Shown here piece after piece: positions 1-64,000 of a stretch of 64,000 bases of DNA. The translations under genes and the position numbers were made by a program. Positions within the stretch are counted from its first letter, which is position 1. Each line of letters begins with the position of its first letter. The DNA is from Bacteroidota bacterium (lineage in GTDB: Bacteria > Bacteroidota > Bacteroidia > 2-12-FULL-35-15), in the NCBI GenBank assembly GCA_016722565.1, contig JADKIU010000007.1, positions 9,531 through 73,530 of the forward strand. The letters are read 5' to 3'. The notes under the pieces were generated by a model. That model worked only from the letters and a program-made list of their open reading frames with translations. It searched no databases and was not told where the DNA came from.

Positions 1-26
1 ATCTCTTGGAATCCCATTTATGTAGT

Positions 27-101
27 CTTCGACTCCGCTCAGACTGACGCTCTAAATAAACTCAGATGTTCGTCTAAACGTCAGGCTGAGCGGAGTCGAA
101 G
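27..101. repeat. REP-like imperfect palindrome: 23-nt arms (27-49 and 79-101) around a 29-nt loop
   Basis: CTTCGACTCCGCTCAGACTGACG and CGTCAGGCTGAGCGGAGTCGAAG are reverse complements with 1 mismatch. The core TCGACTCCGCTC/GAGCGGAGTCGA recurs at 42057-42110. Confidence 0.7.
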
Positions 102-125
102 CCTTCATTAAAGCATGAGAAACAC

Positions 126-680
126 TTACATTCTCGGTTTCCAAGGAATTTCCTTAGCATTCAGATCGTGTGATAGTTTTCGCGACAACACAAATAAATA
201 GTCGCTTAACCGGTTCAGGTATTTGATAACCAATTCTGAAACAAAATCATCTTCTGAAAGGTGGATGGTGATTCGTTCGGCTCTACGACAAACACAGCGT
301 GCAAGGTGGCAATAAGAAACAGTGGTATGTCCGCCCGGCAAAACAAACGATTTCATTTCGGGCAAGGATTTATCCATTTCATCCATTTCCTTTTCGAGTA
401 ATTCGATATCTGATTCTTTTAAATCAGGAATTTTCATTTTTGATTTTTCAGGATCAGAAGCAAGGGATGCGCCAATGGTAAATAATCGATCTTGAATTTC
501 GATTAAAATAAGTTTCGAATGTTCATCAATTTGTTGGTCGCGAATTAATCCGATGTAGGAATTTAATTCATCCACCGTTCCATACGATTCGATACGAAGA
601 TGATGTTTCGGAACACGTGTTCCACCAATCAACGAAGTTTGACCTTTATCACCGGTTTTTGTATAGATCTTGAATGTCAT
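126..680 (-). CDS. ATP:cob(I)alamin adenosyltransferase, PduO type
   Basis: 184-aa ORF. The N-terminus IYTKTGDKGQTSL..GTRVPK...ESYGTVDELNS is the signature I associate with PduO/MMAB-type adenosyltransferases. Confidence 0.85.
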   Translation of the reverse strand: MTFKIYTKTGDKGQTSLIGGTRVPKHHLRIESYGTVDELNSYIGLIRDQQIDEHSKLILIEIQDRLFTIGASLASDPEKSKMKIPDLKESDIELLEKEMDEMDKSLPEMKSFVLPGGHTTVSYCHLARCVCRRAERITIHLSEDDFVSELVIKYLNRLSDYLFVLSRKLSHDLNAKEIPWKPRM

Positions 681-681
681 G

Positions 682-1401
682 TTAGGCAGTAATTCGATTA
701 CTTACAATCGTAATGTTTTCATTTTTATAATCGCGCTCCACTACTCCATCTTTTAAACGAACAATGCGATGCGCATGTTGTGCAATATCTTCTTCGTGTG
801 TTACTAAAATAATGGTGTTTCCGTTTTTATGAATCTCTTCAAACAGTCCCATAATTTCGACCGATGTTTTCGAATCCAAATTTCCAGTTGGCTCATCCGC
901 CAATATGATTGCAGGATTATTAACCAATGCTCTGGCAATGGCAACACGCTGACGTTGTCCACCAGAAAGTTCATTTGGTTTGTGCATAATCCGATCACCC
1001 AACCCTACTTGTTCCAACACTTCTTTTCCGCGTTTGATTCGATCGGCTTTGCTGTAACCTGCATAAATCAAGGGAAGAATCACATTGTCCAATGCAGTTG
1101 AACGTGGCAATAAATTAAACGATTGAAATACAAAACCAATTTCTTTGTTGCGTACTTCTGCCAAATCATTGTCCAACATTTTTGCAACCGCAAGATTATT
1201 TAAAATGTATTCACCACTGGAAGGACTATCCAAACAACCTAAAATATTCATCAAGGTAGATTTCCCACTTCCGGAAGGCCCCATCAATGCAACGTACTCG
1301 TTTTTGAAAATTTCCAACGATACCGAACGCAAGGCATGAATTTCTTCTGTGCCAATTTTATAGGCTTTGGCAATGTTTGAAAGTTTGATTATGGACGTCA
1401 T
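682..1401 (-). CDS. ABC transporter ATP-binding protein (MacB/LolD-like)
   Basis: Walker [13 protein letters not shown] signature LSGGQRQR, Walker B ILADEPT and H-loop VTHE. There is 1 nt between its stop and the next gene's start. Confidence 0.9.
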
Positions 1402-1550
1402 AGTTAATAATTGAAAACGCTATTCCAACGAATTACGAATTTAATACGAAATGTACGAATTACAAATAATCCAATGTGTGATACAAATTTACTAATTAAA
1501 CATCACACATTCGTTTTTTCATAGATGATTTGTCACGATCGCTATCGGGA

Positions 1551-2336
1551 TTAAAAGGTGATAACAAAATGTTCCTTCACTTGTTCTTTCCGGAAGAAAA
1601 CAATTCCCATAAAAAACAAATCGATGGTGACAGATACTCTTTCATGATTTTTGATTTCTTGCCAAGCTTCTTTCATTTCATCTGACCAATTGATGTCGTC
1701 AAAAACGAATACCGACTGCTCATTGGCCTTTTCCAAACATTGCTTAAAATAATTGAGGGTAGGCTGTTTGCGATGGTTTCCATCAAAAAAGACAAAATCG
1801 AGTTGAGGGATATTTTTCAAGACATCGGGTAAAACATCATCAAAATTTCCAACCACTTGTTCGATATTTTTCAGTTCGAGTTCCTTAAAATTTTTCTTGG
1901 CAACGGTAGCCACCTCTTTGCAACCTTCGATGGTAATAAGCTGCGATTTTGAATTTGCCGAAGCCATGTACGCTGTGCTTATTCCCAAAGATGTGCCCAA
2001 TTCAAGAATTGTTTCCGGCTGAAACTGATTGATGAGGCGGAATAAAAGTTGACTGTATTTGGGCGATTTAGCAGCAGCATGCAAAATGGTTGACACCGAT
2101 TTGGTTGTATTGTTATTTACGGCAGAGCCGGCACCTAAGTCGATGCAGGTAATTTCTTGACGCGACAGAGAGAGGCTTCCTCTCAACTTTTCGATTGGAA
2201 GGTAGGCATAGAATTTTTTCTTGTTATAGATGGTGCTGAGGAGCAATTCGAATACAAAAGGAGAATGTACACCGTGTTCGTTTACAGATTTAAACCTGTA
2301 AATCAGATAGTTAAGAATAAAGCCCAGCCTTTTCAC
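1551..2336 (-). CDS. class I SAM-dependent (O-)methyltransferase
   Basis: 261-aa ORF with motif I-like ILELGTSLGISTAYMA and an acidic FFDGNH/VFDDI pattern typical of family-3 O-methyltransferase-like proteins. Confidence 0.7.
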   Translation of the reverse strand: MKRLGFILNYLIYRFKSVNEHGVHSPFVFELLLSTIYNKKKFYAYLPIEKLRGSLSLSRQEITCIDLGAGSAVNNNTTKSVSTILHAAAKSPKYSQLLFRLINQFQPETILELGTSLGISTAYMASANSKSQLITIEGCKEVATVAKKNFKELELKNIEQVVGNFDDVLPDVLKNIPQLDFVFFDGNHRKQPTLNYFKQCLEKANEQSVFVFDDINWSDEMKEAWQEIKNHERVSVTIDLFFMGIVFFRKEQVKEHFVITF

Positions 2337-2509
2337 TCAGTAAATTTAGCTGAAAAATCGAATGGGTGGTAGAATTATCGGTTGCGGAAGGTTAAAAATA
2401 CAATTTTATATAAAAGGAAAAACGAGCTATAAGTATTGATTTTAGGGAGAATAAACCCTAAGAGGGAGGAATTCAATGGCATTTATTTTCAAAATAAAGT
2501 GTAAAAGTT

Positions 2510-2539
2510 TTTGTCCTTTATAAAAAGTATTTATATTTG
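2510..2539 (+). promoter_or_regulatory. Bacteroidota sigma-A type promoter for tRNA-Val (TTTG-N18-TATATTTG)
   Basis: TTTG at 2510-2513 and TATATTTG at 2532-2539 give a perfect TAnnTTTG -7 box with an 18-nt spacer, ending about 29 nt upstream of the tRNA 5' end. Confidence 0.6.
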
Positions 2540-2567
2540 CACCCCGTTTAGAAATAAATGGATTTTC

Positions 2568-2642
2568 GGGAGCTTAGCTCAGCTGGTTCAGAGCATCTGC
2601 CTTACAAGCAGAGGGTCACTGGTTCGAACCCAGTAGTTCCCA
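2568..2642 (+). tRNA. tRNA-Val (anticodon TAC)
   Basis: Hand-folded cloverleaf. Acceptor GGGAGCT/AGTTCCC, anticodon stem TCTGC/GCAGA with loop CTTACAA, T arm ACTGG-TTCGAAC-CCAGT and discriminator A. No encoded CCA. Confidence 0.9.
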
Positions 2643-3227
2643 CGGAAAATTGAAAAGCCTTACAGAAATGTGAGGCTTTTTTGTTTTTAAATATTTTAGA
2701 ATTTATAATAGTTGTCACGGTTCGTCCCGATAGCCATCGGGACCAGTAGTTCCCACGGAAAATTGAAAAGCCTTACAGAAATGTGAGGCTTTTTTGTTTT
2801 TAAATATTTTAGAATTTATAATAGTTGTCACGGTTCGTCCCGATAGCCATCGGGACCAGTAGTTCCCACGGAAAATTGAAAAGCCTTACAGAAATGTGAG
2901 GCTTTTTTGTTTTTAAATATTTTAGAATTTATAGTAGATGTCACGGTTCGTCCCGATAGCCATCGGGACCAGTAGTTCCCACGGAAAATTGAAAAGCCTT
3001 ACAGAAATGTGAGGCTTTTTTGTTTTTAAATATTTTAGAATTTATAATAGTTGTCTCGGTTCGTCCCGATAGCCATCGGGACCAGTAGTTCACACGGAAA
3101 ATTGAAAAGCCTTACAGAGATGTAAGGCTTTTTTGTTTTTAAATATTTTAGAATTTATAATAGTTGTCTCGGTTCGTCCCGATAGCCATCGGGACCAGTA
3201 GTTCCCACGGAAAATTGAAAAGCCTTA
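2631..3227 (+). repeat. tandem array of a 113-bp unit, 5.3 copies, starting inside the 3' end of tRNA-Val
   Basis: CAGTAGTTC(C/A)CACGGAAAATTG starts at 2631, 2744, 2857, 2970, 3083 and 3196, an exact 113-nt period. Units differ by only a few SNPs. The last unit is truncated at the stop codon of the 3225-4703 ORF. Confidence 0.95.
2657..2682 (+). terminator. intrinsic terminator of tRNA-Val (GCCTTACA-GAAA-TGTGAGGC + T6)
   Basis: 8-bp stem (one G:U pair), 4-nt loop and T-run at 2677-2682. The same cassette is repeated in every unit of the array. Confidence 0.75.
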
Positions 3228-4703
3228 AACTAATGCTAACTTACTACCTAACCAACCTCTAAAATTAAAGTAATATTCAACAGTTTTTTCCATTGGGGTT
3301 TCCAAAAACAATTTATTTAAATCCAAATGTAATTGTGAAAACAATTTAGCAACATCGTTTTTTGTATCTAATTTACCTGCTTTCCGAATAAATTTTAATA
3401 AAAGGGTTTCTGTTTCATAATTACGTTTATTTCTGAGTAATATGCGATATGTAGAACGCAAGGCAGATTCAAGCCCTTCAATATTTTCACGTTCAAAGTA
3501 AATAATAATACTTAAAATGCGAGCAAAAATAAGTTCTTCTACTTCTACATCAGCCAAGTCAATAACTTGATTCACATATCGCAGTGCCGCACGAAAATCA
3601 CCCAAACCAAAATGAGCAACTGCAACTGCATACAAAATATTAATTAAGCCCTTTTTAGAAATGCGTTTTTGCAAAATGGAAAATCTTTTATCCTTAGTAA
3701 ATACAGCTAGTGCTTCAGCATGATTATCGTTGAGATTGTGATAAGAAATCTCTGCATGCAGAGCTGTTTCGTAAATCAATAATTCAACGGGGCTCATTTT
3801 CGGTGAAATCAATTTTTTATATTCATTTAAGTACTTTGTAAAATCAGGAAAGTGTTTATTCCGTAAGCACAATTGTAGATAATGACCAACTTCCACGTAA
3901 TACGTTTTTTCGGCTTTAGAAACATTATATTGCTCCAATTTCTCAACAAGATCTTTGCGGATATAATAAAACGCCTTTGTAATATCGCCTATAGCATTAT
4001 AATAATCACTCATCGCTTGGTTGTACATTCCTAAGGCAATTCGAGAAAGGATATGTTTCTCTTGCCACTTCATCATTGGCCGAATATTTTTATCTAAAAT
4101 TTTTTTCTCATCGGGGGTACGAGCATAATTCTTGGTTCTTAGAAATAATTTTTGATTGTACAATATATCTCCTGCTAACGAGTAATTTTCAATAATTTTC
4201 AAAATCTCAAGTCGCTCGCGAGCAAGAGATATTGTTGGATTATAGGACACCGTTATTTTGGAAAATAAAATAACAATTATTTCTTCCGTAATAATATAAT
4301 AAAGTCGCATGTACAAACCATTAGCGTATGCGAACTGCTTACAATGTTGCAAAAGTTCAGCTGCATCGCTATATAAACCTTTCTGACGAAGAATTTTATA
4401 CGTTTCCAACTCATCATTTAGCTCGGATTCATAATCTTTATATGAACTATATGCTTTAAGTGCTGCAATTATCTGGGCATAGAGATACGATTTAATCATC
4501 GAAAAATTTGAACTATTCCTCGAATCACAAAATTTATTTTGCAATGCTTTTTCATTATACACTTTCTGTTTATCGATTGCATTAAACAGTAAGATGTATA
4601 GCTTTTCTTTCTTCCCATGCAAACCCGCAAAAAGTTTGAAATAACGTTTTTCGGCAGGAGTTAAACTTTTTACTAAATTAAAAAGTGATGTTTTATTACC
4701 CAT
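3225..4703 (-). CDS. hypothetical all-helical, TPR-like protein, cytoplasmic
   Basis: 492-aa ORF with no signal peptide. It is rich in Y/A/L helical repeat-like segments. The N-terminus LTPAEKRYFKLFAG faintly resembles a LuxR-type HTH start. Function is unknown. Confidence 0.6.
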   Translation of the reverse strand: MGNKTSLFNLVKSLTPAEKRYFKLFAGLHGKKEKLYILLFNAIDKQKVYNEKALQNKFCDSRNSSNFSMIKSYLYAQIIAALKAYSSYKDYESELNDELETYKILRQKGLYSDAAELLQHCKQFAYANGLYMRLYYIITEEIIVILFSKITVSYNPTISLARERLEILKIIENYSLAGDILYNQKLFLRTKNYARTPDEKKILDKNIRPMMKWQEKHILSRIALGMYNQAMSDYYNAIGDITKAFYYIRKDLVEKLEQYNVSKAEKTYYVEVGHYLQLCLRNKHFPDFTKYLNEYKKLISPKMSPVELLIYETALHAEISYHNLNDNHAEALAVFTKDKRFSILQKRISKKGLINILYAVAVAHFGLGDFRAALRYVNQVIDLADVEVEELIFARILSIIIYFERENIEGLESALRSTYRILLRNKRNYETETLLLKFIRKAGKLDTKNDVAKLFSQLHLDLNKLFLETPMEKTVEYYFNFRGWLGSKLALV

Positions 4704-4848
4704 CAGGAATTTATTTATTTATTGTGTAATTAACTGTTTATCAAAACTATAAAAAATTATGATACATTAAGAGAACTGACTTTAAAATAGTTATTTGTTT
4801 TTTAGTTGTCTTGCTATAAACGTACTTCGCAACATCAAAATCAAACAA

Positions 4849-5592
4849 ATGATTAAACAACCGTTTTTCAAAATCAATGTAATTGTTTTATTGTGTGCTA
4901 CTTGTGGATTTAATCTAATGGCACAAGAAGAAAAAACAAATCGATTTGCTTTTGGTATAGATGCTGGAACAACAGTTTGTCGTATCTACACCAAAGTAAA
5001 ACCAGGTTTTACGCTCGAAAATGGGCCAGATAAAAACCAACAACCTAAACTAGGTTTTTATGCAGGTGCGGTTGCTACTTTCAAAATTAAAAAAAGGCTA
5101 AAACTTATTTCAAGCATTAGCTACTTGCAAAACACTTATAGCTATGAGCAACCAAACGGTTTTTATTTAAAACCAGATAGCTCCTACGCAGCTATGCATA
5201 CTAAAGCTAAAGAAGTAATGAACAGTTTACTTTTACTTTCAGACGCACGTTACCACTTTAGTACCAATACATCCTCCTTCTTTTTACAAGCTGGCGGGGC
5301 TGCCGGGTATTATACAGGAAGTAAACAACACTATGCTTCATACCTAGATGAAGATGAAAGCTTACTTAACGAAAAGGAAATTAAAGGCCGCTACTCCACT
5401 TTTAATAGCTGGAATTACTACTTGCGTATAGGAAGCGGATATAGCCTAAAACTAAGCAAATCATTGGTTGCAACATTACAACTAAATGGAAATTTTGCTT
5501 TACGTAATATTCTTTCAGATAAAGTAGCATTTAATGCCAATCACAAAATTCATTTTATTCAAACAGGTTTACAAATTACTTATATACTTTAA
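4849..5592 (+). CDS. outer-membrane beta-barrel (porin-family) protein
   Basis: I prefer the ATG at 4849 (MIKQPFFKINVIVLLCATCGFNLMAQ signal peptide) over the TTG at 4795. The sequence has alternating hydrophobic beta-strand-like patterns and many G/Y/S residues. Confidence 0.6.
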   Translation: MIKQPFFKINVIVLLCATCGFNLMAQEEKTNRFAFGIDAGTTVCRIYTKVKPGFTLENGPDKNQQPKLGFYAGAVATFKIKKRLKLISSISYLQNTYSYEQPNGFYLKPDSSYAAMHTKAKEVMNSLLLLSDARYHFSTNTSSFFLQAGGAAGYYTGSKQHYASYLDEDESLLNEKEIKGRYSTFNSWNYYLRIGSGYSLKLSKSLVATLQLNGNFALRNILSDKVAFNANHKIHFIQTGLQITYIL

Positions 5593-5595
5593 AAT

Positions 5596-7020
5596 ATGAA
5601 ACAGTTACACTTAGTATTCTTGATTTTGCTTATAGGACTTTGCATGTGTTTAAGCAGTTGTAGAAAAGAAACAGATGCACAAGAAACAATACAAAACGCA
5701 TTATTGGAAGCTCATTATCAAGGTAAGGCATGGAGATTGCGCACATTTTTAAGATATAATGAGATGGAATTAAAACCTTTTCATTGGGAAACGCCTTTAA
5801 CTACTTCAGTTAATGGTATAACTTTAGGTTACGGGCCGTCTGAAAAACGTTTTTTAGCTCGCGTTACATCATCCAATCCAAAAATTCATTTAGAACGAAA
5901 AATTGAAGCGGACATCAACAATTGCAATAATGGTGATTACTTAGTAAACGACATTTCCCCTGTTGCCCTATATGATGGGCAAAATGAACCAGAAGCGATA
6001 AATGATTTTATTTATTTATCGATTCAGAATCCAAATTTATCGATTTATAATCAAAATATGCGATACTCAAAGCGAAAATGGATGCAAGGTGATATCGTTT
6101 CAGATTCATCACACTTTTATTTGGAAGAGTTAATTTTTTTACCCAACGGTGAGTTTGAAAAATACATATTTGATGACTCAGCAGATGTGGTAAATTGTAC
6201 ACCAATAAAAATAACAGGCACCTGGATTTTTAATACCCCTTTTGCAACAACAGTTACCTATAATACTTATGAAAGCGAAATTATTCTAAACTATACAACC
6301 TCAACAGGTGCCAATGCGGAATCTGGACGTTATACCATTAAGTTGAATGATTTGGGGGATATTGACATTTATAAAAGCAGCGCAACAAAAAGCGAACGAA
6401 AAATTTGCGATTTAAGATTAGTATCATTCTTTTCAGAGTACATAGAACAGGTTGAATATAATGAAACGATGAACCGCTATTTCGGTAGAGTAATTAAATA
6501 TATTAAAAATTTTTGCGGATTTGCAAATACAGACGATATGATAGTGCTGTACGATGAATTGTTCGTGGAGAAAATACTGAGCTCATATAATAAATCAAAT
6601 TATGAATTAAATGATAGAATTTGCAGTAATACAGTCACTCAACCACCTCCAACTGGAATTTGCCCGGAATTTTGTGATGAATATACACCTTGCGGAAATC
6701 GTACATCATATATCACCGATGTTGATGAAATTCAAATTGGGGGCTCCTTTATTTCAAACTGCAGTGTTTCGGCAGATAGTTCGCTATTTACAGTTTCCAA
6801 TTTTGCAAACCTTGGTGGTTCACTTCAAATTAACTTAAGCAACTATTTTTGGGATATGTGCCACGACTTTGTCGGATTTACAACAACTATTAATGGGCAC
6901 ACAGTTAATTATCAAAGCATTGTTTCGGAGGCACAAAATCCTGTTAATAGTAACAACCCTTGCATATTAATAAACGCAATTATTGATGGCAATACCCGAA
7001 AAATATATATGAACTATTAA
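5596..7020 (+). CDS. hypothetical lipoprotein
   Basis: Signal peptide with a lipobox (LCMCLSSC). It starts 3 nt after the upstream gene. There is a Cys-rich stretch near residue 350. No recognisable family. Confidence 0.6.
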   Translation: MKQLHLVFLILLIGLCMCLSSCRKETDAQETIQNALLEAHYQGKAWRLRTFLRYNEMELKPFHWETPLTTSVNGITLGYGPSEKRFLARVTSSNPKIHLERKIEADINNCNNGDYLVNDISPVALYDGQNEPEAINDFIYLSIQNPNLSIYNQNMRYSKRKWMQGDIVSDSSHFYLEELIFLPNGEFEKYIFDDSADVVNCTPIKITGTWIFNTPFATTVTYNTYESEIILNYTTSTGANAESGRYTIKLNDLGDIDIYKSSATKSERKICDLRLVSFFSEYIEQVEYNETMNRYFGRVIKYIKNFCGFANTDDMIVLYDELFVEKILSSYNKSNYELNDRICSNTVTQPPPTGICPEFCDEYTPCGNRTSYITDVDEIQIGGSFISNCSVSADSSLFTVSNFANLGGSLQINLSNYFWDMCHDFVGFTTTINGHTVNYQSIVSEAQNPVNSNNPCILINAIIDGNTRKIYMNY

Positions 7021-7038
7021 TCTTCAAAAACAATCTAT

Positions 7039-8874
7039 ATGAAAAAAATATTAATTCTTTTAATCGCATTTGCTGTCATATCTGCAAAAGCGCAAACCAC
7101 AAGTCGTCCAATAGGAACTAATATTGATGAAGTAACCTATTATTCGACACAACTTATGTTTAAAAACTGCTTTTTACAGAGTTCGTACTGGTTTACCACA
7201 GATACTACAATGTTATTTAGTACTTGGAATACAGCTACTAATATTCCTATGCGTCCAGATGGTTACCCTACTCACGTACCTTATTTAGATAGTAGCAGCC
7301 AGTGGTCGTTAGTGCATACACTCATATTACGAAACATTGGTGGATATTATCCTAGCGGAAACTATTACATCTTTTGGGAAGGTACAGGTCGGGTGTCATT
7401 AGAATTTGATAGCGGTAATCATACATTTACACTATCGGGGGGCTCCTTTGCAGTAACCGCTCCCAGTCAAAATGGAATACATGTGATAATTCGTAATTCG
7501 CAGTTAAGCGACCCTATTCATAATATTCGTATTGTACATCAAAACGATTTGCCTACTTATCTATCCCAACCTTTTAATGATACATTAATGAGTTTTCTTT
7601 CCGATTTCTCATGCTTGCGATTTATGTGGCCAATGGAACCTATGAGTGCTGCTCTTGTAAATTGGAATGACCGCACGCGTGCAGATAATTTTACGCAAGC
7701 GAATACGAGTCGCGGAATTGCATATGAATACATTATTCAAATGGCAAATCTTTTACAAAAAGATGTATGGATTTGTGTGCCACACAGAGCAAATGATGCG
7801 TTTATTGATTCATTAGCTAATCTTTTTGAAAATACACTTAATCCTAGTCTTAAAGTATATGTTGAATACGGAAATGAATTATGGAATTCAATTTATTCGC
7901 AACAGGAAAATTACATACAACAACAAGGCAACACACTTGGTTACCCAGGCCCACTATGGGAAAAAGGTTGGCTTTTTGGAGCTAAACGTGCTGTCGATTG
8001 TCATCGCATTTTTGAAAATCATTTTGGCATTAACTCTCCTCGTGTTGTTAAAGTGTTAGCAGGTTTTACAACAATACCCTGGCTTTCTGGGTTTTTATTA
8101 AATGCCTATAACAACACTGCATATAACCCCAGCGGAGTAACAGTTAATGCATTCGCCATTGCGCCCTATTTTGGTGGTTGGGTAGCTGATGCAATTGGAA
8201 ATGCTGGTCAAATAGATAGTATTACAGTGCCTCAAATTGTTGATTCCCTCTACAAAAGCATTCGTTATACTGAAACATCACCAGATATGAATGGGCAAGT
8301 TGCTGCGACATCAGCTTTTGGAATTCCGCTAATTTGTTATGAAGATGGTCAACACCTTGTTTCAAATCTATACCAAAACGACACTACTTTAACCAATAAA
8401 TTAATTGCAACAAATGCTGATCCTCTTATGGAACAAGTGATGTGCGAATATCTTGATTCGGTATACACCATCAATCCTGGAAACTTGTTTGTTTATTACT
8501 CTAGTATAAATTATCCAAGTCAATACGGCAGTTGGGGTATGAAGGCAAGTTTATATCACACTGATGCTCAATCACCGAAATATCGTGCAATTAAAAACTG
8601 TGTATTAAGTTACGGTATTCCTACCAATATTCCTGAAACGACAACCAATACTAATATTGTTGTTTTTCCAAATCCAGCAACAGACTATATACAACTTCAA
8701 AGTACTGAACAAATCAAATCTATAGAAATAATGAATGCTATGGGACAAAAAGTATATACTACTGTGACTAAATCAAATCAAATTGATTGCTCTAAGTTTA
8801 CAAATGGAATTTATTTCATCGCAATTGAAACAGAAAAGTCAAAATTGATAAAAAAATTCATTATAAATAAATAA
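7039..8874 (+). CDS. secreted clan GH-A-like glycoside hydrolase candidate with T9SS type-A C-terminal domain
   Basis: Signal peptide. VYVEYGNELWN (an NE acid/base-like motif) and ICYEDGQH (possible nucleophile). The C-terminus VVFPNPATDYIQLQ...GIYFIAIETEKSKLIKKFIINK matches the Por/T9SS sorting-domain pattern. Confidence 0.55.
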   Translation: MKKILILLIAFAVISAKAQTTSRPIGTNIDEVTYYSTQLMFKNCFLQSSYWFTTDTTMLFSTWNTATNIPMRPDGYPTHVPYLDSSSQWSLVHTLILRNIGGYYPSGNYYIFWEGTGRVSLEFDSGNHTFTLSGGSFAVTAPSQNGIHVIIRNSQLSDPIHNIRIVHQNDLPTYLSQPFNDTLMSFLSDFSCLRFMWPMEPMSAALVNWNDRTRADNFTQANTSRGIAYEYIIQMANLLQKDVWICVPHRANDAFIDSLANLFENTLNPSLKVYVEYGNELWNSIYSQQENYIQQQGNTLGYPGPLWEKGWLFGAKRAVDCHRIFENHFGINSPRVVKVLAGFTTIPWLSGFLLNAYNNTAYNPSGVTVNAFAIAPYFGGWVADAIGNAGQIDSITVPQIVDSLYKSIRYTETSPDMNGQVAATSAFGIPLICYEDGQHLVSNLYQNDTTLTNKLIATNADPLMEQVMCEYLDSVYTINPGNLFVYYSSINYPSQYGSWGMKASLYHTDAQSPKYRAIKNCVLSYGIPTNIPETTTNTNIVVFPNPATDYIQLQSTEQIKSIEIMNAMGQKVYTTVTKSNQIDCSKFTNGIYFIAIETEKSKLIKKFIINK

Positions 8875-8877
8875 ACG

Positions 8878-10389
8878 ATGTCAAAAATAAAAATGATTTT
8901 TCTGCTCCTATTTATAGCAGATACAATGAGTGCTTTAAATAGATATGTGACTGTAAGTGGTTCAGGAAGCATGAATGGAACTAGCTGGTCGAATGCATAT
9001 CCAGGCGCATCCTTACAAAACGCAATTAATTTATCCAATACAGGTGACGAAGTATGGGTTTCAAACGGAATTTATTATCCTACAACATCCGTTTCACGAA
9101 CAGCTTCCTTTAATCTAAAAAACGGAGTGATACTTTATGGAGGATTTGTTGGAACAGAAATTCTTTTATCACAAAGAAATTTAGCAACGGCATTTCAAAG
9201 TATTTTATCAGGTAATATTGGAACAGCTGCGTATTCTGACAACAGTTATCATATTATTTACAATACTGGATTAAACAACACTGCTGTTATTGATGGTTTT
9301 GTAATTACAGATGGAAACGCGAATGGTGCTAGCGGGAGCATCGATGAAGGCGGTGCAGGCATTTATAATTTCGGAGGATTTGGAGGCACCTGCAATCCAA
9401 CCATACGAAATTGCATTTTTAGAAATCATACAGCAACTTACGGTGCGGCTATTTTTGATCACGGCTCTAATGGTGGAAATGCCAGTCCAACCATTTCACA
9501 TTGCATTTTCGAAAACAATGTTGCAACTGGAGCTGCAGGTGCAATCGACAATTATGGTTATTCGGGAAATGCTAGTCCGCAAATTATCAATTGCATCTTT
9601 GTAAATAACTCAGCAACACTAACAGGTGGTGCAATTCATTGTTGGGGCGGTGGTGCAGGAAATGCCAGTCCGTTTATAAACGCTTGTACTTTTTTTAACA
9701 ATACTGCTAATGTCGGTGGTGGTGCGGTGGTAGCTGACAATCAAAACACGGATGTTGGATTTTCCGGTAATGCTTCCATTGTTTTATTGAATTGTATTTT
9801 ATACGGGAATGCAGCGCCTACTGGCCCCCAATTCTATATTATTGGAACAGCCACTATAAACGCAACATTTTCAAACATTGATGTAACCGGGCAAACCACT
9901 CCACATGTATTATCAGGGGCAGGCACAGGAAATTTAACCAGTGTTCCGTCATTTTTGAATCCATCAGATATGGATGGAGCTGACAACATTTATAGAACTT
10001 CGGATGACGGTTTAGTTTTATTAAGCTCTTCTTTAAATATAAATAGCGGAAATAACACCAGTGCCCCAGCAGTTGATTTAAAATTTATACCAAGAATTGT
10101 TGCAAGCACAATAGATATTGGAGCATATGAAACCACTATAACTACCTCAGTAGAAAAAGAAAACAAAACACTTCTTTTTGAGATTTTTCCTAACCCCACA
10201 CATTCAAACTGTACACTTAATATTGATGATGCTATACCACATATTTTACAAATTTATGACATGCAAGGTACTTTACTAAATGAATTAGAAATTAACCAAA
10301 AGCAAATACTAAATCTTGATATTTACCCTAAAGGTGTTTACCTAATAGTAATTGATAAGAAATTTTACAACCGTATTATTAAGATATAG
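8878..10389 (+). CDS. right-handed parallel beta-helix repeat protein with T9SS type-A C-terminal domain
   Basis: Repeated N-C-I-F-x-N-N-x-A-x-x-G-G-A rungs (IRNCIFRNHTA, ISHCIFENNVA, IINCIFVNNSA, INACTFFNNTA, LLNCILYGNAA). C-terminus FEIFPNPTHSNCTLNI...GVYLIVIDKKFYNRIIKI. Confidence 0.7.
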   Translation: MSKIKMIFLLLFIADTMSALNRYVTVSGSGSMNGTSWSNAYPGASLQNAINLSNTGDEVWVSNGIYYPTTSVSRTASFNLKNGVILYGGFVGTEILLSQRNLATAFQSILSGNIGTAAYSDNSYHIIYNTGLNNTAVIDGFVITDGNANGASGSIDEGGAGIYNFGGFGGTCNPTIRNCIFRNHTATYGAAIFDHGSNGGNASPTISHCIFENNVATGAAGAIDNYGYSGNASPQIINCIFVNNSATLTGGAIHCWGGGAGNASPFINACTFFNNTANVGGGAVVADNQNTDVGFSGNASIVLLNCILYGNAAPTGPQFYIIGTATINATFSNIDVTGQTTPHVLSGAGTGNLTSVPSFLNPSDMDGADNIYRTSDDGLVLLSSSLNINSGNNTSAPAVDLKFIPRIVASTIDIGAYETTITTSVEKENKTLLFEIFPNPTHSNCTLNIDDAIPHILQIYDMQGTLLNELEINQKQILNLDIYPKGVYLIVIDKKFYNRIIKI

Positions 10390-10565
10390 TATTCTAAATA
10401 ATAAACCGTTTTTACCTACATAAGATAAATAAGTTACATGGTGTATGTAAATTCTGACGATAAATACTTTCCTTTTGAAGGAAATATACTACTGCTAAGA
10501 TATAAGGATTAAACGAAATTCGGCAAACTATGTTTCAAATCAAACCGTTGCTAAGCTAAACGTTA

Positions 10566-10680
10566 TTAAATATTTTATAATTTATAGTAGATGTCACGGT
10601 TCGTCCCGATATCCATCGGGACCAGTAGTTCCTAAGGAAAATTGAAAATCCTTACAGAAATGTAAGGCTTTTTGTTTTTG
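10566..10680 (+). repeat. solo copy of the 113-bp array unit (AT-rich part, interrupted T-arm-like hairpin, acceptor-like tail, terminator)
   Basis: TTAAATATTTTATAATTTATAGTAGATGTCACGGTTCGTCCCGATATCCATCGGGACCAGTAGTTCCTAAGGAAAATTGAAAATCCTTACAGAAATGTAAGGCTTTTTG aligns along its length with array units, and is closest to the unit at 2921-3033. Confidence 0.9.
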
Positions 10681-10836
10681 TCTTTTCTATAAACGGAGAA
10701 TGACCTCTTGTTAATAAGATGTTATTGTTGTTATTCCTATTCCAAATTCCAGTACTTTCATCAAAAAGTATTTTTCACTGTATCTTTTGGGAATAACCCA
10801 AGTTATAGATGTGAGTAAAACAATTAAACTTTTCAT

Positions 10837-13254
10837 ATGAAAGTAATGCTCTCAAGTTCTTGTAAAATTTTATTTTCCCTTTTTCTTTGTCTATCAGTTC
10901 ATTTTACAAGTGCTTCCCAATGCGCTATCAAAGGAACGGTGGTTGATACGCTGCAAGCTGCGCTACCTTTTACTCCTGTTGGTTTACTCAACAGCAAGGA
11001 CAGTTCCATTTATAAAGGTGCTGTAAGCGATCAAAATGGGAATTACTGTTTTGAAAATATCCGCAAGGGTGACTATATTATAAAGATTAGCGCTGTTGGA
11101 TTTAACACATTCTACACAACAAAAATGGAGTATGATAGTGTGCATCCAATCAACATGCCTGTGCTTAGTTTGAGTGCCAGCAATACCGGTTTAAAAGAAG
11201 TAGAAATCACTGCATTCAAACCTACCATGGAATTCAAAAAAGGGATGATTGTTTTAAACGTAGAAAATAACCTCATCGCAAAAGGCAACAGTGTTTTGGA
11301 TTTGTTAAAACAATTGCCCGGTGTGCAAGTGGATGCGCAAAACAATATTACCGTGAATGGCGTGGGTGGCGTTCGCTTTTTAATGGATGGTCGACTGCAA
11401 CAAATGTCTGCTTCACAAATGGCAACAATCTTAAGCGGCATGAGTGCAGAAACAATTGTTTCGATTGAACTCATTAAAAATCCACCGGCTAAATACGATG
11501 CTGCGGGCACAGGAGGATTGATAAACATTGTTACAAAAAAAGCCAAACTAAAAGGCATTAATGGAAGTATCAGTCAATCCTACAGTCAAGGCAAAGAAGG
11601 AAGATCCTTTTCTGCACTTACGCTTAATTTTAAAAACAATAAACTGAGTGCATTCACTAATTTGAATTATAGCTACCTCCACTTTTATGATCTCAGTCAA
11701 TTAGACAGAATACTTAATACTACCAGTACTACCAATGTAATTAATGCTGATGGAAACATTTCAAACATCATCAATGAATTAAATTTTAACGGTGGAATAG
11801 AATATGAGTTTACTCCAAAAACTATTGTGGGTTTGTACTTTAATGATCATTTAACAGATATGAATGCGATTCAGGAAGCAACAACAAACGTGCTTGAAGG
11901 CAATGCATTTAATTATAATTCATATACCTACCGTTCAGATTACAAACAAAAATATCATTCCCCGAATGTCAATTTTAACATCCTTCAGAAATTAGATACG
12001 CTAGGTTCACAGCTTCAACTTTCCTCTGATTATTTTGATATTAAAGGAGACGAAAACAAGTTTGTGGAAAATCGTTTTTATGATGCATCGCATTCCGAAA
12101 TATTAACACCCAGCAAGTATCTAACGGACACCAAAAGTAAATATGGCATCTTTTCTCAAAAATTGGATTATACCAAAAACATGAAAAAAGATTTTACAAT
12201 TGAAGCCGGTTTGAAAGGAAGTTTTATTGATATTAAAAGTGATGCGAATTATTTATTGTTCAATGCAACTAGTGACACAACCCTTGAAAATAATTATACA
12301 TACAAGGAACGTGTGCTGGCAGCGTATACTACTTTATCAAAAACGTATAAAAAAGTGAATGTTAGTTTAGGAGTAAGAGCAGAACAAACCGATGTGAATG
12401 CAATCAATACAACAACAGGTTTTACTTTGCACAGAAGCTATTTGAATTTTTTCCCAAGCTCCACGTTGGATTATAAAATAAATGATAAAAATAGTTTTTC
12501 AGGATCGTATAGTTATAGAATTGATCGTCCGGGTTTCAACAGAATGAATCCTGCAAGAGTGTATAATGATGAATTAAATTACACCGTTGGAAACCCAACC
12601 ATTCGTCCGCAATATTCACATAACTCGTCTTTAAATTACTCATACAACAATTTTATAACAGCCACTATTGACCATTATCGAACGAATGATTTTATGTACT
12701 GGTATACTTATACAAAATCGAACTCGCAAATAAATATTGACACTACATTTAATTTTCGTTTGCGTGACGACTATAGTTTCAGTCTTTACATTCAGAAACA
12801 AATAAAATGGTTTAATTTTCAATTGTATGCGGCCTATCAGTTTCACGATTATAAAGGAACCATCAATGGAGAGAAAGCGGAGTCGGCCACCTCACAATTT
12901 TATGGAAATCTGAATGCAGAGTTTGCGTTGCCGAAAGATTTTAAAATTCAGCTTTCCGGATTTTATGTGACACCTTTTATCGATGCCGTTCAATTTTACA
13001 GTCCGGTAGGTGCGGTCAATTTAGTAATTAACAAAAGTTTTTTAAAGAACAAGCTGGATGTTTCACTTGGTTTTTTCGATATCCTTTATTCTGAGAATGG
13101 ATATATGAGTACGACCTTATCCGATCAATATTTTTATTATGCACAGAAAGCAGATACACGAAGAGTGAGGTTGAGTTTAAGTTATAAATTCGGGAAAATG
13201 CAGATTGAGCAAAAGTTAAGAGGAGAAGGTGCAGATCGCAGGTTCGGGAAATAA
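10837..13254 (+). CDS. TonB-dependent-receptor-like outer-membrane beta-barrel family protein
   Basis: Signal peptide. N-terminal CarboxypepD_reg-like segment (IKGTVVD...GNYCFENIRKGDYIIKISAVGF), a plug-like region (LPGVQVD...ITVNG) and a long beta-barrel. Confidence 0.75.
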   Translation: MKVMLSSSCKILFSLFLCLSVHFTSASQCAIKGTVVDTLQAALPFTPVGLLNSKDSSIYKGAVSDQNGNYCFENIRKGDYIIKISAVGFNTFYTTKMEYDSVHPINMPVLSLSASNTGLKEVEITAFKPTMEFKKGMIVLNVENNLIAKGNSVLDLLKQLPGVQVDAQNNITVNGVGGVRFLMDGRLQQMSASQMATILSGMSAETIVSIELIKNPPAKYDAAGTGGLINIVTKKAKLKGINGSISQSYSQGKEGRSFSALTLNFKNNKLSAFTNLNYSYLHFYDLSQLDRILNTTSTTNVINADGNISNIINELNFNGGIEYEFTPKTIVGLYFNDHLTDMNAIQEATTNVLEGNAFNYNSYTYRSDYKQKYHSPNVNFNILQKLDTLGSQLQLSSDYFDIKGDENKFVENRFYDASHSEILTPSKYLTDTKSKYGIFSQKLDYTKNMKKDFTIEAGLKGSFIDIKSDANYLLFNATSDTTLENNYTYKERVLAAYTTLSKTYKKVNVSLGVRAEQTDVNAINTTTGFTLHRSYLNFFPSSTLDYKINDKNSFSGSYSYRIDRPGFNRMNPARVYNDELNYTVGNPTIRPQYSHNSSLNYSYNNFITATIDHYRTNDFMYWYTYTKSNSQINIDTTFNFRLRDDYSFSLYIQKQIKWFNFQLYAAYQFHDYKGTINGEKAESATSQFYGNLNAEFALPKDFKIQLSGFYVTPFIDAVQFYSPVGAVNLVINKSFLKNKLDVSLGFFDILYSENGYMSTTLSDQYFYYAQKADTRRVRLSLSYKFGKMQIEQKLRGEGADRRFGK

Positions 13255-13260
13255 TTGACC

Positions 13261-13632
13261 TTACAACTTCATTGTTTTCTTTACATGCTTCAAAAATTCT
13301 TTGTCGGCTGAAGAGTGTTTCATTCCAAATAAAGCAATGGATTCAAGAACCGGTTTTAAATCCATGCCCTTTTTAGTCAGCTCATATTTTTTTCGCTTGG
13401 CGGATCCTGTGTAGGTAATGAATCCATCTTCGGTGAGTTGTATCAATCGATCGTTGAGGATATTGGTGGAAATATTTTCTCTGGAGCTTAAAAACTCATT
13501 GTAGCTCGTTTTTCCAAGATACATCAGATCTCTGATTATCAGCAACGACCATTTATCGCCTACCACATCCATGGTGCAGGAAATTGGGCAATCCGATCGT
13601 TTTTCAAGGGTATCTTTTATCCGCTTTTTCAT
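13261..13632 (-). CDS. HxlR-family winged-helix transcriptional regulator
   Basis: CPISCTMDVVGDKWSLLIIRDL is the characteristic HxlR N-terminal motif. 123 aa. Confidence 0.85.
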   Translation of the reverse strand: MKKRIKDTLEKRSDCPISCTMDVVGDKWSLLIIRDLMYLGKTSYNEFLSSRENISTNILNDRLIQLTEDGFITYTGSAKRKKYELTKKGMDLKPVLESIALFGMKHSSADKEFLKHVKKTMKL

Positions 13633-13729
13633 TTATAAATGTAAAGGTAAAAAAAATAATTTAGACTAAACTTGCATTTTGCAAGTTTAATTCTTTACCT
13701 TTGATTCCGAAAACTTAAAAACAGATAAC

Positions 13730-14215
13730 ATGGAAGTACAAAAGCAATTAGTAGTAAAATCGGTTTTGGATGCCTGGAACTCAAGAATCGAGGCCGCAGA
13801 CAAATTATTTAACGGACTTACAGACGAACAATTAGAACAAGAAATTGCTCCGGGCAGAAATAGAGGGATCTATTTATTGGGGCATTTAACTGCAGTGCAC
13901 GATAAAATGTTGCCCCTACTCGACTTTGAAGGACAAGCGTTTCCTCATCTAGACGAACCTTTTTTAATCAAAGCAGATAAAACGGTTTCATCTATTCCTT
14001 CAACAAAAGAATTAAGAGAAAACTGGAAAACCATTAACACAAAGTTGGCGACACACTTTCAGAAATTGAGTCCGGATGATTGGTTTAAAAGACATACATC
14101 TGTATCCGAAGAAGATTTTGCAAAAGAACCACACCGCAACAGAATAAACGTTGTTGTAGGCCGCACCAACCATATGCAATATCATATCGGACAAGTTGCA
14201 CTTTTGAAAAAATAA
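13730..14215 (+). CDS. DinB-family protein
   Basis: 161 aa with a His pattern (LGHLTAVHDKM ... HMQYHIGQVALL) typical of DinB/YfiT-like four-helix bundles. Confidence 0.7.
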   Translation: MEVQKQLVVKSVLDAWNSRIEAADKLFNGLTDEQLEQEIAPGRNRGIYLLGHLTAVHDKMLPLLDFEGQAFPHLDEPFLIKADKTVSSIPSTKELRENWKTINTKLATHFQKLSPDDWFKRHTSVSEEDFAKEPHRNRINVVVGRTNHMQYHIGQVALLKK

Positions 14216-14258
14216 TACTACAAAAAGTTAAAACTCAATCATTAAAAAAGAGCATTCT

Positions 14259-14699
14259 ATGAACCTAACTGATTTTACAACAACAATCGTAGTTGAGCAA
14301 AGTCCAAAGGACGTTTTTCATGCAATCAATAATCCTGCAGGATGGTGGCAAGGAGAAATAAAAGGCCCTACAGCGAATGTCAATGATGAGTTTACGTATG
14401 AGATGGCACCCTTCCATTTTTCAAGACAGAAAGTGGTGGAATTAATTCCAAACAAAAAAGTAGTATGGTTGGTGACGGAGAGTAAGCTTAGTTTTACGAA
14501 TGATCCAAGCGAATGGACGGGAACAAAAATTTGTTTTGAAATTTCAGAAGTAAACAATAAAACTGAAATCCATTTGACACATTTGGGTTTGAATTCAAAA
14601 GTTGAATGTTATACCGATTGCTCCAACGGTTGGACAGCATTGATTCAAAAAAGTTTGTTGAGCTTTATTACAACAGGCAAAGGCCAGAAGGTATTTTAA
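14259..14699 (+). CDS. SRPBCC (AHSA1/START-like) domain protein
   Basis: 146 aa. The layout (ITVEQSPKDVFHAINNPAGWW ... GWTALIQKSL) is typical of Aha1-like SRPBCC proteins that sit next to HxlR/DinB genes. Confidence 0.65.
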   Translation: MNLTDFTTTIVVEQSPKDVFHAINNPAGWWQGEIKGPTANVNDEFTYEMAPFHFSRQKVVELIPNKKVVWLVTESKLSFTNDPSEWTGTKICFEISEVNNKTEIHLTHLGLNSKVECYTDCSNGWTALIQKSLLSFITTGKGQKVF

Positions 14700-14701
14700 T
14701 G

Positions 14702-14738
14702 AAAAAAGCCTTACAGTGATGTAAGGCTTTTTTGTTTT
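14702..14738 (+). terminator. intrinsic terminator, same cassette family as the tRNA-Val terminator
   Basis: GCCTTACA(14708-14715)-GTGA-TGTAAGGC(14720-14727), then TTTTTTGTTTTAAATA. It is flanked by an A-run, so it may act in both directions. Confidence 0.75.
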
Positions 14739-14835
14739 AAATAGAAAAACAATTCACTTTTTAATTGAATATTACCAAATTCAACAAACTTTCACATAAA
14801 ATTTATTAGAAATTTAATATTTAGAGTTTCTTAAA

Positions 14836-16032
14836 CTACTTTGTAAATTTAAATTCTGTCCTTCTATTTAATTGATGCTCCTTATCAGAACAATCAACCC
14901 CATTCAAGCATCTATTCAAGAGTTGAGCTTCTCCAAATCCCTTAGCTGTTAATCTCTCTTTCCTAATACCCTTTGAAACAAAATAATCCAAAACTTTTTG
15001 TGCCCGTTTTTGAGATAAAACAAAATTACTTTCATCATCACCTTTAGAATCTGTAAAACTATTGATTGTTAAATAAAGTAAAACATTTTTCGACATTGCA
15101 GCAGCAATCTCATCAAGTTTTGAGAATGACTCGGGCTTAATTTCGATAGCACCTTCTTCATAATAAATATTCTCTATTAAAATCAATTCTTTGTTTTTTG
15201 ATGAACTAAAAATATTTACAGCAAGCTTAGTATCTTCCTCTTTTTCTTTAGATAAAGAAATTATTTCAGTTGGTAATAATTCATAAACAAAAGTCTCACC
15301 ATTTCTTTTCATTTCCTTAACGACAACTCCATTTGATTTTGCCAAATAAACAGTATTGTCTATTATATTTGAACCACTAGCAACTTCTATACTGTAATTA
15401 TTGTATGGATTTAAATTTTGAAATGAAAAATCCCCATACTTATCGGTTGTTGCAGACTGAATTTCGGAAGTTTTAGCGCTTTTTATTGTTACCGTTTGGT
15501 TTATTAGGGGCACCTTAATCTTAGTGCCAGTTAGGAGTTTACCTTCAACTGTAAGGTGTAAAGGCAAAAGATTCCCTTTTGCACATTTTTTTGTTTTAGA
15601 TTTATATAGGGTTATAGAAGGGATATCAATTTGAACACTTTTGTTATCAATTATAGAAGTCCCTTTAATGCTATCAATTACAATCTTTTCAAGCATTTCA
15701 GCATAAACAGTTTCTAACTCTGCCCATGATTTTGAAGTTTTTTCATACAGGTACATTGGTTTTCCTTTATAATAAATTGAAATTTTGTAAGAAGACAAAT
15801 AAATATCTCCTGTTTTTTTCCAGACATCTTTTTCATCTTTAAGTAAAATCAATGTAGATTTTTTAAAAAAAGCAGTTGATAAAGAATCGCCATCAGTATA
15901 CTGCTCAGTAATTTTACCTTTTAAATCTGTATTGACAGCAAAAAGTTTAATAGAATTGTCTTGTGAAAAAAGTTTAGCAGATAAAAAAACAAGTATAAAT
16001 GTAATATTTATCCATTTGTAGTTAGAGCTCAT
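14836..16032 (-). CDS. OmpA-family protein (C-terminal OmpA/peptidoglycan-binding domain)
   Basis: Signal peptide. C-terminus ...TDSKGDDESNFVLSQKRAQKVLDYFVSKGI...NRRTEFKF is the OmpA_C pattern. A central CarboxypepD_reg-like segment is also present. Confidence 0.85.
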   Translation of the reverse strand: MSSNYKWINITFILVFLSAKLFSQDNSIKLFAVNTDLKGKITEQYTDGDSLSTAFFKKSTLILLKDEKDVWKKTGDIYLSSYKISIYYKGKPMYLYEKTSKSWAELETVYAEMLEKIVIDSIKGTSIIDNKSVQIDIPSITLYKSKTKKCAKGNLLPLHLTVEGKLLTGTKIKVPLINQTVTIKSAKTSEIQSATTDKYGDFSFQNLNPYNNYSIEVASGSNIIDNTVYLAKSNGVVVKEMKRNGETFVYELLPTEIISLSKEKEEDTKLAVNIFSSSKNKELILIENIYYEEGAIEIKPESFSKLDEIAAAMSKNVLLYLTINSFTDSKGDDESNFVLSQKRAQKVLDYFVSKGIRKERLTAKGFGEAQLLNRCLNGVDCSDKEHQLNRRTEFKFTK

Positions 16033-16422
16033 TTTATATGGTTAGATTAATTTTTTATTCTTGTTTAGATTTACAAACACTCTTAAAGACATTTGTATAC
16101 AATAGGAGATTTTGTTTGAAAATAAGTTAATGCACTTAAAAGCATAAGAAAAACAAAAAGAAGGTTGTTGTTCATTTCATGTTGCGTTTAAGATAGAGCT
16201 AATATAAGAATTTATCTTTTCTTTAGAACTATCTTACGAAGGAGAAATTTGGTTTCAATTTATTATTAACTCATATAAAACAGATTTTTAAACTCATCAA
16301 AATAGGTTATCCTGAAGGCAAAAATACAATATGCCGAACGTTTGCCCTTAAAAAAAGCATTCTAAAACCAAAAGCCCTACATCAAATTAATATTCGTTTG
16401 CTAATTTCTCAGAAAATTTTAC

Positions 16423-16456
16423 AAAAAAAAGCCTTACATCGCTGTAAGGCTTTTTT
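16423..16456. terminator. bidirectional intrinsic terminator, same cassette family
   Basis: A8 run, then GCCTTACA(16431-16438)-TCGC-TGTAAGGC(16443-16450), then T6 GTTTT. It lies 25 nt past the stop of the minus-strand gene 16481-17440. Confidence 0.75.
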
Positions 16457-16480
16457 GTTTTAACATTTATAGCTAACTAT

Positions 16481-17440
16481 TTATTCCTTCACCAACTTAA
16501 CAAGTTGAATCGAATCGTCTTTTATGACTCTTAACATGTAAACGCCTTTGGTGAGATCAGAAAAGTTTTGTTGTTCAATTGCATTCCCTTTCCAAATAAT
16601 TTGTCCGAGTGCATTCATCAACTCATAGTTTTCTTTTCCGGTAGTATTTGCAACCGTTATTTTATTGATAAATGGATTTGGAAAAACAGCGAGTGTATTT
16701 ACTGTTTGTGATTCAATACCAGTTGTTGTCCAAGAAATGATTACATATCCCGGTGCCCCATTCATGTAAACGCCACCGTTACCATTTCCACCACCGCCAC
16801 CACCACCGTAGTTGACACCAACGGCAGCAGCATCTGTAACATTACAAGCAGCATCGGTAAAACCTGCACCTTTTCCACCATTCCCTCCTGGAGCACCACC
16901 ACCGATGCCAGCCGCCCCACCGGGAGTCATGCACATTCCTGTCCACGCAATTGTATTTCCTCCATTCGAACCATTGCCGGAAGCACCTGCAGCACCTGCA
17001 CCGCCACCACCAAAATACGTCCAATAGCCACCACCACCGGTTCCTCCGGTAAAGTTAGAAATCGTTCCACCGGTTCCTGTTCCTCCTGTTCCACCGCCAC
17101 CAATGGTTGGATTCGGAACAGAACCGCCATCGTTGCCTGCAGATGCAGTAATTCCTAAACTAGAAATACCAGATAAGGTTCCACTGCCGGTACCTACCAA
17201 AACAGCAAGAGTGGTTAATGGAGTAACGGTATACACTCCTTTGGCGTAGCCACCGCCTCCACCTCCGCCACCACCATTTCCGCCACCGGCACCACCGGCA
17301 CCAACTACTTCAATAGTAACAGAAGTAACACCGGAAGGAACAACAAAAGGTCCTGAGCTGGTGAAAATTTGTGGCGATGTTTGCGCAAAGGCAAAAGCGC
17401 CAATAAAAGCAAATCCGAATACGAGTATGTTTTTCTTCAT
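16481..17440 (-). CDS. secreted glycine-rich protein with T9SS type-A C-terminal domain
   Basis: Signal peptide. IFTSSGPFVVPSGVTSVTIEVVGAGGAGGGNGGGGGGGGGY and further poly-Gly blocks. C-terminus LAVFPNPFINKITV...GVYMLRVIKDDSIQLVKLVKE. Confidence 0.75.
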   Translation of the reverse strand: MKKNILVFGFAFIGAFAFAQTSPQIFTSSGPFVVPSGVTSVTIEVVGAGGAGGGNGGGGGGGGGYAKGVYTVTPLTTLAVLVGTGSGTLSGISSLGITASAGNDGGSVPNPTIGGGGTGGTGTGGTISNFTGGTGGGGYWTYFGGGGAGAAGASGNGSNGGNTIAWTGMCMTPGGAAGIGGGAPGGNGGKGAGFTDAACNVTDAAAVGVNYGGGGGGGNGNGGVYMNGAPGYVIISWTTTGIESQTVNTLAVFPNPFINKITVANTTGKENYELMNALGQIIWKGNAIEQQNFSDLTKGVYMLRVIKDDSIQLVKLVKE

Positions 17441-17662
17441 CTTATGTAGTTTTAGTGTTCTATCAAATGTACGCTATAATCCCTCGATTAAAAAGAATTA
17501 TAATAATATCTTCGTATACAGTTAATCAACAATGAAAGAAAGATTTTTTTGCACAACAAAATCTATCTTTTCAGTAATTTGCACAAAGGATTTAAATTGT
17601 CGATGAGCCATATTATTTTATTAAAATAAGCGTTATTGGCATAAGATATGCTAACCTAAACC

Positions 17663-19816
17663 GTGCGAAACATACTCCTACTTCTTCTGTTATTTTTCAC
17701 CGTTAGTCTTGCTGCACAAGAAGAGCTATCGTTCCCTAAACTAGAATTACCGAATACCAAAAGAATCGATCGCGACCCGGTAAAGCTTATTTTCAAATTA
17801 ACAGAAGGCAAGAAAAGTGACAAGGAAAAATTTGATGCCATCTTCACCTGGGTCGCGCAAAACATCCATTACGATTATGGAACATATTATTCACCAAGAG
17901 GTGCATCAGCTCCTAAACTAAAACGAATATTAAAGTATAAAACCGGTATTTGCCTCGACTATGCCTATCTGATGGACACCCTCTGCACCTTGGCCGGCAT
18001 ACGAAATGTTTCAGTGTATGGCTATGCCAAGGATGAGTTATTTGATATTGGTGATTCACTTTATGTAGATAACCATGCATGGAATGCCGTGAAACTCGAA
18101 AACTATTGGTATGTGTATGATGTAACGTGGTCGGCCGGACAATATATTCCAAAATTCACACGGTTCAGCCAGTTTATTATCAACTGGGAAAAGCGACTTT
18201 GGAAGCGAAAAAAAGTACGAACCATCACCTTTCGTCCAAAATTTAAATTAGAATGTAATCCCAAAACCGGCAAATTCAAACAAAGCTATACCACAATTCC
18301 TCGTTGGAGCATTATGCTTCTAAAAATACTTTCACATGTTAAACTAAGAGTGCATTATGTGATGGACAAAAATATAAATCAGGATTATTATCTGACCAAT
18401 CCAGAACTTTTTGCCATCACACATATCCCTGATAATCCATATTGGTCGCTATCTGGTGAATACCCAACCATTCGTTATTTCGAAACAGACAGCGCTTTCT
18501 ACCATTTGGATGATAGCACATTTGTAAATCAAGATAGACAAAGCAGGCACTGTGGTGAATGCGACAGCTACTTTGCTCTTGATCCGAAAACGAAACAAAA
18601 AGAAATGAAACATAATAGTTGGGAGTTTAATCCTCGTAATCATTTTGTTCCATGGTTGGCAAATTATAATCTCGGAAATATTTTTTATACAGAATCAATT
18701 CCCATCAACGACTCTACAACCAAGATTCAATGCATTGATTCGGCACTTAGTTATTACGACATGGCAAGGAATGATTTAAAACAATCATACAGAGATGTTG
18801 TAAAAGAAAATCAATTGCTACGAGCAAAAAATGCAACTAAATTAAAAAACTTATTAGCAGAGAACAGAATTCACATCTCTTACATCCATGCATTGCTTGC
18901 AGAAACGAATAAATCAACCAGCAAGATGAAAAAATTTATCGGGCGAACAAGAGTCACAGAGGTTGGACTAAGAGCTGATAAAAATAAACTCCATAAACTG
19001 AATGTAAAAACGATTCCCTATAAAAACAAAGACAATGTTCTTGTGATGCAAAACAAATACATTCAACTATCAGAAAAAATTGATTCTCTAAATCAATCCA
19101 TCAGTATCCTTCGTGGACAATATGATGGTATGTTGATAATACTTTCAAACAATCTCTGGCAAAAAGACAAAATTCAAGATTCACTTGCAGGTCCTTTTTA
19201 TCGAGGAATGTACAATCGACTATACTATCAGATGGATGGGCGAAAAAAAACTATTGTAGAAGACAGAAAATCTATTGAACCAATAAAACAATTGTATGCT
19301 TCCGATTTAGAAAGTACGATCTATCGTCTATCCGACAGCTGTGGTGATTTAGGCATGCAAATTTTTCGTTTCATGGGAAAACGAGATGCACTGCTGCTGG
19401 AGGCAGGAAGGCTTTTAAATGTGCTGGTGAATGAAAAAATGGTTGGCAAAGATTCGCTTAAAGATTACATTCGCTCTTACAATGACATTATTCAAGAGAA
19501 TATTTGCTGGATTACTTCCGGTTCCTCAAAACTAAAATCAGTGGTGGTTGGTTATAAAGTGATGCTATTGCACCAAAAAGAATTAAAACTGTTGATTCAA
19601 AAAGAGAACAGAGCTGAAGCAACCCGATACCGAATCGTCAACAAAGAAATTACAAGAAGAAAAATAAAATACAGCAGCATTCCTGCCAATAATCTTCGCG
19701 TTTGCTCCTTTACAAAAAGGATGGTCACTTATTACAAAAGGGATTATTTGAAAAGCTTAAAAGACAAAAGGAAAAAAGAAAAGGAAAAGAACAAGAAAAA
19801 GAAGAAAACAATATAA
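17663..19816 (+). CDS. transglutaminase-like (papain-fold) domain protein with long helical region and Lys-rich tail
   Basis: Signal peptide. Cys-His-Asp core TGICLDYAY ... DNHAWNAV ... YVYDVTW. C-terminal KDKRKKEKEKNKKKKKTI. Confidence 0.75.
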   Translation: MRNILLLLLLFFTVSLAAQEELSFPKLELPNTKRIDRDPVKLIFKLTEGKKSDKEKFDAIFTWVAQNIHYDYGTYYSPRGASAPKLKRILKYKTGICLDYAYLMDTLCTLAGIRNVSVYGYAKDELFDIGDSLYVDNHAWNAVKLENYWYVYDVTWSAGQYIPKFTRFSQFIINWEKRLWKRKKVRTITFRPKFKLECNPKTGKFKQSYTTIPRWSIMLLKILSHVKLRVHYVMDKNINQDYYLTNPELFAITHIPDNPYWSLSGEYPTIRYFETDSAFYHLDDSTFVNQDRQSRHCGECDSYFALDPKTKQKEMKHNSWEFNPRNHFVPWLANYNLGNIFYTESIPINDSTTKIQCIDSALSYYDMARNDLKQSYRDVVKENQLLRAKNATKLKNLLAENRIHISYIHALLAETNKSTSKMKKFIGRTRVTEVGLRADKNKLHKLNVKTIPYKNKDNVLVMQNKYIQLSEKIDSLNQSISILRGQYDGMLIILSNNLWQKDKIQDSLAGPFYRGMYNRLYYQMDGRKKTIVEDRKSIEPIKQLYASDLESTIYRLSDSCGDLGMQIFRFMGKRDALLLEAGRLLNVLVNEKMVGKDSLKDYIRSYNDIIQENICWITSGSSKLKSVVVGYKVMLLHQKELKLLIQKENRAEATRYRIVNKEITRRKIKYSSIPANNLRVCSFTKRMVTYYKRDYLKSLKDKRKKEKEKNKKKKKTI

Positions 19817-19879
19817 TCCATTGTCAATCCTATTTCTGCAAAGAAATATATTAATATCTTCGTATACATTTAATCAATC

Positions 19880-20638
19880 ATGAAACAAGGATTTTTTTCA
19901 GCACTTTATCAAAGCTCGGCTACCATCGACTACTTCCTTGGCAACAAAAGGAAGTTTATGAATTTGGGATACGAGGGCATTGTGTCTAAAGAAATAAAAC
20001 CGGAAGATGATAACGACCGTCACCACATTTCGCTTTACATAAAACTGATTGGCAATGCTCTTATTTCGGATGCCAAAAACAAAGCAGCTTTAGAAATTGG
20101 TTGTGGCAGAGGAGGCGGTTGCTATGTGCTGAAAAACTACTTTCATTTTACCGATATCACTGCCGTTGATTTAAGTTCCGCCAACATTCGTTTGGCAAAA
20201 CGGTTTGTTCCGGAAGGGAAATTTATCGCAGCCGATGCAATTGCCTTTCATACGGATAAAAAATTCGACCTTGTTGTGAATCTAGAATCTTCACATCGGT
20301 ATTCTTCCCGATTACTCTTTTTCAAGAATGTTGTATCCATGATGAAGGTTGACGCCAGTTTTGTATTTGGTGATATGATTCGAAAAAATGAATTAGAGGA
20401 CGTTGAAAAAATGATTTTGGAAAGCGGACTAACCATAAATACTGTTGAAACTGTCAATAAAGAAGTGGTAGCTGCGATCGAAAAACACAGTCGGAAACAA
20501 TATCCACTGGCTACAAAATTCCCTGGTTTATTTCCTAGAAGGATTCACAGCTTTTTTGTGACGGTTCATTCCAGAGCGTATAACCGTTTAAAAAATGGGG
20601 ATGTATTGTATAATTTATACGTACTTAAAAAAGCGTAA
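19880..20638 (+). CDS. class I SAM-dependent methyltransferase
   Basis: Motif I LEIGCGRGGG with downstream acidic DLS/VVNLES motifs. 252 aa. Confidence 0.75.
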   Translation: MKQGFFSALYQSSATIDYFLGNKRKFMNLGYEGIVSKEIKPEDDNDRHHISLYIKLIGNALISDAKNKAALEIGCGRGGGCYVLKNYFHFTDITAVDLSSANIRLAKRFVPEGKFIAADAIAFHTDKKFDLVVNLESSHRYSSRLLFFKNVVSMMKVDASFVFGDMIRKNELEDVEKMILESGLTINTVETVNKEVVAAIEKHSRKQYPLATKFPGLFPRRIHSFFVTVHSRAYNRLKNGDVLYNLYVLKKA

Positions 20639-20644
20639 TGTAAA

Positions 20645-21697
20645 TTACTTACAATTCTCTTTCATCAAGGTTATTACTTCATCGTCATATTCTTCGGTAT
20701 AACCTAGGTCAATTGCTTTTTTCAATTTCACACAAGCTTCTTGTTGTTTTTTCTCAGCTAAAAGCAATTGTGCAAACGTTTTATAGGCATAGGAATTTCC
20801 GCTGTACAACTCCAATGATTTTGTAATGTCTTTTCGTGCTCCCTTCAAATCATTCAATTGAATTTTCGCATATCCTCTGTTACAGTAGGCATAAGCAAAT
20901 GTTGGATTTAATTTTATCGCCTTATCAAAAAGTTCGATTGCTCCCTGGTAATCCTTCTGTTCAAACTTAACAAAGTAGGCGATGTTATTATATCCGATCC
21001 ATCTTTCAGAAGAATCAATCTCCATTCCCCGATTTATATCAACAAGCGCCTTTTCAAAATCTTTCATGTGTGCATACGAAATGCCTCGATCGTAAAACGC
21101 AGCAATATTTTGCGGGTCAATTAAAATGGTTTTACTGAATGCTTCAGCTGCCCCTGGATAATTCTTTTGTCGCTGCAATGCAGAACCTTTCATATTCCAT
21201 GCTTCAATATTCAGTGGGTTTATTTTTAAAAGCGTATCCGCATCATTCAATGCCTCCACATACATTTTTTTGGAGATTTTCGCTTTTACTTTCATTAGGA
21301 TCAAATCCTCGTACTCCGGTTTCAGAAGAAGTCCTTCGTTTGCCCACTTGATGGATTCATCATATTGTTTTGCACGCAAGTGAATGATCGTTCGGGCAAG
21401 GTATAATTCAGAAAATTCTGGTTTTAATTTGATCGCATCTGAAATATCAGAAATGGCTGCTGAAAAATTCCCCAACTCCATTTTACAAAAAGAGCGAGCT
21501 TTGTAGGCATTTGCGATGGCATAATCATTTTTTGCAGAGTTCTTATTTTTTAGTGCTGAACTAAACGCAGTAGCTGCTTCATTGAAATTGCCGCTTACAA
21601 ATTTCTCCTGACCTTGATTATAGAAATAGGAAAAATCACTTTGACTTTTCAATATTGAGCCGAAACAAATGAATAAAATCAAAAAGGTTATTCTCAT
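20645..21697 (-). CDS. secreted tetratricopeptide-repeat protein
   Basis: Signal peptide MRITFLILFICFGSILKSQ. Multiple 34-aa A..Y..A...P.....Y..G repeats. Its start overlaps the upstream stop by 4 nt. Confidence 0.8.
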   Translation of the reverse strand: MRITFLILFICFGSILKSQSDFSYFYNQGQEKFVSGNFNEAATAFSSALKNKNSAKNDYAIANAYKARSFCKMELGNFSAAISDISDAIKLKPEFSELYLARTIIHLRAKQYDESIKWANEGLLLKPEYEDLILMKVKAKISKKMYVEALNDADTLLKINPLNIEAWNMKGSALQRQKNYPGAAEAFSKTILIDPQNIAAFYDRGISYAHMKDFEKALVDINRGMEIDSSERWIGYNNIAYFVKFEQKDYQGAIELFDKAIKLNPTFAYAYCNRGYAKIQLNDLKGARKDITKSLELYSGNSYAYKTFAQLLLAEKKQQEACVKLKKAIDLGYTEEYDDEVITLMKENCK

Positions 21698-23658
21698 AGT
21701 TTTTCCAAAATTAAAACCACCTTATTAAAATCGGCAGCGGCATTGATAACCGTTCTGAATTCTTCAAACTTTTCTTTCGGATAGGTTATTGCCTGATAAT
21801 CCTCATAAACATTGATTTTCAGAACATCCCCTTCCAGCTTGTATCCAGAAACGAAACTGGAAACCACCTTACCATTTGCTGTATATTTTTTATCGATGAT
21901 GATATCATCCATATTTTTAATCTTGTACCCTTTGGGTATTTTGATTTCCAATACACGTGTAAAACTATGGGTGTAAGTAATTTCAGCATCTGCCTGACGC
22001 GCTTTATCCTGATATAACTCTTCTTGTGAACCAATCAATGCTCCAACTTTAAAAAGGTACTTATTTCCGGCACTTTCCATCAATTGGGGTGTTTCCACCA
22101 CCGATTCAATTACAAAAGGGTTAACAAGAATATCGGCTTGTTCGGCACCGGAATATTTTGATGATTTAACAATGCTTTCCGTTCCAATAAATTTGGAAAG
22201 GTTATCCATTAATTCAGCGATCTGATTTTTTTCGATATAAAAAATACTTGGCTGAATATAAAAAGCTGAATACCCCACAAATTCCTGTTTAATAGAAACC
22301 GTTGGTGTCAAGGTTTCTTCATTGAACACAACAGATTCTGTAAGATTATTATAGGATTTTGTATATACAGGTGGTTCAATAAATTTCACTTTTGAAATTC
22401 CAGCCTTAATATCTCCGACAACTGTTTCCTTAATAAACAACCCTTTGTTGTTCGTTAATTCCGGAGGAGGAAAACCAAGTCTGCTCGAATAATTAGAACA
22501 AGAAAGATACATATCAACACTAGGATAATATGTTAAGTACTCTCTTAGATTATTCCAGGAAGGAAAATTACTATCAAATTTTCTGCTTGTGCGATCTGTT
22601 GTAAGCACCAACTCGATCGGAATGTTTAATGCTTTAGCGGCTCCGATGTATAAACGTTGCAATGCTGCTTCATTTCCATATTTCAAATCCAGCATCTTAT
22701 CAACAGATACGCGCTCGGAAGCAAGACTAATATTTGTTTTCATGAATTGCTCCAACGCTCTTATCTTCAACTCATCCGTTTTCATATTCGCCAGTCCTAA
22801 CTTAGAAATGAGTTTATCAATGGCTTTGGTTTCTGATTTTTCAAAACTGAACATTCCGGAATACATATCCGTTCCGCAATATTCCCAAGAATATAATCTT
22901 GCTTTTCCTTTTGATGTATTGTATGTTAACTGATAATCAAAACGCATTTTATTGGCATCATACGTTGAATATTTTTCTTCGTTTAAAGCATTAATATAAT
23001 CAACGGAGGTGTAGATGTGATTTTTATCTTTCAAAGCCGTATCCTTTTCAAACTGAGGAAAACCATTATAGCCTTTTGCTTCGTAAATTAAATTTGAAGG
23101 AGAATAAATATCAACGGAAACATTTTTTCGGATAACTTCATCTTGTAATGTCCAGGAAGAGCTACCACTAAAAGATTTTTTATTTGTATACAAATATTCA
23201 ATCTCCCCGCCTTTATCAATTCCTTCCATTGCAAAAATGAGGAATGCACCTGCATTTTCAATATTGTCTACTTTTTTTACAGAACTTTTATTCAAAGGAA
23301 TAATTTTTCCTTCAGAGGTGATGGTGCGTCCTTTCAAATCCATTTCCTCTAATATATTTGCATAGGAAACATAAATTTTATTCATTTCTTCAATTCCTTT
23401 TTCATTATTGAAATGAACAATGGTGTGGCGTGTGGAATACTCGACTAATTGGCCGGAAGCTTCATACACCTGTTCAATCATAATTTTATCTTTCAGGATG
23501 ATGTAGTTCCCTTCTTTTTCTTTGTCAGATAACGTATGCAATTTGGGATTCGGATCCCAGGTATACTTTTTATATGCAAAATCGGTGCTGACTTGTGCAA
23601 CAGATAGCAATGTCATAAGGAGCAACAGCAATGTGATTAGTTTCGTTTTGAAAATCAT
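21694..23658 (-). CDS. DUF3857-like secreted protein (no obvious Cys-His-Asp core)
   Basis: Signal peptide. The size, position and N-terminal beta-rich region resemble the DUF3857/DUF3858 partners of Bacteroidota transglutaminase-like proteins. The family call is from memory only. Confidence 0.5.
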   Translation of the reverse strand: MIFKTKLITLLLLLMTLLSVAQVSTDFAYKKYTWDPNPKLHTLSDKEKEGNYIILKDKIMIEQVYEASGQLVEYSTRHTIVHFNNEKGIEEMNKIYVSYANILEEMDLKGRTITSEGKIIPLNKSSVKKVDNIENAGAFLIFAMEGIDKGGEIEYLYTNKKSFSGSSSWTLQDEVIRKNVSVDIYSPSNLIYEAKGYNGFPQFEKDTALKDKNHIYTSVDYINALNEEKYSTYDANKMRFDYQLTYNTSKGKARLYSWEYCGTDMYSGMFSFEKSETKAIDKLISKLGLANMKTDELKIRALEQFMKTNISLASERVSVDKMLDLKYGNEAALQRLYIGAAKALNIPIELVLTTDRTSRKFDSNFPSWNNLREYLTYYPSVDMYLSCSNYSSRLGFPPPELTNNKGLFIKETVVGDIKAGISKVKFIEPPVYTKSYNNLTESVVFNEETLTPTVSIKQEFVGYSAFYIQPSIFYIEKNQIAELMDNLSKFIGTESIVKSSKYSGAEQADILVNPFVIESVVETPQLMESAGNKYLFKVGALIGSQEELYQDKARQADAEITYTHSFTRVLEIKIPKGYKIKNMDDIIIDKKYTANGKVVSSFVSGYKLEGDVLKINVYEDYQAITYPKEKFEEFRTVINAAADFNKVVLILEKL

Positions 23659-23662
23659 GGGA

Positions 23663-25603
23663 TTATTGTTTTATAAGTGATACAGCTTGTTTGTTTGATT
23701 TAATTAACTCGGATAAGACTTTATTATACTTATCAAAATCAGCCACTTCGAGCATTAAAATATTGAAATAGATCTCATTCTTAAGAATGATTTGATTGTT
23801 TTTAAAAGTATACTCCGATGAAAATCCGGCTACATCGTTTTCATAACGTTTGTTTTCGGGTATAAATTCAGGTTTATAACCTGGAGGAACGTTTAAAATG
23901 GTCACCACTATTTTTTTAGTTTTATGTTTAATGTTCAGTGGTACTTTTCTGGATGCAGGAACTTGTTCCACTCCTAAACCTAAATCCATATTTAAATTAA
24001 TGTACAATTCATTTTGATTTTTTCGGGCATAATCCGGCACGGAAAATTTGTAGTGAATCGTAAGCGGTTTTGTTCGGTCAAACGGACTTTGATTTATATC
24101 AGAGAAGCTAACCTTATTACTTCCTTTTGCGAAGTATCCTTTAAAAAAGACCTCTTTTTCATCTACATTCAAATGTTCGGTCGCGTAGATGTATTCCAGT
24201 TGATCATAGCCGGAAAGTACTGCTTTGCCTTTACCATTCACAAAGTTATCTTTAATATCAATTGTAATCGAATCGATTGTTTGACTCACGCTTGCATCTT
24301 TGATTGGAACCGTCACAATCAAAAAACTATCTGCAGAAACTCCAATTAAAGCCTGTTTTCCTTGAATAAAAGAAGTATACAAATCTTGTGGTGCGTGTTT
24401 CCCTGTTGCATCTAAAAAATTCCAAACACCATTTTTATCCAGATAAGAAGTAATCATATGATTATCCACACTAGGTGTAGGAACATCGGTATAGGTATAT
24501 GGAATATCTCTGGAACCAATCCACGTCAAATACGATTTTACATTTGCAAATCGGAGCATTTCGTTAATAATGCTTGCCATATCCTTACAATCTCCAAATT
24601 TCCGAGTACAAACCAATCCTGCATCACGCGGAATAAATCCACCCAATCCATCTTCAAAAGCCACATACGAGATATTATCTTGTACCCAATAGAATATTTT
24701 ATTTACCTTTTCAGCTTCCGAAGTAGTATTTGCAACCAGACTATCCGTAATCTGTTTTAGTTTTAAGTCTTCTGTTTGATTGAGATTTTTTTGCAAATCG
24801 CTGTACCATTTGTACAAGTTCATCGGTTTCCCCAGAAGCTCCACATTTTTTCCGTCCACCATATAATTGGTAACATAAAAAACAAGGTGCGGCTCATAAT
24901 ATCTGAAATTGGGCGCATCGTCATAATAAATCCCGGAGCCATCCGATTGAAATGTCCATCGGTAGATGGTTTCATTCTTCTTCTCTTCTTTTGTAAAAAC
25001 AATATTTTTATTTTCACAATTAAAAAGTTTATACGCAATAGTGATGTTTTTCTGAACCGAAATAACCAATTCATTTTTTAAACAGGGAACAAAATCTAAC
25101 CAATAATGTGTACCCATAAAACGAGGTTCGACATATTTCAACTGATATGTAAGATCTAAAACGGCACCCGGTTGAACAGAAGGATATACAAAATCATAAG
25201 ATTTCTGATCATCATAAAATGAATTTCTTCCCAGATCATTATTTAAATCAATTTTCTGCACTTCTTTCTTTTCATACTTTTTGTTATTGGGAACAAATGT
25301 AAAGGCTTTGATGTCGGATGCAACAACAAAACTATTAGAGGGAATAGATTCTTTTTGAAAACTTAATCCGGATTCTTTATTTATAAAAATCTGTTCGCGC
25401 ATCGTGCATACACCTGTTAACTTGGTGTTCTCAACAAAAATCTTATACTCTTGCGATTTATTGAGATAAACAGCACTTGCATCCGGATAAAGCGTGCGCG
25501 CTTCAGCAACACCCGTAATTTGGGCGAAACAAGGAATACTACTAAAAAAGAAACTTGCCCAGAGGACAAGTTTCAAACCATTTCCCAGCCTATTTTTCAT
25601 CAA
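23663..25603 (-). CDS. DUF3857-like / transglutaminase-like domain protein
   Basis: Signal peptide. Intact transglutaminase-core triad context KFGDCKDMASI ... VDNHMITSY ... NFLDATG. Confidence 0.7.
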   Translation of the reverse strand: MMKNRLGNGLKLVLWASFFFSSIPCFAQITGVAEARTLYPDASAVYLNKSQEYKIFVENTKLTGVCTMREQIFINKESGLSFQKESIPSNSFVVASDIKAFTFVPNNKKYEKKEVQKIDLNNDLGRNSFYDDQKSYDFVYPSVQPGAVLDLTYQLKYVEPRFMGTHYWLDFVPCLKNELVISVQKNITIAYKLFNCENKNIVFTKEEKKNETIYRWTFQSDGSGIYYDDAPNFRYYEPHLVFYVTNYMVDGKNVELLGKPMNLYKWYSDLQKNLNQTEDLKLKQITDSLVANTTSEAEKVNKIFYWVQDNISYVAFEDGLGGFIPRDAGLVCTRKFGDCKDMASIINEMLRFANVKSYLTWIGSRDIPYTYTDVPTPSVDNHMITSYLDKNGVWNFLDATGKHAPQDLYTSFIQGKQALIGVSADSFLIVTVPIKDASVSQTIDSITIDIKDNFVNGKGKAVLSGYDQLEYIYATEHLNVDEKEVFFKGYFAKGSNKVSFSDINQSPFDRTKPLTIHYKFSVPDYARKNQNELYINLNMDLGLGVEQVPASRKVPLNIKHKTKKIVVTILNVPPGYKPEFIPENKRYENDVAGFSSEYTFKNNQIILKNEIYFNILMLEVADFDKYNKVLSELIKSNKQAVSLIKQ

Positions 25604-28061
25604 TCAATTCATCGTTATAATAAACATGGGTATGTGTTAATTTACCCGTTGCATCGTAATATTTAGACGTGCCATGTTGTTTTCCGCTTACAAAATATTC
25701 TTCGCTCTTCACTTTACCATTCTCATAATAGCTGGTTGCTTTTCCAATCTTTTCTCCGTTATCATAGTTTTCTTCTTCCTTTATTTTACCGGAAGGATAA
25801 TAGGCTTTTCTTGTTCCGGAAAGTTCGTCATCAACATAATTCTCTTCTTCTTGTTTGGCACCATTGCTATGGTAAACAATTCGTTTTCCAACCAATTCGC
25901 CATTTTTTAAAGAATATTCGATAGCAGGGCTTCCGGTTTTAAAGAATGTTTTTATTGTAGCGGTTTCATTCTTCACATCTATTTTAGGAACCATCACGCC
26001 ATTCTTGTCAAAATAGCTATAAGAAATCAAGATTCCATCTCTATAATCTCTGGAGATGATCAAATCACCAGTTTCAGAATAGATATTCGCTTTCCCATCA
26101 ATTTCATCGTATTTATATTCATAGTCACGCTCAATCGCTTTATTCGGATAATACAAGATTGTTTTTCCTTCTTGACTATCATAAACAAAATTCGATTCTT
26201 TTTGTAGCGTACCATCTTCGTAATAAAAAAGATGTTTCCCATGTCGATCTCCATCAATAAAACCTCTTTGGGATTGTAATTTCCCATTCGGAAAATAATA
26301 TTTTACATCCCCATTTGCTTTATTGGTGATGTAATTTTTTTCACTCAACGGTTTTCCACTTGGAAAAAACTCAACAAATGCGCCTTCGCGAAGATTGCGT
26401 TTGTATTCAACCTTTTGTTTTGTTTTACCATTTGTATGTTTTGTTTCAAGCATTCCCTCACCTAAGTTAAACACCATCTCTTTTGAAACAATTCCACTGG
26501 TATCGTAATACACTCTTTTTTTAACATACCCCAATTCGAAAAATTCTTCGTAAAAAAGTTTTCCGTTGATTGCAAAATACTGTTGCCAACCATCTAAATT
26601 TCCATCATTGTAAAAATTCAACTCCTCCAACTTTCCATTCATATAATACGTTTTCCATTCTCCAATTTCTTTATCAAGAATGTAGGCTCCTTCCATGTTC
26701 AACTTCCCATTGTTAAAATATTTTCGATAATAACCGTTTGTTTCACCTGCAGAATAATCGGTTTCTGATTTTACTTTTCCATTCGGATGATAATCGATGG
26801 CTTTGCCTTCTCGTTTTCCTTCAATATAATTTGTTTCGGAAGTGATATAACCATTGACATTGTAATTTTTCCATACACCGGTAAGATTTCCTGCCAACAC
26901 TTTCCCTTCACGCTTCTTGTTTCCATTTGGGTAGTACAAATTAGCATCATAGTTATTTCTACCATCTTTTTTGTTCTGGTAGACAACTTTTCCGTTTAAG
27001 TCGTAAGCGATGTATTCCTGAAGAATATCATTTTTGTAAACAAACTCTTCAATCAATTTCCCTGAAATATCATAATATTTGGATGTTGCTGTAAGTTTAC
27101 CATTGGAGTAGGTTTCCTCTAACTGCAATGTTCCGGTATCAAAATAATTTTTCCAAACACCATCTTTTTCACCACTTTTATTATAGTTCCCTTCAGCATC
27201 CACTTTACCATTTCGGTGATAACTTTTATACGCTCCCACCAAAACACCTTTTTCATAGTTCACCTCAATTTTTAATGTGTTTTCGGGAAAATTATAGAAG
27301 TTCTGGTATTTACCAAATCTGAAACCATCTTTAAAAGTAGATTTTTCCATAAGGTGTCCATTATTGTGATATTGTACCAACGGACCTTGATATTTTCCGG
27401 CAACAACATCAATTTCATATTTTAATTTCCCGTTTTGATAATAGTTGGATTCTTTCCCTTCTTGCACACCCATTTTATAATTTTGCACCATTTCTTTTCC
27501 ACCTGTTGTATAATAGGTGGTGCGTGAACCATCCAATTTACTTACCGAAAAGTATTTTTGTTTTTCGATACTTCCATTTGAATAATAATTTTCAACTAAA
27601 CCTTCAACCGATCCATCTTTATAATTTTCAACCGTTTTAAGCAAGCCCGAAGAATAATAAAATTTCCAAATGCCTTCACGTTGTGCATTTGCATTAAAAA
27701 CACCTGAAGCACGAAGAATACCATTTGAATAATAAAAGTCCCAACTTCCAACATTTTCTCCTTTTGCATTCTTATTTCCAACAGATTGGATTTTACTATT
27801 TTGATACCAATGACGCGCAACGGTTTGCTTTCCGCTCAACAAACATTCATAGGTAGAAATATTTTCACCAATATAATCGACCACCCAATTAGAAAATTTT
27901 TCTGTTTCGTCTTTATTTTTCTTAAGCCAAGAATTAATATCTGGATTTTCGAACTCAGCAAGAATGCCATAAGCATACGGTTCAAAATAATTATTCTTAT
28001 TCATGGCTTGAAACAACGGAGCATAAAATTCCATATAAAATCCTTTGTCGCTTTTATTCAC
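25590..28061 (-). CDS. MORN-repeat-variant (YwqK-like) repeat protein, 823 aa
   Basis: About 30 tandem copies of the G.W..YY.NG.l..e..y..G...G pattern. No recognisable N-terminal signal peptide. Its start overlaps the upstream gene's stop by 4 nt. Confidence 0.8.
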   Translation of the reverse strand: MNKSDKGFYMEFYAPLFQAMNKNNYFEPYAYGILAEFENPDINSWLKKNKDETEKFSNWVVDYIGENISTYECLLSGKQTVARHWYQNSKIQSVGNKNAKGENVGSWDFYYSNGILRASGVFNANAQREGIWKFYYSSGLLKTVENYKDGSVEGLVENYYSNGSIEKQKYFSVSKLDGSRTTYYTTGGKEMVQNYKMGVQEGKESNYYQNGKLKYEIDVVAGKYQGPLVQYHNNGHLMEKSTFKDGFRFGKYQNFYNFPENTLKIEVNYEKGVLVGAYKSYHRNGKVDAEGNYNKSGEKDGVWKNYFDTGTLQLEETYSNGKLTATSKYYDISGKLIEEFVYKNDILQEYIAYDLNGKVVYQNKKDGRNNYDANLYYPNGNKKREGKVLAGNLTGVWKNYNVNGYITSETNYIEGKREGKAIDYHPNGKVKSETDYSAGETNGYYRKYFNNGKLNMEGAYILDKEIGEWKTYYMNGKLEELNFYNDGNLDGWQQYFAINGKLFYEEFFELGYVKKRVYYDTSGIVSKEMVFNLGEGMLETKHTNGKTKQKVEYKRNLREGAFVEFFPSGKPLSEKNYITNKANGDVKYYFPNGKLQSQRGFIDGDRHGKHLFYYEDGTLQKESNFVYDSQEGKTILYYPNKAIERDYEYKYDEIDGKANIYSETGDLIISRDYRDGILISYSYFDKNGVMVPKIDVKNETATIKTFFKTGSPAIEYSLKNGELVGKRIVYHSNGAKQEEENYVDDELSGTRKAYYPSGKIKEEENYDNGEKIGKATSYYENGKVKSEEYFVSGKQHGTSKYYDATGKLTHTHVYYNDELIDEK

Positions 28062-28876
28062 TTCAATCTTCTCAAAATAAGTTGCATTTGTTTGGTGATA
28101 TTGAATTTCAACTTAATCTTTGATTTGTATTTATCAGTCAACGCAACTTTTGATTTCACTAAAGCCTCTAATTCAGAAAAATCATCTTGCTCACTTAATC
28201 CATCGATCTTTATTACATCTTTAAACTCATATTCGTTTTTAGCAATTTTCTCTAGCTCAGAAACAATTGATTTTGCTCTGGTGGATGAATTGTCGAGTAA
28301 TAAATAATATTGCCATGCCAGCATTGCAGGAATCAATTTCCCTTGTTTAAGCGCCAAATTGGCCATTACATGATGACTGGAAGCATGGTATGGATTGCAT
28401 TTGATAGACTGAATCATCAAATCATGTGTTTCTGCATACTTTTCCTGGCGGTATTTCAAAATACCCAATTCAAAATAAAATGAATTATTCAAAGGGTATT
28501 TTTTTATTCCCTCGTTGTAAAGTTTCATCGCTTCATCACTTTTTCCCATCTTATCCAGCGCGTTTGCTTTGTAAAGCAATAAACTTGGAGCAAAAGAGGA
28601 AGGCAACACAGAAGCTTGGTCACAAACAATTACAGCCATAGAATCCTGTTCACTGGCGATATATGTATTTACCAATTCAACACATGCTAACACATAATTG
28701 GTATCGTTTGGATTTACTTTTTTAAATTCCACTATCGCTTCCGCGTATTTTTCTTCGTCATGTAAAGCGACACCTTTTTGGATAATTTTTTTTGAATCGA
28801 CTTCAAGGGAAGTTTGTGCATAAGAAAATGACACAACAGAGCAGAGCATGCTCACCAGCGTGATAATTTTGTTCAT
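28058..28876 (-). CDS. secreted TPR-like protein
   Basis: Signal peptide MNKIITLVSMLCSVVSFSYAQ. TPR-like helical repeats (EEKYAEAIVEFKK..., GKSDEAMKLYNEGIKKYP...). Confidence 0.7.
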   Translation of the reverse strand: MNKIITLVSMLCSVVSFSYAQTSLEVDSKKIIQKGVALHDEEKYAEAIVEFKKVNPNDTNYVLACVELVNTYIASEQDSMAVIVCDQASVLPSSFAPSLLLYKANALDKMGKSDEAMKLYNEGIKKYPLNNSFYFELGILKYRQEKYAETHDLMIQSIKCNPYHASSHHVMANLALKQGKLIPAMLAWQYYLLLDNSSTRAKSIVSELEKIAKNEYEFKDVIKIDGLSEQDDFSELEALVKSKVALTDKYKSKIKLKFNITKQMQLILRRLK

Positions 28877-29065
28877 AGGAATAGAGTATTTAGAACCTCA
28901 AGATAGGCAATAATTCCGAGAATTCAGGTTTTTTCTTTTCGCACTGGAAAAACTCATCATTTTGAGTGCAGGATGACAAAAATAGCCGAAAGCGATGTTC
29001 GCTAGAAACCCAATATAGATATGCTATAGCAGCTAATTAGACAGGAAAACACAATTCAAAACGCA

Positions 29066-30082
29066 TTAAATCGTCCATGTATTTTTTCCGCGAATCAATG
29101 CATCCAAATCACCATTACCTTTCGCTGCAATTGCCTCCGTAATTTGAGCATTCATTGCATCTTCATAGCAAAAACGATCTTCCGTATAAAACACACCAAA
29201 TGGACGCGGCAATGGATTTTCATCAGCAGGTGAAGAAAAGAAACGCACTAAAATATTGGCTTTCACTTGGTCTTTTTCATCGTGAATCCATAAATCGTTT
29301 GCTGATACGTCTGCAATATTTACAACAACAGGTTTGAATCCATCCAACTTAAATCCTTTATCGGCATGCTCTCCAAAAATCAAAGGCTTGCCATGCTCCA
29401 CCATTAAGGTATTTATTTTTTTTGTTCCTTTTTCGGTAAAAACTTCAAATGCTCCATCATTAAACACATTACAGTTTTGATAAATCTCCACCATCGATGT
29501 TCCTTTATGACCGTTTGCACGTTTTAAAATTTCACGCAAATGAATCGGATCACGATCCATCGAACGGGCAACAAATGTTGAATCCGCGCCAAGGCATAAT
29601 GCCAGCGGATTGAACGGATGATCAACAGAACCGGTTGGGGTGGATTTCGTTACTTTTCCTAATGGAGAAGCCGGAGAATATTGTCCTTTTGTTAAACCAT
29701 AAATTTCGTTGTTAAACAACAAAACGTTCACATCAAAATTCCTGCGCAACAAATGAATTAAATGATTTCCACCAATCGATAATGCATCACCATCACCGGT
29801 AACAATCCACACACTTAAATCAGGACGTGTTGCTTTAAGTCCGCTTGCAATGGCTGTAGCGCGACCGTGAATACTGTGCATCCCAAACGTTTCCATGTAA
29901 TATGGAAAACGTGAAGAGCATCCGATTCCGGAAATAAAAACAATTTGCTCACGCGGAATTCCAAGTTCAGGTATTACCGTTTGCACTTGTTTTAATATAG
30001 AATAATCACCGCAACCCGGGCACCAACGAACTTCTTGATCAGTGACAAAATCTTTAGCGGTTAATTTAGTAGTAGCTTCCAT
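29066..30082 (-). CDS. korB: 2-oxoglutarate/2-oxoacid:ferredoxin oxidoreductase, beta (TPP-binding) subunit
   Basis: [10 protein letters not shown] near the N-terminus and TPP motif GDGD...GGNH..H..RRN. Immediately follows the alpha subunit, with start/stop overlap at 30082. Confidence 0.9.
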
Positions 30083-31950
30083 TATTTTAATAACTCGATA
30101 ATTTTATTTTTTAACTCCTCACTCGTAAAAGGCATTCCTTGAATTTTATTTAATCCTTTCGCATCAATAAAATATTTGTCGCGAATAATTTTTATTAATT
30201 GTCCGTTATTCAATTCAGGAACCAATACTTGGTCATAGCTCTTTAAAATCTCACCTAAATTTTTAGGAAACGGATTTAAATATTTCACATGTGCATGGGC
30301 TACATCGTATCCGTCAGCAATCAATTCGCGTATTGCAGTTTTAATGGAACCATAAGTGGATCCCCAACCCAAAACCAATAATTTTCCTTTTGCACCCGCC
30401 TGTCCGGCAGGCAGGTTCCCATTATCAATTGTTTGCAATGGAATATAATCCGCAATTTTATCCACCTTCGCTTGACGCAATTTCACCATCAATTGATGAT
30501 TTTCGGGATCGTATGAAATATTTCCTGTTTCATTTTCTTTTTCAATCCCTCCTACTCGATGCTCCAATCCTTTTGTTCCGGGGATTGCCCAAGGGCGTGC
30601 TAACTTTTCGTTGCGTTTATATGGTAAAAAGGATTCGCCTTCTTTCAATTCATTTTTCGCAAATGTCACTTTCAATTCAGGTAAATCTGCTGCAGATGGG
30701 AATTTCCAAGGTTCAGCACCGTTGGCAATGTATCCATCACTTAAGAAAAATACCGGAGTCATAAATTCAAGTGCTAATCGGCATGCTTCAAACGCTCCGA
30801 AAAAACAATCGGAAGGCGTATATGCTGCAATTACAGGAACAGGTGCTTCACCATTTCTTCCATACATGGCTTGTAATAAATCCGACTGTTCAGTTTTTGT
30901 TGGTAAGCCAGTACTTGGTCCACCACGTTGCACATTGACAATCACCAATGGAATTTCAAGCATCAACGCTAATCCAATCGCTTCACCTTTTAGAGCAATA
31001 CCGGGACTGGAGGAAGCGGTTACACCGAGTGCACCACCAAAAGAAGCACCAATAGAAGAAGTGATGGCAGCAATTTCATCTTCTGCCTGAAATGTTTTTA
31101 CTCCGAAATTTTTATGTTTTGATAATTCATGCAAAATATCTGAAGCCGGTGTGATGGGATACGTTCCGTAAAACAATGTCAGTCCGGCTTTTTGAGCCGC
31201 TGCAATCAATCCCAAAGCCGCAGCCTGATTACCCATAATGCTTCGGTAGGTGCCTTTTTCAACGGGAGCCGGTTTCACTTCAAAACGGTTCATCGGTGTT
31301 TCCACCGTATCGCCATAATGATAACCAGCCTTTAACACTTTCACATTCGCATCAATTAATTCCGGTCGCTTTTTAAATTGTTCTTTTAAAAATTCGATAG
31401 AACTTTCGATGGAGCGGTTGTACATCCAATAAATATATCCGAGAACGAACATATTTTTAGAACGATCCATTTCTTTTGTTCCTAATCCGGAATCAGCAAG
31501 GGCAGTGCGCGTAATTTTTGTAACGTCAATTTCGTATACCTTATATTTTTCGAGCGAGCCATCTTTTAAAGGATGAACGCCATCCGGATATTTCGCCAAT
31601 TTTAAATTTTTAGGATCAAATCCATCGGTATTGGCAATAATGATTCCGCCCGGTTTTAATTGTTTGATGTTTGCTTTAAGAGCAGCAGCATTCATCACCA
31701 CCAATACATCAAATGCATCACCTGCTGTAAAAATTTCAACACTACCAAAATGCAATTGAAATCCTGAAACACCTGCTATTGTTCCTTGCGGAGCGCGAAT
31801 TTCGGCTGGGAAATTCGGGAATGTACTAATGTCATTACCATACAATGCGGCTGTGGTGGTGAATTGAGAGCCTGTTAACTGGATACCATCACCGGAATCG
31901 CCTGCAAAAAGAATGACTACGTCTGTTTTTATTTCTGTTTTTGAACTCAT
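30082..31950 (-). CDS. korA: 2-oxoglutarate/2-oxoacid:ferredoxin oxidoreductase, alpha subunit
   Basis: 622 aa. The gamma-like N-terminal domain ([13 protein letters not shown]) is fused to the alpha domain ([15 protein letters not shown]), the typical KorA architecture. Confidence 0.9.
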
Positions 31951-32205
31951 TTGAAGTACAAAGTTAATTTAAAGCAAAAAGGTTTTCCCACTACTGGAAA
32001 AACCTTTTAAATACGTATTGTTAATATATATTAAAAATCAATCCAGATAAGCATTACGCTTACAGCACATCAAGCAACACATTGGATTATATTGAAGGGA
32101 TTGAATCATTTTGTTTTCCTTTATTTCGGTTACAAATGTACAGAATAATATTATTCTGACAACAAAAACTTGATTTGTGTAAAGAAAATGGTTTATTTTG
32201 TTGTA

Positions 32206-33437
32206 ATGAAGAAATTAGCGGTTTTAGTTGTCGTTTTTGTTTTTGGCACTTCGGTGTTAACAGCAGGTGGTTTTCAAATTAATTTGCAGGGACAAAAACA
32301 AACAGGAATGGGACATGCAGGCACAGGATTGTGCTTGGACAATGCCAGCATTTTATTTAATCCGGGGGCACTTTCTTTCCTTGATTCATTAAAAGGAATA
32401 TATATTGGGGCGAGTTTTATTATGCCCAAAACCACCTATGCAGATTATGCTACCCATTATGTGGCACATCCGGTTAAACACATTGGAACCCTTTTACCTT
32501 ATATGGTGTTTATAAATTCAAAAAAGCAAAAAACTGGAATTGCGGACTGGGCATCTATACCCCTTTTGGCAGCAAAGTACAATGGGAAGATGATTGGAAA
32601 GGTCAGTTTCTGATCCGTGAAATCGATTTAAAAACCATTTTTATTCAACCAACCGTTTCTTACAAAGTAACCGACCGGCTTGGTATTGGAGCCGGATTCA
32701 TCTATGCCACAGGAAGTTTCTCTTTAAGAAAAGGCGTACCATTGCAAGATTCACTTGGAAATTATGGTGAAGGAAACTTGGAAGGAAAAGCAAGCGGGTA
32801 CGGGTTTAATGCCGGTATCTATTTCAAAGCCACAGAAAAATTTTCAATCGGATTCGATTATCGTTCCGAAGTAAAAGTTTCTGTCAATGGCGGAACGGCT
32901 GAATTTAACGTTCCATCGTCATTGGGTTACAAATTCCCAAGCACCACATTTTCTACACAACTTCGTTTGCCTCAGGTAGCAACACTTGGTTTAGGATATA
33001 CTCCAAATAACAAATTAAAATTAGCATTTGATGTCAACTTTGTAGGTTGGAAATCTTATGATTCATTGGTAATTGATTTTGCCGACAATACAGATGCGTT
33101 AAAAGATATTCATTCACCACGTATGTATAAAAATTCATACATTTTTCGTTTGGGTGCACAGTACAAGTTAAATGAAAAGTGGACCATTCGTTGCGGGACC
33201 TATTACGATATGACTCCTGTAAAGGCAGGTTACCTAACACCGGAGACACCAGATTCAGATAAACTTGGAATCACAGCAGGTGCCTCGTTCAACATCACGA
33301 AAAAAATTCATTTGGATGCTTCCTTTTTATATATAGAAGGCAAAAAGAGAACCGATACAAATCTGGAAACAGAATTTACAGGAACTTACAAAACGAGAGC
33401 CTTGGTTCCGGGTGTAAGTTTAGAATATGTTTTTTAA
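32206..33437 (+). pseudogene. FadL/OMPP1/TodX-family outer-membrane transport protein, interrupted by a 1-nt frameshift at the CCC run 32489-32491
   Basis: N-terminus MKKLAVLVVVFVFGTSVLTAGGFQINLQGQKQTGMGHAG (FadL-like). The reading frame switches at GGAACCCTTTT. Adding one C restores ...VKHIGTPFTLYGVYKFKKAKNWNCGLGIYTPFGSKVQWEDDWKGQFLIREIDLKT... continuous with the 32742-33437 ORF. Confidence 0.8.
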
Positions 33438-33493
33438 TTTTTTTATTTCAACCACTTTACTATCTTTATATTAAATCCTAACTAAAAAACTAC

Positions 33494-34783
33494 ATGAGAA
33501 AACTTTACTTATTTATTGCCGGAGGTTTAATTTTGGCATCTTCAGCATCATTAAACGCGCAATGTGCAGGCAATCGCTATCACGATTATATTTTCCCTGC
33601 GACTCCTACTAAAACAGCCGATGTTGTTTATGGAACTAACATTAAGGAGACTGGTTCATCCCAAACCTTATTAATGGATGTGTATCAACCAACCGGTGAT
33701 GTTTCTACATCACGTGCTTTGGTTATTGTTGCGCATGGCGGAAGTTTTATTGGAGGATCAAAAACAGGAACAGATGTTGTACCTCTTTGTAATGACTTAG
33801 CAAAATTAGGATACGTAGCTGTTTCTATTGAGTACCGCTTGGGAATGAATAACTTTCCAATACCGGGACCAGATTCATCGGATGCAACAGAAGCAGTAAT
33901 GCGCGCTGTGCATGATGGAAGAGCTGCTGTTCGTTATATGAGAAAAAATGCACGCGTTGGTGGAAACACTTATAAAATTGACACGAACAATATCTTTTTT
34001 GCAGGTGTTTCTGCAGGAGGATTTATTGCATTGCACTTAGCATACTTAGATCAATTGGCCGAATACCCAAATTATATTGACACACTACAACCAGGATTAC
34101 TTGGTGGTGTTGAAGGATTGAGTGGAAGTCAAGGTTACCCTTCCAATGTAAAAGCTGTTGTAAATATATGTGGAGCGCTTGGTGATACCACTTGGATTAA
34201 ACCGGGCGATGAACCTGTGTTGAGTTTCCATGGAACAAATGACAATACAGTACCTTACGGCTCAGCGATTATTGTTCTTTCCGGATTTTATCCGTTGTTA
34301 GAAGTAGATGGAAGTTCAAGTGTTCATGAACAAGCAAACGCTATGGGTTTAGAAAATTGTTTTGTAACATGGCCAGGACAAGATCATGTTCCTGAAGTAG
34401 GAACAAGCGCATCAGCCTTGGCACATTATGATTCAACCATTACCATTACACGTAACTTCTTGGAACATTACACCTGTGGAGTTCCGCTCAATTGCAATTA
34501 CACAGCAACGCCTGCTTTAGGGCTGGATGAACTTTCTGCAGAGGCTGCATTTGCCATCTATCCAAATCCGGCAAATACTTCTGCAACAGTTGACCTTTCT
34601 CAATTTAACGGATACGAGGTAGCAATTGAATTGTATGATGCAATGGGACGTCAAGTAAAAAGCATCAGCAACATTAAAACAGATACCTACATTATGCAAC
34701 GCGATAATTTGCAAAGCGGTATTTACTTTATGAATGTGATGGTGGACGGAAGACGCTTCAGCAAAAAAATTATTTTTGAATAG
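33494..34783 (+). CDS. alpha/beta-hydrolase (carboxylesterase-like) with T9SS type-A C-terminal domain
   Basis: Signal peptide. Oxyanion-type AHGGSFIGG and nucleophile elbow GVSAGG. C-terminus FAIYPNPANTSATVDL...GIYFMNVMVDGRRFSKKIIFE. Confidence 0.8.
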   Translation: MRKLYLFIAGGLILASSASLNAQCAGNRYHDYIFPATPTKTADVVYGTNIKETGSSQTLLMDVYQPTGDVSTSRALVIVAHGGSFIGGSKTGTDVVPLCNDLAKLGYVAVSIEYRLGMNNFPIPGPDSSDATEAVMRAVHDGRAAVRYMRKNARVGGNTYKIDTNNIFFAGVSAGGFIALHLAYLDQLAEYPNYIDTLQPGLLGGVEGLSGSQGYPSNVKAVVNICGALGDTTWIKPGDEPVLSFHGTNDNTVPYGSAIIVLSGFYPLLEVDGSSSVHEQANAMGLENCFVTWPGQDHVPEVGTSASALAHYDSTITITRNFLEHYTCGVPLNCNYTATPALGLDELSAEAAFAIYPNPANTSATVDLSQFNGYEVAIELYDAMGRQVKSISNIKTDTYIMQRDNLQSGIYFMNVMVDGRRFSKKIIFE

Positions 34784-34802
34784 GATTTTAATTCCTAATT
34801 CT

Positions 34803-34845
34803 AAAAAGATCCTCCTTGCTATTGCAGGGAGGATCTTTTGTTTTA
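34803..34845 (+). terminator. intrinsic terminator after the esterase gene
   Basis: GATCCTCCTTGC-TATT-GCAGGGAGGATC (12-bp stem, one G:U pair) followed by TTTTGTTTT. Confidence 0.75.
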
Positions 34846-34987
34846 AGGGATAGATGCAGTATCTTTGAAGGAAAGTGCATACAAACAATTAAATAAAGAA
34901 TCAATTATTCTGGCTATAAAAATGTCACTAGCCAGATTGAGCAATTGATGAAAAATGACTTTTTCCTAGTTAATAATTTCAAACACA

Positions 34988-36391
34988 ATGAGTCCACAAG
35001 AAGAATCTAACCAAGAGATTGAAACAGGTAAACTAAAAATAGAAAGACTATTAAAATCGCAACGGTCATTTTATAACTCACACCAAACAAAAGATATCAC
35101 TTTCAGATTAGACGCATTAAAAAAGCTCAAAAAAACTATTTTAAAATACGAAAAAAAAATACTTGATGCTTTGTGGCAAGATCTGCACAAATCTTTAGAA
35201 GAAGCCTATTTAACAGAAGTATCTATTGTTATACAAGAGATTGACAATCACTTGAAGCACCTAAAAAATTGGAGCAGAACAGAAACCGTTCCAACACCAA
35301 TCTATTTATTTCCTTCTAAAAGTAAAATCGTTACTGAACCTTTAGGTGTTTCACTGATTATTGCTCCATGGAATTACCCCTTTCAACTATTAATGAATCC
35401 GTTAGTTGGTTCTATTGCAGCAGGAAATTGTGCAATATTAAAACCATCCCCTGATGCTGCTTGCATAGCAAAAGTAATGGAAGAATTAACTCTTGAAGCG
35501 TTTCCTTCTAATTACAATTGTGTAATTCAAGGCGATCGGATGATAAATGAATTACTATTAAAACAACATTTCGATATCATCTTTTTTACAGGAAGTTCTG
35601 CTGTAGGTAAAATAATTATGAAGGCAGCTGCTGCAAACTTAACTCCTGTAGTTCTAGAGTTAGGTGGCAAAAGCCCATGTATTGTTGACAAAGACGCCAA
35701 TCTTGATATTGCAGCAAAGCGCATTGCTTGGGGCAAAACCATTAATGCAGGTCAAACTTGCATTGCTCCCGATTATTTGTTTGTGCATGAAGATGTGAAA
35801 GAAGAATTACTAAAAAAAATCGGCTTACACATAGAAAAAATGTATGGTAAAGAAATAAAAAGTAGCAAATTTTATCCAAGAATCATTAATCAAAGAGCCG
35901 TTGAACGATTGCAGAAATTAATGCTGGATGGGAAAATCATTTATGGAGGAAATACGGATATAGCTGAAAATTTTATTGAACCGACAATCATCGATGAAAT
36001 AAAATCAGAGCATCCAATTATGCAGGAAGAAATCTTCGGTCCAATATTACCCCTCCTTTCATTCCAAAATATAAATGAAGTAATTGATTATGTAAATTCA
36101 AAAGAAAAACCATTGGCTTGTTATTTTTTTGGAAACAGCTCACAAACCCAAAAAATAGTCGCAACAATTTCGGCTGGAGGCATGTGCATTAATGACACAA
36201 TAATGCACGTTGCTAATCATCATTTACCATTTGGAGGAGTAGGGAATAGTGGCATAGGAAAATATCACGGTAAACAAAGTTTTCTAGCATTCAGCAATCA
36301 AAAAGCAGTTGTATATGCTTCCACTTGGATTGATTTACCAATGAAATATCCACCTTTCAAGTATTTTAATTTTATTAAAAAATTTATCTAG
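34988..36391 (+). CDS. NAD(P)-dependent aldehyde dehydrogenase (class-3-like)
   Basis: Catalytic motifs LELGGKSP (Glu) and GQTCIAPDY (Cys). 467 aa. Confidence 0.9.
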   Translation: MSPQEESNQEIETGKLKIERLLKSQRSFYNSHQTKDITFRLDALKKLKKTILKYEKKILDALWQDLHKSLEEAYLTEVSIVIQEIDNHLKHLKNWSRTETVPTPIYLFPSKSKIVTEPLGVSLIIAPWNYPFQLLMNPLVGSIAAGNCAILKPSPDAACIAKVMEELTLEAFPSNYNCVIQGDRMINELLLKQHFDIIFFTGSSAVGKIIMKAAAANLTPVVLELGGKSPCIVDKDANLDIAAKRIAWGKTINAGQTCIAPDYLFVHEDVKEELLKKIGLHIEKMYGKEIKSSKFYPRIINQRAVERLQKLMLDGKIIYGGNTDIAENFIEPTIIDEIKSEHPIMQEEIFGPILPLLSFQNINEVIDYVNSKEKPLACYFFGNSSQTQKIVATISAGGMCINDTIMHVANHHLPFGGVGNSGIGKYHGKQSFLAFSNQKAVVYASTWIDLPMKYPPFKYFNFIKKFI

Positions 36392-36405
36392 AGAGCTAAA
36401 TTTTC

Positions 36406-37299
36406 TTACATCAAGGAAGAGCTTGTGTCTCCCACAACCAATTTCATTCTTCGTCCAAGCACCAACCCTAGATTTCTATTAACATGTCCTGCAGGAAAGT
36501 TAAAACAGACAGGATAATTATAATCTTTTACTGCGTCCAAAATAATTTCTTCTGCCGTTTTTCCAAACGGAATCTGATTGTCTTTCATATCAGTCATGCC
36601 TCCAACAACCAATCCTGCTAAGTCGCTTAACTTACCATAGCGTTTTAAACTCACCATCATCCGATCGAGATGATATAAATACTCATCCAAATCTTCAATG
36701 AATAAAATTTTTCCTTTGGTATGAATGCTCGAAGCACTTCCTGCTAATGCATAGAGTAAGGATAAATTCCCTCCTACCACTTGGGCTTCCACAACGCCTG
36801 TTTTATTTAAAGGATGTTTTTCTATTTGATACACTAACTTTTCACCAAACAACAGTTTTTGCATCGTCTCCACCGCCTCCGCATTTACAGAAAAATTAAT
36901 GGGCATTGTTGCATGCAACGTTTCTATTCCGAAATTATGAATGTGTGAATGTAATACAGTAATGTCACTGTAACCAATTATCCATTTAGGATGTTGTTTA
37001 AATTTTGTAAAATCAATTTGATCAACAATACGCATCGTCCCATAACCACCGCGAGCACTTATAACTGCTTTAATGGAATCATCATCCAATGCTGATTGCA
37101 AGTCCGCTGCACGTTCGGCATCAGCACCTGAAAACTGATGATCGCTGCCAAATAAATTTTTGCTCAATACCACTTCCAAGCCCCATCTTTTGAAGGTATC
37201 AATTGCCGTTTGAAGTTCCTGCAACGTAATTTTGCGAGCGGAAGCTACAATGGCAATTTTATCGCCTGGTTTTAAAAATGGAGGTTGAATTAAATTCAT
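36406..37299 (-). CDS. LD-carboxypeptidase (peptidase S66)
   Basis: IVASARK..., ARGGYG and the nucleophile context IIGYSDITVLH. 297 aa. Confidence 0.8.
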   Translation of the reverse strand: MNLIQPPFLKPGDKIAIVASARKITLQELQTAIDTFKRWGLEVVLSKNLFGSDHQFSGADAERAADLQSALDDDSIKAVISARGGYGTMRIVDQIDFTKFKQHPKWIIGYSDITVLHSHIHNFGIETLHATMPINFSVNAEAVETMQKLLFGEKLVYQIEKHPLNKTGVVEAQVVGGNLSLLYALAGSASSIHTKGKILFIEDLDEYLYHLDRMMVSLKRYGKLSDLAGLVVGGMTDMKDNQIPFGKTAEEIILDAVKDYNYPVCFNFPAGHVNRNLGLVLGRRMKLVVGDTSSSLM

Positions 37300-37341
37300 T
37301 GTTCGTGATTATTTTAACAAAAGTAATCGGATATTTGCAGA

Positions 37342-37695
37342 ATGACAAAAACGGACATTCATTCACCATCAGATGTAACAAAGCTAATCAAAACTTTTTA
37401 CGATAAATTATTGACGAGTAGCATCAATCATCACTTCGTAAATCTGAATTTAGAAGAACATCTGCCACGCATCGACAGCTTTTGGAATGCCACGCTCTTT
37501 CCAGACCACACCTACGCACAAAATTTAGTAGAAAAACACATGCATTTGCCCTTAAAAAAGGAAGAATTTGCAGTCTGGTTGAGCTTTTTCCATGCTACTG
37601 TTGATGAGTTATTTGCCGGAACAAATGCTGATATTACCAAAAACAGAGCCTCCAGCATTGCTTATATTATGCAAAAGAAGCTACTCAAGGATTAA
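37342..37695 (+). CDS. small globin-like protein (possibly group III truncated hemoglobin)
   Basis: 117 aa, all-helical, with an N-terminal ...LIKTFYDKLL... pattern like truncated-globin family members. The call is weak and from memory. Confidence 0.45.
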   Translation: MTKTDIHSPSDVTKLIKTFYDKLLTSSINHHFVNLNLEEHLPRIDSFWNATLFPDHTYAQNLVEKHMHLPLKKEEFAVWLSFFHATVDELFAGTNADITKNRASSIAYIMQKKLLKD

Positions 37696-37766
37696 TTTGT
37701 ATTTTTGTTAGCCTTATTTCGAATACGCCTATTCGAAGAGGAAATTGAAAATCAGTAAAAGAATTT

Positions 37767-39803
37767 ATGAAGTTTAAAAGACATACCGTTACTGCCGCTT
37801 TGCCCTATGCAAATGGCCCTGTTCATATTGGTCATTTAGCAGGATGTTATTTGCCTGCCGACATATACGTTCGTTTTCTCCGCTCAAAAGGGGAAGATGT
37901 AAAATTTATTTGCGGCTCGGATGAACATGGCGTTCCCATTACCATCAAAGCAAAAAAAGAAGGCATCACACCACAACAAGTGGTGGATAAATATCACAAG
38001 ATGATGGGCAACTCTTTCAAAGAGTTTGGCGTTTCGTTCGATATCTACTCACGTACTTCTTCTAAAACTCACCATGAAACTGCTTCTGCATTTTTCAAAA
38101 ATCTTTACGATAAAAAAGTTTTTGTAGAGGAAATTACAGAGCAGTACTTTGATGAAAAAGCAAATCAGTTTCTAGCAGATCGCTATATTGTAGGAACATG
38201 TCCGAAATGCGCCAATGAAAATGCTTACGGAGACCAATGCGAAAAATGTGGAAGCACTTTAAATGCAACCGACTTAATAAATCCGAAATCAACATTATCC
38301 GGAGAAAAACCTGTTCTGAAAAAAACAAAAAATTGGTTTTTGCCCTTGGATAAAATGCAACCACAAATTGAAGCATATATTGATTCTCACAAAGAATGGA
38401 AAAGCAATGTGTTTGGCCAATGTAAAAGCTGGTTGAATGCAGGATTGCAACCTCGCGCCATGACCCGCGATTTGGATTGGGGCGTAAAAGTACCTGTTGA
38501 AGGTGCCGAAGGAAAAGTATTGTACGTTTGGTTTGATGCTCCTATTGGCTATATTTCTGCAACAAAAGATTTAACAAAAGATTGGGAATTATACTGGAAA
38601 GATAAAGAAACCAAATTGGTTCACTTTATTGGGAAAGATAACATTGTTTTTCATTGCATTATCTTTCCTGCCATGTTAATGGCAGAAGGTTCGTTCATTT
38701 TACCTGAGAATGTTCCGGCAAATGAATTTTTAAATTTAGAAGGCGATAAAATTTCTACTTCCCGCAATTGGGCTGTTTGGTTGCACGAATACTTGATTGA
38801 GTTTAAAGACAAACAAGATGTGCTTCGTTATACCCTTTGTGCAAATGCCCCGGAAAGTAAGGACAATGATTTTACCTGGAAAGATTTTCAGGCAAAAAAC
38901 AACAATGAGTTGGTTGCCATCCTTGGAAATTTTGTTAACCGCACCTTGGTGCTAACACATAAATATTACGAAGGAAAAGTTCCGGTTGCAGCAGAATACA
39001 CCAAAAGTGATTTGTTGTTATTAGAAGAAATCACCAAATATCCTGCAAAAATTGCTGCAAGCATCGAACAATATCGTTTCCGTGAAGCATTAGGAGAATT
39101 GATGAACTTGGCACGCTTGGGTAATAAATATTTAGCAGATAATGAGCCGTGGACATTGATTAAAACAGATGAAAAACGCGTACAAACCATCATGAACCTA
39201 TCATTGCAAATTTCTGCAAACCTGGCGGTATTGATGGAACCGTTTTTACCGTTTACTGCAAAAAAATTAAGCACCATGCTCAACCTGAACTCCGGTTTAA
39301 AATGGAACGATGCAACACGCACCGATTTGTTATTAGCCGGACATCAGATAAACACTGCGGCATTGTTGTTTGATAAAATAGAAGACGAAACCATTACCGC
39401 TCAAGTTCAAAAATTAGCAGACTCAAAAAAACTGAACGAAGAAAGCAATACATCCGAAATTGAGCCATCAAAAGCAGAAACATCTTTTGATGAATTTAGC
39501 AAAATGGATATTCGTATTGGAACCATTTTAGAAGCTGAACGCGTTCCTAAAACGGATAAACTTTTAAAATTATTGATTGATACAGGTATTGACAAACGCA
39601 CTGTTGTTTCCGGAATCGCAGGATACTACAAACCGGAAGATATTATCGGGCAGCAAGTTTCAATCCTTGTCAACCTTGCTCCTCGAAAAATAAAAGGAAT
39701 CGAAAGCCAGGGTATGATTTTGATGGCAGAAAACAACAAAGGAGAATTGAGTTTTGTGGCGCCAACAAAAGACACCATCAACAATGGCGGGGCTGTAAAA
39801 TAG
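37767..39803 (+). CDS. metG: methionine--tRNA ligase with C-terminal tRNA-binding (Trbp111/EMAP-like) domain
   Basis: [12 protein letters not shown] (HIGH), zinc knuckles CPKC...CEKCG, a KISTS variant of KMSKS, and C-terminal [23 protein letters not shown]. Confidence 0.95.
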
Positions 39804-39828
39804 TTCAAAAAATAACTTATCTTTATTG

Positions 39829-39860
39829 GTGCATTCTGTCGTTTCAGAATGCACTTTTTT
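39829..39860 (+). terminator. intrinsic terminator after metG
   Basis: GTGCATTCTG-TCGTTT-CAGAATGCAC followed by T6. Confidence 0.75.
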
Positions 39861-39875
39861 ATTTAATCCACTATT

Positions 39876-42035
39876 ATGAAAAAAATTACACTCTTCGTTT
39901 TCTTGCTTGCTGTATTTTTTCAAACAAGCATTGCTCAGGAAAAACTTTTAACAATGGAAGAAGCTGTTGTGAAACAGCGCAGCACGCTCGCGCCATCCAG
40001 GCTAAGTCAGTTGATGTGGGTAAAAAACACCGACTCCTACTCTTATGTAAATCCAGGCGAAGTGCAAGAATTATTTATTTGCAATGCTTCTGATGGAAAA
40101 GTAACTCAAGCAGTTTCTTTGGCAATTCTGAATGAAGAAGTAAAAAAAATCGATCTGACACCCTTCAAAAACTTTCCACTACTCAAGTGGAAAAACGAGA
40201 AACAATTTTCATTTGAGGCTTTCAAAGAGGAGAAACACTTGTTTTTAGTTTATGACATTAAAACAAAAAAAATCATCAACGAAGGCACAATCGAATCTAC
40301 AGCAGTGGGAATAGATGTTGCAGACAAAACACGATTTATTGCATTTACCGTTAAAAATAATTTATTTGTGTTTGATGGTAAGAACAATTTAATCGTCACA
40401 AACGATAAAGATGAAAACATAGTAAATGGACAATCTGTTCACCGTGATGAATTCGGAATTTCCAAAGGTACTTTTTGGTCGCCAGCAGGTAACTTACTTG
40501 CTTTTTACCGCATGGATCAAACGATGGTAACCGACTATCCAATTATCGACTGGACATCCCGTCCTGCAAAAAATGTAAACATCAAATACCCAATGGCTGG
40601 AGATAAAAGTCATGAAGTAACTGTGGGTATTTATAATGTGAGCAGTGGCAAAACGGTTTTCTTAAAAACAGGCGAACCGAAAGAACAATACCTCACCAAC
40701 ATTGCATGGAGCAAAGACGAGCAACACATTTACATCGCAGTTTTAAATCGTGAACAGAATGAAATGAAATTAAACTCTTACAATGTTGCTACCGGATTAT
40801 TTGAAAAAACATTGTTTGCAGAAAAACACGAAAAGTATGTTCACCCCATGCATCCGATGGTCTTTTTACCGAATGCTTCCGGACAGTTTATCTGGCAAAG
40901 TGAACGTGATGGATTCAATCATCTCTATTTGTATAATGCAGATGGAACACTTGTAAAACAATTGACCAAAGGAAATTGGATCATCACCGACTTAGCTGGT
41001 TTTGATGCAAAAGGCACTAAAGTGTTTTATTCTTCCACAACTGAAAGTGGCATTACCCGAAATTTTTATTCCGTAGAAGTGAAAACCGGAAAAACAACAC
41101 GGATCACATCCGGTGAAGGAACGCATACAAGTGCATTGAGCAGTAAAGGAAATTACATCATCGACAACTTCCAAAGCACAACGATTCCGCGCAACACAAA
41201 CATCGTAAGCACCAACGGGAAAAAATCTAAAACAATTCACACCGCAAAAAATCCATTAGCAGATTATAAACTCGGACAAATGAGTTTGTTCACTTTAAAA
41301 AGTGAAAGTGGTGACGATTTATTTTGCAGATTATTTAAACCCGTTGCATTTGACTCAACAAAAAAATATCCGGTGATTGTTTATTTGTATAATGGCCCTG
41401 GAGCGCAAATGATTAACAATACCTGGAATGGTGGTGGCGATTATTGGTTTCAATACATGGCAGAAAGAGGTTTTGTAGTTTTCACGATTGATGGAAGAGG
41501 AAGTGCCAATAGAGGATTAGCATTCGAGCAAGCCATTTTCCACAATTGCGGTACAGTAGAAATGAAAGATCAAATGGTTGGTGTGAATTTTTTAAAATCT
41601 CAAAAATATGTGGATGCAAACCGAATGGGTATTTTTGGTTGGAGTTATGGAGGATTTATGTCGACCAGCATTATGACACGCTATCCGGAGGTGTTTAAAG
41701 CAGGTGTGGCAGGTGGACCGGTTGTCGATTGGAGCTATTATGAAGTGATGTATACCGAACGCTACATGGGAACACCGCAATCGAATCCAAAAGGGTATGC
41801 CGAATCAAGAACAATAAATCATATTGACAATTTAAAAGGAAAATTATTAATCATTCACGGTGCACAAGATGGCACTGTTGTTTGGCAGCACAGCATCCAA
41901 TATATCAAAGCCTGTGTTGAAAAAAATAAACAAGTCGATTATTTTGTCTATCCCGGTCACGAACACAATGTTTTAGGAAAAGAACGTGAGCACTTATATC
42001 AAAAAGTAACGGATTACTTTATGCAAAATTTGTAA
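39876..42035 (+). CDS. S9-family serine peptidase, dipeptidyl-peptidase IV-like
   Basis: Signal peptide. N-terminal beta-propeller-like region. Catalytic GWSYGG, later DGTV and HEH. 719 aa. Confidence 0.85.
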   Translation: MKKITLFVFLLAVFFQTSIAQEKLLTMEEAVVKQRSTLAPSRLSQLMWVKNTDSYSYVNPGEVQELFICNASDGKVTQAVSLAILNEEVKKIDLTPFKNFPLLKWKNEKQFSFEAFKEEKHLFLVYDIKTKKIINEGTIESTAVGIDVADKTRFIAFTVKNNLFVFDGKNNLIVTNDKDENIVNGQSVHRDEFGISKGTFWSPAGNLLAFYRMDQTMVTDYPIIDWTSRPAKNVNIKYPMAGDKSHEVTVGIYNVSSGKTVFLKTGEPKEQYLTNIAWSKDEQHIYIAVLNREQNEMKLNSYNVATGLFEKTLFAEKHEKYVHPMHPMVFLPNASGQFIWQSERDGFNHLYLYNADGTLVKQLTKGNWIITDLAGFDAKGTKVFYSSTTESGITRNFYSVEVKTGKTTRITSGEGTHTSALSSKGNYIIDNFQSTTIPRNTNIVSTNGKKSKTIHTAKNPLADYKLGQMSLFTLKSESGDDLFCRLFKPVAFDSTKKYPVIVYLYNGPGAQMINNTWNGGGDYWFQYMAERGFVVFTIDGRGSANRGLAFEQAIFHNCGTVEMKDQMVGVNFLKSQKYVDANRMGIFGWSYGGFMSTSIMTRYPEVFKAGVAGGPVVDWSYYEVMYTERYMGTPQSNPKGYAESRTINHIDNLKGKLLIIHGAQDGTVVWQHSIQYIKACVEKNKQVDYFVYPGHEHNVLGKEREHLYQKVTDYFMQNL

Positions 42036-42056
42036 GACATTTTTGACAGGCAGACT

Positions 42057-42110
42057 TCTCGACTCCGCTCGAAGTGACAGTGCTAAAGGCAAGTTCGAGC
42101 GGAGTCGAGA
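42057..42110. repeat. REP-like perfect palindrome (17-nt arms, 20-nt loop), same family as 27-101
   Basis: TCTCGACTCCGCTCGAA (42057-42073) and TTCGAGCGGAGTCGAGA (42094-42110) are exact reverse complements. Confidence 0.75.
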
Positions 42111-42137
42111 ACCGCACTAACTATTAAAAACAATACC

Positions 42138-42665
42138 ATGACCAATAGCGAAGGAACAATCATTCAAAAAGCAGAATTCAATTCTGTTTTACGCACCTAC
42201 ATTTTATTGTATGTTGCATTTTTTCTATTTATTTCCATTATAGGTATCCCGCTTTGCATTATTTGGCTTTGTGGCGTGGGACAATGGTATTCACGTCATT
42301 ATTTTGACAAGTTGGAATGTGTATTAACAGATAAAAATTTACGTTTTAAAAAAGGGATCATTGTACAATTTGAAAAAACGATTCCATTGGAAAACATTCA
42401 AGATATGGCATTCATTGAAGGTCCCGTTTTGAGACATTTTAATTTATGTGTTTTAAAAGTTGAGACAGCTGGAGGCTCAGCACATATGTCGCATCAAATG
42501 AGTTTAGTTGGAATAAAAGAAGCACAAGATTTTCGATTAAAAGTATTGGAACAACGCACACTGCTAAAAAACACACAAGGCAATCACGACAACCAAAATG
42601 TATTAGTAGAAATAAAAGAAAGCTTATTACGAATTGAAGGCTTGTTGAAGGACAATAAAAAATAA
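42138..42665 (+). CDS. membrane-anchored bacterial PH (YdbS/YdbT-like) domain protein
   Basis: Two N-terminal hydrophobic helices, then a segment (...IPLENIQDMAFIEGPVLRHFNLCVLKVETAGG) typical of bPH_2 domains. Confidence 0.65.
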   Translation: MTNSEGTIIQKAEFNSVLRTYILLYVAFFLFISIIGIPLCIIWLCGVGQWYSRHYFDKLECVLTDKNLRFKKGIIVQFEKTIPLENIQDMAFIEGPVLRHFNLCVLKVETAGGSAHMSHQMSLVGIKEAQDFRLKVLEQRTLLKNTQGNHDNQNVLVEIKESLLRIEGLLKDNKK

Positions 42666-42741
42666 TTGGGCTTAATCTAAATATTATTTGAATGAATTTA
42701 TTGGACAGTCAACGCTATTAATTATTAGGAAACGGCCTATG

Positions 42742-42813
42742 TGGTCTCGCCCAGAATCGAACTGGGATCAAAAGTTTAGGAAACTTCTATTCTATCCGTT
42801 GAACTACGAAACC
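42742..42813 (-). tRNA. tRNA-Arg (anticodon CCT)
   Basis: The reverse complement GGTTTCGTAGTTCAACGGATAGAATAGAAGTTTCCTAAACTTTTGATCCCAGTTCGATTCTGGGCGAGACCA folds as a cloverleaf. Acceptor GGTTTCG/CGAGACC (one G:U pair), anticodon loop TTCCTAA and T arm CCCAG-TTCGATT-CTGGG. Confidence 0.85.
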
Positions 42814-42915
42814 TTGATTTTAAAGGATTACAAAGGTACCAAATTTTGCAAGAGTTCCTATATTGCCAATTCCTGAATTATTAGTATTTTTAGGTGCTAA
42901 AAACACCATTTTCAC

Positions 42916-43962
42916 ATGAAATTTACAGCAAAACAAATAGCCGATTTATTGGGAGGAACTGTTGAAGGAAACGGAGAAGTTGAAGTATCCGGACTTGCTA
43001 AGATTGAAGAAGGTAAGTTAGGAACCTTGTCGTTTCTCTCCAACCCTTTGTATACACAGTATATTTACGAAACTGATGCCTCAGCTGCCATTGTAAACAA
43101 ATCCTTGGTGCTTGAAAAACCGGTAAAACCAACACTTACACTGATCCGTGTAGAAGATTCTTATTCAAGTTTCGCAAAGCTTTTAGAAATTTATCATAAA
43201 TTCAAACACGATAAAAAAGGTATCGAACAACCATCCTTTGTTGCAAGTACTGCCAAATTGGGTAAGGATTGTTATGTTGGAGCATTTGCCTATATCGGTG
43301 AAAATGTAAAAATCGGGAACAATGTTAAAATTTATCCGCATTGTTATATTGGCGACAATGTTACCATTGGTGATGATTGCGTTTTCTTTTCAGGAGTAAA
43401 AATTTATTACGATTGTGTTATTGGAAACGATTGCACCATCCATGCCAGCACTGTTGTTGGTAGCGATGGATTTGGTTTTGCTCCAAACGCGGAAAACAAT
43501 TACAAAAAAGTACCTCAGATCGGAAATGTGATCATCGAAGATCATGTAGAGATTGGATCAAATACCTCTATCGACAGAGCAACAATGGGATCAACCATTA
43601 TCCGCAAAGGCTCTAAACTGGATAACTTGGTGCAAATTGCGCACAATGTTGAATTGGGTGAAAATTGTATCTTGGCAGGAGGTTCATTTGTTGCAGGCTC
43701 AACCAAACTCGGAAAAAATGTGATGATGGGTGGACAAGCCGGAGTTATCGGACATTTAAAAATTGCGGATGGTGTAAAAATTGCCGGACAATCCGGTGTT
43801 GGAAACAGCATCGAAACAGAAGGATTGGTTGTGCAAGGATCACCGGCTTTTGCCATTGGAGATTTCCAAAGAAGCTATGTGCTTTTTAGAAGTTTTCAAA
43901 AAGTAAACGATAGAATTCGCACCCTTGAAAAAGAATTAAAAAAAATAAATACTCCTGAATAG
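42916..43962 (+). CDS. lpxD: UDP-3-O-acylglucosamine N-acyltransferase
   Basis: N-terminal LpxD domain (KQIADLLGG...LSFLSNPLY) followed by long left-handed beta-helix hexapeptide repeats. Confidence 0.9.
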
Positions 43963-43977
43963 GATTGTTCCCAATTT

Positions 43978-44835
43978 ATGACAACGCCACAAAAATTTAT
44001 AGACGTAGATAAAGTTCTAAGAGAGAAAGCACCCGGACTAAAAAAATGGATGCCTCGCTTTGTTCTGAATTGGCTAAAACGCAAACTTCATGAAGATGAT
44101 ATCAATACACTCATGATTGATTTGAAAGATGTGTATGGTGTTGAATTCAATAATAAAGGACTAGAAAAATTAGGCGCTAAAATTGAATCCACCAACTCAC
44201 ATTTTATTCCAAAAGAAGGAGGAATCATTTTAGCTGCTAATCACCCACTTGGCGGATTAGATGGAATGGCCTTTGTGAAAACAATTGCCGAAGTTCGACC
44301 GGATATCCATTTTGTGGTAAATGACGTTTTAAAAAATCTTAAAAATTATGGTGATGTTTTTATCGGCATCAACAAAATAAAATCCACCTCTGCAACTTCT
44401 TTAAGAACTATTGAAAGTGTTTTACTTACGGATGAAGCCATCGGATTTTTTCCTGCAGGATTGGTTTCCAGAAAACAAAATGGGAAAATCATGGACTTAG
44501 ACTGGAAAAAAAGTTTTGTCACCCAAGCCATTGACCACAAACGAATGATTGTTCCAGTTTTTATTGAAGGACAAAACTCAAAATTCTTTTACAACTTTGC
44601 TCAATTCCGTAAACGCATTGGTATTAAAGCAAATATCGAAATGCTTTTTTTACCGGATGAAATGTTTAAACAAAGAAATCGTACCATCAAAGTGCATTTC
44701 AGCAAAGCTTTCGACCCAGCCATTTTAGATAAACGTAAATCACACAAAGGTTGGGCTGATCACATCAAAAAATATATTTATTCAGATGAATTTAAAAAAG
44801 GAATTCCATTTGAAGAATATATGAACATGGATTAG
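43978..44835 (+). CDS. lysophospholipid/glycerol acyltransferase family protein (PlsC/OlsA-like)
   Basis: ILAANHPLGGLDG acyltransferase-type His/Asp motif and FFPAG block. 285 aa. Confidence 0.6.
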   Translation: MTTPQKFIDVDKVLREKAPGLKKWMPRFVLNWLKRKLHEDDINTLMIDLKDVYGVEFNNKGLEKLGAKIESTNSHFIPKEGGIILAANHPLGGLDGMAFVKTIAEVRPDIHFVVNDVLKNLKNYGDVFIGINKIKSTSATSLRTIESVLLTDEAIGFFPAGLVSRKQNGKIMDLDWKKSFVTQAIDHKRMIVPVFIEGQNSKFFYNFAQFRKRIGIKANIEMLFLPDEMFKQRNRTIKVHFSKAFDPAILDKRKSHKGWADHIKKYIYSDEFKKGIPFEEYMNMD

Positions 44836-45503
44836 AATTCACTTATACCAACCAGCAATTCTTTGTTTTCACTAATCCACAATACCAACGAATTATTACG
44901 TGGAGGTAGTTGCAATTTCTGACAAATTTTTGACCGATAATTTTCGATTGTTTTTTCAGACAAGAACAATAACTCTGCAATTTCTTTTGTTGTCTTATTC
45001 TGGCTCACCAATTTCAAGGTTTTTAACTCTGCCTGACTGAGATTTTTCAATAAAAATAATAATTCAATTTTCTTTTTATCCGACTCTACAAAATCTGAGT
45101 AATAGGCTTGCAATTCGGGACCAATGTACTTTTCGTCTTGAGAGACTTTACCTATACAATCGATGATTTCGTTGGCAGCAAAATCTTTTAGAATATAACT
45201 GTAAGCGCCCGAATCCATCGCTTTTTTAACCATTTCTCTATCGCGATACATGGTAAGAATCACAATCCGAGTTGATAATTTTTCTTTTGTAACAATCGTA
45301 GATACTTCGATTCCATTTAATTCCGGCATATTGATATCCAAGATGGAAATCTCCGGTTTCTCTTTTTTTATTGCATCCAACGCTTCTCTCCCATTCCTAC
45401 ACTCGATAATCTGAATATCCGAAAATGAACCCTCCAGAATATCTTTCAGGCCCTTTCTAAAAATAGGATGATCATCGGCAATAAGGAGTTTCATTTTTTT
45501 CAC
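44832..45503 (-). CDS. two-component response regulator, NarL/LuxR family
   Basis: Receiver domain (LLIADDHPIFRKGL...DINMPELNG) plus a C-terminal LuxR HTH (LSQAELKTLKLVSQNKTTKEIAELLFLSEKTIENYRSKI). Confidence 0.9.
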   Translation of the reverse strand: MKKMKLLIADDHPIFRKGLKDILEGSFSDIQIIECRNGREALDAIKKEKPEISILDINMPELNGIEVSTIVTKEKLSTRIVILTMYRDREMVKKAMDSGAYSYILKDFAANEIIDCIGKVSQDEKYIGPELQAYYSDFVESDKKKIELLFLLKNLSQAELKTLKLVSQNKTTKEIAELLFLSEKTIENYRSKICQKLQLPPRNNSLVLWISENKELLVGISEF

Positions 45504-45504
45504 T

Positions 45505-47478
45505 TTAGGCTACCTTAAATTTAAGAATTAATTTGAATCCTTTCTCCACTTTATCATCAATATCAATAGAACCATTGATAATTTTTGCACGTTCCTGCAT
45601 CGAAAGTAAACCGATTCCCAGATGGTGCTTCTTATTTTTTAGACCCATACCGTTATCTTGGTATAGCAACACAAACTCTTCTCCCTTTTCTGATATGGAT
45701 AGTTTTAATCCGCTTGCTCCGGAATGTTTAATGGTGTTGTTCGTGCATTCCTGAATAATCCGAAACAAATGCGTTTGAATTGAAATGGGCAATGCTTCTA
45801 CTCCGTTTGGAATTTCAAAACTACATTCCATTTTTGTTGCCGACTGAATACTTTCCATCAATGCAGCAACAGAACGTCCCAAACCAATTTTTTCAAGATT
45901 GGTAGGATATAAGTTACGTGAAATCTCTCTCGTTTGCTCAATCACCCGTCCCAACTCAATCTCCATTTGATGAGAAGGCTCCTTAGAGCCTTGCTGTTCT
46001 TTTATCATTTTTGCTTTGATAACAGACAACGATTGACCGATATCATCGTGCAAATCTCTTGAAATGCGCAATCGCTCCTCCTCAATGTTTTGAATCAGTT
46101 GCTGACTAAATTGTTGCTGTTTTTCCTTTATCTTTTTAGAATATCGCCACGACAAAATACTTATCAGGAGAATAATCACAATTAGCGCACTACCAATACT
46201 AATCCATTTAAGATAACGTTCCTCTTGCGTTTGTTTTTCCAAAATAATGGAGTTCAATTTTTCCTTCTCAAGTTCAATTTCTTTTTTCTGAATCTTTTGA
46301 TTTTGCTGCAATTGAGCAATCACCTTATCGTTAATTTGGCCGGATAAACTGTCCTTCAATTTCGAATACTTCAAATAACTTTCCAGGGCCAGTTCGTACT
46401 TTTGTTGGCTCGATTCAACGCGGTATTTCATGAAGTAATAGGAAGATAAATCTTCCAAATTCCCGGTTTTACTTGTCAATTGCTCAATCTCTAAAAGTAA
46501 AGCTTCAGCTACCGGAATTCGATTCATCATTACAAAAACATTGGCTTTATTTAAATATGCCTTGGCAAGTTCTTTATCAAAATGGTGCTGTTTCAACACG
46601 ACAATTGCAGAATCAATGTACGAAATGGCTTTATCATTTTGTCCAGCATTCGAAAAAGCTGAGGCGAGGTTAATAAAATTGCTGGCTAGTTCTTGGTGCA
46701 AGTTATTCTGACGAGAATATTGAATTACTTTTTCAAATAATGGATAGGCTTTTTCAGGTTTATTATCCGAGACATAGGCCAAACAAATGTTCATTTGAAT
46801 GTGACCTGCTAGGCGTTTGCTGTTTTCTCTTTCTGCAATTATCAATCCCTTTTCAAAATCTTCTAATGCTTCTTTGGTTTGTCCAAGTCCTAATTTTATC
46901 AACCCTAAATTATTTCTAAAAACAGCCGGATAATAATTTAAATTATGAATTTCAGAAATTGTTAACCCTTCCAGATAATACTTAACAGCAGCCTGAGCAT
47001 CACTTTTATCTTGTTTGATAATGCCCAACAAGTTATACAACTCTGCTACATTTTCAAAATCACCAATTTGTTTCGACTTTTCTAATAAAGTGTATAAATC
47101 TTTCTCCACCTGTTCTGAACTTCCTGTTTCAAACTCCAAAAACAACAATCGAATTTCAGAAAGAATTTCAATATGTGAATTCTTCCATTTTTTTGATTCT
47201 TCTAAAGATTGTTCAAAATATTTTTTTGCCTTTTCGAGATTGCGGACATAAAAAAAATAGTTTCCATAATACAAATGTACTTCCGCAACCGCATCCTGAG
47301 AAGAAGAGGCGATTGCCTGTTTAATTGTTTGTTCACCTACCTTGAACAATTTAGCAGAATCATAATAAGACGCTTCCTTTACTTCCCGTATCAACTTATT
47401 GATTGCAGGTGAATAGCTTGCTTTAGAAGGCAAAACAAATAATAAAAAACAGAAAAAAAGGAGTTGGACTTTTCTCAT
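45505..47478 (-). CDS. sensor histidine kinase with periplasmic/extracytoplasmic TPR region (HisKA_3 type)
   Basis: I prefer the ATG at 47478 (MRKVQLLFFCFLLFVLPSKA signal/anchor) over the 47700 extension. TPR repeats, a TM segment (WISIGSALIVIILLISILSW), H-box RISRDLHDDIGQSLS and an HATPase region. Confidence 0.85.
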   Translation of the reverse strand: MRKVQLLFFCFLLFVLPSKASYSPAINKLIREVKEASYYDSAKLFKVGEQTIKQAIASSSQDAVAEVHLYYGNYFFYVRNLEKAKKYFEQSLEESKKWKNSHIEILSEIRLLFLEFETGSSEQVEKDLYTLLEKSKQIGDFENVAELYNLLGIIKQDKSDAQAAVKYYLEGLTISEIHNLNYYPAVFRNNLGLIKLGLGQTKEALEDFEKGLIIAERENSKRLAGHIQMNICLAYVSDNKPEKAYPLFEKVIQYSRQNNLHQELASNFINLASAFSNAGQNDKAISYIDSAIVVLKQHHFDKELAKAYLNKANVFVMMNRIPVAEALLLEIEQLTSKTGNLEDLSSYYFMKYRVESSQQKYELALESYLKYSKLKDSLSGQINDKVIAQLQQNQKIQKKEIELEKEKLNSIILEKQTQEERYLKWISIGSALIVIILLISILSWRYSKKIKEKQQQFSQQLIQNIEEERLRISRDLHDDIGQSLSVIKAKMIKEQQGSKEPSHQMEIELGRVIEQTREISRNLYPTNLEKIGLGRSVAALMESIQSATKMECSFEIPNGVEALPISIQTHLFRIIQECTNNTIKHSGASGLKLSISEKGEEFVLLYQDNGMGLKNKKHHLGIGLLSMQERAKIINGSIDIDDKVEKGFKLILKFKVA

Positions 47479-47627
47479 GGATGAAATTAAACACGTTTCA
47501 TTTCTTAAATATAACAATAAAAAGAATTCATTTTTTTGCCAACCACAAATTTGGACAGATAAGGGGGCAGCCCCCTTGTTTGGATGTTTTTGAAAATTGA
47601 AATTTGTTCTACGTAAACTCTTCGACC

Positions 47628-50600
47628 ATGAAACGAATTCAAAAAATTTTATTATTAGTATTTGGACTATTTTTTTGCATTGTATTGAATGCACAAACAT
47701 TCACCTGGGTAGGCTATCCAAGTAATGGAGCTACTTGGAATCCTTCTGCTACTTTCAACATGACCATGTCAACAGCAGGCGGAGGGTCGAAAGATGTGCG
47801 CGCTAGTACAGCAGGTGGTACTTCTCCTATTTCTGGTACTGCGGGTAATATTGCTCAAAATTGTTCGCCTTACACTGGTTTACGTTTAGAAATGAGTGGA
47901 GCCGGAAATGGCGCAGGGACTGCAGTTTGGAACAACAGCATCACTGTTACAATAACATTCCCTACTCCACTTTGTGCTCCTGTTACGTTTAACATTTATG
48001 ATGTTACTGAAACATTTTACAACGATGGCTCTTTAAATTATGTAAACTATCAAGATAAAGTTAGCATTTCAGCTACCGACAATTTAGCAGCTGCTGTTTT
48101 GCCAACAGCAACCACCACTGGACCAATAGACAACACCGTTGTTGGAAGCTCCAGAGTTTTAATTGCAAACGGAATAAATGGACAATGTGCAAACCAAGCA
48201 ATTTCTGTTGGAGTTGCCGGACAACGAATTTCAACGATTACAATTGTGTATTCAAATCAAGATATTCCAACACATTGTCCGCCACCCAGTGTATCGCCAT
48301 ATCGTTATGGGATATCACAATACCAATACATTTTTATTTCACCCATCACCGGAACAGCTGCACCAACAGCATCCATAGCAGCAGGAGCAATTCCTTGCGG
48401 ATCAACTACCACAACATTAACAGCAACAACCTCTGCTGGTTCACCAACGTATTCGTGGGCAGGACCAGGTGGTTCAACAATTGTTTCACCCACTGCGGCA
48501 AGCACATCCGTTACCGGAGCTGGAACATATACAGTGACCATCAATCCTGGAAGTTGCAGCTCTACTGCCACATATACTGTTGCAGCAAGTGGAACGCCAC
48601 CGAATGTTTCAGCAACCGCTGCACAAACCGTTACCTGTAGTTCACCTACTATCTCTGCATCTTCATCCAGTTCACCGGTCTCTTTCAGCTGGGCAGGAGC
48701 TGGAATTTCAGGTGGTGGAGGAACAGCAACACCAACTATTACAACATCGGGAACTTACACTGTTACCGTTACGAATACAAGTTCAGGATGTACCAGCACA
48801 GCAACTGTTGTTGCAACTATGAACACCACTCCACCAACAGTTAGCTCAGCAAGCAGTAACAATATCAATTGCACAACAACTACCGCAACATTAACAGGAA
48901 CAAGTGCAGGAAGTACAATGGTGTGGAACGGAGGAACCTTGAGTAATGCAGCAAATCCAGCATCTGTAAGCGCTGCAGGAACATATACCGTTACTGCAAC
49001 AAATCCTGCGAACGGATGTACTTCAACTTCTACTGTGACCATTACCGGAAACACCACTCCGCCAACTGTATCTTCATCCAGCTCTGGAAATTTAACATGT
49101 ACAACACTGAGTTCAACATTAACAGGAACAGGGTCCGGAACAATGGTGTGGAATGGTGGTGCATTAAGCAATGCTGCTAATCCTGCCTCCGTAAGTGCTG
49201 CAGGAACGTATACCGTTACTTCTACAAATGCATCCAATGGATGTACTGCTACATCTACAGTAACAATTAATAGCAATACAACACCTCCAACAGTTTCTTC
49301 CGCTTCCTCCGGAAATTTAACATGTACTGCGTTAACAGCTACATTAACAGGAACCAGCTTAGGAAGCACGATGGTATGGAATGGTGGTTCTCTTGTGAAT
49401 GCATCAAATCCTGCAACTGTGAGTGCAATCGGAACATATACTGTGACATCAACAAGTTTAGTAAACGGTTGCACGAATACATCAACAGTTACCATCACCT
49501 CTAATACAACTCCGCCAACAGTTAGTTCAGCAAGTAGCAACAATATTAATTGTACAACCACAACAGCAACATTAACCGGAACAAGTGCGGGAAGCACAAT
49601 GGTTTGGAATGGTGGAGCATTAAGTAATGCTGCTAATCCTGCAACAGTGAGTGCTGCCGGAACATATACGGTTACGGCAACAAATCCTGCAAACGGATGT
49701 ACAGCCACATCAACAGTAACCATTACATCGAGCGGTACTGTTCCAAATATTAGTATTGCATCCCCTTCACAACTAACTTGCACCACAACCAGCGTAACAT
49801 TAACAGGAAGCTCAACAACTCCGGGTGCAACGTACCAATGGACAAGCGGTCCGGGTACTGCAACCTATCCGGTATCTTCTGGAGCAACGTATACATTAAC
49901 CGTTACTGACCCGAGCAATGGTTGTACTTCAACGCAAACTGTTTCCGTTTCTAGCAATACAACTCCTCCAACAGTTTCATCTGCAACATCAGGAAATATT
50001 ACCTGTACAGCATCAAGTGTTACATTAACAGGAACAAGTGCAGGAACAATGGTATGGAATGGCGGAGCGTTAAGTAATGCTTCAAATCCGGCAGCAGTAA
50101 GTACAGCAGGCACCTACACTGTAACTTCAACAGATGCAGCAAATGGCTGTACATCTACTTCAACAGTAACCGTATCTACCAATACCATTCCTCCAACCGT
50201 ATCTGCAGCAAGCAGCAACAACATTGATTGTATCTCTGCAAGTGCAACACTTACCGGAACAAGTGCCGGCAGCACCATGGTGTGGAATGGCGGAAGTTTA
50301 ATCAATGCTGCAAACCCCGCTACAGTTGGCGCGGCAGGCACATACACCGTAACAGCAACAAATACAACAAATGGTTGTACTGCAACTTCAACAGTAACCG
50401 TAACTGCTTCAGGTGCATTACCCAATATCAGCATTGCTAGTCCGAGCGACATTACGTGCACAACCTCTTCCGTTACTTTAACAGGAAGCTCAACAACTCC
50501 TGGTGTAAGTTATCAATGGACTGGTGGTCCGGCTACACCAACAAATACAGTTAGTACAGCAGGAACATATACGTTAACCATTACTGATTTAGGAACAGGA

Positions 50601-51866
50601 TGTGCATCACAACAAACAGTTACAGTAACTAATAATACAACTCCACCAACAGCAACATCAGGAACACCATTAACATTGGGATGCACAACAACGAGTGGAA
50701 CAATCAGCGCAAGTTCAACAACTGTTGGTGCAACCTATAGCTGGAGTGGAACAGGTATTACAGCCGGAGGTACCAGCTCCTCGCCAACTGTAAATGCTGC
50801 AGGAACATACACTGTAACGATTACTGACCCTGCAAACGGATGCACTGCTAGTACAACTGTAACCGTAACAAGTAACACTACCTCTCCAAATGTAACAGCG
50901 GGCAGCACATTAACATTGGATTGTATTACTACTTCAGGTTCAATCACAGCAAGTTCAACAACAAGTGGTGCAACATATAACTGGGCTGGAACAGGAATTA
51001 CTTCAGGTGGAACAACTGCCTCGCCAACCGTAAATGCAGCAGGAACATATACCGTAACCATTACCGATCCTGCAAATGGTTGTACCACTACAACAACTGT
51101 AACTGTAACGAATACAAGTGTTCCACCAACTGTTACCGCAATTGCATCATCAACGATCAGTTGCACATCGGGAATAGCAAGTATAAATGCGAGTTCAACA
51201 ACCAGTGGAGTAACTTTTAGTTGGTCTGGTCCTGGTATTGTCTCCGGAGGCACTACCACTACCCCAACAGTAAATTTACCTGGCACATATACTGTAACCG
51301 CAACAAATCCGGCAAACGGATGTACCGCCACTACAACTGTAGTTGTTACAAACAGTGTGGGCCCAATTGCAAGTGCAGGAACAGATATTACGATTAGTTC
51401 AGGAACATCAACCACTTTAACAGCGAGCGGTGGAGGAAGCTATGTTTGGTCAACAGGAGCTACCACAAATGCAATTGTTGTAACGCCAACAGCTACAACC
51501 GACTACTGTGTAACCGTAACAGATACCAACGGATGTGCAGATACAGCATGCGTGCGCATCACGATCGAAAGTCCTTGTCCGGGTGCAAACGATTTAAAAG
51601 TACCAAATGCATATTCACCAAATGGTGATGGGCACAATGATAAAATTTGTTTGCAAGGCTGGAATGATTGTGTAACGGATTTCACAATTTCTATCTATGA
51701 TCGCTGGGGAGAAAAGGTATTTGAATCAGAAGATCCTGCATTTTGTTGGGATGGAATATTCAAAGGTAAAATGTTAGACCCTGCAGTATTTGTGTATTAC
51801 ATCACAGCCAAATTACCGAACGAAGAAAAAATTGCTAAAAAAGGAAACATCTCATTGATGCGTTAA
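47628..51866 (+). CDS. giant repeat-containing cell-surface protein (adhesin-like) with T9SS type-B (gliding-motility-associated) C-terminal domain
   Basis: ATG at 47628 gives MKRIQKILLLVFGLFFCIVLNAQ. It has about 13 tandem two-Cys modules of about 75-85 aa (…C..T..TLTG.S...T..W.GG......NPA.V..AGTYTVT.T...NGCT.T.TVTVT.NTTPPTV). C-terminus VPNAYSPNGDGHNDK...ISIYDRWGEKVFE...WDG...G......VYYI. Confidence 0.9.
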   Translation: MKRIQKILLLVFGLFFCIVLNAQTFTWVGYPSNGATWNPSATFNMTMSTAGGGSKDVRASTAGGTSPISGTAGNIAQNCSPYTGLRLEMSGAGNGAGTAVWNNSITVTITFPTPLCAPVTFNIYDVTETFYNDGSLNYVNYQDKVSISATDNLAAAVLPTATTTGPIDNTVVGSSRVLIANGINGQCANQAISVGVAGQRISTITIVYSNQDIPTHCPPPSVSPYRYGISQYQYIFISPITGTAAPTASIAAGAIPCGSTTTTLTATTSAGSPTYSWAGPGGSTIVSPTAASTSVTGAGTYTVTINPGSCSSTATYTVAASGTPPNVSATAAQTVTCSSPTISASSSSSPVSFSWAGAGISGGGGTATPTITTSGTYTVTVTNTSSGCTSTATVVATMNTTPPTVSSASSNNINCTTTTATLTGTSAGSTMVWNGGTLSNAANPASVSAAGTYTVTATNPANGCTSTSTVTITGNTTPPTVSSSSSGNLTCTTLSSTLTGTGSGTMVWNGGALSNAANPASVSAAGTYTVTSTNASNGCTATSTVTINSNTTPPTVSSASSGNLTCTALTATLTGTSLGSTMVWNGGSLVNASNPATVSAIGTYTVTSTSLVNGCTNTSTVTITSNTTPPTVSSASSNNINCTTTTATLTGTSAGSTMVWNGGALSNAANPATVSAAGTYTVTATNPANGCTATSTVTITSSGTVPNISIASPSQLTCTTTSVTLTGSSTTPGATYQWTSGPGTATYPVSSGATYTLTVTDPSNGCTSTQTVSVSSNTTPPTVSSATSGNITCTASSVTLTGTSAGTMVWNGGALSNASNPAAVSTAGTYTVTSTDAANGCTSTSTVTVSTNTIPPTVSAASSNNIDCISASATLTGTSAGSTMVWNGGSLINAANPATVGAAGTYTVTATNTTNGCTATSTVTVTASGALPNISIASPSDITCTTSSVTLTGSSTTPGVSYQWTGGPATPTNTVSTAGTYTLTITDLGTGCASQQTVTVTNNTTPPTATSGTPLTLGCTTTSGTISASSTTVGATYSWSGTGITAGGTSSSPTVNAAGTYTVTITDPANGCTASTTVTVTSNTTSPNVTAGSTLTLDCITTSGSITASSTTSGATYNWAGTGITSGGTTASPTVNAAGTYTVTITDPANGCTTTTTVTVTNTSVPPTVTAIASSTISCTSGIASINASSTTSGVTFSWSGPGIVSGGTTTTPTVNLPGTYTVTATNPANGCTATTTVVVTNSVGPIASAGTDITISSGTSTTLTASGGGSYVWSTGATTNAIVVTPTATTDYCVTVTDTNGCADTACVRITIESPCPGANDLKVPNAYSPNGDGHNDKICLQGWNDCVTDFTISIYDRWGEKVFESEDPAFCWDGIFKGKMLDPAVFVYYITAKLPNEEKIAKKGNISLMR

Positions 51867-51929
51867 CAGATAAAATCGAATCATTGAAACTTGCCTTTGG
51901 TAAATACCAAATTCTAAAAAAAATTAGAC

Positions 51930-53030
51930 ATGAGTAAAAAAACTAAAAACAATATCTGCATTCTCATTTTTGGGATGAGCATGGTGTTCACATTCAAAAT
52001 GTTTGGACAGGACATTCACTTTTCTCAATTTAACGAAACACCATCCTTGCTTAATCCTGCACTTACAGGGCAAACACATGTTATCAAAGCGTCTGCAATT
52101 TATCGTGATCAATGGAGAAGTGTTACCGTTCCATATAAAACATTTGGTGCATCCATCGAATTAAAATTAAAGGCAAGCAATTGGGAAAGCGTTGGAAATC
52201 ATGCAACAAAAACCTATAAAAAATCTTTTAGCAGAAATGCCTTGGGACTTTCTTTTTTTAGTGATAAGGCCGGTGATGGAAATATGGCAACAACACAAGC
52301 CAACCTTTCTTACGCCACGTTTATTCCGGTAAGTAGTAAATCTTCTTTATCACTTGGTTTGCAAGCAAGTGTGGTTCAACGCAAAGTCGATTATAGCAAA
52401 TTACTTTGGAACGACCAATATGGAGCGGGAGGGTACGACAATTCGTTAGACCATGGCGAAACATTTACCAGTGGAACATTTATCTATCCGGATTTTGCCG
52501 CAGGGATGCTTTATAGTTATGGATACAATGAAAAAGGCATTGGTGCGAATGACCAATTCAAAATGGATATTGGTGTTTCGATGTATCATTTGGCAACGCC
52601 CCAACAAAAATATTTATCAGAAACAAGCGAGCGTTTGTTGGCGAAATATATAGTTCATGGAAAATTTTTAATCGGAATACGCAATACAAAATTTTCATTT
52701 GCGCCAAGTTATTTTTATGCCTTGCAGGGTTCAACACAAGAATTTGTTGCTGGAAGTATGTTTCGATACAATTTCAAAGAAGATTCAAAGTATACGGGAT
52801 ATGTAAAAGGTTCTACGTTTTCATTGGGTGCATTTTACAGAAACAGAGATGCAATGATTGCAAAAGTAATGTTGGAATTCGGGCAATACGCAGTTGGATG
52901 CAGTTATGATATTAATACTTCCGGCTTAACAAAGGTAAGTACCTCCAGAGGTGGCTTCGAAGTGTTTTTACGATTTGTAACTCCGAGTCCATATTTGTAT
53001 CAAAAACGCGACAAAGCAAAATTTAATTAG
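51930..53030 (+). CDS. PorP/SprF-family type IX secretion system membrane protein
   Basis: Signal peptide, then the family-defining N-terminus DIHFSQFNETPSLLNPALTG. 366 aa. It lies immediately downstream of a type-B CTD protein. Confidence 0.85.
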   Translation: MSKKTKNNICILIFGMSMVFTFKMFGQDIHFSQFNETPSLLNPALTGQTHVIKASAIYRDQWRSVTVPYKTFGASIELKLKASNWESVGNHATKTYKKSFSRNALGLSFFSDKAGDGNMATTQANLSYATFIPVSSKSSLSLGLQASVVQRKVDYSKLLWNDQYGAGGYDNSLDHGETFTSGTFIYPDFAAGMLYSYGYNEKGIGANDQFKMDIGVSMYHLATPQQKYLSETSERLLAKYIVHGKFLIGIRNTKFSFAPSYFYALQGSTQEFVAGSMFRYNFKEDSKYTGYVKGSTFSLGAFYRNRDAMIAKVMLEFGQYAVGCSYDINTSGLTKVSTSRGGFEVFLRFVTPSPYLYQKRDKAKFN

Positions 53031-53091
53031 TTGATTCAGTATATCATTCGAGTGGACGATTTGTTGGGAATCCAAACTTGAATGCATATGT

Positions 53092-53119
53092 AAAAGAGAG
53101 CTTCGGCTCTCTTTTTTTC
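53092..53119 (+). terminator. intrinsic terminator after the SprF-like gene
   Basis: AGAGAGC-TTCG-GCTCTCT followed by T7. Confidence 0.7.
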
Positions 53120-53133
53120 TGACCTATTGAAAT

Positions 53134-53166
53134 AAAAAAAGCCCTGAGTAAAAAATTACTCAGGGC
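53134..53166 (-). terminator. intrinsic terminator of the minus-strand gene 53189-53842
   Basis: GCCCTGAGTA-AAAAAT-TACTCAGGGC. The plus-strand A7 run at 53134-53140 gives a T-run after the hairpin on the minus strand. Confidence 0.7.
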
Positions 53167-53188
53167 TTTCCATTTAGAATAAATGACA

Positions 53189-53842
53189 TTATCCTGGTAA
53201 ACGGGAAATATTTTTCTCCATCATGTTTAACTGCTTTACAATTTCATCAGCTTTAGGTTTACAAGCTTTTGCTTTTCTAAAATATTCTTTTCCTATTTTA
53301 TTTTGCTTGCGTTGAATTTCAATAGAGCATAATTGTAAATATACAGCCGCCATACTGTCTTTATCCGGAATACCCGCTTTCACAGCATCCATTAATGATT
53401 GGCGTGCTTCTTTTGTTTTTCCTTGCTTTAATTGAATAAAACCCAACTGCATCAAATTTGTTCCGGTAACATCACCCACAATTTTTGATTTTGTTTGTAA
53501 ACTTTTACGAATACTGCTTTCTGCAGATGTTAAATCATCCGTTGCAAGTGATAAGTTACTTTGCAACATGTAATATCCAGAGCGGATTGGTTTCAAAAGC
53601 AATCTCGGAAATTTAATCATCTTGATGTATTCCATCGCTTTGTCTACTTCACCATCTGAAACCGCTTCCTGCACCAAACGCATGGTTCCCATCATAAAGT
53701 AGAGTAATAATGAAATAAAAGCCAAGCTGTAACAAATCCATGCAGTAATCGGATCTTTATAATAATGAGAAACGCCACCCAAAACCGCCAATATTAAAAT
53801 GATTGGCAAGCGGTAAATAATGTAAAAACGTAATACTTTCAT
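53189..53842 (-). CDS. hypothetical membrane protein with TPR-like soluble domain
   Basis: Two N-terminal TM helices (ILILAVLGGVSHYY, WICYSLAFISLLLYFMMG), then helical repeat-like sequence. 217 aa. Confidence 0.6.
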   Translation of the reverse strand: MKVLRFYIIYRLPIILILAVLGGVSHYYKDPITAWICYSLAFISLLLYFMMGTMRLVQEAVSDGEVDKAMEYIKMIKFPRLLLKPIRSGYYMLQSNLSLATDDLTSAESSIRKSLQTKSKIVGDVTGTNLMQLGFIQLKQGKTKEARQSLMDAVKAGIPDKDSMAAVYLQLCSIEIQRKQNKIGKEYFRKAKACKPKADEIVKQLNMMEKNISRLPG

Positions 53843-53903
53843 AATTGATATTAAATTAAATCAGGGCACAAAAATAAGGGAAAATCCCGATTTTATGTCA
53901 ATT

Positions 53904-54248
53904 TTAGAGCTCCAATTCCTTCATTGGCTCCCAATAGTGCTTATCGAAGTCTTTTATTTTGTCCTTTACCACTTTGATTCCTTCTTTTTCCAGCAATTCG
54001 GCCATCAAAAAAGGGGTCGCAAAATGATGTTTTCCGGTTAATTCTCCATTCCTGTTGACTACCCGATGTGCCGGAACCGACTTTTTCTGGCTATGAGCAG
54101 CATTCATTGCCCACCCAACCATCCGGGATGAACGGGCTGTACCCAAATATTTGGCAATGGCACCATAGCTGGTCACTCGACCTTTAGGGATAAGTCGAAC
54201 CACCTGATAAACCATTTGAAAAAAATCTTCGTGTTTTTCTAAATTCAT
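53904..54248 (-). CDS. MGMT-family DNA-binding protein lacking the acceptor cysteine (alkyltransferase-like, ATL)
   Basis: 114 aa. GRVTSYGAIA...ARSSRMVGWA...VPAHRVVNRNG. The canonical PCHRV site reads PAHRV (Ala codon at 54069-54071). Confidence 0.75.
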   Translation of the reverse strand: MNLEKHEDFFQMVYQVVRLIPKGRVTSYGAIAKYLGTARSSRMVGWAMNAAHSQKKSVPAHRVVNRNGELTGKHHFATPFLMAELLEKEGIKVVKDKIKDFDKHYWEPMKELEL

Positions 54249-54293
54249 TTTACCTCTCCTCTTATCCTCTCCTTGAAAAAGGAGAGGACGATT

Positions 54294-54965
54294 TTAAACT
54301 CTAAATTTTAAGTAACAAATTTTAAATCCTTTATCAGAAAATAGTTTTTCGTAATAGGTCTTAATACTTGTCAATGCCTCGTCCCTTTCTTTTGTATCTC
54401 CATATAAATCATTCGTACTGTCTAATAATTCAAAATTATTTTCTGCCACAACTTCGCGGGTATAATCATAAAAGGGCTCATTATCTGTTTTCAGATTTAT
54501 ACTTCCCCCTTCTTTCAATATTCGCTGATAGCGTTCCACAAAAATCATATTTGTTAATCGATTTCGGGTCCTTGTTTTTTGTGGCTGTGGATCAGGAAAC
54601 GTAATCCAGATTTCATCCACTTCACCTGCTGCAAAACAAGCATCAATAAAATCAATGCGTGTACGAATAAAAGCAACATTGTTCATTTTATTTTCAATGG
54701 CGGTTTTTGCTCCCGTCCAAATTCGATTTCCTTTTATATCGACACCAATAAAATTTTTATTAGGATAGCGCTTCGCTAAGCCAACTGTATATTCCCCTTT
54801 GCCACAGCCCAATTCCAAAACTATCGGATGATCGTTCTTAAAATAGTCTTTATGCCATTTTCCATTTAACGGCAACCCTTCTGCCCTTGCTTGCTCAAAC
54901 GACAAGAAGAAACAATTATCAAAGGAAGATACTTCTGCAAATTTTTTTAATTTTCTTTTCGCCAT
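54294..54965 (-). CDS. trmB: tRNA (guanine-N7)-methyltransferase
   Basis: I prefer the ATG at 54965 (MAKRKLKKFAE...). VLELGCGKGEYTV SAM motif and the FPDPQPQK block characteristic of TrmB. Confidence 0.85.
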   Translation of the reverse strand: MAKRKLKKFAEVSSFDNCFFLSFEQARAEGLPLNGKWHKDYFKNDHPIVLELGCGKGEYTVGLAKRYPNKNFIGVDIKGNRIWTGAKTAIENKMNNVAFIRTRIDFIDACFAAGEVDEIWITFPDPQPQKTRTRNRLTNMIFVERYQRILKEGGSINLKTDNEPFYDYTREVVAENNFELLDSTNDLYGDTKERDEALTSIKTYYEKLFSDKGFKICYLKFRV

Positions 54966-55066
54966 AAATTCATAATACATCTTAACCTCAGAGCTCACAA
55001 AGAATACGCAGAGCCAGCAGAGAAAAATTAATTAACTTTAACCATATTTTACAAAAATAAGCATTA

Positions 55067-56134
55067 ATGCAAAAGAACAAACGAATATTAATTTGCCCAT
55101 TGGATTGGGGATTGGGACATGCGACCCGCTGCATCCCGATTATTCATTTGTTGCTTAAGAAGAATACCGAAGTAGTGATTGCTGCAGATGCGGGACCTCT
55201 TGCACTCTTAAAACAAGAATTTCCTCAATTAACTTTTGTTCAACTGAAAGGCTATAACATTCAATACCCAAAATCGGGTTCCATGAAACTGAAGATGTTG
55301 CTTTCTATTCCAAAAATTGTAAACGGAATAAAAGAAGAACATACTCAACTCGATAAAATAATTGATGAACATAAAATTGACATCGTTATTTCAGATAATA
55401 GATATGGTTGCTGGAGTAAAAAAGTAAAAAGCATTTTTATTACGCATCAACTCATGATAAAAGCTCCGATTGGAGAAAGCATTTTACATAAAAAAGTTTT
55501 AACGTACATAGCTAATTATGACGAGTGTTGGGTACCAGATACAGAAGGAGAAAATAATCTATCGGGAGATTTGGCGCATCACTACCCGCTTCCTAAAAAC
55601 ACTTATTTTGTTGGAGCGTTAAGTAGATTCGATTTCTCCGTTTCTCCCGAAAGCTATAGGGACGAAATGACAACTATTGTAGCAATCATTTCAGGACCAG
55701 AACCACAACGAAGTGTTTTTGAAAAATTGGTTATAGAACAATTACTACAAACGAATATAAAAGCGTTGGTTGTTTGCGGAAAAGCGTCAGAGCCAAAAAC
55801 AGAAACTATTAAAAACATCAAAATTGTTTCGCATTTAAATTCGGATGAAATGCAAAACGCTATTCTGAATTCAGAAATTATTCTTTCTAGAAGCGGATAC
55901 TCAACAATAATGGATTTAGCATATTTAGGTAAAAAAGCCATTTTTATTCCTACACCCGGACAAACAGAACAAGAATATTTAGCAGAACGGTTTCTGAAAA
56001 AAGGAATTGCTTTTTCACAAACTCAAGCATCTTTTGATTTGAAAATTGCTTTAGCAAAATCTAAAAATTATAAGGGGTTTGAAAAAATGAAGCTGAGTAA
56101 TGAATTGGAAAAAAGAATTGACGTACTATTTTAA
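55067..56134 (+). CDS. glycosyltransferase (GT-B fold, MurG/UDP-glycosyltransferase-like)
   Basis: N-terminus ILICPLDWGLGHATRCIPII and C-terminus SRSGYSTIMDL...IPTPGQTEQEYLA resemble GT28/GT1-type enzymes. Confidence 0.6.
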   Translation: MQKNKRILICPLDWGLGHATRCIPIIHLLLKKNTEVVIAADAGPLALLKQEFPQLTFVQLKGYNIQYPKSGSMKLKMLLSIPKIVNGIKEEHTQLDKIIDEHKIDIVISDNRYGCWSKKVKSIFITHQLMIKAPIGESILHKKVLTYIANYDECWVPDTEGENNLSGDLAHHYPLPKNTYFVGALSRFDFSVSPESYRDEMTTIVAIISGPEPQRSVFEKLVIEQLLQTNIKALVVCGKASEPKTETIKNIKIVSHLNSDEMQNAILNSEIILSRSGYSTIMDLAYLGKKAIFIPTPGQTEQEYLAERFLKKGIAFSQTQASFDLKIALAKSKNYKGFEKMKLSNELEKRIDVLF

Positions 56135-57139
56135 ATCTCGCAAATAAAGAGCACATGTATCCTTAATCGATTGTTCCATGGAAATAAAGTTATAATCAGG
56201 AAAAGCCTTTAGAAATTTCTCATTTGAAAAACTGCTTTTTCGATTTGCAGAAATAGAAGTCTCTTTTGTTATCAAGGGTGGAGCACCTGTCAAGAATGAA
56301 CGCAACGATTCGGCTCTCCATGCAAATCCGGTTAAAAACTTTCCAGCTTTGATACCTGATTTCGGTTTCCCAAATGCTTGGTGGATTAAATCGAAATAAT
56401 GCCTAAAAGAAGCATTCTCACCATTCAATAAAAAACGCTGACCACTGATCTCGCTTTCCATAAGTTTAATCATAATCGCTGCGACATCCCTTACATCCAC
56501 AAAACCATTGGTACCTTCCGAATAAAATTTAATTCCTTTATATCCTTTTGTAAACATATTGGAGCTGCTTTGAGTCCAATTTCCTCCGCCCATAATCAAC
56601 GAAGGATTGACAATCACAACGTTTAATCCTTCCTCAGAAGCTCTCCACACTTCACGTTCAGCTGCATATTTACTTATCGAGTAATTTGAATTTTCGGGGG
56701 AAGATTTCCAAGGTGTCGTTTCTGAAGTCATACCTCCTTTTTCTGCTCTTCCTAATGAAGCAATGGAACTTACGTGACAGAATTTTTTAACACCTTTTTC
56801 GAGTGCAGCATTGACCATATTAGCTGTACCTTCCACATTGATTTTCATCATTTCATCCAAATGTTTCTTTTCAAAAGAAACCATTGCCGCACAATGATAA
56901 ACCTGATCCACACCTTCCATAACATCCATTAACGAATACACATCGAGCAAATCGGCATCCACCCATTCAATCTTCTTTAATAAGCTTTCTGTATCGGCTG
57001 TATAATAGGAAAACACCTTCTTTACGTTCGAGACATTACTGTTCGAACGTTTGATAACACGCACTTTTTTTCCCGACTGTGTAAGGTCGTATAATAAGTG
57101 AGTGCCCACCAATCCGGTACCGCCTGTTACTAAAATCAT
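56126..57139 (-). CDS. NAD-dependent epimerase/dehydratase-family (SDR extended) protein
   Basis: Rossmann motif [15 protein letters not shown] and catalytic YSISKYAAE (YxxxK). Its stop overlaps the convergent GT gene by 9 nt. Confidence 0.8.
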
Positions 57140-57203
57140 GGAACAAATTTACTCATTTAATTGCACCGATTTATACTATATTTGTAGCTATAAAAGCATA
57201 AAA

Positions 57204-58523
57204 ATGAAGACAAATTTTGTTGAAGAACTCAGATGGAGAGGAATGTTACAGGACATAATGCCTGGAACAGAAGATTTATTGAATAAAGAGATGGTGACTG
57301 GCTATATTGGCTTTGATCCGACTTCCGATTCTTTGGGAATTGGGAACATGGTTCAAATCATGACCCTTTTGCATTTCCAAAAAGCGGGTCATAAACCCAT
57401 CGCTTTGGTGGGTGGAGCAACCGGAATGGTAGGCGATCCCTCCGGAAAATCAGCCGAACGTAATTTGTTGGATGAAACAACATTGAATCATAACATTGCT
57501 TGTCAGAAAAAACAATTAGAAAAATTTTTGGATTTTAATGCAGGAGCGAATTCCGCAGAAATAGTAAATAATTACGATTGGTTTAAAGGATTTAGCTTCT
57601 TAGAATTTATCAGAGATGTAGGGAAACACATTTCAGTAAATTATATGATGGCCAAAGATTCTGTAAAAAACAGATTGGAAAACGGAATGAGTTTTACGGA
57701 GTTCAGTTACCAATTGGTGCAAGGATATGATTTCTATTATTTGTGGAAAAACAAAGGAATCAAATTGCAAATGGGTGGTTCTGATCAATGGGGCAACATT
57801 GTTACAGGAACGGAATTGATCAGACGAAAAGCAAGCGGTGAAGCCTTTGCATTAACTACTCCGCTTATTAAAAAAGCAGACGGAACTAAATTCGGAAAAA
57901 CCGAAGGTGGAAATGTTTGGTTGGACAGAGCAAAAACTTCTCCTTATAAATTTTACCAATTCTGGCTGAATGCAAGTGATGAGGATGTAAAAAACTACAT
58001 TCGCATTTTCACCTTATTCACCAAAGAAGAAATTGAAAAATTGGAAGCAGAACATGCAACCGCACCACATTTAAGAACATTACAAAAAGCTTTAGCAAAA
58101 GACATTACGATTCGTGTTCATTCTGAAGATGATTACAATGCAGCAGTAGAAGCTTCCCAAATATTGTTCAGCGGAACATTGGAAGATTTAGCAAAACTAT
58201 CAGAAGAATTATTTTTAGATATTTTTGATGGCGTTCCACAATTTGAAATTTCAAAAAAAGACATTGAAACCGGAGTTCCAATCATTGATTTGCTTGCGGA
58301 AAAAACACAAGTCTTCTCTTCCAAAGGAGAAGCAAGAAAAATGATTCAAGGCGGTGGTGTTTTAGTTAACAAAGCGAAAGTGGAAGATGTTGAATTAAAA
58401 GTATCTGCGTCACATCTCATCAACAATAAATACATTTTAGTTCAAAAAGGGAAGAAGAATTATTTTGTGATTAAGGCAGGGATTCGCAATCAAGGAGAAA
58501 TCAGTAATATGATTAGCGCCTAA
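57204..58523 (+). CDS. tyrS: tyrosine--tRNA ligase
   Basis: ATG at 57204 gives [56 protein letters not shown] (KMSKS-equivalent) and a C-terminal S4-like domain. The HIGH position reads GIGN (see findings). Confidence 0.9.
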
Positions 58524-59509
58524 TCAGCTACCAACAAATTACAGCCTCGAATGTCGCTATTATCAAAGCGACCCAACACTTCAAAGGAAAAATCAGGATG
58601 TAATTTTCCTAAATCTTGTGTTGCAATAAACGAGCAGGAATTAATATTTGCCAAATCAATGACATTGATTCCACCAGTTCTATTTGGAGGTAAAATTGCG
58701 AATGGATCATTGGTATCACGGATTAGAATTTTCATCCATGGCGGACAATTAAAAATCCCATCTCCTTTTGAATACGCTTGCGATAGCAACTCTGTCATGC
58801 CGTATTCACTGTGTATTTTCTCTACTCCAAAACCTTCACATAAAGTGGAATGCAATTCTTCTCTCACCATTTCTTTACGTTTACCTTTCATGCCACCGGT
58901 TTCCATGATAATGGTGTTTTTTAAATTCAGCTTTTGTTTCTCAACTAAATCTAATAATGCATACGTCACACCAATTAAAATCGTTTTTTGTCTACGCGCT
59001 TCTAACACGTTTATTTTCGTAATCAGCTCATCATAATTATTCAAATAAAAACCGCTATCCGATTCATTGGATTTTTTAATTAAATCTTCCACCATATAAA
59101 TTAACGAAGACCCATCTCGTTCGAGGTAAGATGGTAACAATGCTAAAACACAATAATCTTGAATATTCCCATACGCCAATTCAAATCCTTTTAAATAACT
59201 TTTTTCATAGACAGAAACATCCGAAACAAAATGTTTGCTTTGGGCCATTCCTGTTGTTCCGCTACTCGTAAAAATGATTGATTTTTTGTCGGATTCTGAA
59301 GACTTTATCTCATGAGATTTAAAGAATTCTATCGGTAAAAAGGGGATTTCTTCAACTTTAGAGACGGATTCTGGAAAAACAGCTAATCCGGACAAATATT
59401 TCGCATAAACAGCACATTCCTTCGCTTGGTAGCGGAAAACAGACAAGGCCAGCTCTTCAAATTGAGTCGGGGCAGTGATATTAAAAATAGCGTCTATATC
59501 AGGTTTCAA
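58520..59509 (-). CDS. LuxE/PaaK-like acyl-adenylate-forming 'acyl transferase' family protein
   Basis: 329 aa. FTSSGTTG (AMP-binding-like P-loop) and ETGGMKG motifs, which I recall from LuxE-type acyl-protein synthetases of Flavobacteria. Confidence 0.5.
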
Positions 59510-59597
59510 GGCTAAAAGAGCAATAATATGGGGGTTAAATGCGTTAAAGTATTGCTTTGAGCAAAAATAATTATTAATTTTATGTATCTATTAAGAA

Positions 59598-60098
59598 ATG
59601 AAGGATATTAAATACATAGTTGGTTTTGCGTTATTGGGGACATTCGGAATGTCTTCTTGTGTAAAGGAAAAAGAATTTCCGACCACACCTGTTATTGAAT
59701 TTTTATATTATTCAGCCTACACACCCGATTCGGCAGATTGTGTTATCTCTTTCACCGATGGTGATGGTGATATTGGAATTTTAGATGGAGACGCCACATC
59801 TCCGAATGACTATCAATTAAAATATCTATATAAAGATACAACCGATGGCGTTTTTAAGCCATTTGATTCAAACCCTTCCACTCCTGCATTTGACACATTA
59901 TTCTATTCGTATCGTGTTCCAAATCTAACTCCGGATGGGCAATACAAAGCATTGGATGGAGAAATCAGAGCAAAATTGAGAGCGGCTCCACTTTATTATC
60001 CGCTACATACCATTGTAAAATTTGAAATCACATTGAGAGACCGAGCAGGACATTTAAGTAATAGAGTTACTACAAGTGAAATAGAAGTGAATCCGTAA
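59598..60098 (+). CDS. hypothetical lipoprotein
   Basis: Signal peptide with lipobox (LLGTFGMSSC). 166 aa. No recognisable family. Confidence 0.55.
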   Translation: MKDIKYIVGFALLGTFGMSSCVKEKEFPTTPVIEFLYYSAYTPDSADCVISFTDGDGDIGILDGDATSPNDYQLKYLYKDTTDGVFKPFDSNPSTPAFDTLFYSYRVPNLTPDGQYKALDGEIRAKLRAAPLYYPLHTIVKFEITLRDRAGHLSNRVTTSEIEVNP

Positions 60099-60112
60099 AT
60101 CGGTTAAAGAAA

Positions 60113-60150
60113 ATAAAAAAGGGATGATAAAATATATCATCCCTTTTTTT
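60113..60150. terminator. bidirectional intrinsic terminator between convergent genes
   Basis: A-run, then GGGATGATA-AAATA-TATCATCCC, then T7. Confidence 0.75.
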
Positions 60151-60166
60151 ATTCTAAGAATATCTC

Positions 60167-61819
60167 CTATAAAAACAAGCTGAAGATCCAATAGAAAAAC
60201 GCTCCCAAAATAGCGCTAATAGGAATCGTTAGAATCCATGCCCACAGCAAACTAATTGTAACGCCCCATTTCACTGCGCCTACACCTTTTGTAGCACCAA
60301 CACCAATAATTGCACCAGTGATGGTATGCGTTGTCGAAACCGGAATTCCCATTTGTTCGGTAAGAAATAAGGTAGTTGCACCAGCTGTTTCAGCACAAAC
60401 ACCCTCCAACGGAGTTACCTTCGTAATTTTTGTTCCCATTGTTTTTACAATTTTCCATCCACCGCTTAATGTACCAATACCAATTGCCAAATAACAAGAG
60501 ATAGGCACCCAATCCGGCATTGATTTAATATCTACAATAGATCCGTTTGCAACCAAGGCGGCAGCAATAATACCCATTACTTTTTGAGCATCATTTCCAC
60601 CATGACCAACACTAAATGCAGCCGAAGAAAGCAACTGTGAACGTTTGAACATTGCTGATGTACGTTTTGCTGTTGGTTCTTTAATTTTTTCGTTATAGAT
60701 AAACATCAACGCAAACAACATCAATGCACCTACTAATCCCCAACGCACAATTTTATTATCTGCCTTTTCTACTTCCTTTTTCAAGTCCGCTTTAATATCA
60801 ATTTTCATGGCCTTTTTGAAAGCAGCAATTTTATCAGGAGCAATCGGATGCATTGCATTCATTTCTGCTACCATTCCTTCAGCACCCAATTCAAAATATT
60901 TTTTAGTAATTGGTTTTAAACTATCTACTATTTTTTGAGTGGCAACATATTCTGCTTTATGAGTCGTGTCTAGCTTGGCTTTATTTTTTACCTGATCAAT
61001 TTTGAAATACAAGTTTAATTTATCGCCTAACTTACTAATGGTAATGTCTTTCAAGTCGACATTGCTTACAATATCTTCCACCACTCGATCTGAACCATGA
61101 AACTCATAATTGGTAAGATAGGGTGCACACGCTGCTGCCTTTTCTTTTGCTTTTTCAAGTTTATGGACTTGAGTGCTATCGTGTTTGATATCAATTGCAT
61201 ATTGGTATTTATCCACTTTAAAGAATTTACTCATGTTTTCGTTCAGTTTGTTTTCCTGAAAACCGATGAATAAAAACCACAACACAACAGCCGAAGCAGT
61301 AAGGATACCAACCTTAAGCCAAGTTTTATGCTGAATAAAAATGAGTGTAAAAAAGATGGAAATAATCATACCTATAATCGGAGCGAGTAGAATAAACAAT
61401 AATGTTTTACCAATTTTATCACTATCGATAATTTCACTAATCGGCATCATTCCTTTGCTCAAAAAAGCATACGCAATCGCGGAACCTGCAAAACCACCAA
61501 TAAGTGTGTGGGATGAAGAAGATGGAATACCATACCACCAGGTTAATAAATTCCAGATGATAGCAGCGATGAGTCCACTACAAATAACCGGCAAAGAAAT
61601 AAAATCTGAGTACACTGTTTTTCCAATTGTATTGGCAACTGCATGATCTTTAAAAATTAAAAAAGCAACACAGTTAAAAAATGCAGCCCACAATACTGCT
61701 TGAAATGGGGTTAATACTTTTGTGGAAACTATTGTTGCTATTGAGTTTGCAGCATCGTGAAAACCATTGATAAAATCAAAAATCAATGCTAAAGCGATAA
61801 CTATTACGAGTAAAGTCAT
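60167..61819 (-). CDS. inorganic phosphate transporter, PiT family, with long central hydrophilic loop
   Basis: N-terminal FINGFHDAANSIAT and C-terminal GHGGNDAQK signature repeats of the PHO4/PiT family. A Lys-rich soluble insert of about 150 aa lies between the two halves. Confidence 0.9.
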   Translation of the reverse strand: MTLLVIVIALALIFDFINGFHDAANSIATIVSTKVLTPFQAVLWAAFFNCVAFLIFKDHAVANTIGKTVYSDFISLPVICSGLIAAIIWNLLTWWYGIPSSSSHTLIGGFAGSAIAYAFLSKGMMPISEIIDSDKIGKTLLFILLAPIIGMIISIFFTLIFIQHKTWLKVGILTASAVVLWFLFIGFQENKLNENMSKFFKVDKYQYAIDIKHDSTQVHKLEKAKEKAAACAPYLTNYEFHGSDRVVEDIVSNVDLKDITISKLGDKLNLYFKIDQVKNKAKLDTTHKAEYVATQKIVDSLKPITKKYFELGAEGMVAEMNAMHPIAPDKIAAFKKAMKIDIKADLKKEVEKADNKIVRWGLVGALMLFALMFIYNEKIKEPTAKRTSAMFKRSQLLSSAAFSVGHGGNDAQKVMGIIAAALVANGSIVDIKSMPDWVPISCYLAIGIGTLSGGWKIVKTMGTKITKVTPLEGVCAETAGATTLFLTEQMGIPVSTTHTITGAIIGVGATKGVGAVKWGVTISLLWAWILTIPISAILGAFFYWIFSLFL

Positions 61820-61860
61820 TTGTATTGTGTATTAAGAATAAAAATTAAATTAAATCAACA

Positions 61861-62505
61861 CTATGCATTTTTAATTAAAATAGCATTGATTACATCTGCA
61901 GCATCTTCACACTTATCTGTTGCTGTTTCGAGCATCGATAAAACATCTTTCATTTTAATTACTTCTACTGCATTTTTTTCTTCTTCAAATAATTTAGCAA
62001 TCGCCATATCAAAAATATCATCCGCATGATTTTCGATACTGTTTATACGTACTGTTGCTTCTTTAATTTTGGTAATATTTTTCAAGTTTCTTAATTCCGC
62101 TACAGCTACTTCTAACTCTTCCGAACCTTTTAGAATGAGTTCTGCTAATTTTACAATAGCCGGAGTCATTTCTTCTACTTTGTAAAGTTCCATTCGTTTC
62201 GAAGCTCCGTGTATATAATCCACTACATCGTCAATTGCGGAAACCAAGTTGTGAATATCTTCACGATCAAACGGAGTAATAAAATTTAAACTCAATTGAT
62301 TAAATGTTTCATGCGTGATTCCATCACCAACATGTTCCAATCGTTCAATTTCACGGAATAGTTCTTTTCTTCGCTCTAAAGAAGAAGTCGTAACTAACTC
62401 CACAAGCACTTTTGATGTTGCGGTTGCGTTTTGAGAAGCTTTTTGAAAAAGAAGAAAAAATATTTTATCCTTCGGCTGAAAAAATTGAAAAATGTTTAAG
62501 TTCAT
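61861..62505 (-). CDS. DUF47-family (PhoU-like) phosphate-transport accessory protein
   Basis: 214 aa, helical, with the ...E..GD.I......L...FITP.DREDI..L...DD..D pattern typical of the YkaA/DUF47 proteins paired with PiT. Confidence 0.8.
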   Translation of the reverse strand: MNLNIFQFFQPKDKIFFLLFQKASQNATATSKVLVELVTTSSLERRKELFREIERLEHVGDGITHETFNQLSLNFITPFDREDIHNLVSAIDDVVDYIHGASKRMELYKVEEMTPAIVKLAELILKGSEELEVAVAELRNLKNITKIKEATVRINSIENHADDIFDMAIAKLFEEEKNAVEVIKMKDVLSMLETATDKCEDAADVINAILIKNA

Positions 62506-62659
62506 TGTATTAGAATTTTATGATTTTACTTTAAAAAATTTATGCTTTTACAAATGTATGTTTGTAACCGCTCCTATGTCATTATTACCAATTACTATTA
62601 GGTTATTTCAATGTTAAGCCAATGTTAAGAATGCAAGCAATGTATTGATTTTCAATAAT

Positions 62660-63958
62660 TTAAAACTTAAATTGCAAACGCACTGTCATTACATTATCTG
62701 AAATATCTTTCACATAACCAGAAACCAATGTTGATTCATTTTGAACAACATCGTAGTAAGTCATTAGTTTTACATTCGCATTCATATGATAAGTTATTCC
62801 AAAACCATATGTATCAAACCGAATGTCACCGACTTTTGTATTTGTTCCAGTTTTCCCAATCTCTTTTCCAGAAATATTTACGTTAGGATCATACCAATCG
62901 TACTTAGCAACAATTTGAAATTTTGATTTACCTATATTTTGAATTAAATAAAAGTAAGCACCATCAAAATTCCTATGATAAATGGATGATGTAGGTAATG
63001 CCCCTGCACTTCTGCTTGACTTGTCGGTTCCAGGCTGCTCACCCATAATATATTCTGCTCGAATCGTAGTCATACCTGCTTTCCAATCAACCGAAAATTG
63101 TGCATCAGCACCCATATAAATTCTTTTTGCTACTCTATAATAATTTGCAGTGTCTTCGGCAAAATCAAATCCCGAATCCCCATTTGCCAATATTTGTGAA
63201 TTGTAATCTTTCACACTTCCAATTGTATATCCGCCATAGTAATAAGATGCTCCAATTGCATATTCAATTTTCTTATTCTTTGTTGTTTTCTTATACTGCA
63301 AACGAGCAGTAAAATCTTTATGACTATCAAATTCCTGTGAAACACCTGCAGATCCATTCACCACCGCCAGATCTACTTTAACCCCATGCAGAGCTGATGT
63401 TTTTGGAAATTCCATTGTTCCGAAAATTCCTAAATCGCGTTCTGTCGGAAACAATGTCTGATTGTATCGAGCACGTTCCGGAGTTTCTCTCTCACTTGAA
63501 GATTGTGTTAATTCAAACCCAAATTGATCCTGTAAAAGTCCTGCAGAAAGACTGAACATTTTTAACCAAGTATCAGTCACTTTCACATAGGTTTCACGCA
63601 TAAACAAACCTTTTTCTGTTATATCGGTATTAATCATTAAACGAACATTTTTATAATCGTATGTAAATTTAAAGCGACCTCTTCTCATCATTATACGGCT
63701 GTAGTATTTATTTCCTTTATCATTTACAAAGTCTCCTCCTGCAACAGATGGTGCACCAGCTGAATCGATGTATTGGTATTGCGGCTGGATATATCCGCTT
63801 ATTTTCAGTCGTTTCAACTTCGTGAACTCATCAGACAACGCTTTTAAATTGCGAGTAAGAGTATCCAATTGGTTTCCTGTTGCTTCTTGACTACTCATTT
63901 TTGTATTGATAATCAACAAAACTGCCAGTGTTAAAATAACATTTCTTAAATTGTTCAT
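62660..63958 (-). CDS. outer-membrane porin (possibly phosphate-selective OprO/P-like)
   Basis: Signal peptide, beta-barrel-like alternating pattern and C-terminal ...TVRLQFKF. It heads the porin-DUF47-PiT gene string. Confidence 0.55.
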   Translation of the reverse strand: MNNLRNVILTLAVLLIINTKMSSQEATGNQLDTLTRNLKALSDEFTKLKRLKISGYIQPQYQYIDSAGAPSVAGGDFVNDKGNKYYSRIMMRRGRFKFTYDYKNVRLMINTDITEKGLFMRETYVKVTDTWLKMFSLSAGLLQDQFGFELTQSSSERETPERARYNQTLFPTERDLGIFGTMEFPKTSALHGVKVDLAVVNGSAGVSQEFDSHKDFTARLQYKKTTKNKKIEYAIGASYYYGGYTIGSVKDYNSQILANGDSGFDFAEDTANYYRVAKRIYMGADAQFSVDWKAGMTTIRAEYIMGEQPGTDKSSRSAGALPTSSIYHRNFDGAYFYLIQNIGKSKFQIVAKYDWYDPNVNISGKEIGKTGTNTKVGDIRFDTYGFGITYHMNANVKLMTYYDVVQNESTLVSGYVKDISDNVMTVRLQFKF

Positions 63959-64000
63959 GTTGGTTAATTAATGGTAAATTAAATTTTATCTGCGACAAAT

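Follow-up and report, generated by a model that had tools for sequence, protein, structure and literature searches.

The 64-kb window, by which we mean the whole stretch of DNA analysed here, encodes a functional tRNA-Val(TAC) whose final 14 nt are at the same time the initial 14 nt of a tandem array (Table 1). Tandem Repeats Finder places this array at 2630-3227 with a period of 113, 5.3 copies, 98% matches and a score of 1147. The core CCAGTAGTTCCCAC begins at 2630, 2743, 2856, 2969, 3082 and 3195, so that the unit starts given in a first-pass annotation of the same DNA (2631, 2744 and so forth) lie one base too high. The 113-bp tandem array described there is present but is not exact as claimed, seven substitutions being found within it (2934, 2938, 3056, 3092, 3119, 3124 and 3169).

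Unit 1 comprises, in order, the 14-nt tRNA 3' end, GGAAAATTG, a terminator, an AT-rich spacer of about 30 nt, the sequence GTCACGGTTCG, which is a decayed 5' strand of the T-arm, and an 18-nt palindrome. As originally described, the unit is colinear with the tRNA, reading GTCAC(T)GGTTCG, then 18 nt in place of AAC, then CCAGT. A 38-mer consisting of GGTTCG, the hairpin and CCAGTAGTTCCCAC occurs five times in the array and once more at 10598-10635, with none expected in shuffled sequence, in keeping with the earlier observation that the insertion is retained in all five copies and in a solo copy at 10.6 kb. The last unit is indeed cut off at the stop codon of a 492-aa open reading frame: the array ends at 3227, where TTA corresponds to TAA on the minus strand. 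None of the units is called by ARAGORN or by the Rfam tRNA model, which both detect only the functional tRNA, and as a CRISPR array the locus fails, the whole 113 nt being repeated with no variable spacers.

Table 1. Features of the tRNA-Val(TAC) locus, in window coordinates.
Feature	Position	Strand	Basis and remarks
Decayed palindrome copy	1533..1550		Sequence scan; directly 3' of methyltransferase stop codon, no tRNA context
True tRNA-Val promoter	2510..2539	+	Read from sequence; TTTG 2510-2513 and TATATTTG 2532-2539
Functional tRNA-Val(TAC)	2568..2643	+	ARAGORN; Rfam tRNA model, 69.8 bits
Unit 1	2630..2742	+	Repeat and sequence comparison
tRNA terminator	2652..2681	+	Terminator scan and fold; A-run 5' of stem, T-run 3'
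Palindrome copy	2725..2742		Sequence scan, fold; TCCCGAT-AGCC-ATCGGGA, replaces T-loop AAC
Unit 2	2743..2855	+	Repeat and sequence comparison
Palindrome copy	2838..2855		Sequence scan
Unit 3	2856..2968	+	Spacer variant TATAGTAGATG, common to solo copy and L004
Palindrome copy	2951..2968		Sequence scan
Unit 4	2969..3081	+	Variant GTCTCGG
Palindrome copy	3064..3081		Sequence scan
Unit 5	3082..3194	+	Variants TTCACAC, GAGATGTAAGG, GTCTCGG
Palindrome copy	3177..3194		Sequence scan
Partial unit 6	3195..3227	+	Core plus GGAAAATTGAAAAGCCTTA; ends in 492-aa ORF stop codon
492-aa ORF	3225..4703	-	ORF list, Pfam scan; weak TPR matches
Variable segment, array to solo unit	3228..10561		Pfam scan
Solo unit	10562..10679	+	92% identical to array units

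The tRNA promoter is a full match to the Bacteroidota -33/-7 motif. The same TTTG/TATATTTG type of motif, which we take to be the Bacteroidota promoter consensus, also precedes tRNA-Val in three of the compared loci, given here by their L numbers (L008, L004 and L040), and tRNA-Asn in L091. Within the units, the box TATAATAG does match four of the six fixed positions of the Bacteroidota -7 motif, as the first-pass annotation had counted, but it reads CTTGTAGATG in the near-identical strain L004, and its reading as a promoter is not upheld.

The tRNA terminator recurs in the array at 2765-2794, 2878-2907, 2991-3020 and 3104-3133, and a terminator-like hairpin with a T-run was found in every full unit, each of which had been said to possess its own terminator. 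Because an A-run precedes the stem and a T-run follows it, the predicted tRNA terminator could function bidirectionally. Since every unit closes with a terminator that looks functional, transcripts started at the tRNA promoter would probably stop at the first of these, leaving the remaining units mostly silent. The 8-mer GCCTTACA of the terminator stem also lies in the anticodon arm of the tRNA (2599-2606), a coincidence remarked upon earlier; it is matched 13 times in the window versus 1.3 expected, and at 14.7 and 16.4 kb it forms the stem of terminators that are unrelated, which makes it a terminator stem that recurs, without any tRNA-specific link.

The variable segment and the array in related strains

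The 492-aa ORF, convergent with the array and itself TPR-like, is the first gene of a variable segment. The segment further comprises a 474-aa ORF and genes for an outer-membrane beta-barrel protein and for two proteins that carry type IX secretion tails. GC content ranges from 0.31 to 0.40 inside the segment versus 0.35-0.39 outside. At its far end stands a direct repeat of the 3' part of the tRNA (CCAGTAGTTCCTAA plus terminator), namely the solo unit, which consists of spacer, GTCACGGTTCG, palindrome (10604-10621, centre ATCC), CCAGTAGTTCCTAA and a complete terminator and is followed, after about 60 nt, by the conserved upstream region of a TonB-type receptor gene. A Pfam scan of all ORFs between 1 and 14 kb detected no integrase or recombinase, consistent with the earlier statement that the window lacks an integrase, and found no other mobility gene between the array and the solo unit.

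Compared with relatives, the stretch from tRNA-Val to the TonB-type receptor gene is a variable island. From the receptor side, where L209 is the sole informative relative, the corresponding interval, bounded there too by this tRNA and this receptor gene, holds a different cargo, encoding products of 75 aa and 380 aa and AbiH. From the methyltransferase side, relatives at 72-78% identity yield no empty site, because a PKD/CHU_C gene stands there instead of the tRNA.

Array size appears to vary between near-identical strains, with 5.3 units in the window, 2.3 in L030 and 1.3 in L004, the latter two being short-read metagenome assemblies that may collapse 113-nt repeats. In L004, whose methyltransferase is 96% identical, the tRNA is followed by one unit and a partial unit and then by the 492-aa ORF; the assembly of L002 breaks inside the array; and a contig carrying an identical 492-aa ORF (L001) has a GIY-YIG cassette adjoining a unit. 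More distant relatives with the same tRNA lack the unit: in L008 an identical tRNA is followed by a different terminator, and in L209 a homologous terminator precedes the AbiH-containing segment and the receptor gene.

All units of the window, the solo unit included, share the missing T in GTCAC-GG and the position of the palindrome with those of L004, L030 and L001. This shared insertion and shared 1-nt deletion therefore argue that the units were amplified from one scar and do not record five integrations. Because copy number differs, distant relatives lack the unit and the promoter-like box is weak and unconserved, the array appears from these comparisons to be a strain-variable tandem repeat rather than a gene family.

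A dispersed palindrome and GIY-YIG cassettes at other tRNA genes

The hairpin of the unit is a copy of a dispersed palindrome, TCCCGAT-NNNN-ATCGGGA, and is not unit-specific. An exact-match genome scan returned at least 120 matches to the palindrome, and among the matches listed 79 of 80 loci are named as Bacteroidota; the identical palindrome occurs in genomes named Flavobacterium, Chitinophaga, Algoriphagus, Mucilaginibacter, Bacteroidales and Saprospiraceae. In 26 of 27 pseudo-tRNA/tRNA pairs it stands in place of exactly 3 nt of the T-loop or D-loop, and it sits in the T-loop of every dead tRNA copy and never in a live tRNA. It also occupies the loops of other hairpins, it is often located just after stop codons, and 20 of 85 copies fall inside long open frames, though such frames make up 82% of bases. 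Only two of 80 loci with the palindrome, among the matches listed, have a GIY-YIG ORF. The palindrome mostly lies away from tRNAs and GIY-YIG genes, and its presence in dead copies may reflect tolerance of insertion. The decayed copy beside the methyltransferase gene is present in the window and in L002, L003 and L004 and absent at this site in L005, L008 and L009.

Symmetric variants exist in the wider palindrome family, including the unpairable centre. The copies within units vary only in the loop or by an uncompensated stem change, as in one L030 unit copy that reads ATCAGGA and so breaks the stem, and the compensatory stem changes to which the first-pass annotation had looked are absent from the unit copies. 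Conservation of the hairpin, judged from these sequences, reflects its membership in the dispersed palindrome family and not selection on the unit; with the stem fixed in this way, a covariance model of the unit would merely recover the palindrome. In 12 further loci Rfam matched nothing at the palindrome, and no Rfam family was found, nor did literature searches for its sequence recover a description of it. As a half-site of a longer insertion sequence the palindrome was rejected, solo half-sites being found only as decayed or nested copies, and a link to the Bacteroidetes SOS operators (GGA-N5-TCC, CTAA-N5-TTAG) was discarded, the two being unrelated.

The layout seen in the window, that of a module in the T-loop of a tRNA with a spare tRNA 3' end and terminator, recurs at other Bacteroidota tRNAs, where the cargo of the module is often a 90-96-aa GIY-YIG nuclease gene and the modules are sometimes in tandem. 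In L017, for example, tRNA-Val(TAC) and its terminator are followed by a 90-aa GIY-YIG ORF, a pseudo-tRNA with the palindrome in its T-loop, and a repeated tRNA tail and terminator. Two 430-nt units, 100% identical, occur in L041; 143-nt units without an ORF follow tRNA-Val(TAC) in L039 and L040; 78-nt units follow tRNA-Leu, together with GIY-YIG, in L019; and the same layout is found at tRNA-Phe in L026. Analogous units of L017, L041, L012 and L091 contain the GIY-YIG ORF, and among 33 loci picked solely by the T-loop/palindrome pattern 16 have such ORFs. The 90-96-aa proteins, one of which is encoded beside tRNA-Asn in Flagellimonas crocea DH64, consist of the catalytic domain only. In the window itself, tblastn detected no GIY-YIG gene across the 64 kb, hence none within the units, and neither the units nor the 7.3-kb segment contain a GIY-YIG gene, an integrase or a recognisable remnant of one.

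Small genes annotated as 'GIY-YIG nuclease' number in the hundreds in Bacteroidota and have no assigned role; their systematic placement between the live and the dead copy of one tRNA offers a testable idea of what these genes are. Literature searches on GIY-YIG genes with pseudo-tRNAs gave nothing relevant except T4 SegB, described as a GIY-YIG homing endonuclease in a tRNA gene cluster (PMC2330249).

Origin of the array and comparison with known systems

On balance, the array is probably a variable-number tandem repeat descended from a single scar at the 3' end of tRNA-Val(TAC), a by-product of DNA turnover at the tRNA rather than a set of genes. The layout suggests that the DNA first inserted into the T-loop region of the tRNA brought along a spare tRNA 3' end with terminator, and that the tRNA thereby stayed intact; the displaced T-arm and 3' end would have become a non-functional copy, with only the spacer of about 30 nt left here and GIY-YIG cargo left elsewhere. 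The 18-bp palindrome then replaced the T-loop AAC of the dead copy, as comparison with many other pseudo-tRNAs shows. The tRNA tail and its copy form a 33-nt direct repeat, 113 nt apart, from which unequal recombination or replication slippage may have produced the 1.3, 2.3 and 5.3 units of close strains. Finally, the 7.3-kb segment would have separated one further copy, the solo unit, whose divergence may reflect the end of exchange with the array. The terminator/spacer junction inside the unit is not derivable from a simple single-crossover integration, and at least one extra event is needed.

A neutral satellite, one of the readings first put forward, is half right: the units are amplified copies of one scar, but their layout is that of DNA inserted into a tRNA. 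Like bacterial minisatellites, the array has head-to-tail copies at 98% identity, appears strain-variable in copy number and breaks short-read assemblies; unlike them, its unit is composed of a tRNA tail, a terminator and a dispersed palindrome. Because such arrays arose independently at several tRNAs, an active process or some function, as opposed to neutral slippage, could lie behind them.

Alternatively, the units might be stacked att sites left by repeated integration and excision of an integrase-bearing element at the tRNA-Val 3' end, the 7.3-kb segment being the last island, with its far att site in the solo unit. The start of the repeat lies in the T-arm, reportedly a classic crossover site for tRNA-targeting integrases; the tRNA-to-receptor segment differs between relatives, the solo unit adjoins the conserved flank of the receptor gene, and the last partial unit and the solo unit together look like one attP-type site cut open. 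As in the attL/attR pairs of tRNA islands, a variable segment has a 3' copy of the tRNA at its far end, a spare 3' end in the inserted DNA keeps the tRNA intact, and the boundary lies in the T-arm. In contrast to such islands, however, the repeat spans the whole terminator and spacer, the array is amplified in tandem and the T-loop of every copy is interrupted by the palindrome. Moreover, no integrase was found at the array locus among the 1-14 kb ORFs, a unit of 113 bp cannot itself constitute an element, all units have the same single palindrome insertion and the same single deletion, and a search of viral contigs with the tRNA-Val 3' end as a phage attP gave a single chance match, in a coding region. 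We consider repeated integration unlikely. What survives of the att-scar interpretation, as it had first been offered, is the layout of inserted DNA with a spare 3' end and an island bounded by the solo copy; the five separate integrations do not.

Formation and upkeep of the array could also be the active work of a solitary GIY-YIG nuclease encoded elsewhere in the genome, which would cut the intact tRNA gene. Units would then be gained or lost as the break is repaired out of register from the sister copy, and the palindrome would protect the dead T-loops from cutting. Such a scheme would account for GIY-YIG ORFs within equivalent units at many tRNAs, also in tandem arrays, for the cassette beside a unit in L001, and for a palindrome confined, among tRNA copies, to the T-loops of dead ones. 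T4 SegB (PMC2330249) is comparable in being a small GIY-YIG gene among or inside tRNA genes, where flanking tRNA sequence could serve as copying homology; it differs in that the Bacteroidota proteins are catalytic-domain-only and lie between the live and the dead copy of the same tRNA. The window, however, has no such gene, the short proteins have no known cleavage site, and the palindrome mostly lies away from tRNAs and GIY-YIG genes, all of which makes this active route doubtful.

That each unit is, as the first-pass annotation had offered among its readings, a self-contained small-RNA gene with promoter, hairpin, tRNA-like tail and terminator, and that the units together form a dosage family mimicking the tRNA 3' end, is very improbable, since the strong terminators, the near identity of the units, the recurrence of similar arrays at other tRNAs and a fold better than that of shuffles (z = -3.95) are set against a box altered in L004, an apparent spread in copy number of 1.3 to 5.3 between close strains, the lack of the unit in relatives whose tRNA is the same, the uncompensated stem change in L030, a fold signal that derives from the terminator and the generic palindrome, and a best Rfam match (BTnc231) that rests on the terminator and scores 28 bits versus the 80.4 needed. 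An Rfam E-value scan of 1-14 kb and 12 related loci returned only true tRNAs, the sub-threshold BTnc231 and spurious microRNA matches to hairpin 17-111.

The array is of modest interest: it can serve to mark strains, and it causes assemblies to break. The real lead lies in the palindrome and in the GIY-YIG/tRNA cassettes. The 18-bp palindrome resembles REP/REPIN sequences (PMC3116915, PMC2817692, PMC6006769) in being short, dispersed and biased to intergenic DNA, and in its frequent position just after stop codons or inside other hairpins. Unlike these, TCCCGATAGCTATCGGGA is perfectly palindromic and lacks a GT[AG]G or CGTC foot, and unlike the species-specific REP/REPIN it is identical across several orders of one phylum and replaces exactly 3 nt; it is absent from the REP tables of PMC6006769. 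A link to RAYTs was not seen, a motif search of 1.56 Mb of loci having given one RAYT-like ORF (L052), at whose flanks the palindrome is absent.

The occurrence of an identical palindrome across Bacteroidota, together with its 3-for-18-nt exchange in loops, therefore implies a conserved, sequence-specific and structure-guided DNA process, of which we found no description. Tentatively, the palindrome (invariant core CCGATAGCTATCGG) might be a phylum-wide DNA element, mobile or protein-targeted and as yet undescribed, that makes this exact exchange in hairpin loops next to one stem strand, and the solitary GIY-YIG genes might be miniature homing-type tRNA-gene elements that carry a spare tRNA part, the two together remodelling Bacteroidota tRNA loci and leaving arrays as their footprint. 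For annotation, tRNA fragments that carry the palindrome are best treated as scars and not as genes. Small palindromic DNA also enters structured or palindromic targets, including RNA genes, in the case of the Rickettsia palindromic elements and of IS1397, which inserts into REP loops; those are elements of about 100-150 bp or full insertion sequences with target duplications, whereas here 18 nt replace 3 nt.

Anatomy and history of the tRNA-Val array

The array behind tRNA-Val(TAC) is a 113-nt tandem repeat of the tRNA tail, as the first-pass annotation had proposed. Two of its details required correction: the core CCAGTAGTTCCCAC begins one base earlier than the unit starts it gave, and the array is not exact, since 7 substitutions distinguish the units. 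Each full unit comprises, in order, the last 14 nt of tRNA-Val, GGAAAATTG, a terminator hairpin with its T-run, an AT-rich spacer of ~30 nt, GTCACGGTTCG and the 18-nt hairpin TCCCGATAGCCATCGGGA. The final partial unit ends in a TTA that, read on the opposite strand, serves as stop codon to a 492-aa ORF.

Principal features of the window
Feature	Position	Description or evidence
Long imperfect hairpin	17-111	33-nt arms, 88% complementary; just 3' of cobalamin adenosyltransferase gene
Decayed palindrome TCACGATCGCTATCGGGA	1533-1550	Directly 3' of methyltransferase stop codon
tRNA-Val promoter	TTTG 2510-2513; TATATTTG 2532-2539	Read from sequence
tRNA-Val(TAC)	2568-2643	tRNA and Rfam models
Array	2630-3227	Starts inside tRNA-Val T-arm; period 113 nt, 5.3 copies, 98% matches; core starts 2630, 2743, 2856, 2969, 3082, 3195
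Solo unit	10562-10679	92% identity to array units
Terminators	14693-14740; 16416-16463	tRNA-Val-unit terminator stem AAGCCTTACA/TGTAAGGCTT, other loops
1420-aa ORF	47604-51866	~228-nt tandem repeats; TRF 3.8 copies, 71% identity, 48873-49726; diverged copies to ~51.4 kb

Related contigs differ in what follows the tRNA. L004, whose methyltransferase is 96% identical and whose flanks are near-identical, has a single unit plus a partial one 3' of the tRNA, ahead of the 492-aa ORF; L030, with a near-identical flank and 492-aa ORF end, carries 2.3 units, and L002, with an identical methyltransferase, carries two before the contig breaks. No unit is present in L008 (methyltransferase 72% identical), where an identical tRNA is followed by a different terminator, or in L209 (TonB-type receptor 80% identical), where the same tRNA has a homologous terminator and 2.8 kb containing two unknown ORFs and AbiH separate that terminator from the receptor gene. 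From this comparison the unit is recent and lineage-specific, its number appears to change, and the stretch from tRNA-Val to the receptor gene is a variable island. The values of 1.3 (L004) and 2.3 (L030) units are minima, because short-read assemblies can collapse such arrays; unit-specific substitutions support the assembled paths. L030 also holds, at 3250-3345, a tRNA-Val lacking its 5' half, with unrelated sequence abutting the anticodon stem and no tRNA called by ARAGORN, explained by either a rearranged locus or a chimeric assembly.

The array units, the solo unit and those in L004, L030 and L001 all have the palindrome in the same position and lack the same T (GTCAC-GG); the units are therefore amplified copies of a single scar rather than products of independent integrations. 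The locus reads as the tRNA 5' part, n modules and the tRNA tail, each module consisting of tRNA tail, terminator, spacer and the T-arm 5' strand with the palindrome; this layout suggests a module seated in the T-loop that brought a spare tRNA 3' end. What lies 3' of the terminator, both at the solo unit and in L209, differs from the spacer, which is therefore not native to the locus in its original form. This is compatible with two histories: an element bearing an attP-like site may have integrated, the tRNA-adjacent scar expanding afterwards, or the 7.3-kb segment between array and solo unit may have entered one of the terminators of a pre-existing array with removal of ~24 nt.

On balance, we regard the array as a scar of the tRNA tail that is repeated in variable number, includes one copy of a dispersed palindrome and is most likely functionless itself. 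The earlier readings as a neutral satellite and as stacked att-site scars each hold in part. The latter agrees with the module bearing a spare tRNA 3' end and with the variable island, but the scar is a single amplified one, and a Pfam scan of the ORFs from 1 to 14 kb found no integrase.

The reading as a small-RNA family is weak, and the units are probably not genes. The TTTG and TATATTTG before tRNA-Val itself are a canonical Bacteroidota promoter; the promoter suggested for each unit, TATAATAG, agrees with the motif at just 4 of its 6 fixed positions, and its L004 counterpart is CTTGTAGATG. No unit was called in a tRNA search and none reached threshold in Rfam. The unit folds well (z = -3.95), the signal coming from the terminator and palindrome, and the stem-breaking ATCAGGA of L030 is uncompensated.

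The 18-nt palindrome

The hairpin proved to be a dispersed element, most copies of which lie away from tRNAs. An exact search for TCCCGATAGCTATCGGGA with one genome per species returned at least 120 matches, against ~9 expected by chance in 596 Gb (our own estimate). The listing covers 80 loci, of which 79 bear names of Bacteroidota from several orders and one has no name; 2 of the 80 have a GIY-YIG ORF and ~5 a tRNA nearby. Viral contigs contribute 46 further stretches with the palindrome. Copies are biased towards intergenic sequence, 20 of 85 falling within long open frames that hold 82% of bases. The decayed copy beside the methyltransferase gene is kept in close strains and absent from that site in relatives at 72-78% identity. 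Rfam returned no family for the palindrome, the survey of REP sequences does not include it (tables of PMC6006769), and a literature search found no paper containing the sequence.

Insertion follows a rule: exactly 3 nt are replaced by 18 nt in 26 of 27 pseudo-tRNA/tRNA pairs. Palindromes are nested up to three deep in L022 (112-135, 545-568), L199 (near 8149), L193 (near 2660) and L071 (465-493); in the cases worked through (L022, L199, L071) the inner copy displaces 3 nt of the outer, and the same replacement is read at a different palindrome in L001. The flanks show an excess of inverted-repeat extensions, by which a larger hairpin is formed with the palindrome as part of its loop, and of 5-11-nt direct repeats. 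Many copies in L043-L122 (e.g. L052, L060, L107, L074) sit inside short direct repeats of simple sequence (examples are GAAAGAT, TCACGACTCAC, TAATTAG and CGATTTCG), which could be target duplications of ~10-11 nt or reflect a preference for such repeats. Symmetric variants make up half of the two-change variants (~3% expected, our own estimate) and 209 of 247 copies have AGCT as their unpairable centre, which points to a palindrome recognised or synthesised as double-stranded DNA rather than as an RNA stem. A RAYT-like (HUH/Y1) ORF in L052 (997-1692) holds in frame a perfect 40-nt palindrome, GTTGTTGTAGATTCGTTTCATGAAACGAATCTACAACAAC, of a different family.

GIY-YIG cassettes and arrays at other tRNA genes

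The novel leads are the palindrome, which may be mobile, and the GIY-YIG/tRNA cassettes, whose proteins may cut tRNA genes. Scanning metagenomes for T-loop occurrences of the hairpin yielded 33 loci. In most of them a true tRNA of the same identity (Val-GAC, Val-TAC, Phe-GAA, Pro or Leu) lies no more than a few hundred bases away, and 16 have a GIY-YIG ORF; the complete ones that were read measure 90 and 96 aa and contain the catalytic domain only. No GIY-YIG gene was found across the 64-kb window.

In L017, tRNA-Val(TAC) and its terminator precede a GIY-YIG ORF and a pseudo-tRNA whose T-loop contains the palindrome, after which the tRNA tail, terminator and first 57 nt of the ORF recur, giving 1.3 copies of a 364-nt unit. 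L041 has two 100% identical 430-nt units (pseudo-tRNA and GIY-YIG) upstream of the true tRNA, and L012 a full-length pseudo-tRNA with D-loop and T-loop palindromes, separated by the ORF from the true tRNA that comes after it. In the isolate Flagellimonas crocea DH64 (L091, NZ_JAUZVX010000005.1, 4320-4790), behind the tRNA-Asn promoter come a 5' pseudo-fragment with a D-loop palindrome, a GIY-YIG ORF and intact tRNA-Asn, so arranged that the nuclease gene appears embedded in the tRNA-Asn transcription unit. Arrays also occur without an ORF, as 143-nt units 3' of tRNA-Val(TAC) in L039 and L040 and as 78-nt units in L019.

Such a cassette adjoins the unit itself in L001 (contig ERZ27258469 k141_610696, 4320-4671), which encodes the identical 492-aa ORF. 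Its GIY-YIG gene is followed by the pseudo T-arm and acceptor end of another tRNA (…CCCTGTATCTCCCACCA), directly 5' of the unit terminator, and the pseudo T-loop carries a perfect 14-nt palindrome, TCCGCCGCGGCGGA, in place of GTT.

Other window features

The stem of the two window terminators with AAGCCTTACA/TGTAAGGCTT is also that of the tRNA-Val terminator of L209, so these hairpins form a recurrent family of terminators; the window contains 13 occurrences of GCCTTACA, where 1.3 are expected. The long hairpin near the window start yields spurious microRNA matches in Rfam. The repeat-bearing 1420-aa ORF is assumed to correspond to the PKD/CHU_C adhesin gene found beside the methyltransferase in relatives.
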